Below, piece by piece: positions 1 to 64,000 of a stretch of 64,000 bases of DNA. How positions within the stretch are numbered: the first letter of the stretch is position 1; the number at the start of each line of letters is the position of its first letter. The notes beneath the pieces were generated by a model, which saw only the letters and a program-made list of their open reading frames with translations, did no database searches and was not told the origin of the DNA. The stretch comes from an uncultured Verrucomicrobiae bacterium (GTDB lineage Bacteria > Verrucomicrobiota > Verrucomicrobiia > Chthoniobacterales > JAATET01): positions 448,001-512,000 of the forward strand of contig CAVRCI010000013.1 of assembly GCA_963719495.1 (NCBI GenBank), given 5' to 3'. The position numbers were made by a program, and so were the translations under genes.

Positions 1-1
1 G

Positions 2-130
2 GGAGACCACATCGATCTCCGGGCCACCAAGGTTGGCGGAATGGCGGGCCTGCTCAACTTTGAAGTCGAGGCCACGGTCGGTGGTACCCGCGTCGCGCAC
101 GGCCAGATCGTGCTGAGCCAGCGCCCGTAG
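2..130 (+). CDS. 3' end of FabZ/FabA-like hotdog-fold dehydratase (partial)
   Basis: Manual translation GDHIDLRATKVGGMAGLLNFEVEATVGGTRVAHGQIVLSQRP* resembles the FabZ C-terminal strands; runs off window start. Confidence 0.5.
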   Translation, partial: GDHIDLRATKVGGMAGLLNFEVEATVGGTRVAHGQIVLSQRP

Positions 131-196
131 GCAGAGCGAGCGATCCGCGCACGCTGGCGGAGGACACCGCCCGAAACCACAGCGGGCCAGCCCCCT

Positions 197-1192
197 TCAA
201 CCAGCTTCGTCGCCAGCGTCCGGTGCCGGAGCCGCTTCCTGCTGCGACTGGACCTCCTTCTCCAGGAGTTCCCCCACTCGGTCGACCCACTTCGACGCGT
301 CGGGATGTTCGGGATTCGCCCGAATGAGGGTCAACATCTCGACCATCGCTCCACCCCGGTCATCCAGCACGTAGCGATCGTTCGCCCGCGACCAGTTCAG
401 CCGTGGGAGCCGTTTGCGATTGAAATCCGATTCGGGATCCTCGCGCTCGCGGTCGGACAGCAAGTTCTTCTCCATTTCGAGCTGGAGATCCCAAGTGTCG
501 GTGAGGCGCGCATCCTGATTCTCGCGGAGAATGGGCCGGATGGTTTTGTCGAGGATGGACTCCAGTTTGCCGGGTGCCATTTCCCAACCCGGCAGATCGG
601 CGAAGAGTGGCTCGATTCGGTAGGCCTTCGCGAAGGGCGCGCTGCTCAATGGCTCTTCGGTCAGCTGCTTGATCCGCTCTTGAAGCTGCTTTTTTTCGTC
701 TCTCTCTAGCCGGTCGTAATCCGGACTTGAATACAGCGCCTTGGCCGCAGCCGCCTCGCGGAGGTAGGCGACGATGGCCTCGAGGTTGGGTTCTCCCTCG
801 GGTCTGGCCGCGCGTTCGAGGGTCAATTGCAGGTATTTGAGGTGAAGTTGAGCCGCAGCCCGGAACGCGGTGTGACTGAGAATATTGGAAGCCGATTTGC
901 GCCAGTCCTGAAATCTCGAGGCGGCTCCGGGGCCGTTGCCGAATTGGTCGATGCGGACGGCGTCCACGTAGGCGTTTGAAGCCGCCAAGGGCGAGGCGGA
1001 GGCGGCCACGAGCTGCGACAGCGAGCGATTGAGCGCCGTCGTCCTTGCGGTGTCCTGGGATTCCCGGAGCGCGGTGAGTTGCTGGCGCAAGGAGTCCAGT
1101 TCGTTTGGAGTGAGCGGAGCCGATCCGGCCTGTGGCGAAGTCGCGACTGTCAGGAACAGGAATCCAAGGGCGGGGAATGCACGGGGGAACAT
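197..1192 (-). CDS. Hypothetical exported helical protein
   Basis: 331-aa ORF with signal-peptide-like N-terminus; no family recognised. Confidence 0.7.
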   Translation of the reverse strand: MFPRAFPALGFLFLTVATSPQAGSAPLTPNELDSLRQQLTALRESQDTARTTALNRSLSQLVAASASPLAASNAYVDAVRIDQFGNGPGAASRFQDWRKSASNILSHTAFRAAAQLHLKYLQLTLERAARPEGEPNLEAIVAYLREAAAAKALYSSPDYDRLERDEKKQLQERIKQLTEEPLSSAPFAKAYRIEPLFADLPGWEMAPGKLESILDKTIRPILRENQDARLTDTWDLQLEMEKNLLSDREREDPESDFNRKRLPRLNWSRANDRYVLDDRGGAMVEMLTLIRANPEHPDASKWVDRVGELLEKEVQSQQEAAPAPDAGDEAG

Positions 1193-1306
1193 GCGACCAC
1201 GCTGACTCCGTTTCTCCGAATTGTCCAGAGGTCGGCGGCTAGGCAGTCAAATCGAAGATCGATCATAAAAAATTGAATTTACGGACTGTTAGAATATAAA
1301 ATATGT

Positions 1307-2179
1307 ATGGATAGCCGACAACTCAGGTATTTTTTGGCGATTTGCGACGAGGGAACGTTCTCCGCCGCGGCCAGGCGGTTGGGTATTTCGCAGCCACCAC
1401 TCAGTTTTCAGATCAAGGCGTTCGAGCAGTCGATGGGAGTCCGATTATTCGACCGAAGTCACCGTAAGGCGACGCTGACGGCAGCGGGGTCCCAACTCCT
1501 CCCCGAAGCTCGCGAAATCATGCGGAGGATCGAATCCGCCGAGATGGCTTTGCGCGACGCGGGGGCGGGGCGGCAGGGCAACGTAAGCGTTGGTGTGGAG
1601 GACGGAGTACGATCAGAACTGTTGACCAAGCGCCTCCGAAAGTTTGCGCGGCGGCACCGCGGCGTTCGGCTCATAATTTCGATGCTAGACCGCAGCGTTA
1701 TCCAGGCTGGCGGCGATCGCTTCGACCTCATGATCGCGGGGTGCGTGGCCGGGGTCGACACTGGCGTTGGAAGAGTCATGGAATCGGTGGGCCTCGGATT
1801 GGCCCTTCCTCGCAAGCATCGGCTGGCTGGCCGGTCCAGCGTAGCCGCGACGGATCTGACCGGAGAGACGTTCATCCTGGAGTCGGCGGACGGATCCAGC
1901 TCGATCGACCGGGTTCTTCGAAAAGCCCTCCCGGGCGACGGCTTCACCTTCGACGATACTCAGATCCGCAGTCTCGAACAGCGTCTCTGGGCCGTGGGCG
2001 TGGGCTTGGGATTGAGTATCTGTAGCCGCGAAGAAGCCGAGGGAAGTCGTTGGCGGCTTCGATGGGTGCCGATCGAGCCAGCGCTGCCGCGCTGGGAAAC
2101 GCGGTTGATCGCAGGAAAGGCCAGCCGCGAAGCCGTCGTTCCTCTCCTGATTGACGAGCTCAGCAGCTCGCACGATTGA
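1307..2179 (+). CDS. LysR-family transcriptional regulator
   Basis: N-terminal HTH MDSRQLRYFLAI...FSAAARRLGISQPPLSFQIK; 290 aa. Confidence 0.95.
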   Translation: MDSRQLRYFLAICDEGTFSAAARRLGISQPPLSFQIKAFEQSMGVRLFDRSHRKATLTAAGSQLLPEAREIMRRIESAEMALRDAGAGRQGNVSVGVEDGVRSELLTKRLRKFARRHRGVRLIISMLDRSVIQAGGDRFDLMIAGCVAGVDTGVGRVMESVGLGLALPRKHRLAGRSSVAATDLTGETFILESADGSSSIDRVLRKALPGDGFTFDDTQIRSLEQRLWAVGVGLGLSICSREEAEGSRWRLRWVPIEPALPRWETRLIAGKASREAVVPLLIDELSSSHD

Positions 2180-2259
2180 TCCGAGCCATTGCAAAATTAA
2201 TCGAGTTAAAGCACTTCCATTCCAAAAAGGGAAAACCCCCCACTTGATTCGAATCTGCG

Positions 2260-4158
2260 CTACGAGCATGAATTCGAGGGCTCTCCCGCTGCGATTTCCT
2301 GTCGGCGAGCGCGTTCGATCCAAACGGCGAGCAACGCGAGATCGGCGGGAGTTACCCCGCTGATCCGGCCCGCCTGGCCCAGAGACCGAGGTTGAACGTC
2401 GGCCAACTTGTGGGCCGCCTCTCCTCTTAGACCTGGAAGGGCGGAGTAGTCGAAGCCAGGCGGGATCAGATCGTTTTCCGAGCGAGCCGCTCGGTCGATT
2501 TGTTCGCGTTGACGTCGGAGGTAACCGGCGTATTTCGTATCGTTTTGGACGGTAACCCAGACTTCTGCTGGAAATTTTCCTGAAAGTTCGCCTGGTAGGG
2601 CCTTCCAGTCGTTCTCCGGTCTTTTAAGCCAGGTTTCCAACGGGATCTGATCGAACCGGGTCGCCGTGAGTAACTGATCGAGTTCGCCAATCTGCGCGAT
2701 TTTTCTCCGGAAGGCGGCGGCTCGATCGGATGGCAGAAGCCCGGCGGCTTCGGCGATGCCGCTGAGCCGTCGATCCGCATTATCGTGCCGGAGGAGGAGG
2801 CGATGTTCCGCGCGGCTGGTGAACATCCGGTAGGGTTCCGGGGCACCCCGGGTCACGAGGTCGTCGATGAGGACTCCGATGTAGGCTTCGGAACGCCGGA
2901 GGATGATCGGGGACTCGCCCCGCGCGGCGGCGGCGGCGTTGACGCCGGCCATCAGTCCCTGGGCCGCGGCCTCTTCGTAACCGGAAGTCCCGTTGATCTG
3001 TCCGGCGAAGTAAAGTCCCGGGACGCGTTTGGTCTCCAAGGTGCCGTGGAGCTGGGTCGGCGGGCAGTAATCGTATTCAACCGCGTAGCCTGGTCGCAGG
3101 ATCTCCGCATCCTCGAGTCCTGGGACGCTGCGGATGAAGGCCAGCTGGACTTCGTAAGGGAGGCTGGTCGAAACGCCGTTGACGTAAATCTCGTCCGAAT
3201 GGCGGCCTTCCGGCTCCAAAAAGAGTTGATGACTCGATTTTTCGGCGAAACGGACCACTTTGTCCTCAATCGAAGGGCAGTAGCGGGGCCCGACTCCTTC
3301 AATGATCCCGGAATACATGGGTGAGAGATGGAGATTTTCTCGGATGATGTCGTGGGTTCGCTCGGTCGTGTGGGTCATCCAGCACGGGATTTGTTCCACG
3401 TGGAACTCGTCGTCTCGCCACTCATTCAGCGTGAACAGTTCCTCCGAACGGCGATTGAATTTTGAGAAGCCGAAGACCTGGGGACGCTCATCCCCGTCCT
3501 GACGCAAACACTGTCCGAAATCGATGCTGCTCGCAAGAAGCCGACACGGCGTGCCGGTCTTGAACCGCCCCACCTCGAACCCAAGCTCTCGCAAGGAATC
3601 GCTGAACGTTGAAACCGAATCGCCAAGCCGGCCCCCAGCTTGGTTCCGCATCCCGACGTGGAGGAGTCCTCGCATGAACGTTCCCGTGGTGACAATCACG
3701 GTCTTCCCGCGGAAGATCACGCCCATCGTCGTCTCGACCCCGACGACCCGGTCGGCCTCGACGAGCAAACCGCCGACGTTCGCCTGCTTGACGTCCAGAT
3801 TTTGGTAGCGTTCGAGCGTTGTCTTAAGACGGAATTGATAGGCTTTCTTGTCGCACTGGGCTCGCGGTGCCTGGACGCTCGGGCCCTTGCGGGCGTTCAA
3901 AAGACGGAATTGAATGCCGGTCGCGTCGGTGTTTTCACCCATGAGACCGCCGAGTGCGTCGATTTCGCGGACCATGTGCCCCTTTGCCAGCCCGCCAATC
4001 GCGGGGTTACAGGACATCTGACCAATGGTGTCGGCATTTTGGGTGAGCATGAGAGTTGCCGCGCCCTTTCGCGCCGCCGCCGCCGCCGCTTCGGCACCGG
4101 CGTGGCCCGCTCCAATGACGATCACGTCGAAATTCTTCGGATAACGAAACGAATTCAT
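2260..4158 (-). CDS. mnmG: tRNA uridine-5-carboxymethylaminomethyl modification enzyme MnmG (GidA)
   Basis: [36 protein letters not shown] and [17 protein letters not shown] motifs. Confidence 0.98.
3392..3407. promoter_or_regulatory. parS-like centromere site inside mnmG
   Basis: TGTTCCACGTGGAACT; 14-bp perfect palindrome matching the parS consensus TGTTNCACGTGAAACA. Confidence 0.8.
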
Positions 4159-4164
4159 GGTCGA

Positions 4165-4180
4165 AGTTCCACGTGGAACA
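4165..4180. promoter_or_regulatory. parS-like centromere site between cdd and mnmG
   Basis: AGTTCCACGTGGAACA, the exact reverse complement of the 3392 site. Confidence 0.85.
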
Positions 4181-4182
4181 AA

Positions 4183-4578
4183 TCAGGTCCGATCCAGAAT
4201 CCCGGTGGAAGCCCGCGGCAGGAGTTGGTCCAGACGGAACTCCTCGCTCCTCCCGTCCACCGTTACCAGAACGACCCGCAGATTGGGGGCGAATTCCGCG
4301 AGAACCTGCCGACAGGCCCCGCACGGACTGACCGGCAACTCGGTGTCAGCGACAACCACAATGCAGTCGAAGTCGGTCTCTCCAGCGGCCACGGCGCTTC
4401 CGACCGCCACTCGTTCGGCGCAAATCGTGAGCCCGAAACTCAAGTTTTCGACGTTGGCCCCGGTGAACGTTCGCCCGGACGCCGTTCGCAGCACAGCCCC
4501 GACGCGAAACTTCGAATACGGTGCGTAAGCGTGCTCCCGGGCCGCCAAGGCAAATTCGGTCAGTTGTTGGTCGTTCAT
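4183..4578 (-). CDS. cdd: Cytidine deaminase (homotetrameric type)
   Basis: AYAPYSKFRVGA, GANVEN, CAERVA, PCGACRQ. Confidence 0.96.
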   Translation of the reverse strand: MNDQQLTEFALAAREHAYAPYSKFRVGAVLRTASGRTFTGANVENLSFGLTICAERVAVGSAVAAGETDFDCIVVVADTELPVSPCGACRQVLAEFAPNLRVVLVTVDGRSEEFRLDQLLPRASTGILDRT

Positions 4579-5095
4579 GGCATAAAATTTAGACGGCTCG
4601 GCGCTTTTCAGGATATCGGATGCGGCGGCTGCGACCGGACCCATGATCCGAAAGGGTAGCCTAATCCACCGCTCGCGTCGAAGGAGAGAATCGAGGCCGA
4701 CAAATCAAGCGGATTCCAGTCGAGAATTGCCGCAGCGACACCGAGTTTGCTTCGACGCCTGGATTGATGGGAAAATTGAGAGCGAGATGTCCAGATTTGG
4801 CACCAGAGCACGGTGACGGCGAGGCGAGCCGGGGGAAGAGAACTCGTCCCAGCCTCGAAATCGGCGGAGGAGACGTCCCGATGGCTTATTTGCCGGCATG
4901 CGGCATAAATTTAAAACACTGACCCGCAACGAGTTACAAAGCATTCACGATAATTTGAAAATCCTCGCGGAAACCTCCCGCATCTGTCGCTCGGTCGGAG
5001 TCAATCCGTCTTCCGCCCGGGGAAAGGGTCTCGGAGGACCACGGCGACCATCCGTAACGGGAACTGAGCGAGTTGGGCGCGCGGATCCCATCAGT

Positions 5096-5255
5096 CTAAA
5101 TCCGGGAATGGACACGATTTGCAAGATTGAAAGGATTGAATTTCAGTCACTTCGAACCAGTCCCCGAGTCTGCCGCTACCCCAAAATGAGAACTGCTGGG
5201 AAACGCTCCGGTGAGGTTTTGCTGTTAATCTTTTAAATCCTGTCTCAATTTTCTT
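5096..5255 (-). repeat. ~160-bp dispersed MITE-like repeat, copy 1
   Basis: Both ends align to the reverse complement of 52101-52257; middle diverged. Confidence 0.7.
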
Positions 5256-5480
5256 CCAAGGATGGGTCGATCAGGGCGAAGCGACCCTCGTTCGGCGGGG
5301 CAACTTGCGGAGCCGTTGAAAAACTCGGCAGCAAGCCGAGCGGCGCAATCTGGTCCGCCTGCATTCCAAGTCCGGTCGAGCCGGGCTCCGAATCGCGGGT
5401 CTCCGGCGCATTCCTCGAGCCTCGGGCCTCGACCGATGAAGGAGAAGCCTCGGAGTCTGTCGCGGTTTTGGTTTCCGGAC

Positions 5481-6830
5481 CTAGAACAACATCAAGGCCG
5501 GGTTCTCGACCAGGCGGCGGAGGGAGGTCATGAACTCGGCTCCGACGGCTCCGTCGACGACGCGGTGATCGCCAGAGAGCGAGATACTCATCCGCTGGCC
5601 TACGACGATCTCGTCCTTCCCGTTGACGACGGGCTTTTTCACGATGGCTCCAACGGCGAGGATCGCCGACTGCGGCGGGTTCACGATGGCGTAGAATTGC
5701 TCGATGCCGTAGCTACCGAGGTTGGAGACGGTGACCGTGCCGCCGGTGTAGTCTTCGGGCTTGAGCTTTTTGCTTCGTGCCTTGCCGGCGAGGTCTTTCA
5801 CCAGAGCGCTGATCTCGCGCAGCGAGAGTTTGTCGGCTCCACGAAGGACGGGCGTGATCAGACCGTCGTCGACGGCCACGGCCACGGCGACGTTCACACT
5901 GTCGTACTGCATGACGTGGTCGCCACCCCAAGCGGCGTTGACCTTCGGGTTCTGCGCGGCGGCGTGGGCGACGGCGAGGAGGATGAAATCGTTGACCGTT
6001 GTCTTCGGGAGATCGGCCGCTTCGTTGGCGGTGTTCACCTCCTTGCGCAGACGCATGAGCGGACCGGCGTCGACTTCGATGGTGAGGTAGAAATGCGGAA
6101 TCTGCGTTTTGCTCGCGAGGAGGCGCTCGGCGATGACGCGGCGCATGCCGGAGAGTTCGATTCGTTTTTCGTCGCCTCCGGTGGATTCGAGTTTAATGGC
6201 AGCCGCGGCTGGCGCGGATGGTGAAGCGCCCGCGGTGCTGGTCGAGTCCGGGCCTTTCTTCGCATGTTCATCGACGTCTTTGGCAACGATGCGACCACCT
6301 GGGCCGGTGCCGGTCACTTCCGCGAGATCGACACCTTTGGCGGCGGCGATCTTCTTCGCCAGTGGAGAGGCTTTGACGCGGTCACCGGATTTTTTTCCCT
6401 TCTCGGTTTTGACGGCCTCAGGTTCAGCACCCTCGGGAGTCTTCGCGGAGTATTCGCGGTCTTCCTTGCCCGACTTTTCGTCGGTTGCTTTCGGAGTATC
6501 CTCCTCAGATTTCTTCGGCTGTTTGGATTCGACCGGTTTCTCGTCCTTCGATTTGGCTGAATCGTTAGCGGCGTCACCTTCCTCGTCTTCGTCGTCCTCC
6601 GACGCGATCTGCGCGATTTTGTCACCGATTTTGACCTTGTCGCCTTCCTTGACGAAGAGCTTGGAGAGCGTGCCTTCGTCGAAGGCCTCCATTTCCATGG
6701 TCGCTTTGTCGGTTTCGATTTCGGCAAGGATGTCGCCCATTTCGATGGCGTCGCCTTCTTTCTTGAGCCACTTGACGAGGGTTCCCTCGGTCATCGTGTC
6801 GCTCAACTTGGGCATGTTGATTACGGGCAT
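5481..6830 (-). CDS. pdhC: Pyruvate dehydrogenase E2 dihydrolipoamide acetyltransferase
   Basis: Lipoyl motif [11 protein letters not shown]3-binding ASPLAKKIA, catalytic DHRVVDG. Confidence 0.96.
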
Positions 6831-6890
6831 CTTTTCGGAAAATTAGAAATTTGAAATGGGGAATGAGAAATGGTGAGAGCGCTTTCGCCC

Positions 6891-7865
6891 TTAGAGGATC
6901 GAGAGGGCTTTTTCGACCATGCGCTCGATGGTGGGGATTTGTTGTTCTTCGACGGGCATGCTGTAGATCGCCGGAGCGTCGAGGGTGCAGACGCGGCGGA
7001 TCGGGGCGTCGAGTTCGTCGAAGACCTTTTCCTGAATCATGGTCGCAATCTGGGCCGATGTCCCGCAGAACGGTTTGTTCTCGTCGACGAGGACGACCCG
7101 GTGCGTTTTCGTCACGGAATCCAGAATGGCCTGCTCGTCGAGCGGGCGCAGGGAACGGAGGTCGATGACGTCGGCCTGGATGCCGTGTTCGGACTCGAGC
7201 TGCTCGGCGGCGGCGAGCGCGGTCAGGATCGATCGACCATGGCCGATGAAGGAGAGGTCGGATCCTTCACGCTTCCGGTCCGCAACGCCGAGCGGGATGA
7301 GATATTCCTCTTCGGGGACCTCGCCCTTGTGACCGTAGAGCACGGTGTTTTCCATGAACATGACCGGATCATTGTCGCGGATGGCCGTCTTCATGAGGCC
7401 CTTGGCGTCGTAGGCCGTCGCGGCGCTCACGACTTTGAGACCGGGGACGCCGGCGAGCCAGTTTTCCGGGGTGTGCGAGTGGGTGGCACCCACGTTCGTT
7501 CCGGCGTTGGCCGGGCCGCGGATGACGATGGGGCAATTGATGAGGCCGCCGCTCATGTAGCGGACCTGGGCGGCGTTGTTGACGATCTGATCCCACGCGA
7601 CGGTCGAGAAGCTCCAAAACATGAGCTCCATCACGGGGCGGATGCCGAGCATGCTGGCACCGACACCCATGCCGATGAAGGCCGCTTCACTGATGGGGGT
7701 GTCGACGACGCGTTTGTCGCCGAATCGTTCCCACAGACCACGGGTCACTTTGTAGGCACCGTCGTATTCGGCCACTTCCTCACCAATGAGCACGACGTTC
7801 TCGTCGCGCTCGAGTTCTTCGGCGAAGGCTTGGTTGAGGGCGTCGCGGTATTCGATGAGTGCCAT
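6891..7865 (-). CDS. pdhB: Pyruvate dehydrogenase E1 beta subunit
   Basis: GEEVAEYDGAYKVT, DTPISE; operon context. Confidence 0.96.
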   Translation of the reverse strand: MALIEYRDALNQAFAEELERDENVVLIGEEVAEYDGAYKVTRGLWERFGDKRVVDTPISEAAFIGMGVGASMLGIRPVMELMFWSFSTVAWDQIVNNAAQVRYMSGGLINCPIVIRGPANAGTNVGATHSHTPENWLAGVPGLKVVSAATAYDAKGLMKTAIRDNDPVMFMENTVLYGHKGEVPEEEYLIPLGVADRKREGSDLSFIGHGRSILTALAAAEQLESEHGIQADVIDLRSLRPLDEQAILDSVTKTHRVVLVDENKPFCGTSAQIATMIQEKVFDELDAPIRRVCTLDAPAIYSMPVEEQQIPTIERMVEKALSIL

Positions 7866-8001
7866 GGTGGGTTGGTCGGAAGGTCTGTGGGTCGATGGTT
7901 GGAAGATCTCGAAGTGGGAAGGTCGAAGTGGGGAATGCCCGCCTCAATCGCACCAGCGATTCTGAACTGACTTCCCGACTTTGGACTTTGGGCCCATCGC
8001 T

Positions 8002-9093
8002 TCAGTCGTTGAAGAAGTGTCGGCCGGTCTTTCCGGCTTCGGTGCCGTGGTCGACTTCGTAGTAAACGTCTTCGAAGAGATTATCGAGGGTCGGGAAGTC
8101 ACTCTTTTCGGCGAATTTCACCGCGGCCATCGCTTCCTTCCGGGAGGCCTTGTCCATGGCGTCGGCTTCTTCTTCGGTGAGGTGTCCCTCTTCGATGATG
8201 CGGTTGCGCCAGAGTTGGATCGGGTCGTGGGATTCCTTGTATTGGTCGATCTCGTCGGACGAGCGGTAGCCGCCCTTGTGTTTGGCGTCGGCAACTGAGT
8301 GTCCGTAGTAGCGGTAGGTGTCGACCTCGAGGACGGTCGGCCGGCTCTCGGCGTGGGCGCGGTCGATGGCGATCTGCGTCTTGGCGCGGAGTTCGTAGAT
8401 GTCCTGGCCATTCGCGATGTCCCAGATGATCCCGTAAGCGTCGGCCCGCTCGGCGAGGCAATTCTTGATGGCCGAAGAGCGCTCGAGGCTCGTTCCCATG
8501 GAGTACCGGTTGTTTTCGATCACGTAGATCACGGGAAGATCCCAGAGGGCCGCCAGGTTGAGGGACTCGTGGTAGACGCCTTGATTGATCGCGCCGTCTC
8601 CCAGAAAACAAAGGCAACATCCGCGCTGCTCCTTGTATTTGACCGCGTAGGCGAGACCGAGGCCGAGGGGCGTCTGACCGGCAACGATCCCGTGGCCGCC
8701 CCAGTAATTTTTATCCGGCGCGAAGAAGTGCATCGATCCACCCTTCCCCTTGGAGCAACCCGTGATCTTGCCGAAGAGCTCGGCCATGCATTCGTCCATC
8801 GTCATGCCGACGGCGAGGGCGTGGCCGTGGTCGCGGTAGGCGGTGATGAGGTGGTCGTGCTCGCCCATGAGCGATGCGGTGGCGACGGCGACGGACTCCT
8901 GGCCAACGTAAAGGTGGAGAAACCCACCCATCTTGCCCTCGTTGTAGTATTTGAGGGCCATCCGCTCGAAACTGCGGATGCGGAACATTTCGCGGAGGAA
9001 CCCGACCTTGTCTTCCGGCGAGAGAGAAGCGTTGATTCGCGCGGAGGCGTAGTCAATCGGGCTGACTTCAGTTTCGACGTCGGACTCGGTCAT
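8002..9093 (-). CDS. pdhA: Pyruvate dehydrogenase E1 alpha subunit
   Basis: GFLHLYVGQE, GKGGSMH, TPP motif GDGA...NN, TYRYYGHS; start chosen at ATG 9093. Confidence 0.96.
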   Translation of the reverse strand: MTESDVETEVSPIDYASARINASLSPEDKVGFLREMFRIRSFERMALKYYNEGKMGGFLHLYVGQESVAVATASLMGEHDHLITAYRDHGHALAVGMTMDECMAELFGKITGCSKGKGGSMHFFAPDKNYWGGHGIVAGQTPLGLGLAYAVKYKEQRGCCLCFLGDGAINQGVYHESLNLAALWDLPVIYVIENNRYSMGTSLERSSAIKNCLAERADAYGIIWDIANGQDIYELRAKTQIAIDRAHAESRPTVLEVDTYRYYGHSVADAKHKGGYRSSDEIDQYKESHDPIQLWRNRIIEEGHLTEEEADAMDKASRKEAMAAVKFAEKSDFPTLDNLFEDVYYEVDHGTEAGKTGRHFFND

Positions 9094-9303
9094 GCGCGGC
9101 TCAAAGGAAAGGATCAGGTGTCGGGATGAATCGGCCAAGCCTGGTCGCCCGGCTTAGTCGGATGATTCGAAATACTCCACGAGCCTTCCAGCGTTGGCAA
9201 TGGTGAAAATGTCGCGGGAATCCGGTGACTCCCCGTCATCCAGAGCCTCGCGGGCCGAGTCCACGCGGGCCGTGGCCGGGTCCGACCCGTCAGCGGAGAG
9301 AAA

Positions 9304-9618
9304 TCACCACTTCTCCACGAGGAGGGTGAGATCGCCGACCAGCGAGTCGATCTTCTTGAGATCCTTACGGCGGCCTTTTTCCGGATTGATCGCGAGTTTC
9401 CGCAGCAGGGTGGTCATGTCACGGAGGTCGTGCAGTTTGGCCGTTGGAACTTTTTTCCGGTTCGACTGCTTGTCGACCGTCGCCCGGACGTCTTCGATCT
9501 CCGATTCCAGACGTTGCGAATAGGCCCCAATCACCGTGCGAAGATTGTTTTTGAGGGTCTCGAGCTCTTCGGCGACCGCTTTCATCGGCGACGCCTCCAC
9601 GGGTGGTTTGGATTTCAT
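9304..9618 (-). CDS. Small hypothetical helical protein
   Basis: 104-aa ORF with normal coding composition, upstream of pdhA. Confidence 0.7.
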   Translation of the reverse strand: MKSKPPVEASPMKAVAEELETLKNNLRTVIGAYSQRLESEIEDVRATVDKQSNRKKVPTAKLHDLRDMTTLLRKLAINPEKGRRKDLKKIDSLVGDLTLLVEKW

Positions 9619-9692
9619 CCTGTCACTAATGAACCACGGCGGCCGCCGAGACGCAAGGTCACCAGGACGGGGTCGCTTGGAGTCTTACCCTC

Positions 9693-9794
9693 AAAAGAAT
9701 CGTGAGACGGGATTTACACGAGTAACGGGATGATCGGGGGATGATCGGGTATGACCTACCAGGCGGCGATCGGTCACCCTGTCAGTGAGCGGGG
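9693..9794 (+). repeat. Dispersed MITE-like repeat, copy 2 (truncated)
   Basis: AAAAGAA..TGAGACGGGATT..TAACGGGATGATC..TCACCCTGTCAGTGAGCGGGG aligns with 52101-52190. Confidence 0.65.
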
Positions 9795-10287
9795 GCTGGG
9801 TGAGCGTGGGATGCGATCACGACACCTCCGAATTTGCCGCGGAAAGCATCCGGCGTTGGTGGCGCAAGATGGGCTCGGCCCGATATCCCGCAGCCCACCG
9901 TCTCCTCATCACCGCCGACGGAGGGGGCGGCAAAAGTTTCCGATGCCACCTTTGGAAGTGGTGCCTGGCGCGGTTGAGCGCGGAGATCGGAGTGGAGATC
10001 AGCGTCTACCACTTCCCTCCGGCCACCAGCAAGTGGAACAAGATCGAGCATCGGCCTTTCTGTCACATCACCCAGAACTGGCGGGGCAAAGCCCTCGTCA
10101 GCCACGAAGTCGTCGTCGAACTCATTGCTGCGAAACCACCCGGGCTGGCCTCGAAGTCAGGGCCGAGGCCGATCAATCGCACTATCAAACCAAGCTCAAA
10201 CCCACCCCCGAGCAAATGGCCTCCATCCGCATGACCCGCAATGATTTTCACGGGGAATGGTATTACACCATCAGCCCTCCACCCTGA
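9794..10287 (+). pseudogene. ISAzo13-family transposase C-terminal remnant, frameshifted
   Basis: GWVSVGCDHDTSEFAAESIRRWW, LLITADGGG, HFPPATSKWNKIEHR, then NDFHGEWYYTISP in another frame; N-terminus absent. Confidence 0.85.
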
Positions 10288-10302
10288 CCCAAGGTGCGCC
10301 GA

Positions 10303-11809
10303 CAACGGTGTTGAACGCACTGAGGAAGACGAGCCCGTAGCGGGGCAATGGAGAAAGGAGGAAGGCGCAGGTGGGGTCGAGTATCCGGGGGTTCCGAAAT
10401 GATTCGCTGGGCGCGCGGAGAAGAAAGAGGTGGCAAAGAGAAAGAAAGACTTGACATCTGGCAGGGAAGGTGGGCGAAAATTTACATGCCTAATCATATT
10501 GATTCATCCGCTGCCTTCGCCACCTCGCTGATCGACTCGTCCGCCGGAGAGGAGTTCTTCAGGCCGTTGCAAACCATCCTCAGCCAGTGCGAGAAAACGC
10601 GGGCGTGCCCGGACTTGAGCGACGCGGATTGGTTTGGTCTGGGAATCTTGCGAGTCTTCCACGAGGTCAAAAGCGGGAGGGGATTTTTGCAGGAGATCGT
10701 GCCGCATCTGCCGAGTGCCCCCGACTACAATCAATTTTTTGCGACCTTGCGCAGTCCCCGGCGGCTGGCCGCGTGCCAGGAGGCCGACAGCCTGCTGGCG
10801 GGGGAAGCGGCCCGCATTCTCCCGGACGCCTTGGCCGGGGAGCCGGAACTTGAGAAGTTCGACGTTTACGCCGGAGACGGTCACTGGCACGGAGCGGCGG
10901 CCCACGACAAAGCGCCTTTTGCCAACAGCCGCTCCAAGAGCGCTTGCGGACACCTTTTCGCTCAGGACCTGCGTCGTGGCCTGCTGCGCCACATCACCAC
11001 CGCCGACGGGATCGAGCGCGAACACGAACACGACTTGCGTGCGCTCAAACGCCAGACCCGAACGGCCTTGCGCCAAGGTGCGCCCAAAGGCCGCAAAGTC
11101 CTCTACATCTGGGACCGCGCCGGGATCGACTATCAGGCGTGGCAGGACTGGAAGATCAATGGCGGCATCTACTTTGTTTCCCGCGAAAAAACCGGTTCCG
11201 CCTTTGTGGCTCATTCCAACAAGCTCTGGGAGCGCGCCGACCCGCGTAACGCCGGCATCCTCAGTGACGAACGCGGCCACAGCAGCGCCGGCATCCCGCT
11301 TCGCCGCGTCAGTGTCGTCGATGCGCTCACCGGCACGACCTACGTCTTCATCACCAACGAAATGACCCTGCCTCCAGGTCTCATCGCCGAACTCTACCGC
11401 CGCCGCTGGGACATCGAGAAATCCTTCGACACGCTCAAAAACAAATTCGGCGAAACCCGCGCTTGGGCGACCTCTCCCACAGCCAAAACCATGCAAGCGC
11501 TCTTCATCTGCATGACTCATCAACTCCTGCTCGTGCTCAGTCATCACCTCGACCGTGATCACGACATCACACCCAAAGCCGAACTCCAACGCCGCCGCCA
11601 ACGCATCGACTCCCAGATCGCCTTTGCCACCGCCGCCGGTCGGGCTTTCCCTTCCCTGCGCGCAGCCGCCAAGAACCTCTCCCAGTTCACCGTCAAGTTC
11701 CTGCGCTGGCTACGCCATGCTTTGCGATCAAACGCTCTCTGGCATCATCTTCTGGACTCCCTCCGCCTGTCCTATGCCAAACTATAGTTTCATACTTTCA
11801 ACTCCGTTG
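10303..11809 (+). mobile_element. IS4-family insertion sequence
   Basis: TIRs CAACGGTGTTGAA / TTCAACTCCGTTG flank a DDE transposase; no target duplication seen. Confidence 0.8.
10486..11787 (+). CDS. IS4-family DDE transposase
   Basis: AGDG...WDRAG...LYRRRWDIEKSFDTLK (Y-2-R-3-E-6-K signature). Confidence 0.9.
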   Translation: MPNHIDSSAAFATSLIDSSAGEEFFRPLQTILSQCEKTRACPDLSDADWFGLGILRVFHEVKSGRGFLQEIVPHLPSAPDYNQFFATLRSPRRLAACQEADSLLAGEAARILPDALAGEPELEKFDVYAGDGHWHGAAAHDKAPFANSRSKSACGHLFAQDLRRGLLRHITTADGIEREHEHDLRALKRQTRTALRQGAPKGRKVLYIWDRAGIDYQAWQDWKINGGIYFVSREKTGSAFVAHSNKLWERADPRNAGILSDERGHSSAGIPLRRVSVVDALTGTTYVFITNEMTLPPGLIAELYRRRWDIEKSFDTLKNKFGETRAWATSPTAKTMQALFICMTHQLLLVLSHHLDRDHDITPKAELQRRRQRIDSQIAFATAAGRAFPSLRAAAKNLSQFTVKFLRWLRHALRSNALWHHLLDSLRLSYAKL

Positions 11810-12172
11810 ATCCCCAAGTTCGTTCTTTGGCTCAAAGATGCTGGCGACCCGCTCCCACGCGAATTCTCCGCCGGAGGGTCTTGACCAGTTCGGCGCCGAG
11901 GCGCAGCGCTGGATTTGCTCGTCGGGCCTCAGCTTCACCCGACCCCGACGCTTCGCAACCCGGCGCTCCGTTCTCCATACACGAGAATTCCCGACGAACG
12001 AGATTTCGGAAATTGCGCTTTACCGGACTACGCCGTGCTTCCCGTCGACGCCGAAGTCAGCCCCGGAATGTACAGATTTGCATTCTGCGGTTTGTCCTGG
12101 CGGGTTTCAACGGTTTCGCCGCCCGGCGAGCGTAATGCAACGTGACGCCGCACCTCCTTTGGTCACGTTGCC

Positions 12173-13802
12173 TTACCCGCGGACGCGCGCGTCCATGATC
12201 CAACGCAACGGAATCGCGCCGTGCCCGAGCATCCAGTCGTTGAATTCCTTGAGCGTCCATCCCTCGCCGACGACGAAGTGGTGGTGCAGCCGCTCGACTT
12301 CGAGCCGCCCGAGCAGATAGCTCATCGGCACGGTTGGCGACGACGTGTACCAGTTCACGTCGCCCTGCGCGCGGCGGCGGGTGAATCCAACGCCGTTCAT
12401 GAGCAGATTGCAGGCGGCCCCGTAGGATAATTTTCCGGTGTGCAGACCGCAATCGATCACGATCCGGTAAGCCCGCCAGAGCGCATCCTGGAGCTGGATT
12501 AGCTTCGCTTCAGGCAACGTCACGAGCCGCTGCTCGACGCACATTTTCTCGCACCAGAGCGTCCAGCCTTCGTAAAAAATCGCGTGCGCAAACAATCGCC
12601 TCAGCTTGCTCGGATGCCGGTTCTGAATCGCAAATTGCAGGTGGTGGCCCGGATACGCCTCGTGCGCGGCGGTGAGTTCCAGGCCGAAGTGCTGTTGAAT
12701 TTCCGCCCGCTTCTTTGCCGCGGAATTCACCGTGAGGCTCAGGTCGTTGAGCCAAAAAATCCCGACCTGCCGCCGCGAGAAGGCGGGCGGCTGGTTGTAG
12801 GCCGCCGTCGGGAAGTGGTGCCGGAGAAATTCCGGCACCGGCAACACGTCGAGCGACTCGCCCTTCGGCAGCGTCACGAGATCAAGTTCGCCCAGCCGCC
12901 GAAGAATCGCCGCGGTCGTCTCGCGATATTCGTCGATCAAAGGCCGCTCGGGCACCCACTTGGCCGCCGCCGCGTCGATCGTCTTCCGCGCGTCCTTCGA
13001 CCCCACGCGTTTCGCTTCGGCTTTCAGTTCGCTCTTCAGCTGCGCAATCAGCTCCCAGCCATCCGCCTCGATCTCGGCGATGGATTGATCGAATCCCATC
13101 CGCTCGCGAATGAGAACGCCCAGCGCGTCCGCACCAACCGCAAACCCTCCCGCCGGGCCGGGGCTTTTCCGGACGATCGTCTTCCCGTAATCCGCCAGCG
13201 CCGCCGACGCCCGCGCAATCCCTTCCCGCGTTCCCTCGGGATGACCCGAAGCGGCGACCAACGTCTCCTCGAGACCACGCAGAAATTCCATCCCGCCGTC
13301 GCAAGCCTGGGTCGCCAGCTGCGTCCAAAGCGGGATGGGTTTTTTGAGGCAGGCCGCGCCGTTGCGGAGGTATTTCGGGATCTGATTCAGCCGCGAGTCG
13401 ATCGCCGGCAGCACCTTTTCCAAATTCCCGGCGTTCCGAATCACGAGGTCGAAGATCGAGCCAATCGCCGCGTCCACGTGGATCTGCGGGTTCTTCCGCC
13501 AGCGCTCGAACTCCCCGTCCAGCACCGCGCTCGTCCGCAGATCGGCCAGCATCCCGCGTCGATCCAAATAGTCGTCCCCGCGAAAAACCGCTTCCGGCAG
13601 AGCCTCGATCTCGTCGGTCGCGCGGATCGTCAGCGCGTTTTGCGCCCGGTAGTCCGCCGCTGAGTTTCGACTCAGCCGGGAATCGAATTGATCCAATCCG
13701 AGCGGGCTGGCCCCCTCGGGGAAGCGCTCGTAACTCTCCTCGAGAAACGCTTTGCTCGCCTTTTGAAATCGGGTGATCGCGGGGTGTTTTTTTGCCGCTC
13801 AT
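12173..13802 (-). CDS. DUF885-family putative metallopeptidase (one-base frameshift near start)
   Basis: HEAYPGHHLQ, FYEGWTLWCE, SYLLG motifs; ATG at 13802 is out of frame by one base at an A7 run. Confidence 0.85.
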
Positions 13803-14638
13803 TCCGTGGCGTTGAGCAGATTCCCCGAGTCATCGACCTTCGAGAGCGCCAGCGATTCCATTTCGTTGGCCAAGTCGCGCATCTCCTCGACTTCCGTCTG
13901 CGAAGGCGGACGCTCACCGATACCGTCCACCTCGGATTTGAGGATCTTCATGTTCGCCGTGAGCTGAGTGACCAACTCGGTCTTGCGAAGCCGCGGATTC
14001 AGCGTCTCCAGCCGGTCGATGAAGTAGCTGATCACGTCAGGCCGCTTGAGGCCCTCGGCGCGCGTCGGCGTATAATTCGCCGCCGTCGCGTTGGCCGCCA
14101 ATTGAAATCCCCGCAACCACCCGCCGAAGCTGATCACGTGCGCCATCTCCTCGTCGCGCAGCGCCATCATCGAAGCCTCGATGTCGCCCTGCGTCGCGAT
14201 TAATTCCTCTCGCAGCGCCATCCAATTCCCCGCCTTCCCTTGGTCCACCAGACTCTTCGCCCGCGTGAGCAAACTGCTCCCCACACCCAGGCTCTGCGAC
14301 TGCCGGATCAACGCCCGCCCGATGTCCTCGATGTCCTGCGGCCGCTGCGCGATCACGATCACGAACCCATCCGCGACGAGAGCCCCGAAATGCAAACCCG
14401 TCTGGAACCGATTGGGAAAAGTCGCCTCGCGATCATTCTCGTCGAGGATCTCCATCGGGATCGGGCGAAACGCGTCCAAATCGAGCAGCAGCTTCTGGAT
14501 GTCCGGAGCCGTCACCTCGTTCACCCCCAACTCCTCGCGCATGTGATCGTCCGATCCCTCCTCGAAATCCCCGCCTTGCCCGCGGACGCCCGACAACGTC
14601 AAAGCCAGCAACAGGATCGAAAGCGCGCGACAATTCAT
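13799..14638 (-). CDS. Hypothetical exported protein
   Basis: Signal-peptide-like start; ATGA overlap with the DUF885 gene. Confidence 0.75.
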   Translation of the reverse strand: MNCRALSILLLALTLSGVRGQGGDFEEGSDDHMREELGVNEVTAPDIQKLLLDLDAFRPIPMEILDENDREATFPNRFQTGLHFGALVADGFVIVIAQRPQDIEDIGRALIRQSQSLGVGSSLLTRAKSLVDQGKAGNWMALREELIATQGDIEASMMALRDEEMAHVISFGGWLRGFQLAANATAANYTPTRAEGLKRPDVISYFIDRLETLNPRLRKTELVTQLTANMKILKSEVDGIGERPPSQTEVEEMRDLANEMESLALSKVDDSGNLLNATE

Positions 14639-14735
14639 AGCCAACTCCGCGAACGTGACAGATCACCCACTGGATGTCCAACGTCGCAGCCACAATCTCC
14701 TTCCGTTCGCCAAAGGAAGTTCGATACTCGCGCCC

Positions 14736-15833
14736 ATGATCATTGGCGTCCCCAAGGAAATCAAAGAACAGGAATACCGCGTCGCCCTCCTCCCCGCCGC
14801 CGCCTACCAACTCACCAAGCGCGGCCACCAAGTCCTCGTCGAGACCGACGCCGGAGCCGGCTGCGGCTACCTCGACGACGAATACACCAAGGCCGGAGCC
14901 GAGATCATCCCCGATCACGCCACCGTCTTCGCCCGCGCCGACCTCATCGTGAAGGTCAAGGAACCGCTCGCCGCCGAATACGACCTCCTGCGCCCCGGCC
15001 AACTCCTCTTCACCTACCTCCACCTCGCCGCCAACCGCCCCCTCACCGAGGCCCTCCTGCGCACCGGCGCGACCTGCATCGCCTACGAAACCATCGAGGT
15101 CAACCGCCGCCTCCCCCTCCTCGAACCCATGAGCGAGATCGCCGGCCGCATGTCCGTCATCGTCGGCGGCCACCACCTCGCCAAGCACCACGGCGGCAAA
15201 GGCATCCTCCTCGGCGGCGTCCCCGGCGTCCTCCCGGGCAAGGTCGTCGTCATCGGCGGCGGCACCTCCGGCGTCAACGCCGCCCGCATGGCCATGGGCC
15301 TCGGCGCCGACGTCACCATCCTCGAAGTCGACCTCGAGCGCATGCGCTTCCTCGACATCACCATGCACAACGCCCACACCCTCTTCTCCAGCGAAGCCAG
15401 CCTCACCGACCTCCTCCCCACCGTCGACCTCCTCATCGGCGCCGTCCTCGTCCCCGGCGCCCGCGCCCCCAAGCTCATCAACCGCGAAATGCTCCGCGCG
15501 ATGAAGCCCGGCAGCGTCCTCGTCGACATCGCCATCGACCAAGGCGGCTGCGCCGAGACCTCCCACCCCACCACCCACCACGACCCCACCTACTACGAAG
15601 AGGAAATCCTCCACTACTGCGTCGCCAACATGCCCGGTGCCTACGCCCGCACCGCCACCCAGGCCCTCACCAACGTCACCTACCGCTACGTCGAAATCCT
15701 CGCCGACCTCGGCCTCGAAGCCGCTCTCGAAAAAATCCCCGCCCTCCGTGGCGGCATCAACGTCCAGAACGGCCACGTCACCTGCCGCCCCGTCGCCGAA
15801 GCCCTCGACCTCCCCTTCACCGAACCCGATTGA
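14736..15833 (+). CDS. ald: Alanine dehydrogenase
   Basis: [43 protein letters not shown]. Confidence 0.97.
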
Positions 15834-15862
15834 CACCCAACCGTTAGACGGTAGCGTCTAAC
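15830..15862 (+). promoter_or_regulatory. Putative TA promoter with operator palindrome
   Basis: TTGACA at 15830 and GTTAGACG-gtag-CGTCTAAC inverted repeat just before the antitoxin ATG. Confidence 0.6.
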
Positions 15863-15864
15863 CC

Positions 15865-16092
15865 ATGCAAACGGTCACGACCCGCGAGTTCTATCACAAC
15901 GCCAAGTTGGTTGACGCCCTTCCGCTTGGCGGCAAACTCCTGGTCACCTCGCGCGGAAAACCGAAGTTCACCGTAACCCGCTCCGGGGATGGCGAAAAAA
16001 TGACAACCGAACTGGCGGAGAAGCTCGCAATGTCCACCGGGATGGCCACCGTGATCGATTCAACGGCATTGCTGCGCGACCTTCGAGATTGA
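15865..16092 (+). CDS. Phd/YefM-like antitoxin
   Basis: MQTVTTREF...LLVTSRGKP; overlaps the downstream PIN gene. Confidence 0.75.
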   Translation: MQTVTTREFYHNAKLVDALPLGGKLLVTSRGKPKFTVTRSGDGEKMTTELAEKLAMSTGMATVIDSTALLRDLRD

Positions 16093-16571
16093 AAGCCTAC
16101 GGAGATTCGTCGTGGTGGCTGGCGTATAAAATCAACGAGGATGTCCACCATGGAGCCGCGATTCAGATCTTCAATCAGGTCGACGGGTGCAAAGTTGCCT
16201 GGACCCCATGGCAGCGCTTGGAGATTTTCAATAGTTTGCATCAGTTCGAGCGCCGTGGCGACTTGGGCACGAACCGCGCCCGCGATTTCATCCGCCAACT
16301 CGAGAACGAAGTCCGTTTAGGCTATTGGCCTCACGTCGAGTTCAGTTGGACCAACGCCGTCCGCCGGGCCAACGAAATCAGCGCCGCCCACGGCCCCAAC
16401 CTCCCGATCCGCGGCATGGACCTCTTCCACATCGCCATCGCCCTCGAGATCGACACCGACCTCCTCCTCACCTTCGACGCCGACCAAGCCGCCCTCGCCG
16501 AAGCCGTCGGCATCCCGGTCCACCCCTGGCCCCCAAAACCCGAATCAGAAAATCTGCGTCCTTCTGCGTAA
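16089..16571 (+). CDS. PIN-domain (VapC-like) toxin
   Basis: AYGDSS...RGMDLFHIAIA...LLTFDADQ PIN acidic motifs. Confidence 0.85.
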   Translation: MKAYGDSSWWLAYKINEDVHHGAAIQIFNQVDGCKVAWTPWQRLEIFNSLHQFERRGDLGTNRARDFIRQLENEVRLGYWPHVEFSWTNAVRRANEISAAHGPNLPIRGMDLFHIAIALEIDTDLLLTFDADQAALAEAVGIPVHPWPPKPESENLRPSA

Positions 16572-16587
16572 TCTGCGGACAAAAAGC

Positions 16588-17853
16588 ATGAATCTCGAAG
16601 ATCTCACCCACCAGATCGGTCGCCAGGCCCGCGTCGCCTCCCGCGCCCTCGCCAACCTCCCGACCGCCACCAAGAACGCCATCCTCCACGCGATGGCCGA
16701 CGAACTCCTCGCCCGCACCGACCTCGTCACCGCCGAGAACGCCCAGGACGTCGCCAACGCCGAAGCCGCCGGCCTCACCCGCGCCTCCGTCGACCGCCTC
16801 CGCCTCGACCCCGACCGCGTCGCCGCCATCGCCGCCGGCATCCGCCAGGTCGCCACCCTCCCCGACCCCGTCAACGAAACCCTCCGCGACTGGACCCGCC
16901 CGAACGGCCTCCGCATCACCAAGATCCGCAAGCCCATCGGCGTCATCGGCATCATCTACGAATCCCGGCCCAACGTCACCAGCGACGCCGCCGTCCTCTG
17001 CATCAAGACCGGCAACGCCGTCATCCTCCGCGGCGGCAGCGAATCCCTCCGCTCCAACCTCGCCATCGCCGACGCCCTCCAGACCGGCGGCGCCCGCGCC
17101 GGCCTCCCCGACCACGCCGTCCAGCTCATCCCCGTCACCGACCGCGACGCCGTCCGCCTCATGTGCCAGATGGACGACTGCATCGACGTGATCGTCCCGC
17201 GCGGAGGCCACGGCCTCATCGAAACGGTCGTCACCCACGCCCGCATGCCCGTCATCAAACACTACGACGGCGTCTGCCACGTCTACGTCGACGAACACGC
17301 CGACCTCGCCATGGCCGAATCCATCGTCCTCAACGCCAAAACCCAACGCCCCGGAGTCTGCAACGCCTTGGAAACCCTCCTCCTCCACGAAAAAATCGCC
17401 GAAGACTTCCTCCGCCAAGCCACCCCCGCCCTGGCAACCGCGCAGGTCGAACTCCGAGCCGAAGGCGAAACTTTCACTCAACTCTCAACTCTCAACTATC
17501 AACCCCTCGCCGCGGCGGAGAACTGGTCCACCGAATACCTCGACTTGATTCTAGCCGTAAAGACCGTCCCCTCCCTCGACGCCGCCATCGACCACGTCAA
17601 CCTCCACGGCAGCCACCACAGCGACGCCATCGTCACCACCGACGAATCCGCCGCCGACCGCTTCCTCAACGAAGTCGACTCGGCGACCATCTACCACAAC
17701 GCCTCCACCCGCTTCACCGACGGCGAAGAGTTCGGTTTCGGAGCCGAGATCGGCATCAGCACCGACAAACTCCACGCCAGAGGACCCATGGCCCTGGAGG
17801 AACTAACCACCTACCGCTACCAAATAAGAGGAGCCGGCCAAATCAAAGGATAG
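16588..17853 (+). CDS. proA: Gamma-glutamyl phosphate reductase
   Basis: IYESRPNVT, ILRGGSE, VCNALET, NASTRFTDG, ISTDKLHARGP. Confidence 0.97.
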   Translation: MNLEDLTHQIGRQARVASRALANLPTATKNAILHAMADELLARTDLVTAENAQDVANAEAAGLTRASVDRLRLDPDRVAAIAAGIRQVATLPDPVNETLRDWTRPNGLRITKIRKPIGVIGIIYESRPNVTSDAAVLCIKTGNAVILRGGSESLRSNLAIADALQTGGARAGLPDHAVQLIPVTDRDAVRLMCQMDDCIDVIVPRGGHGLIETVVTHARMPVIKHYDGVCHVYVDEHADLAMAESIVLNAKTQRPGVCNALETLLLHEKIAEDFLRQATPALATAQVELRAEGETFTQLSTLNYQPLAAAENWSTEYLDLILAVKTVPSLDAAIDHVNLHGSHHSDAIVTTDESAADRFLNEVDSATIYHNASTRFTDGEEFGFGAEIGISTDKLHARGPMALEELTTYRYQIRGAGQIKG

Positions 17854-17924
17854 CCCCCCTCAAGGAGCGGCGATTTGCAATCGCCGACCCAACCAAAAGG
17901 CGAAGCCTCAAACCAATCCCCCGC

Positions 17925-18200
17925 ATGCCCGCCCACCAAATCCACTACGAAGGCCGAGTCCAAGGCGTCGGCTTCCGCTACACCGTCAAGAGTCTCGCCA
18001 AAGGCTACGAGGTCACCGGCACCATCCGCAACCTCCCCGACGGCCGAGTCGAACTCCGAGCCCAATCCGACGAAGCCGAAGAGCTCACCGACTTCCTCAC
18101 CGCCATCCGCGAAAGCACCCTCGCCGGCCACATCCAAAACGAAACCGCAACCACCACCCAACCCGACCCGACCCTCCGAGGCTTCGCAATCGTCGCGTAG
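17925..18200 (+). CDS. acyP: Acylphosphatase
   Basis: GRVQGVGFRY...IRNLPDGRVE. Confidence 0.93.
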   Translation: MPAHQIHYEGRVQGVGFRYTVKSLAKGYEVTGTIRNLPDGRVELRAQSDEAEELTDFLTAIRESTLAGHIQNETATTTQPDPTLRGFAIVA

Positions 18201-18318
18201 CGCCGCGGGGGACCGCGACCTTCCAGGTCGCCGGTCCCGGCTTCCAGCCGGGACCCCCAACCAAACCGGCGAAGCCGCACTTCCAAAACCTCCCACCAAG
18301 TGCGATAAGAACCCCGCC

Positions 18319-19203
18319 ATGCCAACCGCCGTCTCCCTCCAGAATCTCACCAAAGTCTACCCCGTCCCGCTCCGCCGCGAGCGCCTCGTCGCCGTCCGCG
18401 ACCTCAGCCTCACCATCCCCGAAGGCGAAGTCTTCGGCCTCCTCGGCCCCAACGGCTCCGGCAAGAGCACCACGCTCAAAATGCTCCTCGGCCTCGCCCG
18501 CCCCACCTCCGGCACCGCCGAAGTCTTCGGCCACGCCAGCGGCAGTTTCCCCGCCCGCTCCGAAGTCGGCTTCCTCCCCGAAAACCCCTACTTCTACAAA
18601 TTCCTCACCGGCGCCGAGACCCTCGCCTTCTACGGCAAACTCAGCGGCCTCGGCGGCAAACCGCTCAAAGCCCGCACCGACGAACTCCTCGACCTCGTCG
18701 GCCTCCAATCCGCCCGCGACCGCCGCGTCGGCGGCTACTCCAAGGGCATGCTCCAGCGCATCGGACTCGCCCAAGCCATCATCCAGGACCCCCGCCTCGT
18801 TGTCCTCGACGAACCCACCGCCGGAGTCGATCCCGCCGGCTCCCGTCAGATTCGCGACCTCATCCTGGAGCTCAAAAACCGCGGCACCACCGTCCTCCTC
18901 ACCTCCCACCTCCTCGAGCAGGTCCAGGACGTCTGCGATCGCGTCGGCATCATGGCCAAAGGTCAAATGGTCCGCCTCGGCCCGTTGGAAGAATTGGTCG
19001 CCGTCGACAACCAAACCCAGTTCATCGTCGAAAACGCCGACCCCACCCTCACCGAAAAAATCACCGCCCTCATCCAGGAGTCGAAATCCGCCACCCTCCT
19101 GGAAACCCGCCAACCCCAACGCTCCCTCGAACGAGTCTTCCTCGAAGTCACCCAGGAAGAAAAAAATCCCGTCAATCCTGTGAATCCAGTCAATCCCGTT
19201 TAG
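18319..19203 (+). CDS. ABC transporter ATP-binding protein
   Basis: GPNGSGKST, YSKGMLQR, LDEPT; C-terminal NPV x4 from a 9-bp repeat. Confidence 0.93.
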   Translation: MPTAVSLQNLTKVYPVPLRRERLVAVRDLSLTIPEGEVFGLLGPNGSGKSTTLKMLLGLARPTSGTAEVFGHASGSFPARSEVGFLPENPYFYKFLTGAETLAFYGKLSGLGGKPLKARTDELLDLVGLQSARDRRVGGYSKGMLQRIGLAQAIIQDPRLVVLDEPTAGVDPAGSRQIRDLILELKNRGTTVLLTSHLLEQVQDVCDRVGIMAKGQMVRLGPLEELVAVDNQTQFIVENADPTLTEKITALIQESKSATLLETRQPQRSLERVFLEVTQEEKNPVNPVNPVNPV

Positions 19204-19230
19204 TTGGCTAAAAACCGCCGCCAAGCACCC

Positions 19231-19860
19231 ATGACCTACTTCATCACCGGCACCGACACCGAAGTCGGCAAAACCTACTTCACCAACCTCCTCATCCGCG
19301 CCCTCCGCGAAGCCGGCAAAGACGCCGTCGGCATGAAGCCCATCGCTTGCGGCTCCAACGAAGACACCGGCATCCTCGTCGCCGCCTCCGGCAACGACGT
19401 CTCCCTCTCCGACCTCAACCCCGAGTATTTCGAGCATCCCGTCGCCCCCCTCACCGCCGCCAATCTCGCGGGCCGCGCCATCGATGTCGACCGCATCCTC
19501 GCCGCGCACCACCGCCTCACCGAAGCCCACGAGATCGTCATCGTCGAAGGAGCCGGCGGCTGGCAGACCCCCATTCTCGCCGATTTCACCATGGGCGACC
19601 TCGCCCGCTCCATGGACGCAACCGTCGTCGTCGTCGTCGCCAACAAACTCGGCGCCCTCAACCACACCCTCCTCACCCTCGCGAGCATCAAGCACTTCGG
19701 CCTCCCCTGCGCCGGCATCGTTTTCAATCACATTGGCAGCTGCGAAGACATCGCCGCCCAGACGAACCGCAGGATCCTCGATCAAATCACCGCCGTCCCC
19801 ATCCTCTGGGAACTCGCCGCCGACCAAACCAAACTGGACGATGTAGCGGCGGTTCTATGA
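19231..19860 (+). CDS. bioD: Dethiobiotin synthase
   Basis: FITGTDTEVGKT, MKPIACG, VEGAGG, LGALNHTLLT. Confidence 0.95.
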   Translation: MTYFITGTDTEVGKTYFTNLLIRALREAGKDAVGMKPIACGSNEDTGILVAASGNDVSLSDLNPEYFEHPVAPLTAANLAGRAIDVDRILAAHHRLTEAHEIVIVEGAGGWQTPILADFTMGDLARSMDATVVVVVANKLGALNHTLLTLASIKHFGLPCAGIVFNHIGSCEDIAAQTNRRILDQITAVPILWELAADQTKLDDVAAVL

Positions 19861-19888
19861 ACCGCTCACCCTGCCGCCCCGCACGTCG

Positions 19889-21718
19889 ATGTGTGGAATA
19901 GCCGGATTCGTCGGACGCGGAGACCGGAACGTCCTCCGGGCGATGACCGATTCCATCGCCCACCGCGGCCCCGACGCTGACGGATTCTGGGTCGATCAAA
20001 AAACGAGCGTCCACCTCGGCCACCGCCGCCTCGCCATCGTCGACCTCGCCGGCGGAGCCCAGCCCATGTGGACCGCCGACGAGCGCCTCGGCATCGTCTT
20101 CAACGGCGAGATCTACAACCACGCCGAGCTCCGCGACCGCCTCAAAGACCTCGGTCGCGTCTTCCAGACCGACCATTCCGACACCGAAGTCCTCCTTCAC
20201 GCCTACCGCGAATGGGGCGACGCCTTCGTCCACGAACTCAACGGCATGTGGGCCTTCGCGATCCACGACCGCGACCGCAACCGCCTCTTCCTCAGCCGCG
20301 ACCGCTTCGGCAAAAAGCCCCTCTTCTGGTTCCACCAATCCGGCACCGTCGCCTTCGCCTCCGAGCTCACCGCCCTCCGCGCCCACCCCGCCTGCCCGAC
20401 CGCCACCTCCACCCGCGCCCTTCAGAAATTCTTCGCCTACGCCTTCATCCCCGCCCCCCTCACCATTCTCGAAGGCGTCCACCAGCTCCCCGCCGGCCAC
20501 AACCTCACCGTCGACCTCTCCGACCCGACACCCCGCCTCACCCGTTACTGGGAATACCTCCTCGAACCCACCGAACCCACCCGCTCCGATGACGACCTCG
20601 CCGACGAACTCCTCGCCCTCGTCGACGCCGCCGTCCAGCGCCGCCTCATGGCCGACGTCCCCCTCGGCATCTTCCTCAGCGGAGGCGTCGACTCCTCCCT
20701 CGTCACCGCCCTCGCCGCCCGCCACGTCCCCGCCGACCAACTCAAAACGTTCAGCATCGGCTTCACCGAACCCACCTTCGACGAACTCCCCTTCGCCAAC
20801 CAGGTCGCTCAGCTCATCGGCACCGACCACCGCACCGAAACCCTCGACCTCGACAAAGCCCTCGACTGCCTGCCCGAGATTTTCGCCAAGCTCGACCAGC
20901 CCCAGGGCGACGGCTCCCTCCTCCCGACCTGGCTCCTCTCCCGCTTCACCCGCCGCCACGTCACCGTGGCCCTCGGCGGCGACGGCGGCGACGAACTCTT
21001 CGCCGGCTACGACCCCTTCCTCGCCCTCCGCCGGGCCGAACTCTACGCCAAAACCGTCCCCCGCCCCGTCCACGCCGCCCTGCGCCACCTCGCCGCCTTC
21101 CTCCCCACCAGCCACGCCAACATCAGCCTCGATTTCAAAATCAAGCGCACCCTCCGCGGCCTCTCCCACCCCGCCGCCCTCTGGAATCCCGTCTGGCTCG
21201 GAGCCCTCGAACCCAAAGAAATCGCCGACTTCGTGGTTCAGCCCATCGACCCCGAAGACCTCTACTCCGAGGCCATCACCGCCTGGGAATCCGCCCCCAC
21301 CGGCGACATCGTCGACCGCAGCCTCCAATTCTACACCCGCCTCTACCTCGCCGACGGCATCCTCGCGAAAGTCGACCGCGCCAGCATGCTGAACTCGCTC
21401 GAAGTCCGCGCCCCCCTCCTCGACATCGAGGTCGCCAATTTCGCCCGCCGCCTCCCCAACCGATTCAAACTCCGCGGCAACACCACCAAATACCTCCTCA
21501 AGCTCGCCGCCACCCGCGTTCTTCCCCCCGAGATCGTCCACCGAACGAAAAAGGGCTTCGGCAGCCCGCTGGGAGCCTGGCTCAAAACCGGCCGCCTAGC
21601 CCCGCAATCCCCCGCTCCCTTCGTCCAAACCCGCCTGGCCGCTCACCGATCCGGCGAATCCGACGAACGTCTCTTCCTCTACTGCCAACACGCCCTCGAG
21701 CAATGGCAACGGAAATGA
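19889..21718 (+). CDS. asnB: Asparagine synthase (glutamine-hydrolysing) family amidotransferase
   Basis: MCGIAG, HRGPD, FNGEIYN, LSGGVDSS, GDGGDELFAGY. Confidence 0.93.
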   Translation: MCGIAGFVGRGDRNVLRAMTDSIAHRGPDADGFWVDQKTSVHLGHRRLAIVDLAGGAQPMWTADERLGIVFNGEIYNHAELRDRLKDLGRVFQTDHSDTEVLLHAYREWGDAFVHELNGMWAFAIHDRDRNRLFLSRDRFGKKPLFWFHQSGTVAFASELTALRAHPACPTATSTRALQKFFAYAFIPAPLTILEGVHQLPAGHNLTVDLSDPTPRLTRYWEYLLEPTEPTRSDDDLADELLALVDAAVQRRLMADVPLGIFLSGGVDSSLVTALAARHVPADQLKTFSIGFTEPTFDELPFANQVAQLIGTDHRTETLDLDKALDCLPEIFAKLDQPQGDGSLLPTWLLSRFTRRHVTVALGGDGGDELFAGYDPFLALRRAELYAKTVPRPVHAALRHLAAFLPTSHANISLDFKIKRTLRGLSHPAALWNPVWLGALEPKEIADFVVQPIDPEDLYSEAITAWESAPTGDIVDRSLQFYTRLYLADGILAKVDRASMLNSLEVRAPLLDIEVANFARRLPNRFKLRGNTTKYLLKLAATRVLPPEIVHRTKKGFGSPLGAWLKTGRLAPQSPAPFVQTRLAAHRSGESDERLFLYCQHALEQWQRK

Positions 21719-22890
21719 AAAATCCGCAATCCGAGATCCGCAATCCGCAATCCCTCCGGGTTCTCTGCCTCAACTACGAATACCCCCCCGTCGGCGGAGG
21801 CGGTGGCCGGGCCGCCACCCAGATCAACGCCGGCCTCGTCGCCCGAGGTCACCAGGTCCGAGTCCAAACCGCGGGCCTAAGTCACCTCCCAACCCACGAA
21901 ACCGTCGACGGAGTCGAAATCCACCGCACCCGATCGTTCCGCCAACGCGAAGACACCTGCACGGTCCCCGAGATGGCGCTCTTCCTCGTCACCAGTTTCC
22001 TCCCCACCCTCCGCCACGTCCGCGAGTGGCGGCCCGACGTCATCCACGTCCACTTCGCCGTCCCCACTGGAGCCCTCGCTCTCGCCGTCCACCTCCTCAC
22101 CCGCGTCCCCTACGTCCTCACCGCGCACCTCGGCGACGTCCCCGGCGGCGTCCCCCAACAAACCGCCGGTCTCTTCCGCCTGGTTCAGCCCTTCACCGTC
22201 CCCATCTGGAAACAAGCCGCCGCCATCACCGCCGTCAGCACCTTCGTCGCCGACCTCGCGGAGGCAGCCTACCACCGCCGCCCCCAGGTCATCCCCAACG
22301 GCCTCCGCCTCTCCCCCCGTCCCACGATCGAAGTCCACAACCCCGTCCGCATTCAACTCGTCGGTCGCCTCAGCGAACAAAAGAACCCCCTCCTCGCGCT
22401 GGCCGCCCTAGCCCAACTTGCGGAAAAAAACTGGACCCTCGAAGTCATCGGCGACGGCCCCCTCCGACAAAACTTCGATGCGGCCGCATCGAAGTTTTGC
22501 ATTCGGGATCAAGTGACGATGTCCGGCTGGCTCGGCGCCGACGAAGTCGCCGCCCGGATGGCCACCGCCGACATCCTCCTCATCACCTCCCACACCGAAG
22601 GCCTCCCCATGGCCGCGCTGGAAGCCCTGAACCATGGCCTCGCCATCGTCTCCACCCGAATCGGCGGAGTCGCCGACGTCGTCGAAGACGGAGTCAACGG
22701 CACCCTCGCCGAACCCAATCCATCCGCAATCGCTGCCGCGCTCCGCCCCTACCTCGAAGCCCCCGCCATCCTCCATCAGGCCCGCCAAGCCTCATCAGAT
22801 AAAGCCAAAGCCTTCGACCTTCCAAACATCGTCACCGCCTACGAAAAAACCCTCGAGGCCACCCAGCGCGAAGCGCCCCAACCAAGGTAG
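21715..22890 (+). CDS. Glycosyltransferase family 4
   Basis: YEYPPVGGGGG, GRLSEQKN, EGLPMAALEA. Confidence 0.92.
   Translation: MKNPQSEIRNPQSLRVLCLNYEYPPVGGGGGRAATQINAGLVARGHQVRVQTAGLSHLPTHETVDGVEIHRTRSFRQREDTCTVPEMALFLVTSFLPTLRHVREWRPDVIHVHFAVPTGALALAVHLLTRVPYVLTAHLGDVPGGVPQQTAGLFRLVQPFTVPIWKQAAAITAVSTFVADLAEAAYHRRPQVIPNGLRLSPRPTIEVHNPVRIQLVGRLSEQKNPLLALAALAQLAEKNWTLEVIGDGPLRQNFDAAASKFCIRDQVTMSGWLGADEVAARMATADILLITSHTEGLPMAALEALNHGLAIVSTRIGGVADVVEDGVNGTLAEPNPSAIAAALRPYLEAPAILHQARQASSDKAKAFDLPNIVTAYEKTLEATQREAPQPR
22468..22499. repeat. 32-bp perfect palindrome inside the GT4 gene
   Basis: CAAAACTTCGATGCGGCCGCATCGAAGTTTTG; identical copy at 43100-43131. Confidence 0.95.
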
Positions 22891-22912
22891 GGCAGCCGGG
22901 CCCCGGGTGCCG
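22887..22912 (+). repeat. GTAG-type REP-like palindrome (copies at 50179 and 51962)
   Basis: GTAGGGCAGCCGGGCCCCGGG(T/A)GCCG occurs three times. Confidence 0.8.
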
Positions 22913-22961
22913 TGACCCTCTCCCAGCGTCCCCGCACCACGCCCAACCCCCGCCGCGCCAA

Positions 22962-24077
22962 TCACCCCGGCACCGCCAACCCCCAACGCCCCGCGACCCC
23001 ACGCAACTCTTCATCCACCCCCCACCGATCCGCCGTTGCCTCCCCTTCAAAATCCGCGCTCGCGCCCTTGAGGGCCATGCAACCCGTATTGTCCCCGATC
23101 TCACGAATCAGCGCCAGATCCTCATCCGTCAGCGTCACGTCCGGAATCGCCGCCAGCTCCTCCGCCTTCGTTCGAATCGTCTTCGCATCATCGCCCGGTT
23201 CTTGAATCAAACTCGGAGCCACGCACGCGACCGCCGGTTGCTGCAAGTCCCACACGCAAGCCAACTGAAGCATCGTCAGCCCATGCCGGTTCGCGATCGG
23301 CCGCAGCCGCTCGAGCTTCTCGTTGCCCGCCTCGACCCAACCCGCCGGTCGAAAGGTCCGGTGATCCCGCGGCGCAAATTCATGATTCGGCTTCACGTCG
23401 TCGTGAAAAAGTCCGCCGTAATCCACCACGCGCGTCAGGATTTTCGTCCCCGTCGCCTCCGCCGCCTTCAAGCACAAGCTCCCCGGCCAAGGCTCCAGCG
23501 GATTGAGAATGACCATCGCCCAGTCGATCAAATCCGGAAACCGCTCGAGGCATCGCACGAGATCCAGCGTGAACCCATTCGCCGGCCCCGGCGCGATCCC
23601 TAGCTGATCCGTCAACCCCGCCGCCTTCACCGCCGCCATCCCTTCCCACACCACCTCGCTCGTGTAACCGACCGCGTCCGGGTTGTGCAGCAGCAGCAGA
23701 TCGAAACGCTCTACGCCGCACCGCTTCAGCGACTGCTCCGTCGCCGTCCGTAGATACTCCGCGTATTCGCCTTCGCCCCGCAGCGCCGAATTCGTAAACC
23801 GCGGAAACCCCTTCGACCCCTCCCGCTCGCCCCTGATGAAATCGTGCCCCACCGCACCGACGAGGCTGAAACTGTCCCGCGGCACCTCAGCCAAGGCCCG
23901 CCCCAGCAGCGAATCGGCCTCCCCCGCCCCGTAGACATCGGCCGTGATAAAAGTCCGCAGCCCGGCCTCATAAGAATGGCGAATGAGTTCGATGTAGGCG
24001 TCGTCGTCGAGCGGCACCCCGTAGTGCATGAAGCGCCCGCCGCTCCACATCCCGAAGGCAGATTGAGTCAATTGCAT
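22962..24077 (-). CDS. Aldo/keto reductase
   Basis: TADVYGAG, SLKRCGVERFDLLLLHNPD. Confidence 0.9.
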   Translation of the reverse strand: MQLTQSAFGMWSGGRFMHYGVPLDDDAYIELIRHSYEAGLRTFITADVYGAGEADSLLGRALAEVPRDSFSLVGAVGHDFIRGEREGSKGFPRFTNSALRGEGEYAEYLRTATEQSLKRCGVERFDLLLLHNPDAVGYTSEVVWEGMAAVKAAGLTDQLGIAPGPANGFTLDLVRCLERFPDLIDWAMVILNPLEPWPGSLCLKAAEATGTKILTRVVDYGGLFHDDVKPNHEFAPRDHRTFRPAGWVEAGNEKLERLRPIANRHGLTMLQLACVWDLQQPAVACVAPSLIQEPGDDAKTIRTKAEELAAIPDVTLTDEDLALIREIGDNTGCMALKGASADFEGEATADRWGVDEELRGVAGRWGLAVPG

Positions 24078-24145
24078 CCTCCAATCCTACCCGGTCCCGC
24101 GTCCCATTCGACAACTTTGAGAAGGCGGATCTGCGTGAGAAAAAA

Positions 24146-26149
24146 TCACCCCCCCAGCAGGTCCTTCATCCGCGCAAAACTGTTCGCGAACTGCTCGTCG
24201 TCCAGTGGCTCGTTCACGATGTCTTCGAAGTTCCGCCGCTCGACACCCGCGCCGTCGATTTCGTCCAAAAACCGGCTCGGCTCGCAGAAAACCGGTGCTC
24301 CCCAGCGCATCCGGTTGCGGCAATGCGTGATCGTGAGCGACGTCATCGCCCGCGTCACGCCCACGTAAAAAAGCCGCCGCTCCTCGTCCACGGTGTCCTC
24401 GGCCTTCGACCGCTCGTGCGGCAGTAATCCTTCCTCGGCACCGATCAACGTGACGTGCGGGAACTCCAGCCCCTTCGCCGCGTGCAGCGTGATGAGCGTG
24501 ACCCCGTCGCTCTCGTCCGCCTTCTTCTCCTGCCGGTCGCGGTCAAGAGTCACCTCGTCCAGAAACCCCCGCAGTCCCTTGTTGGCGCGCTTCTGGTAGT
24601 CCTGCAAGCTGATCAGAAATTCGCGCACGTTCGACTCCCGCTTGTCGGCCTCGGTCGGCGTCTTGCACGACCGCCGCAGGTCGTCGAAGTAACCCGACTC
24701 GTCCAGCAGCTTCTGCACGATCGCCGCCGCGTCCTCGCCCGGCGTCGCGATCTCGATGCGCGCCGCCGCGATCGTCTCGGAAAATTCCCGCACCTTGTTC
24801 GAAGTCCGCGTCGGCACGTAAGCCATGAACTCGGCGCTCGTCATCTCGTCGAAAAGACTTCGCTCACTCCCGATACTCCGCTCCAACGCCAGATCCACCG
24901 TCGTCGCGCCGATGCCGCGCGGCGGCGTGTTGATGATCCGCAACAACGCCTGATCGTCACCCGGATTGATGAGCACCGTCATCGTCGCCATCACGTCCTT
25001 CACCTCGCGCCGATCATAGAAACTCTTCCCGCCGACAACCCGATACGGAATCCGCAAACGCCGCAAATTCTCCTCGAACCCGCGCGACTGCGCGTTCATC
25101 CGGTAGAGAATCGCGAAGCTCTCCCACGGCGCGCCCTCGGAGTGCTGGCGCGCCGCGATTTCGTTCACGATGAACTCCGCCTCCTCCTTGTCGTCCGGCA
25201 CGGCGATGATTTGCACCGACTCGCCGCCCTCGCGGGGACTCCAGAGATTTTTTCCTCGGCGTCGCGTGTTGTGGGCGATCACGCGGTTCGCCGCCTGCAG
25301 GATCTCGTTCGTGCTCCGGTAGTTCTGCTCCAGCTTCACGACCGTCGGATCGGGGAAGTGTTTCTCGAATTCCAGGATGTTCGTCACCTCCGCCCCGCGC
25401 CACCCGTAGATGCTCTGATCGTCGTCGCCGACGACGCAGACGTCCGGAGGATCGCCCGCCGCCAGCATCGACACCAGATCGAGTTGCAGCTTGTTCGTAT
25501 CCTGGAATTCATCGACCAGCAGGTGCCGGTAAAGCGACCGCCAGCGCTCCCGCACCTCGGGAAAATCCGCCAGCAACCGCACCGCATTCACGAGTAAGTC
25601 GTCGAAATCCATCGCGTTCTGCGCGCGCAAATCATTCTCGTAGCGCCGATAAACGGCACCCACCACCGTCTCCTCATCCTGCGGCGGGCCCCAGCCGTTG
25701 TTCTTCGCCTTGCTGATCGCCGCCCGCGCCGCGCCCGGCTCCAGCGATTCCCCCTCGGCGCACACGCGGTTGATGATCTTCTTCACGAGGCTCTGCTGAT
25801 CGCCGTCGTCGAAGATCGAGAAATTCTTCTTATACCCGAGGCACTCCGCGTCCGTCCGCAGGATCCGCATGCACAGCGAGTGGAAGGTCGAAATCGAAAC
25901 CTCCGCCCCCGCCTCCGGGTCGACCATCCCCATCGCCCGCTCCCGCATCTCGCGAGCCGCCTTGTTGGTAAACGTCACCGCCAGAATCGACGAAGGCCGC
26001 GCCCCCTGCGCGATCAACCACGCGATCCGCGAGGTAATCACCCGAGTCTTCCCCGTCCCCGCCCCCGCCAGAATCAGCAGAGGCCCACCCGTATGAGTCA
26101 CCGCCGCCTTCTGCTCGTCATTGAGGTCCCAAAGCCGAAAACGACTCAT
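24146..26149 (-). CDS. UvrD/Rep/PcrA superfamily-1 DNA helicase
   Basis: AGAGTGKT, VDEFQDTN, VGDDDQSIYGWRGA, LEQNYRS, EERRLFYVGVTRA. Confidence 0.96.
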   Translation of the reverse strand: MSRFRLWDLNDEQKAAVTHTGGPLLILAGAGTGKTRVITSRIAWLIAQGARPSSILAVTFTNKAAREMRERAMGMVDPEAGAEVSISTFHSLCMRILRTDAECLGYKKNFSIFDDGDQQSLVKKIINRVCAEGESLEPGAARAAISKAKNNGWGPPQDEETVVGAVYRRYENDLRAQNAMDFDDLLVNAVRLLADFPEVRERWRSLYRHLLVDEFQDTNKLQLDLVSMLAAGDPPDVCVVGDDDQSIYGWRGAEVTNILEFEKHFPDPTVVKLEQNYRSTNEILQAANRVIAHNTRRRGKNLWSPREGGESVQIIAVPDDKEEAEFIVNEIAARQHSEGAPWESFAILYRMNAQSRGFEENLRRLRIPYRVVGGKSFYDRREVKDVMATMTVLINPGDDQALLRIINTPPRGIGATTVDLALERSIGSERSLFDEMTSAEFMAYVPTRTSNKVREFSETIAAARIEIATPGEDAAAIVQKLLDESGYFDDLRRSCKTPTEADKRESNVREFLISLQDYQKRANKGLRGFLDEVTLDRDRQEKKADESDGVTLITLHAAKGLEFPHVTLIGAEEGLLPHERSKAEDTVDEERRLFYVGVTRAMTSLTITHCRNRMRWGAPVFCEPSRFLDEIDGAGVERRNFEDIVNEPLDDEQFANSFARMKDLLGG

Positions 26150-26784
26150 TCCTCCGCCCCCATCCCGCCGAGGGGTCGGCCGAGGGGTCGGTCATTCATT
26201 TTGACATATTTCCCCACCAGCCGCTCCAGCACCGCGGGATACAGCGCGTGCTCCGCGACCTGAATCCGCGCGTGCAGCGACTCCGGCGTGTCGTCCGCCA
26301 GCACCGCCACTTCCGTCCGTCCCAAGATCTCCCCCGTATCCACCCCGCTGTCGACGTAATGCACCGTGCAGCCCGACCGGGTCGCCCCATCCTCGACCGC
26401 CTGGCGCCAAGCCTCCAACCCCCGGTAAGCGGGCAGCAGCGACGGATGAATGTTCACGATCCGCCGCGGAAACGCCTCGAGCAACGGAGCCTTCACCACC
26501 CTCATGTAACCCGCCAGCACCACGAGATCGACCCGCGCCGCCCGCAATCGCTCGACCAGCCCCACCTCGACCTCCGGCGAGAGCCGTGTCCGATAGCGCG
26601 GCTCGTCCAACGCAAAACTCTCGATCCCAGCCTCCTCCGCCAGCCGCAACACTCCCGCCGCCGCCGAATCCGCCCCGACGACCACGACGTCGGCCGTCAA
26701 TTCCCCCGCCCGAATCGCCCGCAAAATCGCGGCAAGATTCGACCCCTTCCCGGACCCCAATACCCCCAATCGCAAACGCCTCAT
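26146..26784 (-). CDS. purN: Phosphoribosylglycinamide formyltransferase
   Basis: SGKGSNL, LAGYMR, NIHPSLLP, GCTVHYVD..VDTG. Confidence 0.96.
   Translation of the reverse strand: MRRLRLGVLGSGKGSNLAAILRAIRAGELTADVVVVGADSAAAGVLRLAEEAGIESFALDEPRYRTRLSPEVEVGLVERLRAARVDLVVLAGYMRVVKAPLLEAFPRRIVNIHPSLLPAYRGLEAWRQAVEDGATRSGCTVHYVDSGVDTGEILGRTEVAVLADDTPESLHARIQVAEHALYPAVLERLVGKYVKMNDRPLGRPLGGMGAEE
26168..26211 (+). repeat. GGGGTC-end element with stutter, inside the purN 3' end
   Basis: CCGAGGGGTCGG x2 + TCATTCATTTTGACATATTT; matches AGGGGTCGGTCATTCATAATGACACATTT at 61945. Confidence 0.8.
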
Positions 26785-26884
26785 CGACCGCCGATCATGC
26801 ACGCCCACCGCCCCCGCGCAAGTCGGGGACGGGATTCCCGATTGTCAGATCACCGCCGCTTCCTCCAGCATCAGTCGTTCACCG

Positions 26885-29800
26885 ATGGACGCCGCCAAAC
26901 TCTCAGCCCTGCACGACGCCTTGGAGTCCTTCGACGCCCAGACCTTGGATCGCGGGTTCGATTATTTCGATGCCGAGCACCTGAGCCTGATCGAGATCAC
27001 GACCGCGTCGATCTCCTGTGTTTCGAAAGGGAGCTCCCTCTACGACACGATCTGGAGATACCATCGGGGGGCCTGGAGCAGCGAATGCTCGTGCCCGGTT
27101 GGAATGGATTGCAAACACTCCGCCGCTCTGGCGATGGCAGCGATCGCCCGCCTCGAGTCGGCCGCCGCGGAGGAATCGCCGCCCAAATCCGCCCGCCCGC
27201 CAGCGGCGACTCCCGCCACTCTGGGTGCCCACCTGGAAGCCACCCTTGGCCGGAAGCTTCGTCAGACCGAGCAAAAGCGGGTCCGCCACCTCCTCGCGCT
27301 TCACGCCGAGCTCCGGACGCGATCGCAGAACACCGTTTACGACGACGAACTCGCCCGCGTCGGCATTTCCACCGGTCGCCGGGAACCCAGCTGGATCCAG
27401 GGACCCGCCTTCGCCGATTGGTGGGGCACCCCGCCCGCCACCCCGCTCGATCTCTGGCAATACCTCGCCTTCTACGCCGAAGAGCACGACCTGAAGATCC
27501 CCCCGCTCTTCCGTCCGGTCACCGAGACGTCCGGCGTCCGGGAAGCCCTGGAAAAGCGGCTTCTCGACGCTTCCATCGCGGAGTGGGAACAAAATCTCGC
27601 CGACTTCGCGCCCCCCATCGGCCCGCCCGCCACGGCCCGCACCCAGCGACTGCGCCTCCGACTGGACGCCAACCGCATCCGCTGGGAACAAAGCTTTCTC
27701 CCGGATCAATGGCGGGCCCTCAACGCGCAGGAGGTCCGCTCGCTGGCCGAAGGTGGCACCGACGAAGACGACGACTCCGTCAGCCTGCGCGATCCCGCCG
27801 CGATCCTGCTGCTTGAGTTCGCTCGCCGCATTCACGGCCCCTTCGACTACCAGCGGACCAATTACGCCCTCTCGCTTGACCGGGACGAAGACGCCGCCCT
27901 CCTCGGTTCCGCCCTCCGCCACCCGCTCACCCGGCCCTCCGTCGTCAACCGTTCCGGCGATCCCCTCGGCATCGCCGCTGAAGCCCTGCATTGGACGCTG
28001 CGAGCGGACGACTCCGCGCCCGATCAGCGGCTCGTCGCCACCCTCGTCGAACCCAGCGGTCGACCCGTCGAGGGCGGGACCCTCCTCCCCGGCAAGCAGG
28101 CTCTCCTCCTCCTCGGCGAGATGGCCCACCGGCTCCCGCCCCCGCTCGATCCTGACGCCAAGGCCCCCTACGGCCCGACCCGCATCCCCCGTGAAGCCCT
28201 CGTCCGCAACCCCCGCGCCGCCGCCGCGCTCGTCGCCGCCGGAGCCGATCTCCCCGCCGACCTCGTCCCGCGCGTCCGCGCGCTCGCGCTTGCGCCCCGC
28301 CTCGAATTCGAACTCACCGGCCCGCCCAATTCTCCCCATTCCCGCGACCTCCGCGTCAAACTCCTCGCCACCCACGACGACGTCCAACTCGCCTGGTGCG
28401 GACGCGATGGGTGGCTGGCCGACGGCAAAACCCCACCCGCCACCGACGCCGACGGCACCGTGCGCGACTATGCCATTGCCGCCGCCGACGAACTCATCGA
28501 CCACCTCGCCGCCCTCGGCCTCGGCTACTACGAGCGCGAGGACTGCTGGGGCCGCGCCTTCACCCGCAAAGCCGCCGACCGGCTCCTCGACTGGGCGCAA
28601 GGTCTTCCAGCCGGACTCGACATTCGAGCCAGTCAGGACCTCGCCCCGTTTTTCGCGCCCGTCGTCCGGGTCACCGCCGAATTTCACATCGAGGAAAACC
28701 CCAATTCTCCCGACTGGTTCGACCTCCGCGTCCAGCTCGCCGCCGGGGAGATCGAACTCACCCCCGCCGAACTGAAAGAACTCGCCCGTTCCGGCGGCAA
28801 GCTCGTCCAGCTCAAGAGCGGCCGTTGGATCCGGGCGGAATTCCAATCCGACCCCGCGCTCGAGGAGACCGCCCGCCGCCTCGGCCTCGGCGACCTCGAC
28901 TCACTCGGCGGCGAGACCGTCACCTGCCACGCCCTCCAACTCGCCGCCCAACCCCTCGACCACCTCCTCGACGAACGCGCCGCCGCCCGTCTCAGACGTC
29001 GCGCCGACGAGATCACGGCGCACCCGCCGCCACCCATCCCCGCCGATCTCCGCGCCGACCTGCGACCCTACCAGCGCGACGGCTTCGCCTTCCTCGCCTT
29101 CCTCGCCCGCAACGGCTTCGGCGGCATCCTCGCCGACGACATGGGCCTCGGCAAAACCGTCCAAGGCCTCGCCTGGCTCCTCTGGCTCCGGTCCCGCCTC
29201 CCCGAGCCGGACGCCTTCCGCGTCCTCGTCGTGTGTCCGAAATCCGTCGTCTTCAACTGGAGCACCGAGCGTGACCGCTTCGCCCCCACCCTGCCCGGGC
29301 GCAGCTTCGCCCCCGCCGCGACGACCGCCGGGGCCGAGCCCGGTCTCACCGTCGCGAACTACGCGCAGCTCCGGCTCAACGCCGATTGGTTCACCGCCCA
29401 GCGTTGGGACGCCCTCATCCTCGACGAAGGCCAGAACATCAAAAATCCCACCGCCACCACGACCCGCACCGCCTGCTCCCTCCTGGCGCCCCACCGCATC
29501 ATTCTCACCGGCACCCCGGTCGAGAATCGTCCCCTTGATCTCTGGAGCCTCTTCCAATTCGCCCAACCCGGACTCCTCGGCTCCCAAGCCTCGTTCCGCC
29601 GCATCTACGAGAACGCCACCACCGTCGAGCCCCTCCAACGCCTCCAGGCCCGCGTCCGCCACTTCATGCTCCGCCGCACCAAGACCCAGGTCGCCCCCGA
29701 CCTGCCCGCCCGGATCGAGGAGGATATCCTCGTCGAGCTCGACGGCCCCCAGCTCGCGCTCTACCGCGCCGAACTCAAACGCGCCCGCCAGCTCGCCCTC

Positions 29801-30430
29801 GGCATCGAGAGCAAAAGTGACTTCGACCAAGCCCGCTTCAACGTCCTCCAATCCCTCCTCCGCCTCCGCCAGATCTGCTGCGACCCCCGCCTCGGAGCCA
29901 AGGGCAACGCCACGGCCAAACCCGGTGCCAAGATCGCCCAGCTCCTCGAACAAATCGAGCCCATCCTCAGCGAAGGCCACCGCGTTCTCGTCTTCTCCCA
30001 ATTCGTCGAAATGCTCGGCTTCATCGGCGAAGCCCTCCGCGACCGCGGCATCGACCACCTCCAGCTCACCGGCCAGACCAACGACCGCCAGGCCCTCGTC
30101 GAGCGCTTCCAGTCCGCCGACGGTCCGCCCGTGTTCCTCCTCTCGCTCAAAGCCGCCGGAGCCGGCCTCAACCTCACCGCCGCCAGCTACGTCGTCCTCT
30201 TCGACCCTTGGTGGAACCCCGCCGTCGAGGCCCAGGCCATCGACCGCACCCACCGCATCGGCCAGGCAAAAACCGTCATCGCCTACCGCCTCATCGCCAA
30301 GGACACCATCGAGGAAAAAATCCGCGCCCTCCAGAACGCCAAAGCCGAAGTTGCCAACGCCATCGTTCTGGAGGAATCCCTCGCCAAAGTCCTCGACCTC
30401 GACAGCCTCCGCTACCTCCTCGCGGAATAG
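26885..30430 (+). CDS. SWIM zinc-finger SNF2-family helicase
   Basis: CSCPVGMDCKH; LADDMGLGKT, LDEGQ, LTGTP, QAIDRTHRIGQ. Confidence 0.95.
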   Translation: MDAAKLSALHDALESFDAQTLDRGFDYFDAEHLSLIEITTASISCVSKGSSLYDTIWRYHRGAWSSECSCPVGMDCKHSAALAMAAIARLESAAAEESPPKSARPPAATPATLGAHLEATLGRKLRQTEQKRVRHLLALHAELRTRSQNTVYDDELARVGISTGRREPSWIQGPAFADWWGTPPATPLDLWQYLAFYAEEHDLKIPPLFRPVTETSGVREALEKRLLDASIAEWEQNLADFAPPIGPPATARTQRLRLRLDANRIRWEQSFLPDQWRALNAQEVRSLAEGGTDEDDDSVSLRDPAAILLLEFARRIHGPFDYQRTNYALSLDRDEDAALLGSALRHPLTRPSVVNRSGDPLGIAAEALHWTLRADDSAPDQRLVATLVEPSGRPVEGGTLLPGKQALLLLGEMAHRLPPPLDPDAKAPYGPTRIPREALVRNPRAAAALVAAGADLPADLVPRVRALALAPRLEFELTGPPNSPHSRDLRVKLLATHDDVQLAWCGRDGWLADGKTPPATDADGTVRDYAIAAADELIDHLAALGLGYYEREDCWGRAFTRKAADRLLDWAQGLPAGLDIRASQDLAPFFAPVVRVTAEFHIEENPNSPDWFDLRVQLAAGEIELTPAELKELARSGGKLVQLKSGRWIRAEFQSDPALEETARRLGLGDLDSLGGETVTCHALQLAAQPLDHLLDERAAARLRRRADEITAHPPPPIPADLRADLRPYQRDGFAFLAFLARNGFGGILADDMGLGKTVQGLAWLLWLRSRLPEPDAFRVLVVCPKSVVFNWSTERDRFAPTLPGRSFAPAATTAGAEPGLTVANYAQLRLNADWFTAQRWDALILDEGQNIKNPTATTTRTACSLLAPHRIILTGTPVENRPLDLWSLFQFAQPGLLGSQASFRRIYENATTVEPLQRLQARVRHFMLRRTKTQVAPDLPARIEEDILVELDGPQLALYRAELKRARQLALGIESKSDFDQARFNVLQSLLRLRQICCDPRLGAKGNATAKPGAKIAQLLEQIEPILSEGHRVLVFSQFVEMLGFIGEALRDRGIDHLQLTGQTNDRQALVERFQSADGPPVFLLSLKAAGAGLNLTAASYVVLFDPWWNPAVEAQAIDRTHRIGQAKTVIAYRLIAKDTIEEKIRALQNAKAEVANAIVLEESLAKVLDLDSLRYLLAE

Positions 30431-30548
30431 ATCCTCGCCGCGCCCAGTCGCTCGCCGCAACCCGCACACCCCCCCGCACGCCCCGCACCCCCCCGGTTCG
30501 CTCCGCTCAGGATAACGCACTTGCGCCGCCCCGCCCTCAACCAAACCC

Positions 30549-30584
30549 ACCGATAAAATGTAACGGCCGTTACGTTTTATCGGT
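30549..30584. repeat. 36-bp near-perfect palindrome centred on CGGCCG
   Basis: ACCGATAAAATGTAACGGCCGTTACGTTTTATCGGT (one mismatch); sister copy at 44970. Confidence 0.9.
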
Positions 30585-30681
30585 CAAACTCGCTGGGGGC
30601 GGCGGCGGGTCGGCGGCGGGTTGGGGGCGGTGGTGATGTGGGCTTTCAAACGGCGCGACGATCTGCCACCCTCCGCCCGCC

Positions 30682-31563
30682 ATGGAGTTGGAGCCCTACC
30701 TGCGCAATCGCATCCGCCGCGTCGACTCCGCGCTCGACCGATTTCTGCCCCCGGCGAAAACGAAGCCCGTCACCCTCCACGGGGCCATGCGCTACAGCCT
30801 TTTCGCGGGCGGAAAACGCCTGCGCCCCGTCTTCGCCCTCGCCGCCGCCGAGGCCTGCGGCGGTCCGCTCGAAGCCGCCCTCCCCGCCGCCTGCTCCGTC
30901 GAGTGCGTCCACACCTATTCGCTCGTCCACGACGACCTCCCGTGCATGGACGACGACGATTTCCGCCGCGGCCGTCCCACCGCGCACAAGGTCTACGGCG
31001 ACGCCGTCGCCGTCCTCGCCGGCGACGCCCTGCTCACCATCGCGTTCGAAATCCTCACCCACGCCACCCCCACCCCGCGCTACCCGATCGCCGACCAACT
31101 CCGCGAACTCACCGCCGCCGCCGGCAGCCGTCAGCTCATCGCCGGCCAGATTGCCGACCTCGAAGGCGAGGGCCGCGATTCCACGAAGGCCGAACTCCGC
31201 TTCATCCACGAGCGCAAGACCGCCGCCATGATCGAGGTCAGCCTCCGCCTCGGCGCGATGTCGGCCAACGCCACCCCCGCCCGCCTCGCCGCCCTCACCA
31301 CGTTCGGAAAAAATCTCGGCCTCGCTTTCCAAGTCATCGACGACATCCTCGACGTCACGCAGACGAGCGAACAACTCGGCAAAAGCGCCGGCAAAGACCT
31401 CGCGTCCGGCAAGACAACCTACCCATCCGTCATAGGCCTCGAAGCGTCGAAAAAAGAAGCGCGCCGCCTCACCCGCGCGGCCCACCGACCCTTGGAAGTT
31501 TTCGGCAAAAAGGCCGACCTCCTCCGAGCCCTCGCCGACCACCTCCTAGCCCGCGAATTCTGA
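30682..31563 (+). CDS. ispA: Polyprenyl (farnesyl/geranylgeranyl) diphosphate synthase
   Basis: GGKRLRP, HDDLPCMDDDDFRRG, FQVIDDILD. Confidence 0.92.
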   Translation: MELEPYLRNRIRRVDSALDRFLPPAKTKPVTLHGAMRYSLFAGGKRLRPVFALAAAEACGGPLEAALPAACSVECVHTYSLVHDDLPCMDDDDFRRGRPTAHKVYGDAVAVLAGDALLTIAFEILTHATPTPRYPIADQLRELTAAAGSRQLIAGQIADLEGEGRDSTKAELRFIHERKTAAMIEVSLRLGAMSANATPARLAALTTFGKNLGLAFQVIDDILDVTQTSEQLGKSAGKDLASGKTTYPSVIGLEASKKEARRLTRAAHRPLEVFGKKADLLRALADHLLAREF

Positions 31564-31573
31564 CCCACTCGAT

Positions 31574-31666
31574 GTCGCGTCGGTCTATGACCGCCGCTGA
31601 CTTCCACGACAATTTTGCACCGAATAAATTTCCCCAAGCTCCCGGCGCTCACAGAGACGCCGCTAC
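31574..31666. repeat. REPIN-like inverted REP pair (related to 37215-37309)
   Basis: GGTCTATGACCGCCGCTGACTTCC...CACAGAGACGCCGCTAC shared with the 37.2 kb copy. Confidence 0.75.
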
Positions 31667-31674
31667 GGAAACGT

Positions 31675-32613
31675 TCACGTCACTGCCAGCGCCAGCGCCA
31701 GCGACACCACTGACAGCAGCGTGCTCAGCGCGATCGAGCCCGCCGCCAGCGATTCGTCACCACCCATCTGTTTCGACATGATGAACGCCGCCGCCGCCGT
31801 CGGACACGCCGCGAACACCAGCAGAATCCGCATCTCCACCCCCACGATCCCCGCCCAACTTCCGATCGCATAAGCGATCACCGGTCCCACGAAGACCTTC
31901 ACGATCGACGTCGCCACGATCGCCCGCCGATTCCCCACGAGCCGCAGCGAGTGCAGCGACCCGCCGATGCACAGCAGCGCGACCGGCACCGCCGCCCCAC
32001 CCAGAGCCTCCAACGAACGTCCGATAAACACCGGCACCGACCACCCCGCCGCCATGAAAACCAACCCCGCGAGGCAGGCGATGATCAGCGGATTTCGCGC
32101 CATCGAAAGCCCCATCAGCACGAAACTCCCACGCCCCAACCGGTGGCGGCTCGCCTGCAGCACGATCACCGCCAGCACGTTGTAGAGCGCCATGATCGGC
32201 GTGATCGCCAGGAAGATCGTCGCCATCGCCCGCTCCCGCTCGGCCCCGCCCAGATCGGCCAGCGCGTAGGTCAAAATCGGCAGTCCAACGAAGAGAAAAT
32301 TTCCCCGAAACGCGCTCTGAACAAAAGTCCCCACCACCGCCCCCGGCAGCCGCAGCACCCCCACCGCTAGAACCCACGCCAGCGCCGCCGCCAATAAAGT
32401 CGTCGCCGCCAGCACCCCGATCAGCCGCACCGTGTCGTCCGCCGGTTCCTCCGCCGAAGCGATGCTCATGAAAATCAAACTCGGCAGCGCGAGGTAGAAA
32501 ACGAGCCGGTTCAGATCGATCATGAACTCCCGCCCGAGGAACCGCCCGCGCGCCAAAGCCGCCCCCAGCGCGAGCAGCAAAATAATGGGCGCCAGCGTCT
32601 CGACGATTTGCAT
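31675..32613 (-). CDS. AEC-family transporter
   Basis: Multi-TM; LVFYLALPSLIF, FRGN..FVGLP, NPLIIA, ACPTAAA. Confidence 0.9.
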   Translation of the reverse strand: MQIVETLAPIILLLALGAALARGRFLGREFMIDLNRLVFYLALPSLIFMSIASAEEPADDTVRLIGVLAATTLLAAALAWVLAVGVLRLPGAVVGTFVQSAFRGNFLFVGLPILTYALADLGGAERERAMATIFLAITPIMALYNVLAVIVLQASRHRLGRGSFVLMGLSMARNPLIIACLAGLVFMAAGWSVPVFIGRSLEALGGAAVPVALLCIGGSLHSLRLVGNRRAIVATSIVKVFVGPVIAYAIGSWAGIVGVEMRILLVFAACPTAAAAFIMSKQMGGDESLAAGSIALSTLLSVVSLALALAVT

Positions 32614-32626
32614 GCGATTTTCCGGG

Positions 32627-33061
32627 CTAGAGAACAATCAAGTTCGAGCTCTCCGCTCCAACGACTGCGGCCAGCGAAATCCCTTGATCGAAGGTCACCA
32701 AGCAACCCTCGTGATGCGTCGCCACGGCGAGAAGATAGACGTCCGTGATCTGGCGCGATCCCAGGACACGGGCCAATTCGAAAGTCTCGGGATCACAGAA
32801 CGAAACGGCGTTCGGCCAAAATTCGTGGTTGGTCTGATTTCGGAAATCCCGCAATCGCGCCCCAACGTCCGCGACCGAAAGCCGCCGGTCGGGGGAATAG
32901 TTCGGGTTAGCCAGGATGCGAATCAGCCCGTTTTCGGTCAAAGCCGTGCTGGACCACTCATCGCCGTCGGTCGAAAACCAATCGTGAGCGCGCTGATGAA
33001 AGGCGTGATCCTCGTCGAAAAGAGCGAGCAGAACGTTCACGTCCAGGAGGTGCCGTCTCAA
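32627..33061 (-). CDS. PIN-domain (VapC) toxin
   Basis: LLDVNVLLAL, TENGLIRI, QITDVYLLAVA, LVTFD. Confidence 0.9.
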   Translation of the reverse strand: MRRHLLDVNVLLALFDEDHAFHQRAHDWFSTDGDEWSSTALTENGLIRILANPNYSPDRRLSVADVGARLRDFRNQTNHEFWPNAVSFCDPETFELARVLGSRQITDVYLLAVATHHEGCLVTFDQGISLAAVVGAESSNLIVL

Positions 33062-33288
33062 ACCCCCTCTTCCTCCATGATCCGTCGGACGTGTTCCATC
33101 GTCACGACCCGTCCCGTCGCCGGAAGCACCGGGACGCCATTTCGAACTTTCCTTCCAGCGCCGACCGGCGAAACAAGCCCCTGCCGGGCAAGTCTCGACA
33201 GAACCGCACCGGTGCTCAGCCGCTCCCGAGCCGCGATTTCTTTCGCTGCCTGCAAAATGTCACCCTCGATGTCCAATGTTGTCCGCAT
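33058..33288 (-). CDS. Ribbon-helix-helix (VapB/CopG-like) antitoxin
   Basis: MRTTLDIEGDILQAAKEIAARE...RNGVPVLP; GATG repeats upstream resemble an operator. Confidence 0.85.
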   Translation of the reverse strand: MRTTLDIEGDILQAAKEIAARERLSTGAVLSRLARQGLVSPVGAGRKVRNGVPVLPATGRVVTMEHVRRIMEEEGV

Positions 33289-33329
33289 GCGATGATGTTG
33301 CCGCATCACCGCATCATCCGCAACTCCGA

Positions 33330-35705
33330 TCAATACGTCCCCTGCGTCACCCCGAGTTGCGGTTGGGCGCGGAGGTGGCGCCAGAGGTTTTCGCCGGTCG
33401 TTTGGCCGTCGAGGAGCGCGCGGTAGGTTTCGAGGATCCGGCGCGTCTCGTCCGGCGACTCCTCGAGCAGCTCGACGCGGAAATTCCGCAGCCCCGCCGC
33501 CACGAGCGGTTCGAAAAATTTCGCGCCCGTCTGCGCCTTCGCGTTGAAGAGCGTGTTCCGGCAGCCCACGTCCGCCCGCAGCGGATGCTCGACGCCGACG
33601 CGGTCCCGCAGATGGACCCGGTGCGTGTCGCAGGGCCGTCCGCAATTCGTGTGGTCCGTCCCGTCCGACAGGAACGCCGCAAAGACGCAGTGCTCCATGT
33701 GAAACATCGGCATGTGCTGGTGAATCGTCAGCTCGAACCACTCCGCCGGCGCGCCCGCGAGCAACGCCAGCACCTGACCAATCGTCAAATCATACGAAAT
33801 CGTCAGGCGCTCGAGTTCGTGGTCTTTGAAAACCCGCGCCGTCAGCGGATTCGCCACGTTGAGCGAAAAATCCCCGATCCGCCGCCGCGAACTCCCGCGA
33901 AAATACTCGATCGCCCCGACGTTGCGAATGAGCACCCCGTCGGGCGCGGCGTTTTCGATCAGTTTGAAAAACCCCCGCTCGCCCGCCTTCTGAATCCGCG
34001 GCGTCGCGAGGAAAATCGGCGCGCTCAAACCCGAAGCCCGCACCAGCGCGACCGCGTCCCGGTAGCGCCGCACGTCCTCGAAATCCACGAGCAGAACGTC
34101 CGCGTCGAAGGCGGCCTCGAGCTGCTCCATCGTCCGACAAAGCACCGACAAAGCCGCGCCAGGCTCCGGCTCTGCAGTCGCGGGCACACTCAGCGGCACC
34201 TCGATCCGAGGCGGAGCCGTCCGCTCGGTCACGCGATAGATCAGCTCCCGCCGCAAGCGATTCAGCTCGCTGATCGGCACGATCACTTCGCCCTCGATCG
34301 CGTTGTCCACGACGCCGAGCGAAAACGGCGTCTCGTCCAACTTCCCGAGCTGCGCCGCCAACCGCTCCGTCGTGAGCGGCTGATTCCGAGCCGCCTCCAG
34401 CCCCTTCGCCGACTCGACCGTCACCCCCCGCGCCGAGATCCGCAGCGGCTCGCCGACCCGCCCGCTGACGCAAAAATCAAGCGCCGCCTTCCGTCGCGAA
34501 GGCAAGTGCCCCGCGTAAGTCCCACGCAGATCCCGCCCCAGCGACGGGTCGTCCGTTTTCCACACCCGGTCGCCCACCGTGACGCCCTCCAGATCCGTGC
34601 GCTTGGGATCGAATTCTACCCGCCGCCCCGTCACCCGCACGATCCGCCCACCACTCTCCGCGTCCGTGTCCCCGCCGCTATCGAAGACCACCCCATCACC
34701 CACGCTCAGCGCCAATTCCCCGTCGACGTCCACCCAGGAACGCCCGACCCGCGTGACCCGACCGACGAACGGCCCCCGCTTCTTCCCGAACCGCGCCGGC
34801 ACCAACCGCTGATGATTCACCCCGTGCATCCAGCCCGAAAACAGCCCGCGCGAAAACGTCATCTCCAGCCGATACCAATCGTTCGCCGTCACGTCGTGCG
34901 CCCGCGCGTCGATCGCGGCATCCAGCGCCATCCGGTAGACGCTCGTCACCGCCGCCACGTATTCCGGCGACTTCAGCCGACCCTCGATCTTGAAACTCCG
35001 CACCCCCAGCGCGACCAGCTTCGGAATCTCCTCCACCGCCGCCAGATCCTGCGGCGAAAGCAAATACCGCCGGTCGCCCAGATCCCGCGTCGCCCCATCG
35101 ACCACCAATTCGTAAGGCATCCGGCACGCCTGCGCGCACTCCCCGCGATTCGCACTCCGCTGACCCAACGACTCGCTGGTCAAACACTGACCCGAATACG
35201 CGACGCACAGCGCCCCGTGAACGAACACCTCGAGCGGCACCGCCCCCGGGTCGAATTTCGCCAGCTCCCGCATCGAAAGCTCCCGCGCCAGCACGACCTG
35301 CCGCACCCCGAGGTCGCGCGCAAACGCCACGCCCTCCGGCGAAGTGATCGTCATTTGCGTCGAAGCGTGCACCCGTAATCCCGGCGTGATCCGCCGCGCC
35401 AGGTCCGCGAGTCCCACGTCCTGAATGATCACCGCGTCCACCCCCGCGTCCTGGAGTTCCCGCAACTGATCCGCCGCCGCCGCGAGTTCTTCGGTGAAGA
35501 CCAGCACGTTGAACGTCACGTAAGCCTTCACCCCGTGATTGTGCAGGAACGTCACGACCGCCGGCAGATCGTCGAAATTCTCCGCCCGCATCCGCGCGTT
35601 GAACGTCGGCATCCCGAAGAACACCGCGTCCGCCCCGTTCGCCACCGCCGCCCGCACGCAATCCCAGTCACCGGCGGGCGCGAGGAGTTCGGGTGGATTC
35701 GTCAT
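33330..35705 (-). CDS. U32-family protein (RlhA/TrhP-like RNA hydroxylase) with long C-terminal region
   Basis: ELLAPAG, HASTQ, HGALCVAYSGQC, SANRGECAQACR, KIEGRLK. Confidence 0.9.
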   Translation of the reverse strand: MTNPPELLAPAGDWDCVRAAVANGADAVFFGMPTFNARMRAENFDDLPAVVTFLHNHGVKAYVTFNVLVFTEELAAAADQLRELQDAGVDAVIIQDVGLADLARRITPGLRVHASTQMTITSPEGVAFARDLGVRQVVLARELSMRELAKFDPGAVPLEVFVHGALCVAYSGQCLTSESLGQRSANRGECAQACRMPYELVVDGATRDLGDRRYLLSPQDLAAVEEIPKLVALGVRSFKIEGRLKSPEYVAAVTSVYRMALDAAIDARAHDVTANDWYRLEMTFSRGLFSGWMHGVNHQRLVPARFGKKRGPFVGRVTRVGRSWVDVDGELALSVGDGVVFDSGGDTDAESGGRIVRVTGRRVEFDPKRTDLEGVTVGDRVWKTDDPSLGRDLRGTYAGHLPSRRKAALDFCVSGRVGEPLRISARGVTVESAKGLEAARNQPLTTERLAAQLGKLDETPFSLGVVDNAIEGEVIVPISELNRLRRELIYRVTERTAPPRIEVPLSVPATAEPEPGAALSVLCRTMEQLEAAFDADVLLVDFEDVRRYRDAVALVRASGLSAPIFLATPRIQKAGERGFFKLIENAAPDGVLIRNVGAIEYFRGSSRRRIGDFSLNVANPLTARVFKDHELERLTISYDLTIGQVLALLAGAPAEWFELTIHQHMPMFHMEHCVFAAFLSDGTDHTNCGRPCDTHRVHLRDRVGVEHPLRADVGCRNTLFNAKAQTGAKFFEPLVAAGLRNFRVELLEESPDETRRILETYRALLDGQTTGENLWRHLRAQPQLGVTQGTY

Positions 35706-35769
35706 GGCCGGCCTAGAATCCGCGCAACCCGCCTTGTTGTCCACCGTGCGCCGCCGTTAATCTCGGTAA

Positions 35770-36072
35770 ATGCCCACCCCGCTCGCGCCCACCGTCGTCA
35801 ACCGCATCGGCAACGAACTCGCCATCGCCTGGACGGACGGAGCCGAAACCTACTTCGAACTCGAGCGCCTCCGCCGAGCCTGCCCCTGCGCCGCCTGCGG
35901 GGGCGAGCCCGACGTCCTCGGCCGCGTCATCCGCCCGGACGTCGAATATTCGCCCACCAGTTTCGACCTGGCCGGCTGGGAATTCGTCGGAGGCTACGGC
36001 CTCCAACCCCGCTGGACCGACGGCCACCGCACCGGCATCTACTCGTATAGTTACCTCCGCCGCCTGGCGTAA
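35770..36072 (+). CDS. DUF971 / GBBH N-terminal-like small metal-binding protein
   Basis: LRRACPCAAC, VGGYGL..W.DGH.TGIYSY. Confidence 0.88.
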   Translation: MPTPLAPTVVNRIGNELAIAWTDGAETYFELERLRRACPCAACGGEPDVLGRVIRPDVEYSPTSFDLAGWEFVGGYGLQPRWTDGHRTGIYSYSYLRRLA

Positions 36073-36148
36073 GCCCAACGGTCCACAGGACCGCCATCCA
36101 TCAACCGCTGTCCCACCTCAGTCCGAAGGACTGCCCTCCAACAAACCC

Positions 36149-36321
36149 TGTCATTCTGAGCGAAGCGAAGAATCTCTGGAATACACTCCGTTGCGCGTCC
36201 GCAGTCGGGAAACGCTGACTCTATCGCGCCCCGATCGCTGACAAGAAGCAAGAGATTGCCTCTTCGGTTCCGGATAAAAGTGAGAGGCGGTCGATGGCTC
36301 TTCGCTTCGCTCAGAATGCCA
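36149..36321. repeat. REP-like inverted pair (TGTCATTCTGAGCGAAGCGAAGA)
   Basis: Left arm and TCTTCGCTTCGCTCAGAATGCCA right arm are complementary. Confidence 0.8.
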
Positions 36322-36356
36322 GTCGGGAAAGGGAAACCCCCTCCAGCCGAACAACC

Positions 36357-37199
36357 TCACCCCACCACCAGCGCCACCACCGGCGTCAGCAGCGCCAGAT
36401 CCGCCCAGGCACAAGTCGCGTCCGCCCCGATCCGCCGTTCCAGCCAAGGCCCCATCGCGATCAACAACGCCGACGCCAACAGCGACCCACCCGTCGCCTC
36501 CAACCCGGTCACCGCCAGAATCGCCACCAGCACCACCGCCACCCCCAGCGCCACCACCCGCCCCGGTCGCGCCCGCTCCCCGAATCGCACCGCGATCGAC
36601 GATTCCCCCCGCGCCAAATCCCGATCCCGCTCCAGCCGAGCGATCAGCAAACAATTCGCGAAGCAAACCACCGCAAACCCGACCACCTCCACCGCCACCA
36701 CCCACGAAAACGCGTTCACCAACGGCACCAACGCCGCACCCCCCGCGAAGACCACGCTCACCACCACCTCCTTCAACCACCCCCGCCCGAACCGCGCCCC
36801 CGCCAGCTGATTCCAGACAAAATACCCCACCACCAATCCCCCCAACGCCAATCCGCCCACGAGCACGCCCCCCGGCAATCGCGTCAGCGCCAACCCCGCC
36901 CCCCCCACCGCCGCCACCCCGATCCCGATCGACAAAGCCCCCGCGTGCCTCCGCCCAAACCGGTGCCGAGCCGCCGTCGTCGGCCCGACCGAAAGCCGAT
37001 AGCCGTCGAGCACCCGGTCCCCCGCGTAAATGATCCAAACCGCCAGGAAAAGGACCACCCGCTCACTCACCGTCACCGCGCACCCCGCCGTCCGAGCAAA
37101 GAGCTCCTGCCAAACCACGGTGATCAGCGGCGCGTCCAAGTTGAGAACGTTCAGCCACAAATACCAAGGCGTCCGCGCCCCCGAAGAATCCCCCGTCAT
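36357..37199 (-). CDS. Integral membrane protein, UbiA prenyltransferase-like
   Basis: Multi-TM; YAGDRVLD and KEVVV motifs. Confidence 0.6.
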   Translation of the reverse strand: MTGDSSGARTPWYLWLNVLNLDAPLITVVWQELFARTAGCAVTVSERVVLFLAVWIIYAGDRVLDGYRLSVGPTTAARHRFGRRHAGALSIGIGVAAVGGAGLALTRLPGGVLVGGLALGGLVVGYFVWNQLAGARFGRGWLKEVVVSVVFAGGAALVPLVNAFSWVVAVEVVGFAVVCFANCLLIARLERDRDLARGESSIAVRFGERARPGRVVALGVAVVLVAILAVTGLEATGGSLLASALLIAMGPWLERRIGADATCAWADLALLTPVVALVVG

Positions 37200-37214
37200 C
37201 GATCGACTCAGACA

Positions 37215-37309
37215 TTTGTAGCGGCGGGTCTATGACCGCCGCTGACTTCCTCGAACAAACGCCGCCCGCAAGCTCGACGGCCCCGACGGTCACAGACCGC
37301 CGCTACAAA
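37215..37309. repeat. REPIN-like GTAG REP pair
   Basis: TTTGTAGCGGCGG...CCGCCGCTACAAA inverted ends. Confidence 0.8.
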
Positions 37310-37412
37310 ATCCATCGCGTTCGTTTCCTTGAAAATCATCCTCGGAGCACAATCAGGTCACAACGGTTTGTTTGGCGATTCGGCACGGCTGTGGTAATCC
37401 CGACCCATCGGC

Positions 37413-39572
37413 ATGGCGGAAACGGTTCGTTTTGAACACTACGAAGTGCGCCGGCGCGAGGACGGCACCCTGTGGGAACTCGGCCGCGGCGCCATGGGCA
37501 TCACCTACCGCGCCTTCGACACCAACCTCCGCACCGACGTCGCGCTCAAGGTCATCAACGCCGCCCAGCTCGCCAGCCCCTCCGCCCGCGAGCGCTTCCT
37601 CCGCGAAGCCCGCGCCGCCGCCGCCATCCGCCACGCCAACGTCGCCACCGTCTACCACCTCGGCCAAGCCGACGACGCGTTCTTCTACGCGATGGAATTC
37701 ATCGACGGCGAGACGCTCGAAGACCTCATGGACCGCGAAGGAGCCCTCCCCACGCTCCTCGCCCTCGACGTCACCGACCAGGTCGCCCGCGCCCTCGGCA
37801 CCGCCGAAAAACGCGGCCTCGTCCACCGCGACATCAAACCCGCGAATCTCATGCTCACCCGCGACGAGGACGACGACCTCCGCGTCCGCGTCATCGACTT
37901 CGGACTCGCCAAAGCCGCCGACCGCCACTCCGGCTTCGACGCCGCGACCATCACCCAGGGCGGATTCCTCGGCACCCCCCACTTCGCCAGCCCCGAGCAA
38001 CTCGACGAAGCCGAGCTCGACGTCCGCTCCGACATCTACTCCCTCGGCGTCACCCTCTACTACCTGCTCGCCGGCAAGGCCCCCTTCAGCGGCTCCGTCG
38101 CGCAGGTCATGAGCCAGCACCTCCACCGCGACCCGCCACTCACCGCCGTCGCCGACCGCCCCACTCCCGTTCTCGCCCTGCTGAAAACCATGCTGGCCAA
38201 GGCCCCGTCAGCCCGCCCCCCGTCCGCCTCCGCCCTCCGCACCCTCATCGGCGACTGCATCGCCCAGGTCCGCGACGTCCGTCACGCCTCCATCACGACT
38301 TTGCCGGACGCGGAATGGTCCGCCGCCCCGTCGCTCGCCGACCACGGATTCCTCCCGTCCGCCGAGGCCATGACGATCCTCACTTCCATCGCCGGCGGCC
38401 TCGAAGCCCTCCAGAGAGCGGGCCTCCCCGTCCCAAAACTCACGACCGCCAAGATCAAACTCCTCCCCGGTCCCGCCGACACCACCCAGCCGCGATTCCT
38501 CGCCGCCACCGACGCCACGACCCCGGACCCCGCCCCCGTCCGCTCCCTCGCCGCCATCGCCTACGAGCTCTTCGACGGCTCCCTGCGCGATCCCGCCGCG
38601 ATCGAATTCGCCCCCATCCCCGACCTCCCGGCCGCCGCCAACCGCGTCCTCCGCCGCGCGTTCGATCCCACCAAAGGCTACCCGTCGCCCATCGCCTTCG
38701 TCGCCGATCTCGGCGATGCCGTCGGCGACCCGTGCGGAGTCGTCAGCGCTCCCGCCGCCAGCGAGGTCACCATCCCGCCGCCCGAGGACCACACGCCGCC
38801 GATCGACCGCGTCGCCCTGGCCCGCGCCCCCCGCCGCCGCGTCCCCGCCTGGGTCGGAGCCCTCGGCGGCCTCCTGGCACTCGCCCTCCTCGCCCTCCTC
38901 GCCCTCTTCTACTCACTCCGCCTCCCCCCCGAACTCCGCTTCCCACCCGAGACCACGCCGCCACCCCCCACTCCTACCCCATCGCTCTCACCCCCGCCCG
39001 AGCCAACCCCCGATCCGACTCCCACCCTCGTCCCATTCCAAGCCCCCAGCGCGACGCCCAGCCCGATCGACCCCGTCGTCCGCCGAGCCGCGAGCCTCGC
39101 CGCCGCCAACCGCCCCGGCGTCGCCCTCGACATCCTCGCCCAAGCCTGGGAACGCGACCGCGCGAACGAGGCCATCCCCGCCGAAATGGAGCGCATCGCC
39201 GCGACCCTCCGCGACCAGCCGCTCGCCGACGAATCCTTCGCCGACCTCGAAGACGCTCTCCAGCGAGCCGCCGAAGCCCACTCCGAATCCGCCCAACTCC
39301 TTCTCGCCGAGCGCTACCGCGAAGCCGACCCCGCCCTCTTCATCAAATACGCCACCATCGCCGAGAACGACGGCAGCCCCGCCGGAGCCCGCCTCATGGC
39401 CGAGGCCTACGAACTCGGCATCGGCGTCGATCCCGACCCCACCCGCGCCCTCGAATACCGCCGCCGCGCCGGCGAATTTCTCCCACCAACGCCGTCGCCG
39501 TCTCCCACGCCAAACCAGCCACCAGCAACCGCTCCGACCTTGCCAACCCCCGCCCCACCCGATAACCCCTAA
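37413..39572 (+). CDS. Hanks-type Ser/Thr protein kinase, membrane anchored
   Basis: LGRGAMG, VALK, HRDIKPAN, DFG, SPE; TM, Pro-rich linker, Sel1-like tail. Confidence 0.93.
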   Translation: MAETVRFEHYEVRRREDGTLWELGRGAMGITYRAFDTNLRTDVALKVINAAQLASPSARERFLREARAAAAIRHANVATVYHLGQADDAFFYAMEFIDGETLEDLMDREGALPTLLALDVTDQVARALGTAEKRGLVHRDIKPANLMLTRDEDDDLRVRVIDFGLAKAADRHSGFDAATITQGGFLGTPHFASPEQLDEAELDVRSDIYSLGVTLYYLLAGKAPFSGSVAQVMSQHLHRDPPLTAVADRPTPVLALLKTMLAKAPSARPPSASALRTLIGDCIAQVRDVRHASITTLPDAEWSAAPSLADHGFLPSAEAMTILTSIAGGLEALQRAGLPVPKLTTAKIKLLPGPADTTQPRFLAATDATTPDPAPVRSLAAIAYELFDGSLRDPAAIEFAPIPDLPAAANRVLRRAFDPTKGYPSPIAFVADLGDAVGDPCGVVSAPAASEVTIPPPEDHTPPIDRVALARAPRRRVPAWVGALGGLLALALLALLALFYSLRLPPELRFPPETTPPPPTPTPSLSPPPEPTPDPTPTLVPFQAPSATPSPIDPVVRRAASLAAANRPGVALDILAQAWERDRANEAIPAEMERIAATLRDQPLADESFADLEDALQRAAEAHSESAQLLLAERYREADPALFIKYATIAENDGSPAGARLMAEAYELGIGVDPDPTRALEYRRRAGEFLPPTPSPSPTPNQPPATAPTLPTPAPPDNP

Positions 39573-39614
39573 CGTCCGCCCGCTCGCCGGGGACCCGGCG
39601 CGGCGCTTCGATCC

Positions 39615-40807
<1,193 letters not shown>

Positions 40808-40811
<4 letters not shown>

Positions 40812-41170
40812 GGATTCAGGAAATCGCCTTCTCCTGCTACCCGGTCACCGACGTGCCCCGGGCCAAATCCTTCTACGAAGGAATCCTCGGCCTCACGCCC
40901 ACGATGGATCACGAGATGGAAGGCGGCCACTGGGTCGAATACGACATCGGCCCCGCCACCCTCGCCATCGGCAAAGCCCCCGGCTGGACCCCTTCCAGCG
41001 ACGGCTGCTCCGTCGGTCTGGAGGTCGAGGATTTCGAATCTGCCATCACCGAACTCAAGGCCGCGAACGTCCCTTTTGGGATGGAAGCCTTCGAAACCCC
41101 CGTCTGCCACATGGCGATGATCAAAGACCCCGACGGCAACATCGTCATCATCCACAAACGCAAGGCCTGA
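40808..41170 (+). CDS. VOC/glyoxalase family protein
   Basis: [16 protein letters not shown]...DPDGN. Confidence 0.9.
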
Positions 41171-41222
41171 GTCGCCTCACCCATTTCCAATTCAGCATTC
41201 CAAATTTCTAATTTAAAAGAAG

Positions 41223-42116
41223 ATGGCCATTCTCGTCACACCAGACACCAAAGTTCTCGTCCAAGGCATCACCGGTAGTTTCGGTGGCCGCCACGCGCAA
41301 CTCAGCCTCGACTACGGCACGCAAATCGTCGCTGGAGTCACTCCCGGTAAGGGCGGCCAGACGTTCGCCGACACCGTCCCGATCTACGACACCGTCCGCG
41401 AAGCCGCCACCCAGACCGGCGCGACCGTCTCCGTCATTTTCGTCCCGCCACCCTTCGCCGCCGACGCCATCTTCGAAGCCATGGACGCCGGCCTCGACCT
41501 CGCCGTCTGCATCACCGAGGGCATCCCGGTCAACGACATGGTCCGCGTCAAACAAGCCCTCAAAGGCTCCAGGACCCGCCTCATCGGCCCGAACTGCCCC
41601 GGCCTCGTCACCCCCGGCACCGGCGAGAATTCCCACGGCGGCTGCCGCATCGGCATCGCCCCCGGCTACATCCACAAGCGCGGCAACGTCGGCGTCGTCT
41701 CCCGCTCCGGCACCCTCACCTACGAGGCCGTCTGGCAATTGACCACCCGCGGCCTTGGCCAGAGCACCTGCGTCGGCATCGGCGGCGACCCCGTCAACGG
41801 CACGTCCCACCTCGACGTCCTCGAGATGTTCAACGACGACCCCGAGACCGAAGCCATCATCATGATCGGCGAAATCGGCGGCACCGCCGAAGAAGAAGCC
41901 GCCGCCTGGGCCAAGGAAAACTGCAAGAAACCGATCGCCGCTTTCATCGCCGGAGCGACCGCCCCCCCCGGCCGCCGGATGGGCCACGCCGGGGCCATCG
42001 TCAGCGGAGGCGAAGGCACGGCCGCCGCCAAAACCGAAGCCATGAGAAACGCCGGCATCGCGGTCGCCGACACCCCAGCCGACATGGCCGACACCCTCAT
42101 CCGCCACATGCGGTAG
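41223..42116 (+). CDS. sucD: Succinyl-CoA ligase alpha subunit
   Basis: [29 protein letters not shown]. Confidence 0.97.
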
Positions 42117-42279
42117 GGAAGCCGCGCCGCCGGGTTCCCAAACCATCTCCCAGAGCTCCGCAACCACAAGAGCGAGCCACCCACTCCCCAACCGCACTTA
42201 ACTCGCTCCCCGCACCCTCACTTGCACCCCCGCGCGTCGCTCCCCACGCCACCCGAGCCACCCCGAGCCGCGCAAGCCG

Positions 42280-44046
42280 TCACCGCATCAGGTAAACCAC
42301 CTGAGTCCCCGAAGTCGCCACCGGCGGACTCATCTCTCCCAACCGCTCGCGCCAAAACTCCGACCGCCCCGCCTCGGTCACCAGCGCCACGCCCGCCCCC
42401 TCGCGCCAAAGCCCCGCGAACTCCCCGACCGTCAGATATCGGTCGCGCCCCAGACCCTCCGTCCGCGTCAGAAAATCCTCCTCGGGATTCTGCCCGATGA
42501 GCGTCACCTCATCCCCGACGTAGAACAGCAGGCTGCTTCCCGTATCGACCCCACCGTCGTAAGCGATCCGCACCCCGCGACGCGCCAGCTCCCGCAAAGT
42601 CGGAGCCATCTCCGCGACCGAAAAATACGGCGCCACCCGCGCGTATCCCGCCATCGCGCCGAAGCTCAAACTCGCCGCCGCCAGCATCACCGCCCGCATC
42701 GCCATCATCCGCCGCCCCCCGGCCAGCATCGCCAGCGCCCCAACCAGCGCCACCAGCGCAAATCCCAGACTCAGCCGCCCCAAGTGCGCCAGCGAACCCC
42801 AGAGCTCCCCGTCGAGTCCCACCATCGTCGTCCAAGCCGTCGCCCGCTCCGCCACCGCCGCCGAATCCCCACCCCCCACCATCGGCAGCACCACCAACGC
42901 CCCGGCGCAAACCCCACCAAACGCCACCACCCCGACCCACGAAATCCCCCGCTCGACCACCGCCGCCACCGCCAGCGCCAAAGCCGGCCAAGCGACCATC
43001 GCGTAATAATCCTGCCGCTGACCCGCCACCAGCACCGCCAAAAAGACCACCCCCACCCAAACCGCGACAAAAACCGCCGCCCGCGAAATCTCCCGCCCAC
43101 AAAACTTCGATGCGGCCGCATCGAAGTTTTGTAACGGCGTCCGCGTGTCCACCTGCGGAGTCTTCAACCCCAGCCGCACCGCCTCCGCGATCCCGATCAC
43201 CGACCATGGAAAAAGCCACGCCAGGTGCAGTAGCAAAAATTGCCCACGCGGCACGTTCGTGTAGCTCGTCGCCGGCGCCGCGCTCCCCGCCACGTGCCCC
43301 CACTGTTCGACCCAGAACAGATTCGCCAGCACCCCCGGGTACCGTGACTCGATGAACCAATACCAAGGCACGTTGATCAGCAAAAAGATCCCCACCCCCA
43401 CCACCGAAGCCAGCCGCCACGCCCGCGCCCGCCATTCCGCGACCACCAATGCCGACATCCCCACGATCACCAGCGGAAACACCAGCCCGTGCAATCCCTT
43501 CGTGAAAACCGCCAACCCGGCGAGCACCCAGAACCCCACCACCCATCGCCGCCAAGCCGCGTCGCCGACCATCACCGCCCGCAACCCGCAATAAATCGCC
43601 CACGCGATGAACGCGCAGAAAACCGGTTCCGGCATCACGATCCGAGCCAGTGTCGCCGTCCCCAGACTCGTCAACAGCACGATCCCCGCCACGAATCCCC
43701 GCCACGCCCCACCCAGCAACCCGCCGATCGCAAAGGTCGCCAGCACCCAGGCCGTCACCCCGATCGCGTTTGGTAACCGTGCCGCGAATTCGTCGATCCC
43801 AAACACTCGCATCGACCCAGCGATCATCCAGTAAAGCAGCGGCGGCTTCACCAGCCGGGGCACCCCATTGTTCTGCGGAATCAGCCAATCCCCCCAGTCG
43901 CCACCCTCCGCCATCACCCGCGCCGCACCCGCGTATTGACCATCCGTCTCGTTGTAAAGCGCCCCCCAGCCCGCCGACTGAATCTGCATCACCGCGCACA
44001 GCACGAAGAGAATGACCGCGAACCCCGCGGCGGCGGACCATTTCAC
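42280..44046 (-). CDS. ArnT/PMT-like (GT-C) membrane glycosyltransferase
   Basis: ARVM...KPPLLYW...EFAARLP...TKGLHG; many TM segments. Confidence 0.88.
   Translation of the reverse strand: MKWSAAAGFAVILFVLCAVMQIQSAGWGALYNETDGQYAGAARVMAEGGDWGDWLIPQNNGVPRLVKPPLLYWMIAGSMRVFGIDEFAARLPNAIGVTAWVLATFAIGGLLGGAWRGFVAGIVLLTSLGTATLARIVMPEPVFCAFIAWAIYCGLRAVMVGDAAWRRWVVGFWVLAGLAVFTKGLHGLVFPLVIVGMSALVVAEWRARAWRLASVVGVGIFLLINVPWYWFIESRYPGVLANLFWVEQWGHVAGSAAPATSYTNVPRGQFLLLHLAWLFPWSVIGIAEAVRLGLKTPQVDTRTPLQNFDAAASKFCGREISRAAVFVAVWVGVVFLAVLVAGQRQDYYAMVAWPALALAVAAVVERGISWVGVVAFGGVCAGALVVLPMVGGGDSAAVAERATAWTTMVGLDGELWGSLAHLGRLSLGFALVALVGALAMLAGGRRMMAMRAVMLAAASLSFGAMAGYARVAPYFSVAEMAPTLRELARRGVRIAYDGGVDTGSSLLFYVGDEVTLIGQNPEEDFLTRTEGLGRDRYLTVGEFAGLWREGAGVALVTEAGRSEFWRERLGEMSPPVATSGTQVVYLMR
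43099..43132. repeat. 34-bp perfect palindrome inside the ArnT-like gene
   Basis: ACAAAACTTCGATGCGGCCGCATCGAAGTTTTGT. Confidence 0.95.
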
Positions 44047-44468
44047 GAAAGCTCGAGCGAGAAATTATCGGGGAACCCCTTCGGCAGCCGCATCGGCCGC
44101 CCTTCCGGCATCCGCACCAACGCCAACGCCTGACGACAGGTCACGAGCAGCGCCTCGTCGCGCGGACGCACGACCTCGAATTCGCAGAAAAACCGTACCT
44201 TCGACGACTCGGCGATCCTCCCATCGATCCGCACCACGTCCCCCAGCAACGCCGGCCGCCGGTAGTCGATCTCCGTCCGCGTCACGACCGGATGCACCTG
44301 AGTCCGCGCAATTTCCTCGAAGCTCATCCCCATTTGAATGGCCAGCTGCGTCCGCGCGATCTCGATGAACCGCAGGTAATTGATGTTGTGCACCACCCCC
44401 GCCGCGTCCGTGTCGAAATACATCACCTGCATCTCCGTGCGGATCCGCGTCTTCGGATTGTCGTCCAT
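44043..44468 (-). CDS. YbgC/FadM-like acyl-CoA thioesterase
   Basis: FDTDAAGVVHNINYLRFIEIAR. Confidence 0.9.
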   Translation of the reverse strand: MDDNPKTRIRTEMQVMYFDTDAAGVVHNINYLRFIEIARTQLAIQMGMSFEEIARTQVHPVVTRTEIDYRRPALLGDVVRIDGRIAESSKVRFFCEFEVVRPRDEALLVTCRQALALVRMPEGRPMRLPKGFPDNFSLELS

Positions 44469-44776
44469 CGCCCCAAGTATGCGACCCACCCCCGCAACCT
44501 GTCCACCCCACAAGCAACCCATGGAGGGCGAGGCTCCCGCCAAGCCAAGGCGGCAAACAGGAATCACGATCTTCCAAACCCCGCCGCATCGGCAATCTCT
44601 CTGCGAGTGAGATTGAAAGTGCTTCCAAGGCTGAGCCTAAAGGTGCGAGCGAGATTGGGATCAGCGCGCCAGCCCGCGTCGAGCCGCGATTAAACCCTCC
44701 CTCGGGTGGCCGTGATACCACCCGCGCGGAGAAGCAAATCTCCGGCTAACCTCGATGTTGGCGGCGGAGCGCCCCA

Positions 44777-44834
44777 ACCAATCCATTACCTGGAAAATGT
44801 GACGGCCGTCACATTTTCCAGGTAATGGATTGGT
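44777..44834. repeat. 58-bp perfect palindrome
   Basis: ACCAATCCATTACCTGGAAAATGTGACGG|CCGTCACATTTTCCAGGTAATGGATTGGT. Confidence 0.95.
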
Positions 44835-44969
44835 GGTCAGGTCCTCGGAAGAGCCCGGGCCTTACCGCTGGCGAGCCGGAGCTTGCCCGTCGGAAGGCCG
44901 CGGATCCGGGGGTCCCCGGACGGGGAGTGGCGAGCGAACGAATGAACGAACGAACGAATGAATCCGCTC

Positions 44970-45003
44970 CCGATAAAACGTAACGGCCGTTACGTTTTAT
45001 CGG
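44970..45003. repeat. 34-bp perfect palindrome
   Basis: CCGATAAAACGTAACGGCCGTTACGTTTTATCGG. Confidence 0.95.
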
Positions 45004-45293
45004 TCGACTCCGCGGGAATTGGGGGGGGTGTTTGGATGAGGCGGGAGACCCGATGCTGCGAGGCCTTGGACCGTGGCGATCTCCCACGGACTCGTCGCCA
45101 GCCTCCTGGCGTCCCCTCGGTCAGGCGTTCGTGGCGGTTACGAGATTCTTCTTCCGATCAGGACGCGCTTTCGATCACACCTTCTCTCCTCACCCCCCAA
45201 TTCCCCAATTGGGTGCAGGACAAAAATCTCTGAAAAAGCATTTAAGCGAGGTATTTTTACTGCCAAAGTATATGCGTTTACATATACGTTTGA

Positions 45294-45635
45294 TTGATGA
45301 ACCCAAATACCGCACCTCGTGCCATCCTTGATCAAATCGCGGCCATCGACCGCATGGAGCGAGGAAAGCTCTCGGTGATCCGTCAAGGCCAGAGCGGATC
45401 TTACTTCAATCTCCAGCGTAGGGAGGGTGGGCGAAACGTGACCGAATACGTCCCGGCCGATCAGGTGGCCCAAGCCCAGGAGAACATTGATGCCCATCAT
45501 CGCTTCCAGTCTCTTGTCGGCGAGTATGCGGACTTGATCACCGCGCAGAGCAGGCAGGATCGCAAGGCCGGGGCTAAAAAAAAACGCCCGACCCAAACAT
45601 CTGCCTCGCCCAGGAAGCGGAAATCCAAGACCTGA
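45294..45635 (+). CDS. IS accessory ORF (DUF6788-like)
   Basis: MERGKLS...YFNLQRREGGRNVTEYVP...HRFQSL pattern recalled from IS-associated small proteins. Confidence 0.65.
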   Translation: MMNPNTAPRAILDQIAAIDRMERGKLSVIRQGQSGSYFNLQRREGGRNVTEYVPADQVAQAQENIDAHHRFQSLVGEYADLITAQSRQDRKAGAKKKRPTQTSASPRKRKSKT

Positions 45636-45682
45636 TCGCCGCGTTCCGCAGCAAAGAGCCAGCCGGAACTGCCGTCGCCGAG

Positions 45683-46936
45683 TTGGAAGTCCTCGTGCGC
45701 ACAGCCATCTTCAAACCAGCCAACGAACTGGTGGCCATGCTCCTGCAGCAAGCCGCCGAGCGCATTGACGCGGCCTACCTCCCCAAGCCCGGCGAACAAG
45801 CCAAGGGGCGCGAGGTTCTCATGGTCCAGGGCATGTTCGGCTCCTTCGCGCTGCTGCGCCAATACTACTACCATCCCGGGAAAAAATGCGGCCACTTCCC
45901 GGCCGATTCGGCCCTCGGTCTGGAAGGGGCCTACACCCCCGCCCTGGCCCGGCTCATCTGCTTGGAGGGAGCGGATGAAAGCAGCTTCCAGCAGGCTTGC
46001 TTCCACCTCGCGGAAACTGGCGGCATCTCCGTCTCCGAGCGCCAGATCCAGCGTGTGGTTGGCCGCACGGGCGAGTGCGCCGTGGCGTGGCAAAAACGAG
46101 AATCGGCCCCCGGCCCCTGCGAGGCCAGGATCCTCTACGTCAGCGCGGACGCCACCGGAGTGCCCATGCGCCGGGAAGAGCTCGCTGGCCGCAAAGGCAA
46201 AGCCCCCGACGCAAAAGCCAAAACCCGCATGGCCACGCTCGGTTGCGTCTTCACCCAGACCAAAGAAGATGACCAAGGTCGCCCCCTGCGCGACCACGAC
46301 TCCACCACCTACCTCTCCGCCTTCCAGAGCCCCTCGGACTTTGGAATCAGCCTGCGTCGCGAGGCCATTCGGCGCGGCTTGTTCTCGGCCCCGGAAACCG
46401 TCCTGCTCATCGACGGAGCCCCCGGCTTGGAAAAACTCGGGCACGATTACTTTCCGGATGCCGTCCAAATCGTGGACTTCTACCACGCCATGGAACACCT
46501 CCAGACCCTGATCGAAACCCTCTGGGGCAAAGCGGAGCAGGCCCGCAACAAGCGCCGCAGACATCACTGGAAAAAACTCCTCGCTCACGACGGGGTCGAG
46601 CGCATCATCAAGCAGGCGCGCCAGGAAGCCCTCCTTCGCGGCAATGTGGCACAGGTGGAAACCACTTTGGGCTACTTCGTGAACAACATCCCGCGCATGC
46701 AATACGGAACCTTCCGGGCCAGAAAATACTTCATCGGCTCCGGAGTCGTCGAAGCCGGCTGCCGCTCACTCATCGGAAAGCGATGCAAGCAATCGGGCAT
46801 GTTCTGGGGCGAGCCTGGCGCGGACAAAGTCCTCGCCTTCCGGTGCATCCATGCCAGCCGCAGAACGAACTCGTTCTGGAAATACCGCCTCAACTCACGC
46901 GCCGCTGAGAACGACACGCTCCCCCTCGCCGCATGA
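45683..46936 (+). CDS. ISKra4-family (UPF0236) transposase
   Basis: YVSADATG, IDGAPG, DFYHAMEHL, IGSGVVEAGCR, RCKQSGMFW. Confidence 0.9.
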   Translation: MEVLVRTAIFKPANELVAMLLQQAAERIDAAYLPKPGEQAKGREVLMVQGMFGSFALLRQYYYHPGKKCGHFPADSALGLEGAYTPALARLICLEGADESSFQQACFHLAETGGISVSERQIQRVVGRTGECAVAWQKRESAPGPCEARILYVSADATGVPMRREELAGRKGKAPDAKAKTRMATLGCVFTQTKEDDQGRPLRDHDSTTYLSAFQSPSDFGISLRREAIRRGLFSAPETVLLIDGAPGLEKLGHDYFPDAVQIVDFYHAMEHLQTLIETLWGKAEQARNKRRRHHWKKLLAHDGVERIIKQARQEALLRGNVAQVETTLGYFVNNIPRMQYGTFRARKYFIGSGVVEAGCRSLIGKRCKQSGMFWGEPGADKVLAFRCIHASRRTNSFWKYRLNSRAAENDTLPLAA

Positions 46937-47043
46937 TTTGAAGAATTTTGTCCTGCACCCTCCCCAATTCCACCCCCCAATTCCGCCGTTGACAACCCCT
47001 CCCCGCTCTGGAATCGTCCCCAACCCACGAATTCCCGAATCTC

Positions 47044-47217
47044 ATGAAACGCACCTACCAACCATCCAAGCGCACCCGCAAGCAACAGTTCGGCTTCCGT
47101 GCCCGGATGGCCACCAAAGGCGGTCGCGCCATTCTCTCCCGTCGTCGTCAGAAGGGCCGCAAGCGCCTCCTGCCGAAGGGCGTCGAGCTTCACTTCAAAC
47201 GTCACACCGCTGCCTGA
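47044..47217 (+). CDS. rpmH: 50S ribosomal protein L34
   Basis: Manual translation [42 protein letters not shown]...; TTGACA at 46989 upstream. Confidence 0.97.
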
Positions 47218-47584
47218 TTCGCGCCCGCTCCGGTTTCTCCGGGCGGCTCGATTAAATCAGAGCCACGAATTTTCCGCCGTGCGCGAGTGCGGCGAGACCA
47301 CCCAAGGCCGTTACTTCCGGGTGACGGTCCTTCGCTTTCCCGGCGAGGACTTCCCCGCCCGCATCGGCTTCATCACCTCCCGCCGCGTGGGCCCCGCCGT
47401 CGCCCGCAACCGGGTCCGCCGCCAACTCCGCGAGCTTTACCGCGTCCAACAACCCGACCTCGCCACCGGCGTCTGGATCGTCGTCGTCGGCAAGCGCGCC
47501 GCCACCGAAGCCGACTTCGCCACCCTGCGAGACGAATGGTTGCGTCTCGGCAGACGCCTTTCTATTGTCCCCAACCGCGAATGA
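47210..47584 (+). CDS. rnpA: Ribonuclease P protein component (start uncertain)
   Basis: [25 protein letters not shown] motif; operon position. Confidence 0.92.
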
Positions 47585-47847
47585 AACACCTGCTCCTGGC
47601 CCTCATCTACGGATACCGCATCGTGGTTGTTCCGGCGCTGCGGTTCATCGTGGGACCCGGCGGCTCCTGCCGCTACCAGCCCACGTGCTCGCGCTACGCC
47701 ATCGAGGCCATCGAGCTCCACGGCGCCGCGCGGGGCGGTTGGCTCGCGCTCAAACGAATCTGCCGCTGCCACCCTTGGGGTGGAATCGGCCCCGACCCGG
47801 TGCCACCGGTCGCCCCCGTCGATCACCGCCCCCTCCGGCAGGGCTAA
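47581..47847 (+). CDS. yidD: Membrane protein insertion efficiency factor
   Basis: [15 protein letters not shown]...[10 protein letters not shown]. Confidence 0.95.
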
Positions 47848-47862
47848 ACTCCTCTTCACCAA

Positions 47863-49704
47863 ATGGATCGCAAAACCCTGGTCGCCATCGGCCTGTCAAT
47901 TCTCGCCTTCATCGCCTGGCAGTATTACTACAACGCCACCTATGGCGAATACCTCGACCAGCAGACCGCCGAGCGCGCCCGCCAAGCCGAGCAACAAGCC
48001 GCTCAGGCCGCCTCCGCCACCCCACCGCCCTCGGTCGCAGCGACGACCCCCGGGGTTCCCGCGACCAGCGCCACCGCCACTCCAACCCCCTCGGCCCCCA
48101 GGTCGACGATGGCCGCCCAGCGCGAGATCGTCAGCGCCGGCCCCGGTGCCGACTTCGAATTCAACAACGACCTCGGCGGCATCGACACGGCCATCCTGCT
48201 CCTCCACCTCGGCGAGAATCAGGAATCCGTTGGCATTAATCGTAACCTGCCGATTCCCATCGGCGCACTCGGTTTCGAGCCCGGCCAGCCCCTCGGCGGC
48301 TTCGAGATGAAAGTCGACCGCGTCATGCGGCGGGTCGTCTTCACCAACCAGCAACCCGACGGCCTCGAGATCAGCAAAACCTTCACCGTCTCCGATGGCA
48401 ACGCCGAAGTCTACGACGAGGAAGTCGCCTCCGATGACACCGCCCCCCGCAACGACCCCTACGTCGTCGACCTCGCCGTCACCTTCCGGAATACCGGCAC
48501 CACTCCCATCGCCCGCGATTCGTTCTATCTGAGCACCGGTGGTTCCGAGCCCATCCACGTCAAGGACCTCCCGACCTTCACCCGTTTCGACTGGTCGAAG
48601 GATGGCGAAATGGAGGACATCGACGTGAATTGGTTCGGCGGCTCCAGCATCCCGCTCGTCGGCATCTCGCTCCGCGAAGCCTCACCCCTCTACACCGGCG
48701 AGGCCGAGGCCATCCGCTGGGCCGCGGTCACGAGCCAGTATTTCTGCACGATCCTCACCGTCAACGGCGACACGGCCGGCAAGACCGTCACCGCCGAGCG
48801 CTTCGCGGTCCCGAACGACGAGGGCAAGACCATCTACGGCATGCGTGGTGCCCTCGGGATGCCTGGCTTCGAACTCGCCGCCGGCGAATCGACCACCAGC
48901 AAGTTCGAGATTTACACCGGTCCGAAGGATCTGACCCGTCTCCGCACCCTCGGCGGCACCCAGGAAGAGGTCATGAACTTCGGCATGTTCGGGTTCGTGA
49001 GCAAATTCCTGCTCTGGGCCATGAACCTTCTCCACGGCCTCTTCAACAGTTACGCCGCCGCGATCATCGTCCTCACGCTCTGCATCAAATCCGCCCTCTG
49101 GCCGCTCCAGAACAAGGCGACGAATTCGATGAAACGCATGTCGCTCCTCTCGCCGAAGATGACCGAGCTGCGCGAGAAGTATAAGGACGACCCGACCAAG
49201 ATGAACACGGAGCTCATGGGGCTCTACAAAAAGTATGGGGTCAATCCGTTCAGCGGCTGCCTTCCCATGCTCGTTCAGATCCCAATTTTCTTCGGTTTCT
49301 ACTCGATGCTCGGCTCCGCCATCGAGCTCCGCAACAGCTCGTTCCTCTGGATCAACGATCTCTCCCAGCCCGACACCGTCGGGCACTTCCTCGGATTCCC
49401 GATAAACCTTCTCCCGCTCCTGATGGCGGGATCCATGGTCTGGCAGATGGCCATCACGCCGAAGACCGGCGACAAGAACCAACAGCGCATGATGATGTTC
49501 ATGCCGGTCATTTTTGTCGTCTTCGCCTACAACTACGCGTCCGGTCTCTCGCTGTATTGGACAACGCAGAACATCTTTTCTATCGTCCAACTCTACCTCA
49601 CGCGAAACCAAGCCCTGCCGACCCTGGAGCCAAAGCCGCCCGCCGCCAAGCGCGGTCAGCCCGCTCCGGTTAAGAAAAAACGCCAGAAACGCTTCCTGCA
49701 ATGA
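47863..49704 (+). CDS. yidC: Membrane protein insertase YidC
   Basis: YTGPK, NPFSGCLPMLVQIPIF, FLWINDLSQPD, GLSLYW. Confidence 0.96.
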   Translation: MDRKTLVAIGLSILAFIAWQYYYNATYGEYLDQQTAERARQAEQQAAQAASATPPPSVAATTPGVPATSATATPTPSAPRSTMAAQREIVSAGPGADFEFNNDLGGIDTAILLLHLGENQESVGINRNLPIPIGALGFEPGQPLGGFEMKVDRVMRRVVFTNQQPDGLEISKTFTVSDGNAEVYDEEVASDDTAPRNDPYVVDLAVTFRNTGTTPIARDSFYLSTGGSEPIHVKDLPTFTRFDWSKDGEMEDIDVNWFGGSSIPLVGISLREASPLYTGEAEAIRWAAVTSQYFCTILTVNGDTAGKTVTAERFAVPNDEGKTIYGMRGALGMPGFELAAGESTTSKFEIYTGPKDLTRLRTLGGTQEEVMNFGMFGFVSKFLLWAMNLLHGLFNSYAAAIIVLTLCIKSALWPLQNKATNSMKRMSLLSPKMTELREKYKDDPTKMNTELMGLYKKYGVNPFSGCLPMLVQIPIFFGFYSMLGSAIELRNSSFLWINDLSQPDTVGHFLGFPINLLPLLMAGSMVWQMAITPKTGDKNQQRMMMFMPVIFVVFAYNYASGLSLYWTTQNIFSIVQLYLTRNQALPTLEPKPPAAKRGQPAPVKKKRQKRFLQ

Positions 49705-50156
49705 TCCAGACACCCAAGGAAATCCTCGACACGATCCTGGGCTACCTTGGTTTCGTCGCCGAAATCAAAGAAATGGACCGCGACGGCAGCCCCGTCCTCC
49801 AGGTTTACACCCAGGAAGCCGAGGCCCTCATCGGTCGGCAGGACCAGACCCTCGGCGACCTCCAATTCATCGTGAACCGGATCCTGCACATCCAGCAGCC
49901 CGATTCCCCCAAGGTCATCGTCGACGTCGAGCACCACCGCGACATGCGCGACGACGCCCTCATTCACAAGGTCCAGCAGCTCGCCGAAGGCGTTCGCCAG
50001 GGCGGCCACGCCGCCCAGACCGAGCCGCTCAACTCCTACGACCGCCGGATCGTTCACCAGGCCTTCGCCGAGGACCCCGACATCGAAACGTCCAGCCCAA
50101 AGGACGCCTCGAGAGTCAAGCGAGTCACCATCCGCCGAAGCCGCCCAGCGCCCTAA
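49701..50156 (+). CDS. jag: Short Jag/KhpB-like KH-R3H RNA-binding protein
   Basis: LIGRQDQTL, PLNSYDRRIVH; follows yidC. Confidence 0.85.
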   Translation: MIQTPKEILDTILGYLGFVAEIKEMDRDGSPVLQVYTQEAEALIGRQDQTLGDLQFIVNRILHIQQPDSPKVIVDVEHHRDMRDDALIHKVQQLAEGVRQGGHAAQTEPLNSYDRRIVHQAFAEDPDIETSSPKDASRVKRVTIRRSRPAP

Positions 50157-50270
50157 GCGCGCAGCGCTTCCGAAAAAGGTAGGGCAGCCGGGCCCCGGGT
50201 GCCGTGATCCTCTCACAGCGGCAACGCATCCCCGCTGGATTCCAGTTCACGAAAGACCTAACGTCACCCG

Positions 50271-50723
50271 ATGCGCATCCTCCCCCTCCTCGCAATCTGC
50301 CTCGCCCTCGGCGGCTGCCTCGCCACCCCGGTCGGCAAATCCGGCGGCATGGGATCCGTCACCGTCCCGAACACCAACCGCCTCGCCATCGTCGACGCCG
50401 CGCAGGACATTTTCCCGGATTACGGCTACACCACCGGCCCCGCGAGCTTCCCGGAGAGCATCTCCTTCGACAAACCCGCCGGCACTGCCGGCCAGATCGC
50501 CTACGGCTCCTACGACGACCCGGCCACGATGCGGGTCCGCCTCACCCTCTCTCCGATCCCCGGCACCAACGACGTCCGCGTCAGCCCGACGGTCTTCAGC
50601 GTGAGCGACGCCAACGAAGCCGGCTTCGACGACCCCACCCGCCGCTCCCAACTCTTCGCCCTCGAGTTCAAACCAATCCTGAATCGAATCAAAGCCCAGG
50701 CCGCCGACGCCGGGCCGATGTGA
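50271..50723 (+). CDS. Hypothetical lipoprotein
   Basis: Lipobox-like LALGGC after a hydrophobic leader. Confidence 0.75.
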   Translation: MRILPLLAICLALGGCLATPVGKSGGMGSVTVPNTNRLAIVDAAQDIFPDYGYTTGPASFPESISFDKPAGTAGQIAYGSYDDPATMRVRLTLSPIPGTNDVRVSPTVFSVSDANEAGFDDPTRRSQLFALEFKPILNRIKAQAADAGPM

Positions 50724-50727
50724 CGCA

Positions 50728-51921
50728 GTGAAATCGATTTTACGCCAGCTTTTCGCCGTTTCACTGTTGATCGGCGGCAGTGGTGCGGCGACCGCCGCAC
50801 CGGGCGGCTACTTCGAGACCTCGTTCGAATCGAAAGAATCCTACCCGGGTGGCCCGCTCGCCAACCCCGACCTCCCCTGGCGCGTCCTCACGGGATCCGC
50901 CGAGATCGTCGAAGGCTCGCCGAGCGACGGCGCCCAATCACTCCGCCTCCCGCCCTCCGACCCGCTGGCCCGCCTGCGACTTCAGTCCCGCACCCTGGCC
51001 GCGTCGCCGACTCTCTTCCTCGACTTCTGGATTCGTCCTCCGGCCACCGACGTCGACGCCGAGTTCCTCGATTTCGACGGCGCGCTCGTCTCGTTTCGCC
51101 GCGTCACCGGCCCGGACCCGACGGGTGAAATCAGCGTCTTCCACGCCACCTCCGACACAGAGGGCTCCTGGATCGCCACCGGCCAAAGCTTCCCGCTCGC
51201 CGCCGACGGCCAGTCGAAAGATTGGATCCGCGTGACCGTCCTGCGGGACCACACGACCGGCAGCTGGCACCTCTACCTCGACGGGATCATCGCCTTCCAA
51301 AACGTCCGCGCGCTCCCAACCGACGATTCGTCCGTCCGCTCCATCTGGATTCTCGGCGACGAAGCCGCCCCGCTGGACCTCGACGATTTTTACCTCGGAG
51401 CAGCCAGCCCGTTTCTCCACCGTCCCGCGATCACCGCCAATCCGCCCCCAACCCTCCCCTCCCGCTCGACACTCCCCCAGACCATCGGGCCACGGGTGCG
51501 CCCGAACCGGGTCGATTGGAACCCGAAAAACCAACCACCCAGCATCCTCACCGAACCCGAACTTCGTGGCTACACCTTCGAAGGCAAACAGGGCGACGAC
51601 GTCAACGTCGCCAAGCGGGTCGTCAACTTCCTCGACGGCTCCGACAAACTCCACGTCGCCGCCTTCGGCCTCCGCCGCGACGAGGAAGGCAATCCGCTCC
51701 CCATGGACCTCACCTTCACCGCCGACGTCCAGCTCCGCCCCGGCACCGACCTCCGCCGCATCTTCTGGGAAGTCCGCACGCTCCCAAAAAGCTTCACCGA
51801 ACCCCGCATCGAAGGCGACCTCCTCCAGCGGGGCAACTTCGACGGAACTCTCGCCCGCGTCGTGACCGTCCCCGGCGAAGACGTCGCCAAAGGCCTGTCG
51901 GTCAACGTGACCGTCGATTGA
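50728..51921 (+). CDS. Hypothetical secreted beta-rich (ConA/LamG-like) protein
   Basis: Signal peptide; WIRVTV...WHLYLDG...LDDFYL pattern. Confidence 0.65.
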   Translation: MKSILRQLFAVSLLIGGSGAATAAPGGYFETSFESKESYPGGPLANPDLPWRVLTGSAEIVEGSPSDGAQSLRLPPSDPLARLRLQSRTLAASPTLFLDFWIRPPATDVDAEFLDFDGALVSFRRVTGPDPTGEISVFHATSDTEGSWIATGQSFPLAADGQSKDWIRVTVLRDHTTGSWHLYLDGIIAFQNVRALPTDDSSVRSIWILGDEAAPLDLDDFYLGAASPFLHRPAITANPPPTLPSRSTLPQTIGPRVRPNRVDWNPKNQPPSILTEPELRGYTFEGKQGDDVNVAKRVVNFLDGSDKLHVAAFGLRRDEEGNPLPMDLTFTADVQLRPGTDLRRIFWEVRTLPKSFTEPRIEGDLLQRGNFDGTLARVVTVPGEDVAKGLSVNVTVD

Positions 51922-52100
51922 GAATCGAGGGCAAGCGCCCCAGCGCCCCAACCGTCAAAAGGTAGGGCAGCCGGGCCCCGGGAGCCGTGACATCCTCTCA
52001 GCGGGTCCAACCCCACGCCCACCCGTTGGCACGCCACCCAACTCGAACCCAAGCGCCCTTCGCGCCCCCGCGTCACCAATCAGCTCAGCCGGTAAACCTG

Positions 52101-52257
52101 AAAAGAAAATGAGACAGGATTAACAGGATTAACGGGATGATCAGGAATGACTGATGAGGCGGGGATTGTTCACCCTCTGAGTGAGCGGGGACTTTGTTCG
52201 AAGTCACTGAAATTCAATCCCTTCAATCCTGGAAATCCTGTCCATTCCGGGATTTAG
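52101..52257 (+). repeat. Dispersed MITE-like repeat, copy 3
   Basis: GACAGGATT...AATCCTGTC inverted ends; similar to 5096-5255 and 9693-9794. Confidence 0.7.
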
Positions 52258-52295
52258 GTTAAAACGGAGGCCAGCCTTGACGATGCGGTGCGCAA

Positions 52296-52622
52296 TCACC
52301 CGGTCACCGAAGGGATCATGAGGGCGAACAGGAAGGTTGCGAGAACCGAAACGCCGAGACACCAATACCCCAACCGACGTTCCGGTCTCTGCTGAATTCG
52401 CAGAGCGACGATGGTCGCGACAAGCAGAACGAATCCAGTCAGACCGACGCTCGGATAGATCCAGCCGTATCCGTCGACGAACTCCAGATCCGCCCGAAGC
52501 ATCCAGCAGCCGAGCAGGATCGGGAAATCCAACATCGTCGTCGCGGCGAGCAAAAGAATCCGCGGCCCCAGGTCCGAGCCAAATCCCCGGTCGACGGGCG
52601 TGATGAGTTCGTCTTCGATCAC
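52296..52622 (-). CDS. Small hypothetical membrane protein
   Basis: Three hydrophobic segments; start uncertain. Confidence 0.45.
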   Translation of the reverse strand: MIEDELITPVDRGFGSDLGPRILLLAATTMLDFPILLGCWMLRADLEFVDGYGWIYPSVGLTGFVLLVATIVALRIQQRPERRLGYWCLGVSVLATFLFALMIPSVTG

Positions 52623-52672
52623 GAAGCAATTTAGACATGGTTTTCGGCAAATGAGAAACAAGTCGGATATTC

Positions 52673-53340
52673 GAGGAAGGGGTCAGTCCGTTCAAGAGGA
52701 AGGGGTCGAGGAAGGGGTCAGTCCGGAATGGCACTGCTTTAAGCCAGTTTTCGGGGAGAAAGATGGAGGGAGATCCGCTGATTTGGTAGATTAAAGTGTG
52801 AGCAGCAACCAACCATTTCTCAGCGGATTCCCAACTCAAATATGTGGCAAAATGCGGCGGCGTCTGCAAGCGGTCATCGCGGAGCGACGGAGCGCATTGG
52901 CAGAGTCATCCATAGCGACCTACGCGCTGCAGTTTTCCCACATCCTGCCGGCCGATTTTTTGGAGTCACTCTCGCTCACGCAACGGGTTCGGCAGTATTG
53001 CAATGTGGTCGTCTTCTGGGTGTGGCTAAGGAAGGGGTCAGTCCGTTCAATGGTTCAGAATCGCCCAACGGACGGGCCCAGAGATCCCGCAGCATGTGTT
53101 TTGAACCAATGAACGGACTAACCCCTTTGAGACCCCTTTGACGGCGTGACGGCGCGGTCGGACGCGGGGACTGACGGGCAATTTCGGACGACCGATCGGA
53201 CTTAGCAGCCGAGCGTTGGGCGGCAATTTCTGAACCAATGCACGGACTGACCCCTTTGACGGACTGACCCCTTTGACGGACTTGAACCAATGCACGGACT
53301 GACCCCTTTGATGAACCAATGCACGGACTGACCCCTTTGA
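52673..53340. repeat. Cluster of nested GGGGTC/GACCCC-end repeats, including a ~96-bp TIR mini-element (53032-53127)
   Basis: Four units start AGGAAGGGGTC; six units end CCCCTTTGA (53130, 53141, 53259, 53276, 53311, 53340). Confidence 0.9.
52726..53028 (+). pseudogene. IS4-family left end and transposase N-terminal fragment
   Basis: Starts GAATGGCAC like the 57712 IS; ORF NQPFLSGFP...RVRQYCNVVVFWVWL is cut at an AAGGGGTC motif. Confidence 0.75.
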
Positions 53341-53769
53341 AAAGACATGCTCGACGCGCACGCGAATCTTGCTGATGGCGTGGTTGGATTTGCGGGTGGC
53401 CTCGTCCAGCGGGCGATTGCGGTTGGCTTTTCGCATCATGAACTCCTGCGCGTCGCAGCGCTCGAGGACATGGACTTCGCTTTCCGCTGAATAATTGGCG
53501 CTGGCGGCTAGCGCCGCCTGATCAGTTTCATCCACGAGTTGGGCGAAGACTTGGCTGTCATGCACGTTGGCAGGTGTCGTGGCGTGCGTGTCGATGAGCT
53601 TGGTCTTGGCGTCGATTTTCGCGTGGTTCTTGTAGCCAAAATGGGTCTCCGCGTTCTTTTTCGTCCAACACGCGTCGCAATCCTTTTGGCGACCCCGGGC
53701 CGTTCCCGCTTCGAAACCAGCGGGACGTTCGCCTTTTTTGATCTGCGCATTCTCCTCAGCGGTTCTCAT
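53341..53769 (-). pseudogene. IS5-family transposase fragment, truncated at both ends
   Basis: Same sequence as 62897-63325, cut at RVEHVF. Confidence 0.8.
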
Positions 53770-53873
53770 TTTGGTATTGTTGAAGTGCCGGAGGGCGGTC
53801 GGTTGACTCGATGGGGAAGTGAATTGGAGCGCGGACTTGTACTTTTTGGGCAGTACCGGCATGGCTTGGACCC

Positions 53874-54031
53874 ATGAAAACCACGCCGCCCGGATTGGCC
53901 CGCATTATCGGGAAGTTCCGTGCCGTGGCGGGGGGACTTCCCGATCCGCGCAAGGGTAAGAGCACGAGTTTTTCGATGGCGGACATCGCGCTGAGCGCGT
54001 TTTCGGTATTCTTCACGCAGAGCGCGTCGCC
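53874..54031 (+). pseudogene. ISNCY-like transposase N-terminal fragment (second copy 62635-62792, minus strand)
   Basis: LPDPRKGKSTSFSMADIALSAFSVFFTQS. Confidence 0.6.
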
Positions 54032-54744
54032 TTCGTCAACTGGCATCCTCGCGCATGCACGGGGCGTGACAGCGCCCCGGCTCTGCGGGGGTGTTGGCGC
54101 GAGCCGTGCGCGCCCGCTCGATGCGAGGATGATCGGCTCTCCGATCACCGGAACGATCCGGAGCGGCTGGCTTACACTCGGGAGCGGACCACGCGGGGGC
54201 GGGGCCGCTCTGGGTCCCGTCCCGGCGTGGGCTGCAGGGCTGGTGAACCGGGCATTGCCGTATGGCGTCGCTTCTGTGTTGCGGCCTGGCGCGGGACCTG
54301 CCCGACCCCGCGCTCTGGCGGGGTCGGAGGCATTATATCACCCAACTCGCGGCAACGTATTAGCCGAGGGAGCGCTCTGGCGACCGGTGCCGCGGAGGGC
54401 CCCTTTAGGGAGGCACCGCGTCAGGCACGGCTATACGGTGCCGCTGTTGGGCGATGTCATGCCGCGCAGGTCCCGTGCCCCGAAGGGCGAGCGAAGCGAA
54501 GCAGGCCGCAATCGTAACCCAACCGGAGCGCTCTGGCGCAGGGTCGAATTTGCAGGACGGGGGCGGGCGGGATGGTGAGGGATCGAGTTACGAGAGGCGA
54601 GCGGCGGCGCGTCGGATGCCGGGTGGCAGGGGCATTAGCATCCGGCGTGACGGCGCGGTCGGACGCGGGAGCTGGCAAACAATTGAGAGAGCAAATGTGT
54701 CATTATGAATGACCGACCCCTCAGCGATGAATGACCGACCCCTC

Positions 54745-56078
54745 GGTATGAACGGGAACATTGGTTACAGATAAACCGACCACATAGGTAACACTTAGAG
54801 GGTTAGTTTTCATGGCTTGCGGGAGCAAGCTTCGACTCCCAACGCTCGGCGTAGGCCGTAGGCCGGAGCCGAGCGTTGGGAGTCCGATCCAGCCACCCGA
54901 GCTTCACATTGGCATATCGAACGGCCAGCAGCCCTGTCTCCGGCGATTCCTCCACGGCCACATCGACGCCGATCAGTGACTCGCCGACGAAGCAGTTGTT
55001 TCCATTCAAGGAGATGAAGCCTGCTTTGTTCACCCGCTTGGTTTCCACCCCTGCCTCGTAGAGCGCAGGTTTGATGCGTTCGTCCAACCGGCGCAGGGAG
55101 GGTTGATAGGCTTGCGCCGGTGTCCTCATGCCGATGCCCTCGTGCGGACGCTCGTCGTTAAAGACTCTGCGCCACCGGTCAAAACGTTGCTGTTGGGCCC
55201 AACGGTTCGCGCTTCCCGGCTGACAGCATTCGGCCTTCATCGTGCGATGCATCCGTTCGTGGCAGCCGTTGTCCTGCGGACAGCCAGGTCGGCTGAACTG
55301 CACTTCGATACCCAATCCGATCCACCACACGCTCAGTCTGCTCAATCCCGCTGGTCCCATCGACGCGAACGGGGAGCCATTGTCCACGCGAATGATCTCC
55401 GGCAGCCCGTAGCGCTTGAATACACTGCGGAACTCGCGCTGCGTCCACTTTACCGTCATGTCCGGCATCGCCTCCGCTTTCATCAGGTATCGACTGTGCA
55501 GATCGCTCACCGTCAACGGATCGCAACGCTCGCCGTCACCCAGCAGGAACCATCCCTTGTAGTCCACTCCGAGCACGTGGTTACAGCGTTCCGGCGGCGT
55601 CAGCGTCCCTCGTTCCACCGTGAAGAGGCCTCCTCGCCGCTTGCGCGCCTTCACCAGCCCGTGCCGCTTGAGAACCTCTCCCACCGTGCTTACGACCGGT
55701 AAACGATCCACTTCGTGCTTCACTTCGAGCACTCGCTGGATCTTCTTCGGCCCCCACGTCGGATGTAACCGCTTTTCGGCCACAATCAGCCGCTCCACCG
55801 CTTCTTCTGTCCTGCTCGTCACCGTCTTCGGGGCCCGGCTCCAATCCTCTAGTCCGCCCATCCCGTGGGCCTCGTATCGCGCCTTCCACTTGTGACCCGT
55901 CTTGCGCGAGATGCCGAAACTTTCGCACAGCTCCACCATCGTGAACCGGTCGCTCGTCAGCAAACTTACAAATCTCTGTTTCTGTTCCATCGGTGACTCG
56001 TTTTGCCAGGGCATTCACCACCCTGAACTGTCACCCATGTCCTCGGTCAATCTGTCACCTATGTCCTCGGTTCATACC
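54745..56078 (-). mobile_element. IS481-family insertion sequence
   Basis: Imperfect ~28-bp TIRs GGTATGAAC...ACAGAT; internal TGTCACCYATGTCCTCGGT repeats. Confidence 0.85.
54803..56014 (-). CDS. IS481-family transposase
   Basis: MPW..., GISRKTGHKW HTH, DYKG, DNGSPF, PQDNGCHERMHRT. Confidence 0.93.
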   Translation of the reverse strand: MPWQNESPMEQKQRFVSLLTSDRFTMVELCESFGISRKTGHKWKARYEAHGMGGLEDWSRAPKTVTSRTEEAVERLIVAEKRLHPTWGPKKIQRVLEVKHEVDRLPVVSTVGEVLKRHGLVKARKRRGGLFTVERGTLTPPERCNHVLGVDYKGWFLLGDGERCDPLTVSDLHSRYLMKAEAMPDMTVKWTQREFRSVFKRYGLPEIIRVDNGSPFASMGPAGLSRLSVWWIGLGIEVQFSRPGCPQDNGCHERMHRTMKAECCQPGSANRWAQQQRFDRWRRVFNDERPHEGIGMRTPAQAYQPSLRRLDERIKPALYEAGVETKRVNKAGFISLNGNNCFVGESLIGVDVAVEESPETGLLAVRYANVKLGWLDRTPNARLRPTAYAERWESKLAPASHEN

Positions 56079-56099
56079 CCCCTTTTTGACCGACCCCTT

Positions 56100-56807
56100 T
56101 TCGTTCTCCACAAACCCCACCGGTTACCCAAGGGCGTTCTCACCAACGAGCAAGTGTTGCGGCTGCTCGCGCAGCCTGAGCTTGCCACCCCCAACGGCTA
56201 CCGCGACCGCACCATCCTCGAACTGCTCTACTCAAGCGGCTTGCGCGGCCTCGAACTCGCCCGGCTCACGATTTACGACGTGGACTTCAAGGACGGCACC
56301 GCCCGCGTCGTCCAGGGCAAAGGCAACAAGGATCGCATCGTCCCGCTCGGCCGCACCGCCGCCGGATACCTCCGCGAATACCTGGCCCACATCCGCCCGA
56401 TCCTGCTCGGCCGGGCCGTCCGCCAGAAAGCCGTCGAGCGTCTGTTCCTCACCGGCCGCGGCGGCGCGTTCAACTCCAACGTGCTGCGGCGCTTGGTCCG
56501 CCGCCATGCCAAGGCCGCGGGCCTGCCGCCTACCACCGCCGCCCACGGCCTCCGGCACGCGTGCGCGACTGAAATGCTCAAAGGCGGAGCGAACGTCCGT
56601 CACGTCAAGGAACTCCTCGGCCACGCGACGTTGACGACCACGCAGGTTTACACCCGCGTCATCCCCGTCGATCTCCAGAAAGTCCACGCCGCCACGTCCC
56701 CCAGCGAACGCCGCCGCAAGCTCGACGTTCCCGAGTTCGAGCTGGTCCGGTTCCGCGACCGGAAAAACAAGACCAGCCTCTCCCAAACCCCGTGGAAACG
56801 GCGCTGA
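56100..56807 (+). pseudogene. XerD-like tyrosine recombinase, N-terminally truncated
   Basis: RDRTILELLYSSGLR, GKGNKDR, HGLRHACAT, LLGH...TTQVY; no start codon or N-terminal binding domain. Confidence 0.85.
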
Positions 56808-56838
56808 ACGGGATCGCCACGGCTCCGCCAGCTGCCGT

Positions 56839-57327
56839 ATGATCCCCGACGTGCGCACGACTCCGGTCCTCTACCTCGATACCTCCGTTCTCGGCGGCTA
56901 CTACGACGACAAATGGGAGGAAGACACGGTTGCGCTCTGGCAGCAGATGGAGGCCGGACAATGGCGGTTCGTCAGCTCCGACATCACCACCAAGGAAATT
57001 GAAGGCGCTCCTGAAAATGTCCGCGATCTTTTTGCCCGGACGTTCCCGCTTGGCACGCTGCTCGAAGTCACCGACGAAATGGAAGACCTCGCCGCCGCCT
57101 ACATCGCCCAGGGCGTCGTCACCCAAAAATACGAGGACGACGCCCTCCACGTCGCCGTCTGCACCGTCGCCCGGATCGACTTCCTCGTGAGTTGGAACTT
57201 CCGGCACATGGTCAGCGCCCACCGCAAAGCCGGGTTCAACGGCGTCAATCTGTTGAAAGGATACCCGCACGTCACTATCGTGAACCCACTGGAACTCATC
57301 TATGAAAACCGCAACAAAAACCTTTGA
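56839..57327 (+). CDS. PIN-domain toxin
   Basis: LYLDTSVLGG, DALHVAV, LVSWNFRH. Confidence 0.88.
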   Translation: MIPDVRTTPVLYLDTSVLGGYYDDKWEEDTVALWQQMEAGQWRFVSSDITTKEIEGAPENVRDLFARTFPLGTLLEVTDEMEDLAAAYIAQGVVTQKYEDDALHVAVCTVARIDFLVSWNFRHMVSAHRKAGFNGVNLLKGYPHVTIVNPLELIYENRNKNL

Positions 57328-57493
57328 TGGCGTGGAGATGTCCCGGCGGCTGCGCGAGGACACCAGCCGTCTGCTTCACTCCATGAACCGAGAGCAACGG
57401 CGTGAATGTCTGCGCGAGGCCCGCGAACGCTACGCCGCCGAGCTTGCCGCCCGCCAATCCAGGCAGCCGCTCGAAACCGCCTCTTCTTCCTAG
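57302..57493 (+). CDS. Putative antitoxin (downstream of toxin)
   Basis: 63-aa KTFDGVEMSRRLRE ORF overlapping the PIN gene. Confidence 0.65.
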   Translation: MKTATKTFDGVEMSRRLREDTSRLLHSMNREQRRECLREARERYAAELAARQSRQPLETASSS

Positions 57494-57719
57494 CCGTTGC
57501 TTCGTTCCCGCCGTGGTCGCCTTCCTCAAAAACGCGCCTCCGCTCCGCGTCCGCCGTTCCCGTTCCGGGATCGCGCGCCCGCACGCGCGAAGCTTTGGGG
57601 AGTGGCCGCGAATAAAGTTGGTTCCCGTGGAAATGGAATGGAAAGCTAAATAGAGCCTGTCCGAAAAGAGCGGATCAAGCATTGAAAGGAGTAATCAAAG
57701 GGGTCAGTCCGGAATGGCA

Positions 57720-59225
57720 CTAAGATAAGGGGGATTTGGGAGGATTTTCGACCCCGGATTTTCGGTGAGGGAGCGGTCCCATTTGGCGGCGGGGCTTGGT
57801 CAAGAGGCGATAGTTTTTGGGGCGGCGTTTTCTGACTCTGGGTTCGGATCGGTCTGGGCGCAGCGGAACGAGATCGCTGGCGATGGCAGAGAGCATGGCG
57901 TCGAGGATGGCGGAGATGGTGCGGGGTTTAGCGTTGGCCCCACTGGTGGCGTTGGCGAACTGACGGACGGTATCGAGAGTGCCCTTGAAGGAGACGCGAT
58001 CCAGGTCGAGTTCGTGAATCAGGGCGGCTTTCTGCATGACGCTGCGGACGAGGTTGTAGGCGATGAAGTGCATGAGGAGTTCGCGCTCGATGAGGGCCGG
58101 GGATTTGCAGCGCAAGACGTCCATGTTGAGAGCGATCTTGATCTCGCGAAAATGGAGTTCGACGCTCCAGCGGCGGAAGTAGAGGGAGGCGAGATCATCG
58201 GCGGGAATGGCCGTCTCGGAGAGCAGCAGGGTGGTCACCAAGGTCACGGTCTGGGTGCGGAAGCCGGGTTGGGCGATGGTGTAGCGCACGACGCGCACTG
58301 GAATATCCGCGGGCCAGAGCGCGAACTCCTCGGGCGTCATCCCGCGTGGTCGCTGCGCGGGGCGCTTCCAGACAATGTTCACATCGAAATTTGCCGACTT
58401 GGGAAGCTGAGCACCAATGGCCTTGCGGATCCGTTTTTCGGGCAAGCGCATCAACGAGTCCACGCCCAGGGAGAGCAGACCGGCAATAGCCCCGAAGGAA
58501 CAAAATCCCCGGTCGGTGAGAACGAGATCGCCACGATTGAAAATGCTCCAAAGGTTGCGAAAAAGCCGGGTCTCATGGGTGAGACGATCGCCCCAATCCG
58601 CCTTGAGAAGAGCTCCGGTGAGAAGGCAGAAAACGCCAACCAGATTGATTGCGGGAAAGCCACACCCCGGCTTCTGACTGCTGCTCTGCGGCCAACGATC
58701 TTGATTGGCTTCGGTGTCGGGCATGGAGACACCCGTGCCGTCCACGAGCCGTACCTGGCGACCATGCCAGAGAGCGCCGCTGGGAATATTGGCTTCCATG
58801 CGCACGGCCAGATGGGTGTTGATTCCTTCCAGTGTCGCCACCGGGAGCTTGGCTCGCGCCTGGCAATAAGCGCTGGTATTGCCACTCATGACCTCGGTCT
58901 CTGTAGTGCCAGACGGTTTGGATTTTCTGCTCACCAAAGCCATGACCTTGCACACGGCTTCGCGACAGGAACCGTTCGGGGTTTGCACCTGATCCAGGAA
59001 GCTCCAGAAGACACGTTCGAGCGAGAAAATGCGCTTGCGGCTGTGAGCACAGCTGGGCGTTGAGCTAAGTAACTTCCGTGAAATGTAGGAGCCAAAGACG
59101 TTGACCAACACCGAGAGCGAACCGCTCTGCCTGAGCTTGGCAAGGGCCTGCGTCAGGGGTGAGACTGGCGGTCGTCCAAAAAGCCGCGAACTAAAATTTG
59201 GGAAAAACGGGTTGAAAGAACGCAT
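57720..59225 (-). CDS. IS4-family transposase
   Basis: LVDGT, TDRGF, LYFRRWSVELHFREIK, EPRVRKRRPK. Confidence 0.92.
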   Translation of the reverse strand: MRSFNPFFPNFSSRLFGRPPVSPLTQALAKLRQSGSLSVLVNVFGSYISRKLLSSTPSCAHSRKRIFSLERVFWSFLDQVQTPNGSCREAVCKVMALVSRKSKPSGTTETEVMSGNTSAYCQARAKLPVATLEGINTHLAVRMEANIPSGALWHGRQVRLVDGTGVSMPDTEANQDRWPQSSSQKPGCGFPAINLVGVFCLLTGALLKADWGDRLTHETRLFRNLWSIFNRGDLVLTDRGFCSFGAIAGLLSLGVDSLMRLPEKRIRKAIGAQLPKSANFDVNIVWKRPAQRPRGMTPEEFALWPADIPVRVVRYTIAQPGFRTQTVTLVTTLLLSETAIPADDLASLYFRRWSVELHFREIKIALNMDVLRCKSPALIERELLMHFIAYNLVRSVMQKAALIHELDLDRVSFKGTLDTVRQFANATSGANAKPRTISAILDAMLSAIASDLVPLRPDRSEPRVRKRRPKNYRLLTKPRRQMGPLPHRKSGVENPPKSPLS

Positions 59226-59267
59226 CCAATACAAGTATATATACTTAATCGAAGCCGCCAGTGAATT

Positions 59268-59621
59268 ATGCCGAAAACCGCTAAAAAATCCGACCTCACC
59301 GCCCGGGAAATCCGTCGACTCGAAGCACGCTACAGCACCCTGGCCTCGGAGCTGGGAAGCTTCCCCGAATTGAGTCAGGGAAGCGTGATGCCCCAACCTC
59401 CCCGGGCTTGGCGGTGGACCCGCAAAGTTGCCGGAAAAACCGTCACCGTTGGGCTCAGTCCCCTCAAAGCCCAAAGGATGAAACTAGCCATCGCCAACCA
59501 TCGAAAGCTGGAAAAGAACGTTACCGAGATGCGCGAGATAACCCAGAAACTCATCTTGAGAACCCCAGATCCCTCCCCGATTCCCAAACGCGAGCCGCCT
59601 CCTAAATCCTCCTTAAGTTAG
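59268..59621 (+). CDS. IS accessory ORF (DUF6788-like)
   Basis: LSQGSV...WRWTRKVAGKTVTVGL...AIANHRKL. Confidence 0.7.
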   Translation: MPKTAKKSDLTAREIRRLEARYSTLASELGSFPELSQGSVMPQPPRAWRWTRKVAGKTVTVGLSPLKAQRMKLAIANHRKLEKNVTEMREITQKLILRTPDPSPIPKREPPPKSSLS

Positions 59622-59629
59622 TGCCATTC

Positions 59630-59878
59630 GGGTCAGCCGATGAATTCTTCAAAGCGGTAGGGGTCAGCCGATGAATTCTGACGACGCTTAGCTAGCGGAA
59701 GGGGTCACGTGAAGGGGTCGGTCCATAGCATTGGCACATTCGGCGCTCGCAACTTTCCATCGATTTTCGACTTTCACTGTCGGGCTCAGATTCGGAGAGG
59801 GAAGTGGGGGTCAGAAGTGGGGGGTCAGTATGCAAAAACGAATTCCTACTTCCCGCGGAAAGGGGTCGGAAAGGGGTC
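59630..59878 (+). repeat. Second cluster of stuttered GGGGTC ends (several subtypes)
   Basis: GGGTCAGCCGATGAATTC x2, GAAGGGGTC x2, GAAGTGGGGGTCAG x2, GGAAAGGGGTC x2. Confidence 0.85.
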
Positions 59879-60058
59879 GTGGGCGGGAGCGAAAATTCAG
59901 CGGGTGACGTCACCGCTCCCGTCAACACCACGGACGATCCGGTGGGCTTGGTCGCACAGCCGACACACATCACGGCGAGCGCGCAGGCGCAAAAGAAACG
60001 GGACCTTCGCCGAGTCTACCCCGTTGCGCAATGGAGTCGCGCGGGCATCATGCGCCGG

Positions 60059-60338
60059 ATGCCGCCCGCGACCGATCCGACCATCGTCCTGACCGAAAAA
60101 TCCCTCACGGGCATGGGCGGTTGGCAGATTTGGAAGCAGGCGCGAGCCATCCACGAAGGCGGTCACGTGACCGAAGCGACCTACGAGCCGCCGTTGCTCA
60201 AAGGACGAGTCTCGGAGGGCGGTAAAGAATTCCTCGCGGCTTCCGCTTCAACAACCGCATCGACGTCGACAACCTGTGCCCCTGCCGCGACTCCCGCGTT
60301 CGCGTTCTGATCTGCGCTCACTCCATCGCCGTCGTAGA
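60059..60338 (+). pseudogene. N-terminal SWIM zinc-finger fragment, probably of a SNF2 helicase, frameshifted and truncated
   Basis: GGWQIWKQARAI... then NLCPCRDSR..LICAHSIAV in another frame; ends at GTCAGTCCGTTCATTGGTTCAG. Confidence 0.65.
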
Positions 60339-60880
60339 ACGTGTCAGTCCGTTCATTGGTTCAGAATTCGCATCCGATGCCCGCTTACTCAAAGAAATCC
60401 CCCCCCGAATTACCGCCGGTTCGCGGCATGCGCCCGCGTCGTAACGCCGGATGCAGATTGCACCGACCGCCCGGCATCCGACGCGCCGACGCTCGCTTCC
60501 GGTAGCTCGGAGGTCCGGGCTAATTCGTCGGCGGGGGCGAGCTGATGGTTGGTTCAGAGTGGGTGAACCGAGGGATGTGATTGCGAAAAACGTCACCGGG
60601 GCGAGACGAAGAAAGTGGCACCGCGGAGATTGAAGACGGCTGGCGCGGCGCGACCAGCCCTACCCAGTCGGGTAGGGAACGTCGCGCCGCGCGTTCCCTC
60701 GCTCTCTCGGCCTACTTTCGCAATCACACCCTGAACCGAGTCTTGCGAGCGTTCACAATTGACCTGCCGTCGGTCGTGGCGGCGTTCGGTGATCGCCGTT
60801 CGCTTCTCGCCCAGGTGGTGCAACCGTATGCTCACGCCCGACATTGGCTACTGATCCCAAGTCATGGACGCTTCCCAACG

Positions 60881-61843
60881 ATGTCTCCCACCCGCCTTTT
60901 CTCCTTCCTAGCCGTCGCCACCGCGACCCCGCTCTTTGCCGCCGATTCGCCGAATCTTTATTGGCCGGGCACGTTCGAGGGGGCCGTCTTCGGGGGGAAC
61001 TTCAGCTCCGCGAAAAACGTCCAACTCGAGACCGGCACCAATCACACGCCGGGCGGAACCCGGGCTTGGAAGATCCAACCGGGCTACCAACACCTTGAAC
61101 TGCTCACCGACGGGACCGGCGATTTCGAAGTCTCCTTCCACGCCCGCGCCGAGAGTCGACTCGAAGTCGTGCTGAAGGTCATCAGTCCGGGCGCCGACGG
61201 CAAGCTAGCGGAGGACCCTCATTCCATCACGATCGAGCCCTCCGAAGACTGGCGGGAATACCGCGCGGTCGTGCCGGTGAGCGATCCCTACCCAGGTCCC
61301 CGCACCGGCGAGATCCTCGTCACCGCCTTTCAATCCGGCGACGCCGACATCTGGATCGACGATCTGGAAGTGCGCCGAGCGAGCGAGGATCCGGACGCGC
61401 CGTCGCCCGCTCCCGCCCCGGACGCCACGACCTCGATCCCGCTCGGCGGCGAAAGCGAACTCGCCGTGGACCAGGCGCCAATTCCCTCCTCGATTTCCCG
61501 CGACATCCCGGTCGACGGACTGGCCGGAAACCATGTCCGCGTCTGGCTCGACGTCACCTACGACTCCGTTGCCGAGCCCGCGAAGAATTGGGCCGGCGTC
61601 GTCGCCGAGCTTCGCGCCACCGACGCCGCCGGATCGTCCACCGTCCTCGAATCGACTCCGGCGCCCTTCTGGCTTCCCATCGGGCACGCGGCCCCCGCGG
61701 GCGAGCCGCGCACGATCCGGGCTGAATACTCGATCCCCGCCGACGCTCAATCACTCACCTTCCTCGCGCAACTCCAGCCGGGCGCGCAGTCAAACGGTGC
61801 CCGCCTCGAAAATCACCGGATCGAACGTCTCTCCGAAAAGTAG
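60881..61843 (+). CDS. Secreted protein with carbohydrate-binding-module-like domains
   Basis: Signal peptide; NL...GTFE, WREY, IWIDDLEV pattern. Confidence 0.7.
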   Translation: MSPTRLFSFLAVATATPLFAADSPNLYWPGTFEGAVFGGNFSSAKNVQLETGTNHTPGGTRAWKIQPGYQHLELLTDGTGDFEVSFHARAESRLEVVLKVISPGADGKLAEDPHSITIEPSEDWREYRAVVPVSDPYPGPRTGEILVTAFQSGDADIWIDDLEVRRASEDPDAPSPAPAPDATTSIPLGGESELAVDQAPIPSSISRDIPVDGLAGNHVRVWLDVTYDSVAEPAKNWAGVVAELRATDAAGSSTVLESTPAPFWLPIGHAAPAGEPRTIRAEYSIPADAQSLTFLAQLQPGAQSNGARLENHRIERLSEK

Positions 61844-61944
61844 CTCCCTTGGGTGGCGGAAAAAGCGCCGCCTACGACTGGCTCAGTGCCAGCGTCCCGG
61901 CAACGTGTTCGTAAAACGGATCGCCGGGCACGATCGAGCCGAAA

Positions 61945-63325
61945 AGGGGTCGGTCATTCATAATGACACATTTGCTCTCTCAATTGTTTGCCAGCTCCCG
62001 CGTCCGACCGCGCCGTCACGCCGGATGCTAATGCCCCTGCCACCCGGCATCCGACGCGCCGCCGCTCGCCTCTCGTAACTCGATCCCTCACCATCCCGCC
62101 CGCCCCCGTCCTGCAAATTCGACCCTGCGCCAGAGCGCTCCGGTTGGGTTACGATTGCGGCCTGCTTCGCTTCGCTCGCCCTTCGGGGCACGGGACCTGC
62201 GCGGCATGACATCGCCCAACAGCGGCACCGTATAGCCGTGCCTGACGCGGTGCCTCCCTAAAGGGGCCCTCCGCGGCACCGGTCGCCAGAGCGCTCCCTC
62301 GGCTAATACGTTGCCGCGAGTTGGGTGATATAATGCCTCCGACCCCGCCAGAGCGCGGGGTCGGGCAGGTCCCGCGCCAGGCCGCAACACAGAAGCGACG
62401 CCATACGGCAATGCCCGGTTCACCAGCCCTGCAGCCCACGCCGGGACGGGACCCAGAGCGGCCCCGCCCCCGCGTGGTCCGCTCCCGAGTGTAAGCCAGC
62501 CGCTCCGGATCGTTCCGGTGATCGGAGAGCCGATCATCCTCGCATCGAGCGGGCGCGCACGGCTCGCGCCAACACCCCCGCAGAGCCGGGGCGCTGTCAC
62601 GCCCCGTGCATGCGCGAGGATGCCAGTTGACGAAGGCGACGCGCTCTGCGTGAAGAATACCGAAAACGCGCTCAGCGCGATGTCCGCCATCGAAAAACTC
62701 GTGCTCTTACCCTTGCGCGGATCGGGAAGTCCCCCCGCCACGGCACGGAACTTCCCGATAATGCGGGCCAATCCGGGCGGCGTGGTTTTCATGGGTCCAA
62801 GCCATGCCGGTACTGCCCAAAAAGTATAAGTCCGCGCTCCAATTCACTTCCCCATCGAGTCAACCGACCGCCCTCCGGCACTTCAACAATACCAAAATGA
62901 GAACCGCTGAGGAGAATGCGCAGATCAAAAAAGGCGAACGTCCCGCTGGTTTCGAAGCGGGAACGGCCCGGGGTCGCCAAAAGGATTGCGACGCGTGTTG
63001 GACGAAAAAGAACGCGGAGACCCATTTTGGCTACAAGAACCACGCGAAAATCGACGCCAAGACCAAGCTCATCGACACGCACGCCACGACACCTGCCAAC
63101 GTGCATGACAGCCAAGTCTTCGCCCAACTCGTGGATGAAACTGATCAGGCGGCGCTAGCCGCCAGCGCCAATTATTCAGCGGAAAGCGAAGTCCATGTCC
63201 TCGAGCGCTGCGACGCGCAGGAGTTCATGATGCGAAAAGCCAACCGCAATCGCCCGCTGGACGAGGCCACCCGCAAATCCAACCACGCCATCAGCAAGAT
63301 TCGCGTGCGCGTCGAGCATGTCTTT
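61945..63325 (+). repeat. 1381-bp inverted duplication, right copy
   Basis: Reverse complement of 53341-54721. Confidence 0.95.
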
Positions 63326-63633
63326 GGACGAATTGCGCAGATGGGCATGGATTACTGCCGATCCATCGGAGTGCGACGCGCCAGCCGGCACAACAGCCTT
63401 TGTAATCTGGTCTACAATCTTGATCGCTACGCCATCCTCATGCGCGGGGCGTGAAAATCCCACCGAATCCCTCCTCGATGGTCCGAATTCCGGGCGGCTC
63501 GGGCTCGAATGGTCCGTCGTCCGGTCTCCAAACCGTTGCTTTTGGCCCCGCCGATGTCGCCAAATGACACGTCCGATCAAAAAATTTCCATCGATTCTCT
63601 CGTTGCGTCAAAATCAGCGTTACCGGAGGTGCC
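62897..63633 (+). mobile_element. IS5-family remnant (C-terminal transposase to 63454 plus right end)
   Basis: QKDCDACWTKK..HFGYKNH, IRVRVEHVFG, NLVYNL; right end GGAGGTGCC followed by CTTA; catalytic D region degenerate. Confidence 0.8.
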
Positions 63634-63811
63634 CTTAATCATAATCTTTGTCTTTGTCGCTCCTCACCCGCTCGCGGCACCCCGCGATACCGATACGGAG
63701 ATACACGGAGAGTAAGACAAAGATTAAGATTATGAGAAAGAGTGGGTGCCGGCGGAGTCCCGTGTCCTTCCAATAACCAATAACCAACAACCAATAACAC
63801 CTCACCCGCAC

Positions 63812-64000
63812 TTGAATCCTCGCGACATCCACCCTGGCCAGCGCTGGGCCTCCGACACCGAACCCGAACTCGGCCTCGGCATCCTTCTCAAAGCCGAATT
63901 CGGCCGCGTTGAAATTTATTTCCCCGCCGCCGCCGAGCACCGCCAATACGCGCTCGAATCCGCCCCCCTCCGCCGCATCGTCTTCCGCCCCGGCGACAAG
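63812..64000 (+). CDS. rapA: RNA polymerase-associated protein RapA/HepA (5' partial)
   Basis: Manual translation HPGQRWASDTEPELGLG...FPAAAEHRQYALESAPLRRIVF. Confidence 0.88.
   Translation, partial: MNPRDIHPGQRWASDTEPELGLGILLKAEFGRVEIYFPAAAEHRQYALESAPLRRIVFRPGDK

Follow-up and report, generated by a model that had tools for sequence, protein, structure and literature searches.

Results

GGGGTC-ended repeats are TIRtron ends

The GGGGTC units that stutter through part of a 64,000-nt stretch of an uncultured Verrucomicrobiae genome (hereafter, the window) are the terminal inverted repeats (TIRs) of TIRtrons (TIRYT; TnpA-Y1 subclass 2.1), a family that is already named and not new. The sequence pattern is probably best explained by TIRYT enzymes acting in trans, which would nick about 5 nt outside the TIR, with a host polymerase extending the end before it is rejoined. 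The motif AAGGGGTC occurs 19 times in the window compared with 2.4 expected, and 16 of these copies fall within 52677-61951. Our catalogue of ends in 52600-62000 had 34 rows, of which 10 without a TIR body were removed by eye and 24 were retained as TIR-type ends. With small corrections, the catalogue and motif counts bear out the original prediction of stuttering GGGGTC-ended units. All five subtypes that it listed after the GGGGTC core are found in the window; its claim that each is locally doubled holds imperfectly for AGCCGATG, whose first copy is an IS4 flank, and for GGTCCATAGC, where the leaders differ.

The prediction that an HUH-like enzyme tied to the motif is encoded outside the window is supported. 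The genome has six long free-standing HUH/Y1 genes, all located outside the window and each with GGGGTC TIRs on both sides; the remaining 6 of 12 Y1 matches are not TIR-bracketed, and TIR clusters with 3-kb margins make up 6.5% of the genome. No tblastn match to a TIRYT gene was found in the window. PF01797 scores above its cut-off in 5/5 TIRYT proteins, and H60, H62, and Y121 (the HUH motif and catalytic Tyr of a Y1 core, within the expected spacing of about 58-67 aa) are invariant in five aligned proteins, as is WSS, a serine motif after the core. The best fold match is TnpA-REP (4ER8). The TIRYT C terminus has no Pfam or PDB match by sequence; for a model of this domain (pLDDT 81), the highest TM-scores are to DnaA domain IV (0.60-0.61, with nonsignificant E values of 1.6-5.9).

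TIR types A, C, D, E, and F follow the published TIR consensus GGGGWSAS (GGGGTCAG), and type B, which reads GGGGTCGG, differs from it by one change. Three of the five predicted subtypes match genes in this genome and a fourth matches a gene in a sister genome. The TIRYT of type A is located at C11:169331. No cognate gene for type F was found in this assembly, but this type brackets an intact TIRYT in a sister genome (G005); a search for a type G cognate gene found none. Genome-wide, 134 typed ends form 36 clusters, 30 of them without a TIRYT gene. Among relatives, TIRs are paired in 51 of 75 testable loci versus 2 in a reversed control. In many TIRs, TTGACA lies about 50 nt ahead of the gene; we do not claim autoregulation because a promoter scan at one locus found no full sigma-70 site.

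Stutter units are anchored about 5 nt outside the repeat

Perfect tandem pairs occur at a rate of 19.3 per 1000 GGGGTC, compared with 0-3.1 for 29 permuted hexamers. A start at -5 fits 45 of 62 units versus 16.3 expected, with a maximum of 31 in 200,000 simulations. The tabulation of unit lengths that had been proposed as a check thus shows one end fixed near -5 and the other variable: in the non-redundant set, 44 of 59 units fit -5, 51 fit -4 to -6, and 8 fall outside this range, counts that are not fully independent since ends in one cluster are related. The fixed terminus of the original prediction therefore exists, but the anchor lies about 5 nt outside GGGGTC and is not GGGGTC itself. Each stutter unit repeats part of the local end exactly, with far ends ranging from +2 to +82, and neighbouring type-A copies carry the same T/G variant in 16 of 17 pairs. 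Unit ends fall at +6 to +8 or +12 in 42/59 cases, in part by ascertainment, a preference that could reflect a second preferred cut. Longer one-ended copies extend hundreds of nucleotides; these longer units were taken from self-BLAST of eight regions picked by the analyst, and under strict criteria only 6 long perfect tandem units were recovered, of 40-87 nt. One copy of a degenerate end without a G-run (CGTGTC) also stutters from -5. Stutters are present in 24 of 80 related loci, where the start is broader (only 16/39 units are consistent with -5, and the tail reaches -13).

Composition of the mosaic

On the forward strand at 52673..52725, the sequence of a type-A stutter array (6-nt leader GAGGAA, start offset -6) reads as a 23-nt unit, a 12-nt unit, and a further 18 nt that reach an IS4 end. 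The predicted lengths of 23, 12, and 18 nt are right, but the third is ended by the IS4 insertion and has no stutter end. Inserted in this TIR are the first 302 nt of an IS4-family element (52726..53027, +), a fragment that breaks off at the following leader; C7:41464-41780 matches 52711-53027 with 100% identity, and the C7 copy continues beyond. This fragment had been predicted to be cut at the motif, and indeed its identity with the intact copy ends at 53027, 6 nt before GGGGTC. The type-A TIR that follows (53028..53062, +; 6-nt leader) is the left end of a 302-nt inverted pair. A second type-A array (53097..53340, -; leader TCAAA) has units of 29, 35, 17, 118, and 11 nt and closes with a final TIR of the GGGGTT variant; most of these lengths had been given correctly, but the 35-nt unit had been called 29.

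Adjoining this array is a 1381-nt inverted copy (53341..54721, -) of 61945-63325, with 99.9% identity and its junction at -5. It begins within a type-B TIR and stops at a type-A TIR leader within an IS5 gene (IS5/DDE match), whose identity with the intact copy ends at 53341, 5 nt from GGGGTC, again a cut at the motif as foreseen. A doubled type-B TIR (GGGGTCGGTCATTCAT; 54692..54747, -) has its cognate TIRYT at C13:309608-310543. An IS481-like element with ends GGTATGAAC (54745..56078, -) is inserted in the leader/G-run of a type-B TIR; IS481 is its best NCBIfam match, below that family's cut-off, and copies occur at three other loci. It is followed by a truncated type-B end and leader (56079..56102, -; GGGGTCGGTC at 56097) and by a xerC/D-like tyrosine recombinase gene identified from its translation (56103..56807, +). 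As predicted, this gene adjoins the end at 56097 and lacks its N-terminal part, its match beginning at XerD profile position 97 of 290; the genome holds no intact copy that would place the joint.

A leader with the first 12 nt of a TIR (57695..57711, +) is the target of a complete IS4-family element with ends GAATGGCACT (57712..59629, -; NCBIfam IS4 above cut-off), a copy of which on C2 has an 11-bp target repeat, GGGTCAGTCCG. Three forward-strand TIR types come next: two copies of type F (GGGGTCAGCCGATGAATTC; 59630..59690), type G (GGGGTCGGTCCATAGC; 59696..59740) with an imperfect 13-nt stutter, and type D (GGGGTCAGTATGCAAAAA; 59801..59880), which differs by one change from the TIR of the C1 TIRYT and has a stutter followed by a doubled end of 11 nt. 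A frameshifted 5' fragment of a SWIM-type/SNF2-type gene (60050..60334, +) has 84% identity to an intact paralogue (C13:578193); a Pfam search of the gene pieces gave no match, and the SWIM-type label is presumed from a CxC..CxH motif. In agreement with the predicted cut, the fragment ends at 60334 and is followed by a 5-nt leader and the degenerate end CGTGTCAGTCCG. This type-A TIR (leader TAGAA plus CGTGTCAGTCCGTTCATTGGTTCAG; 60335..60367, +) is unstuttered here and stuttered in one C14 copy. The whole of 57699..61941 (+) is a 4243-nt segment common to C14:31601-27360 (99.1% identity), cut at the following TIR's leader with its junction at -4. That type-B TIR (leader GAAAA; 61941..61972, +) is the template start of the 1381-nt copy, and the IS5-family transposase ORF at 62804..63454 (+) extends beyond the cut point of the copy.

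Junctions, target sites, and strand bias

Among 18 junctions testable against an intact copy, 12 lie at -3 to -6, none at 0, and 6 outside -3 to -6. Foreign DNA is joined to TIR ends at -3 to -6, and whole elements and mini-elements at different sites have sequence in common that extends, on either side, to about -4 to -6. The 134 ends carry 62 different leaders, a diversity that would not be explained if leaders always travelled with the end. Direct repeats indicative of target duplication were absent at GGGG in all 17 inverted pairs in the genome, as was a 5-nt target repeat in all 51 relatives with paired TIRs. We found no empty site within the genome, and flank searches in the same genus yielded no clean one, returning an orthologous occupied site in G003 and intact flanking genes. 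Isolated (single) ends lie on lagging-strand sequence in 17/18 cases versus a background of 21%, and the bias is alike in stuttered and unstuttered ends. Five folded ends share no consistent hairpin (z -2.2 to +1.7).

Discussion

Proposed mechanism and alternatives

From these patterns we infer the following steps of enzyme action at TIRs. A TIRYT would introduce a nick in the GGGGTC strand, about 5 nt outside the repeat; this strand is the likely one, although the sequence alone fits a cut on either. Since the 5-nt leader is not conserved, the cut is apparently set by distance from the TIR, and the DnaA-domain-IV-like C-terminal domain may bind the TIR and act as the measure. The free 3'-OH would then prime synthesis into the repeat by a host polymerase, and the 5' end bound to the enzyme would be rejoined afterwards. 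Rejoining to the extended 3'-OH would give a stutter, a template switch to another TIR copy could give the 118-nt and 1381-nt units, and joining to an unrelated 3'-OH, probably on the nascent lagging strand, could give truncated genes and stitched segments. IS4 and IS481 take the same ends as targets, enlarging the mosaic. The proposal of a one-ended copy system is supported insofar as the 1381-nt copy runs from within one end to a different one, but not as to an IS91-type origin, the motif being a TIR. Copying from TIR ends would account for part of the mosaic, but another part comes from IS4/IS481 insertion at ends and larger duplications; the data hold no evidence for a dedicated or selective capture system.

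The same enzyme might instead act on the GACCCC strand, the single-stranded lagging-strand template, with one cut 5 nt beyond GACCCC and another at a variable position, and transfer strands between the two as in IS200/IS605 or BIME excision-integration, with no primed synthesis. The strand bias does place GACCCC on the lagging-strand template, the substrate preferred by IS608 and ISDra2 according to the openly searchable text of PMC3333891 (to which, as for the other papers cited, our comparisons refer). Cleavage by TnpA-REP occurs at numerous C|T sites spread over >400 nt (PMC3333891), and the unit ends here prefer +6 to +8 and +12. However, each duplication would need a sister copy as partner, the variable ends show no single dinucleotide (junction list, by eye), five folded ends gave no consistent hairpin, and the modelled C-terminal domain resembles, without significance, a duplex-DNA binder. 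We consider this chemistry rather unlikely.

Nick, extension, and rejoining also has to be set against explanations without TIRYT. G-runs can slip, and slippage during replication, or stalled forks at G-runs or at TIRs bound by protein, together with deletions by neighbouring DDE insertion sequences, would need host functions only; IS4 and IS481 do occupy many TIRs. The start fixed relative to the motif rejects random slippage, permuted G-rich hexamers lack stutters, the CGTGTC end stutters from -5 in one copy without a G-run, and junctions lie at TIR leaders and not at IS ends, making a host-only origin improbable. Tn3-family elements typically have GGGG termini and 5-bp duplications, and a 5-nt leader renewed as a target-site duplication by repeated insertion of end fragments of Tn3-like or other DDE-type TIRs would give the same sequence picture, one 5-nt repeat per unit. 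This reading is largely refuted by the lack of direct repeats (0/17 pairs, 0/51 relatives) and is highly improbable: the bracketed gene is Y1/HUH and not DDE, leaders travel with ends, and units copy local variants and flank. That the arrays are an artefact of a metagenome-derived assembly is scarcely credible. The read evidence excludes runs X2 and X3, whose shares were small. One read run (X1) gives no coverage of the 52673-52725 array or of 53273-53303, but a read-derived contig spans the 11-nt unit of the 53097..53340 array with at least 31 nt on each side and no differences, unit lengths vary within arrays, and the same geometry recurs in the 24/80 separately assembled loci.

Relationship to known systems

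TIRtrons and TIRYT were named by Di Nocera, De Gregorio, and Rocco in 2013 (PMC3733652), and TnpA-Y1 subclass 2.1 is the TIRYT counterpart (Quentin et al. 2018, PMC6006769); the elements described here probably belong to its subgroup 2.1.2. Shared with TIRtrons (PMC3733652) are a Y1/HUH gene (311-354 aa) lying between TIRs that start with GGGG(W)(S)A(S), gene-specific TIR types, and dispersed single, dimeric, and grouped TIRs. TIRtrons have a C-terminal HTH/DnaA-like extension; here the modelled C terminus has a nonsignificant structural likeness to DnaA domain IV. Unlike in the searchable TIRtron descriptions, we find end-anchored stutters, a joint about 5 nt outside the TIR, long one-ended copies, and a strand bias, and propose a mechanism. 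The openly searchable literature contains no description of the stutters that we could find, although Figure 9 and the supplements of PMC3733652 or the supplements of PMC6006769 could show them, and no mapped TIRYT cut site or mechanism.

TnpA-REP/RAYT with REP-BIME (Ton-Hoang et al. 2012, PMC3333891) has the same fold. For BIME amplification by TnpA-REP, nicking, primed synthesis, and rejoining have been proposed (PMC3333891, legend to Fig. 7B), a scheme that predicts arrays like those here. In contrast to REP-BIME, there is no GTAG-tagged hairpin, the flanks being TIRs; the cut is apparently set by distance and not by a C|T dinucleotide; and entire elements sit at different sites, unlike REPtrons, which reportedly do not mobilize as a whole (PMC3333891). 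We rejected REPtron/RAYT identity given the TIR flanks, the lack of a shared hairpin, and NF047646 scores of 44-62 (cut-off 80). A supposed tie of one RAYT group to tandem repeats was also dropped, the word "tandem" being absent from PMC5581495. IS91/ISCR elements (PMC13181058) share HUH chemistry, the lack of target-site duplication, and variable-length one-ended products, but IS91 lacks TIRs, its ori and ter ends differ from each other, and it targets a tetranucleotide, whereas here the two ends are alike, each of them stutters, and the Y1 enzyme is of IS200/RAYT type. Symmetric TIRs, the Y1 enzyme, and varied junction sequences led us to reject IS91/ISCR identity. As with REP-targeting insertion sequences (PMC1525189), an IS4-family element prefers a short dispersed repeat, here with the 11-bp target repeat also seen among IS4 subgroup features (PMC2266710); its target is a TIRtron end here and a REP hairpin in the REP-targeting case (PMC1525189).

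Implications

TIRYT-like genes are very common, a scan estimating about 24,000 DNA stretches with a pattern match. The arrays and junctions yield a precise prediction of strand, position (about -5), cognate enzyme-TIR pairs, and fork orientation. Tentatively, TIRtrons may represent a distinct form of HUH mobility, in which each TIR is a rolling-circle-type origin, cut as by a ruler about 5 nt outside without sequence specificity, and the bound end joins almost any 3'-OH at a fork (Okazaki ends). If so, a few enzymes acting in trans on >100 ends would build islands by duplicating, truncating, and splicing host and mobile DNA, and the stutters would be a natural record of an amplification step so far only proposed for REP/BIME. 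If the mechanism proposed here is true, a compact HUH enzyme capable of attaching a tagged end to arbitrary 3' ends would be a possible tool, and the finding would account for genome rearrangement by TIRtrons and back the nick-extend-rejoin model for REP/BIME amplification.

GGGGTC ends in the window are the termini of TIRtron elements

The original prediction placed a cluster of GGGGTC motifs in the window. Indeed, AAGGGGTC occurs 19 times against 2.4 expected, with 16 of these between 52677 and 61951, and 24 of the 34 rows of our end catalogue were retained as ends of terminal inverted repeat (TIR) type. The predicted unit lengths were mostly correct, except that the array at 53131-53340 comprises units of 29, 35, 17, 118, and 11 nt. 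The "18-nt unit" at 52708-52725 has the predicted length, but its end is the start of an IS4.

The window corresponds to C13:448001-512000 of the genome (G000). A PF01797 profile search of that genome returned 12 matches. Six are free-standing Y1 genes of 311 to 354 aa (translations examined for five), all bracketed by 20- to 30-nt inverted repeats starting with GGGGTC, with the right end of the element at C13:435.5k reading GGGTC rather than GGGGTC; such repeats do not bracket the other six matches. This supports the predicted link between the motif and an HUH-type enzyme encoded outside the window: no such gene was found within the 64 kb, and six lie elsewhere in the genome. These genes and repeats almost certainly represent the TIRtron/TIRYT family, as set out in the available text of Di Nocera 2013 (PMC3733652), and subclass 2.1 of TnpA-Y1, as set out in that of Quentin 2018 (PMC6006769); the family itself is already known.

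The six genes carry five TIR types, one being common to two near-identical genes. Subtype AGTCCGT.CATTGG is the TIR of the gene on contig C11 (type A), GGTCATTCAT that of the C13:310k gene (type B), and AGTATGC, with one change, that of the C1 gene. No cognate gene for AGCCGATGAATT was found in G000, but this subtype brackets an intact 353-aa gene in the sister genome G005; the pattern has 30 occurrences there and 5 in G000. No partner gene was found for GGTCCATAGC. HUH and Tyr are invariant in the TIRYT alignment, and the best fold match of the structure model is TnpA-REP; the model of the C-terminus is similar to DnaA domain IV, though without significance. The closest named relatives of the TIRYT proteins are mostly Verrucomicrobiota records, which makes Verrucomicrobiota the probable phylum of the host. 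Paired inward-facing TIRs are present at 51 of 75 testable related loci (of 80), compared with 2 in a reversed control.

TTGACA is common inside TIRs, some 50 nt ahead of where the transposase gene starts (locus L006 and many of L014-L092); a promoter scan at one TIR locus found no full promoter. Y1 transposase domains also occur in frame within three host ORFs (C10:1249-4539, C14:100566-103346, and C13:378005-381496; L009-L011), which we take to encode leucyl-tRNA synthetase, RecG, and alanyl-tRNA synthetase.

Stutter units have a fixed start and a variable end

GGGGTC sites form perfect tandem pairs at a rate of 19.3 per 1,000, versus 0 to 3.1 for 29 permuted hexamers. A start 5 nt before GGGGTC (-5) fits 45 of 62 distinct units, with 16.3 expected were neither end fixed. 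When arrays were parsed as copies of their own last element (45 arrays, 59 units), 44 units fit -5 and 51 fit -4 to -6, counts that are not mutually independent within a TIR cluster. Unit 3' ends fall anywhere between +2 and +82, most often at +6 to +8 (32) or +12 (10), in agreement with the predicted single fixed end. Such stutters (tandem partial copies of a TIR end) are present at 50 of 135 full TIRs but at only 2 of 1,018 control sites. A T/G variant of type A, which splits 24:21 across the genome, agrees between neighbouring copies in 16 of 17 pairs, indicating that units are local copies. Longer copies, of about 300 nt on C5 and of 230 nt and >575 nt on C15, into the gene, obey the same start rule. 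The leader, just outside the TIR, is purine-rich close to the TIR and is not conserved (62 types in 134 ends). Starts are broader in relatives, where 16 of 39 units fit -5.

Stutters recur at 24 of 80 separately assembled related loci, which argues against an assembly artefact. This was checked on contigs, including those from sequencing run X1, possibly the source sample. One X1 contig of 151 nt covers the 11-nt stutter with zero differences, and the IS5 joint is covered, on one side by just 17 nt; the array at 52673-52725 is uncovered.

Junctions with foreign DNA and movement of whole elements

Among 111 array 5' ends, events whose upstream DNA also exists as an intact copy provided 18 informative junctions, leaving out duplicated segments and one seed that is itself a TIR. 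Twelve lie between -3 and -6 and five between -8 and -11; the remaining one, an IS481 insertion, is at -2, and none is at 0. In the window, the IS4 (53027, -6) and IS5 (53341, -5) fragments are cut at the motif as predicted, and a 4,243-nt segment shared with C14 joins at 61941 (-4). The SWIM-type fragment ends ahead of TAGAA and a degenerate TIR end, which shows a stutter in one C14 copy and none in the window. A TIRtron on C9 adjoins an amidohydrolase gene that breaks off at about -5; G005 has this gene intact.

Whole elements travel together with their leaders. Duplicated two-TIR units of 1,721 nt and 96 nt have their boundaries at around -4 to -6, and the C1-type TIRtron occupies three different sites across G000 and the related genome G001 at 97 to 99% identity. 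In G003, the type-A TIRtron sits at the same site as in G000 with different stutters, its TIRs 100% identical and its gene about 70% identical. No target duplication was seen at G000 TIR pairs or related loci, and no empty site was found in G000.

The island is a patchwork

The IS4-family group (window 57712-59629; about 50 ends genome-wide), which includes many ~280-nt derivatives with identical ends, targets TIR sequence GGGTCAGTCCG. The flank is within 2 mismatches of GGGTCAGTCCG or its complement at 24 of 51 ends (background, 0.04%). In the C2 copy, the match is present as an 11-bp target repeat, within the range given for subgroup IS4 in the accessible text of PMC2266710. An IS481-like element (window 54745-56078; ends GGTATGAAC) has several copies in or beside TIRs. 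Segments of 317, 1,388, 1,951, and 4,243 nt are also present elsewhere in the genome, and a 1,381-nt internal copy, whose leader differs from that of its template, starts within a type-B TIR and ends at a type-A leader. The island is therefore a patchwork.

A dispersed ~165-nt repeat with CAGGATTAACAGGATT arms lies at 52076-52262, with at least 15 further genome copies. A second dispersed repeat lies at 60571-60731; its core recurs beside a short Y1 gene on C8 (L012), of which it is possibly a REP-like partner. After the xerD fragment, a weak PIN-domain ORF (E 0.06) and a short ORF (56839-57493) form a possible toxin-antitoxin pair.

Strand bias and a proposed mode of action

We took the G-rich strand as leading because it bears 16S, EF-Tu, rpoB, rpoC, and rpsL (5 of 5 found). 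Of 18 typed single ends, 17 have GGGGTC on the C-rich strand, as do, by majority, 27 of 36 clusters (G-rich, 5; ties, 4), against 21% of background GGGGTC. The bias is the same for stuttered ends as for unstuttered ones. On C13, dnaA and the GC-skew switch lie about 260 kb apart (positions 403610 and 665087).

We favor, with fair confidence, nick, extend, and rejoin chemistry at TIR ends. If the GGGGTC strand is nicked near -5, the enzyme would stay attached to the 5' end of the leader and the flank would carry a 3'-OH; extension of this 3'-OH followed by rejoining would then yield a tandem unit whose start is constant and whose end varies. Switching to another TIR copy could produce the 118- and 1,381-nt units, and attack by unrelated 3'-OH ends, plausibly on the nascent lagging strand, could produce truncations. 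BIME amplification has been proposed to follow the same scheme (PMC3333891, Fig. 7B legend), and one-ended transposition of IS91 parallels it, as far as the available text of PMC13181058 describes it. Broader starts in relatives, the unexplained leader diversity, and the non-independence of within-cluster counts speak against this reading; the main rival is that the same enzyme cuts the opposite strand.

In the text of the literature searched, we found neither the stutters nor the -5 joint nor the strand bias described. The feature is real: the ends belong to TIRtrons, a known family, acting in an undescribed and testable way.
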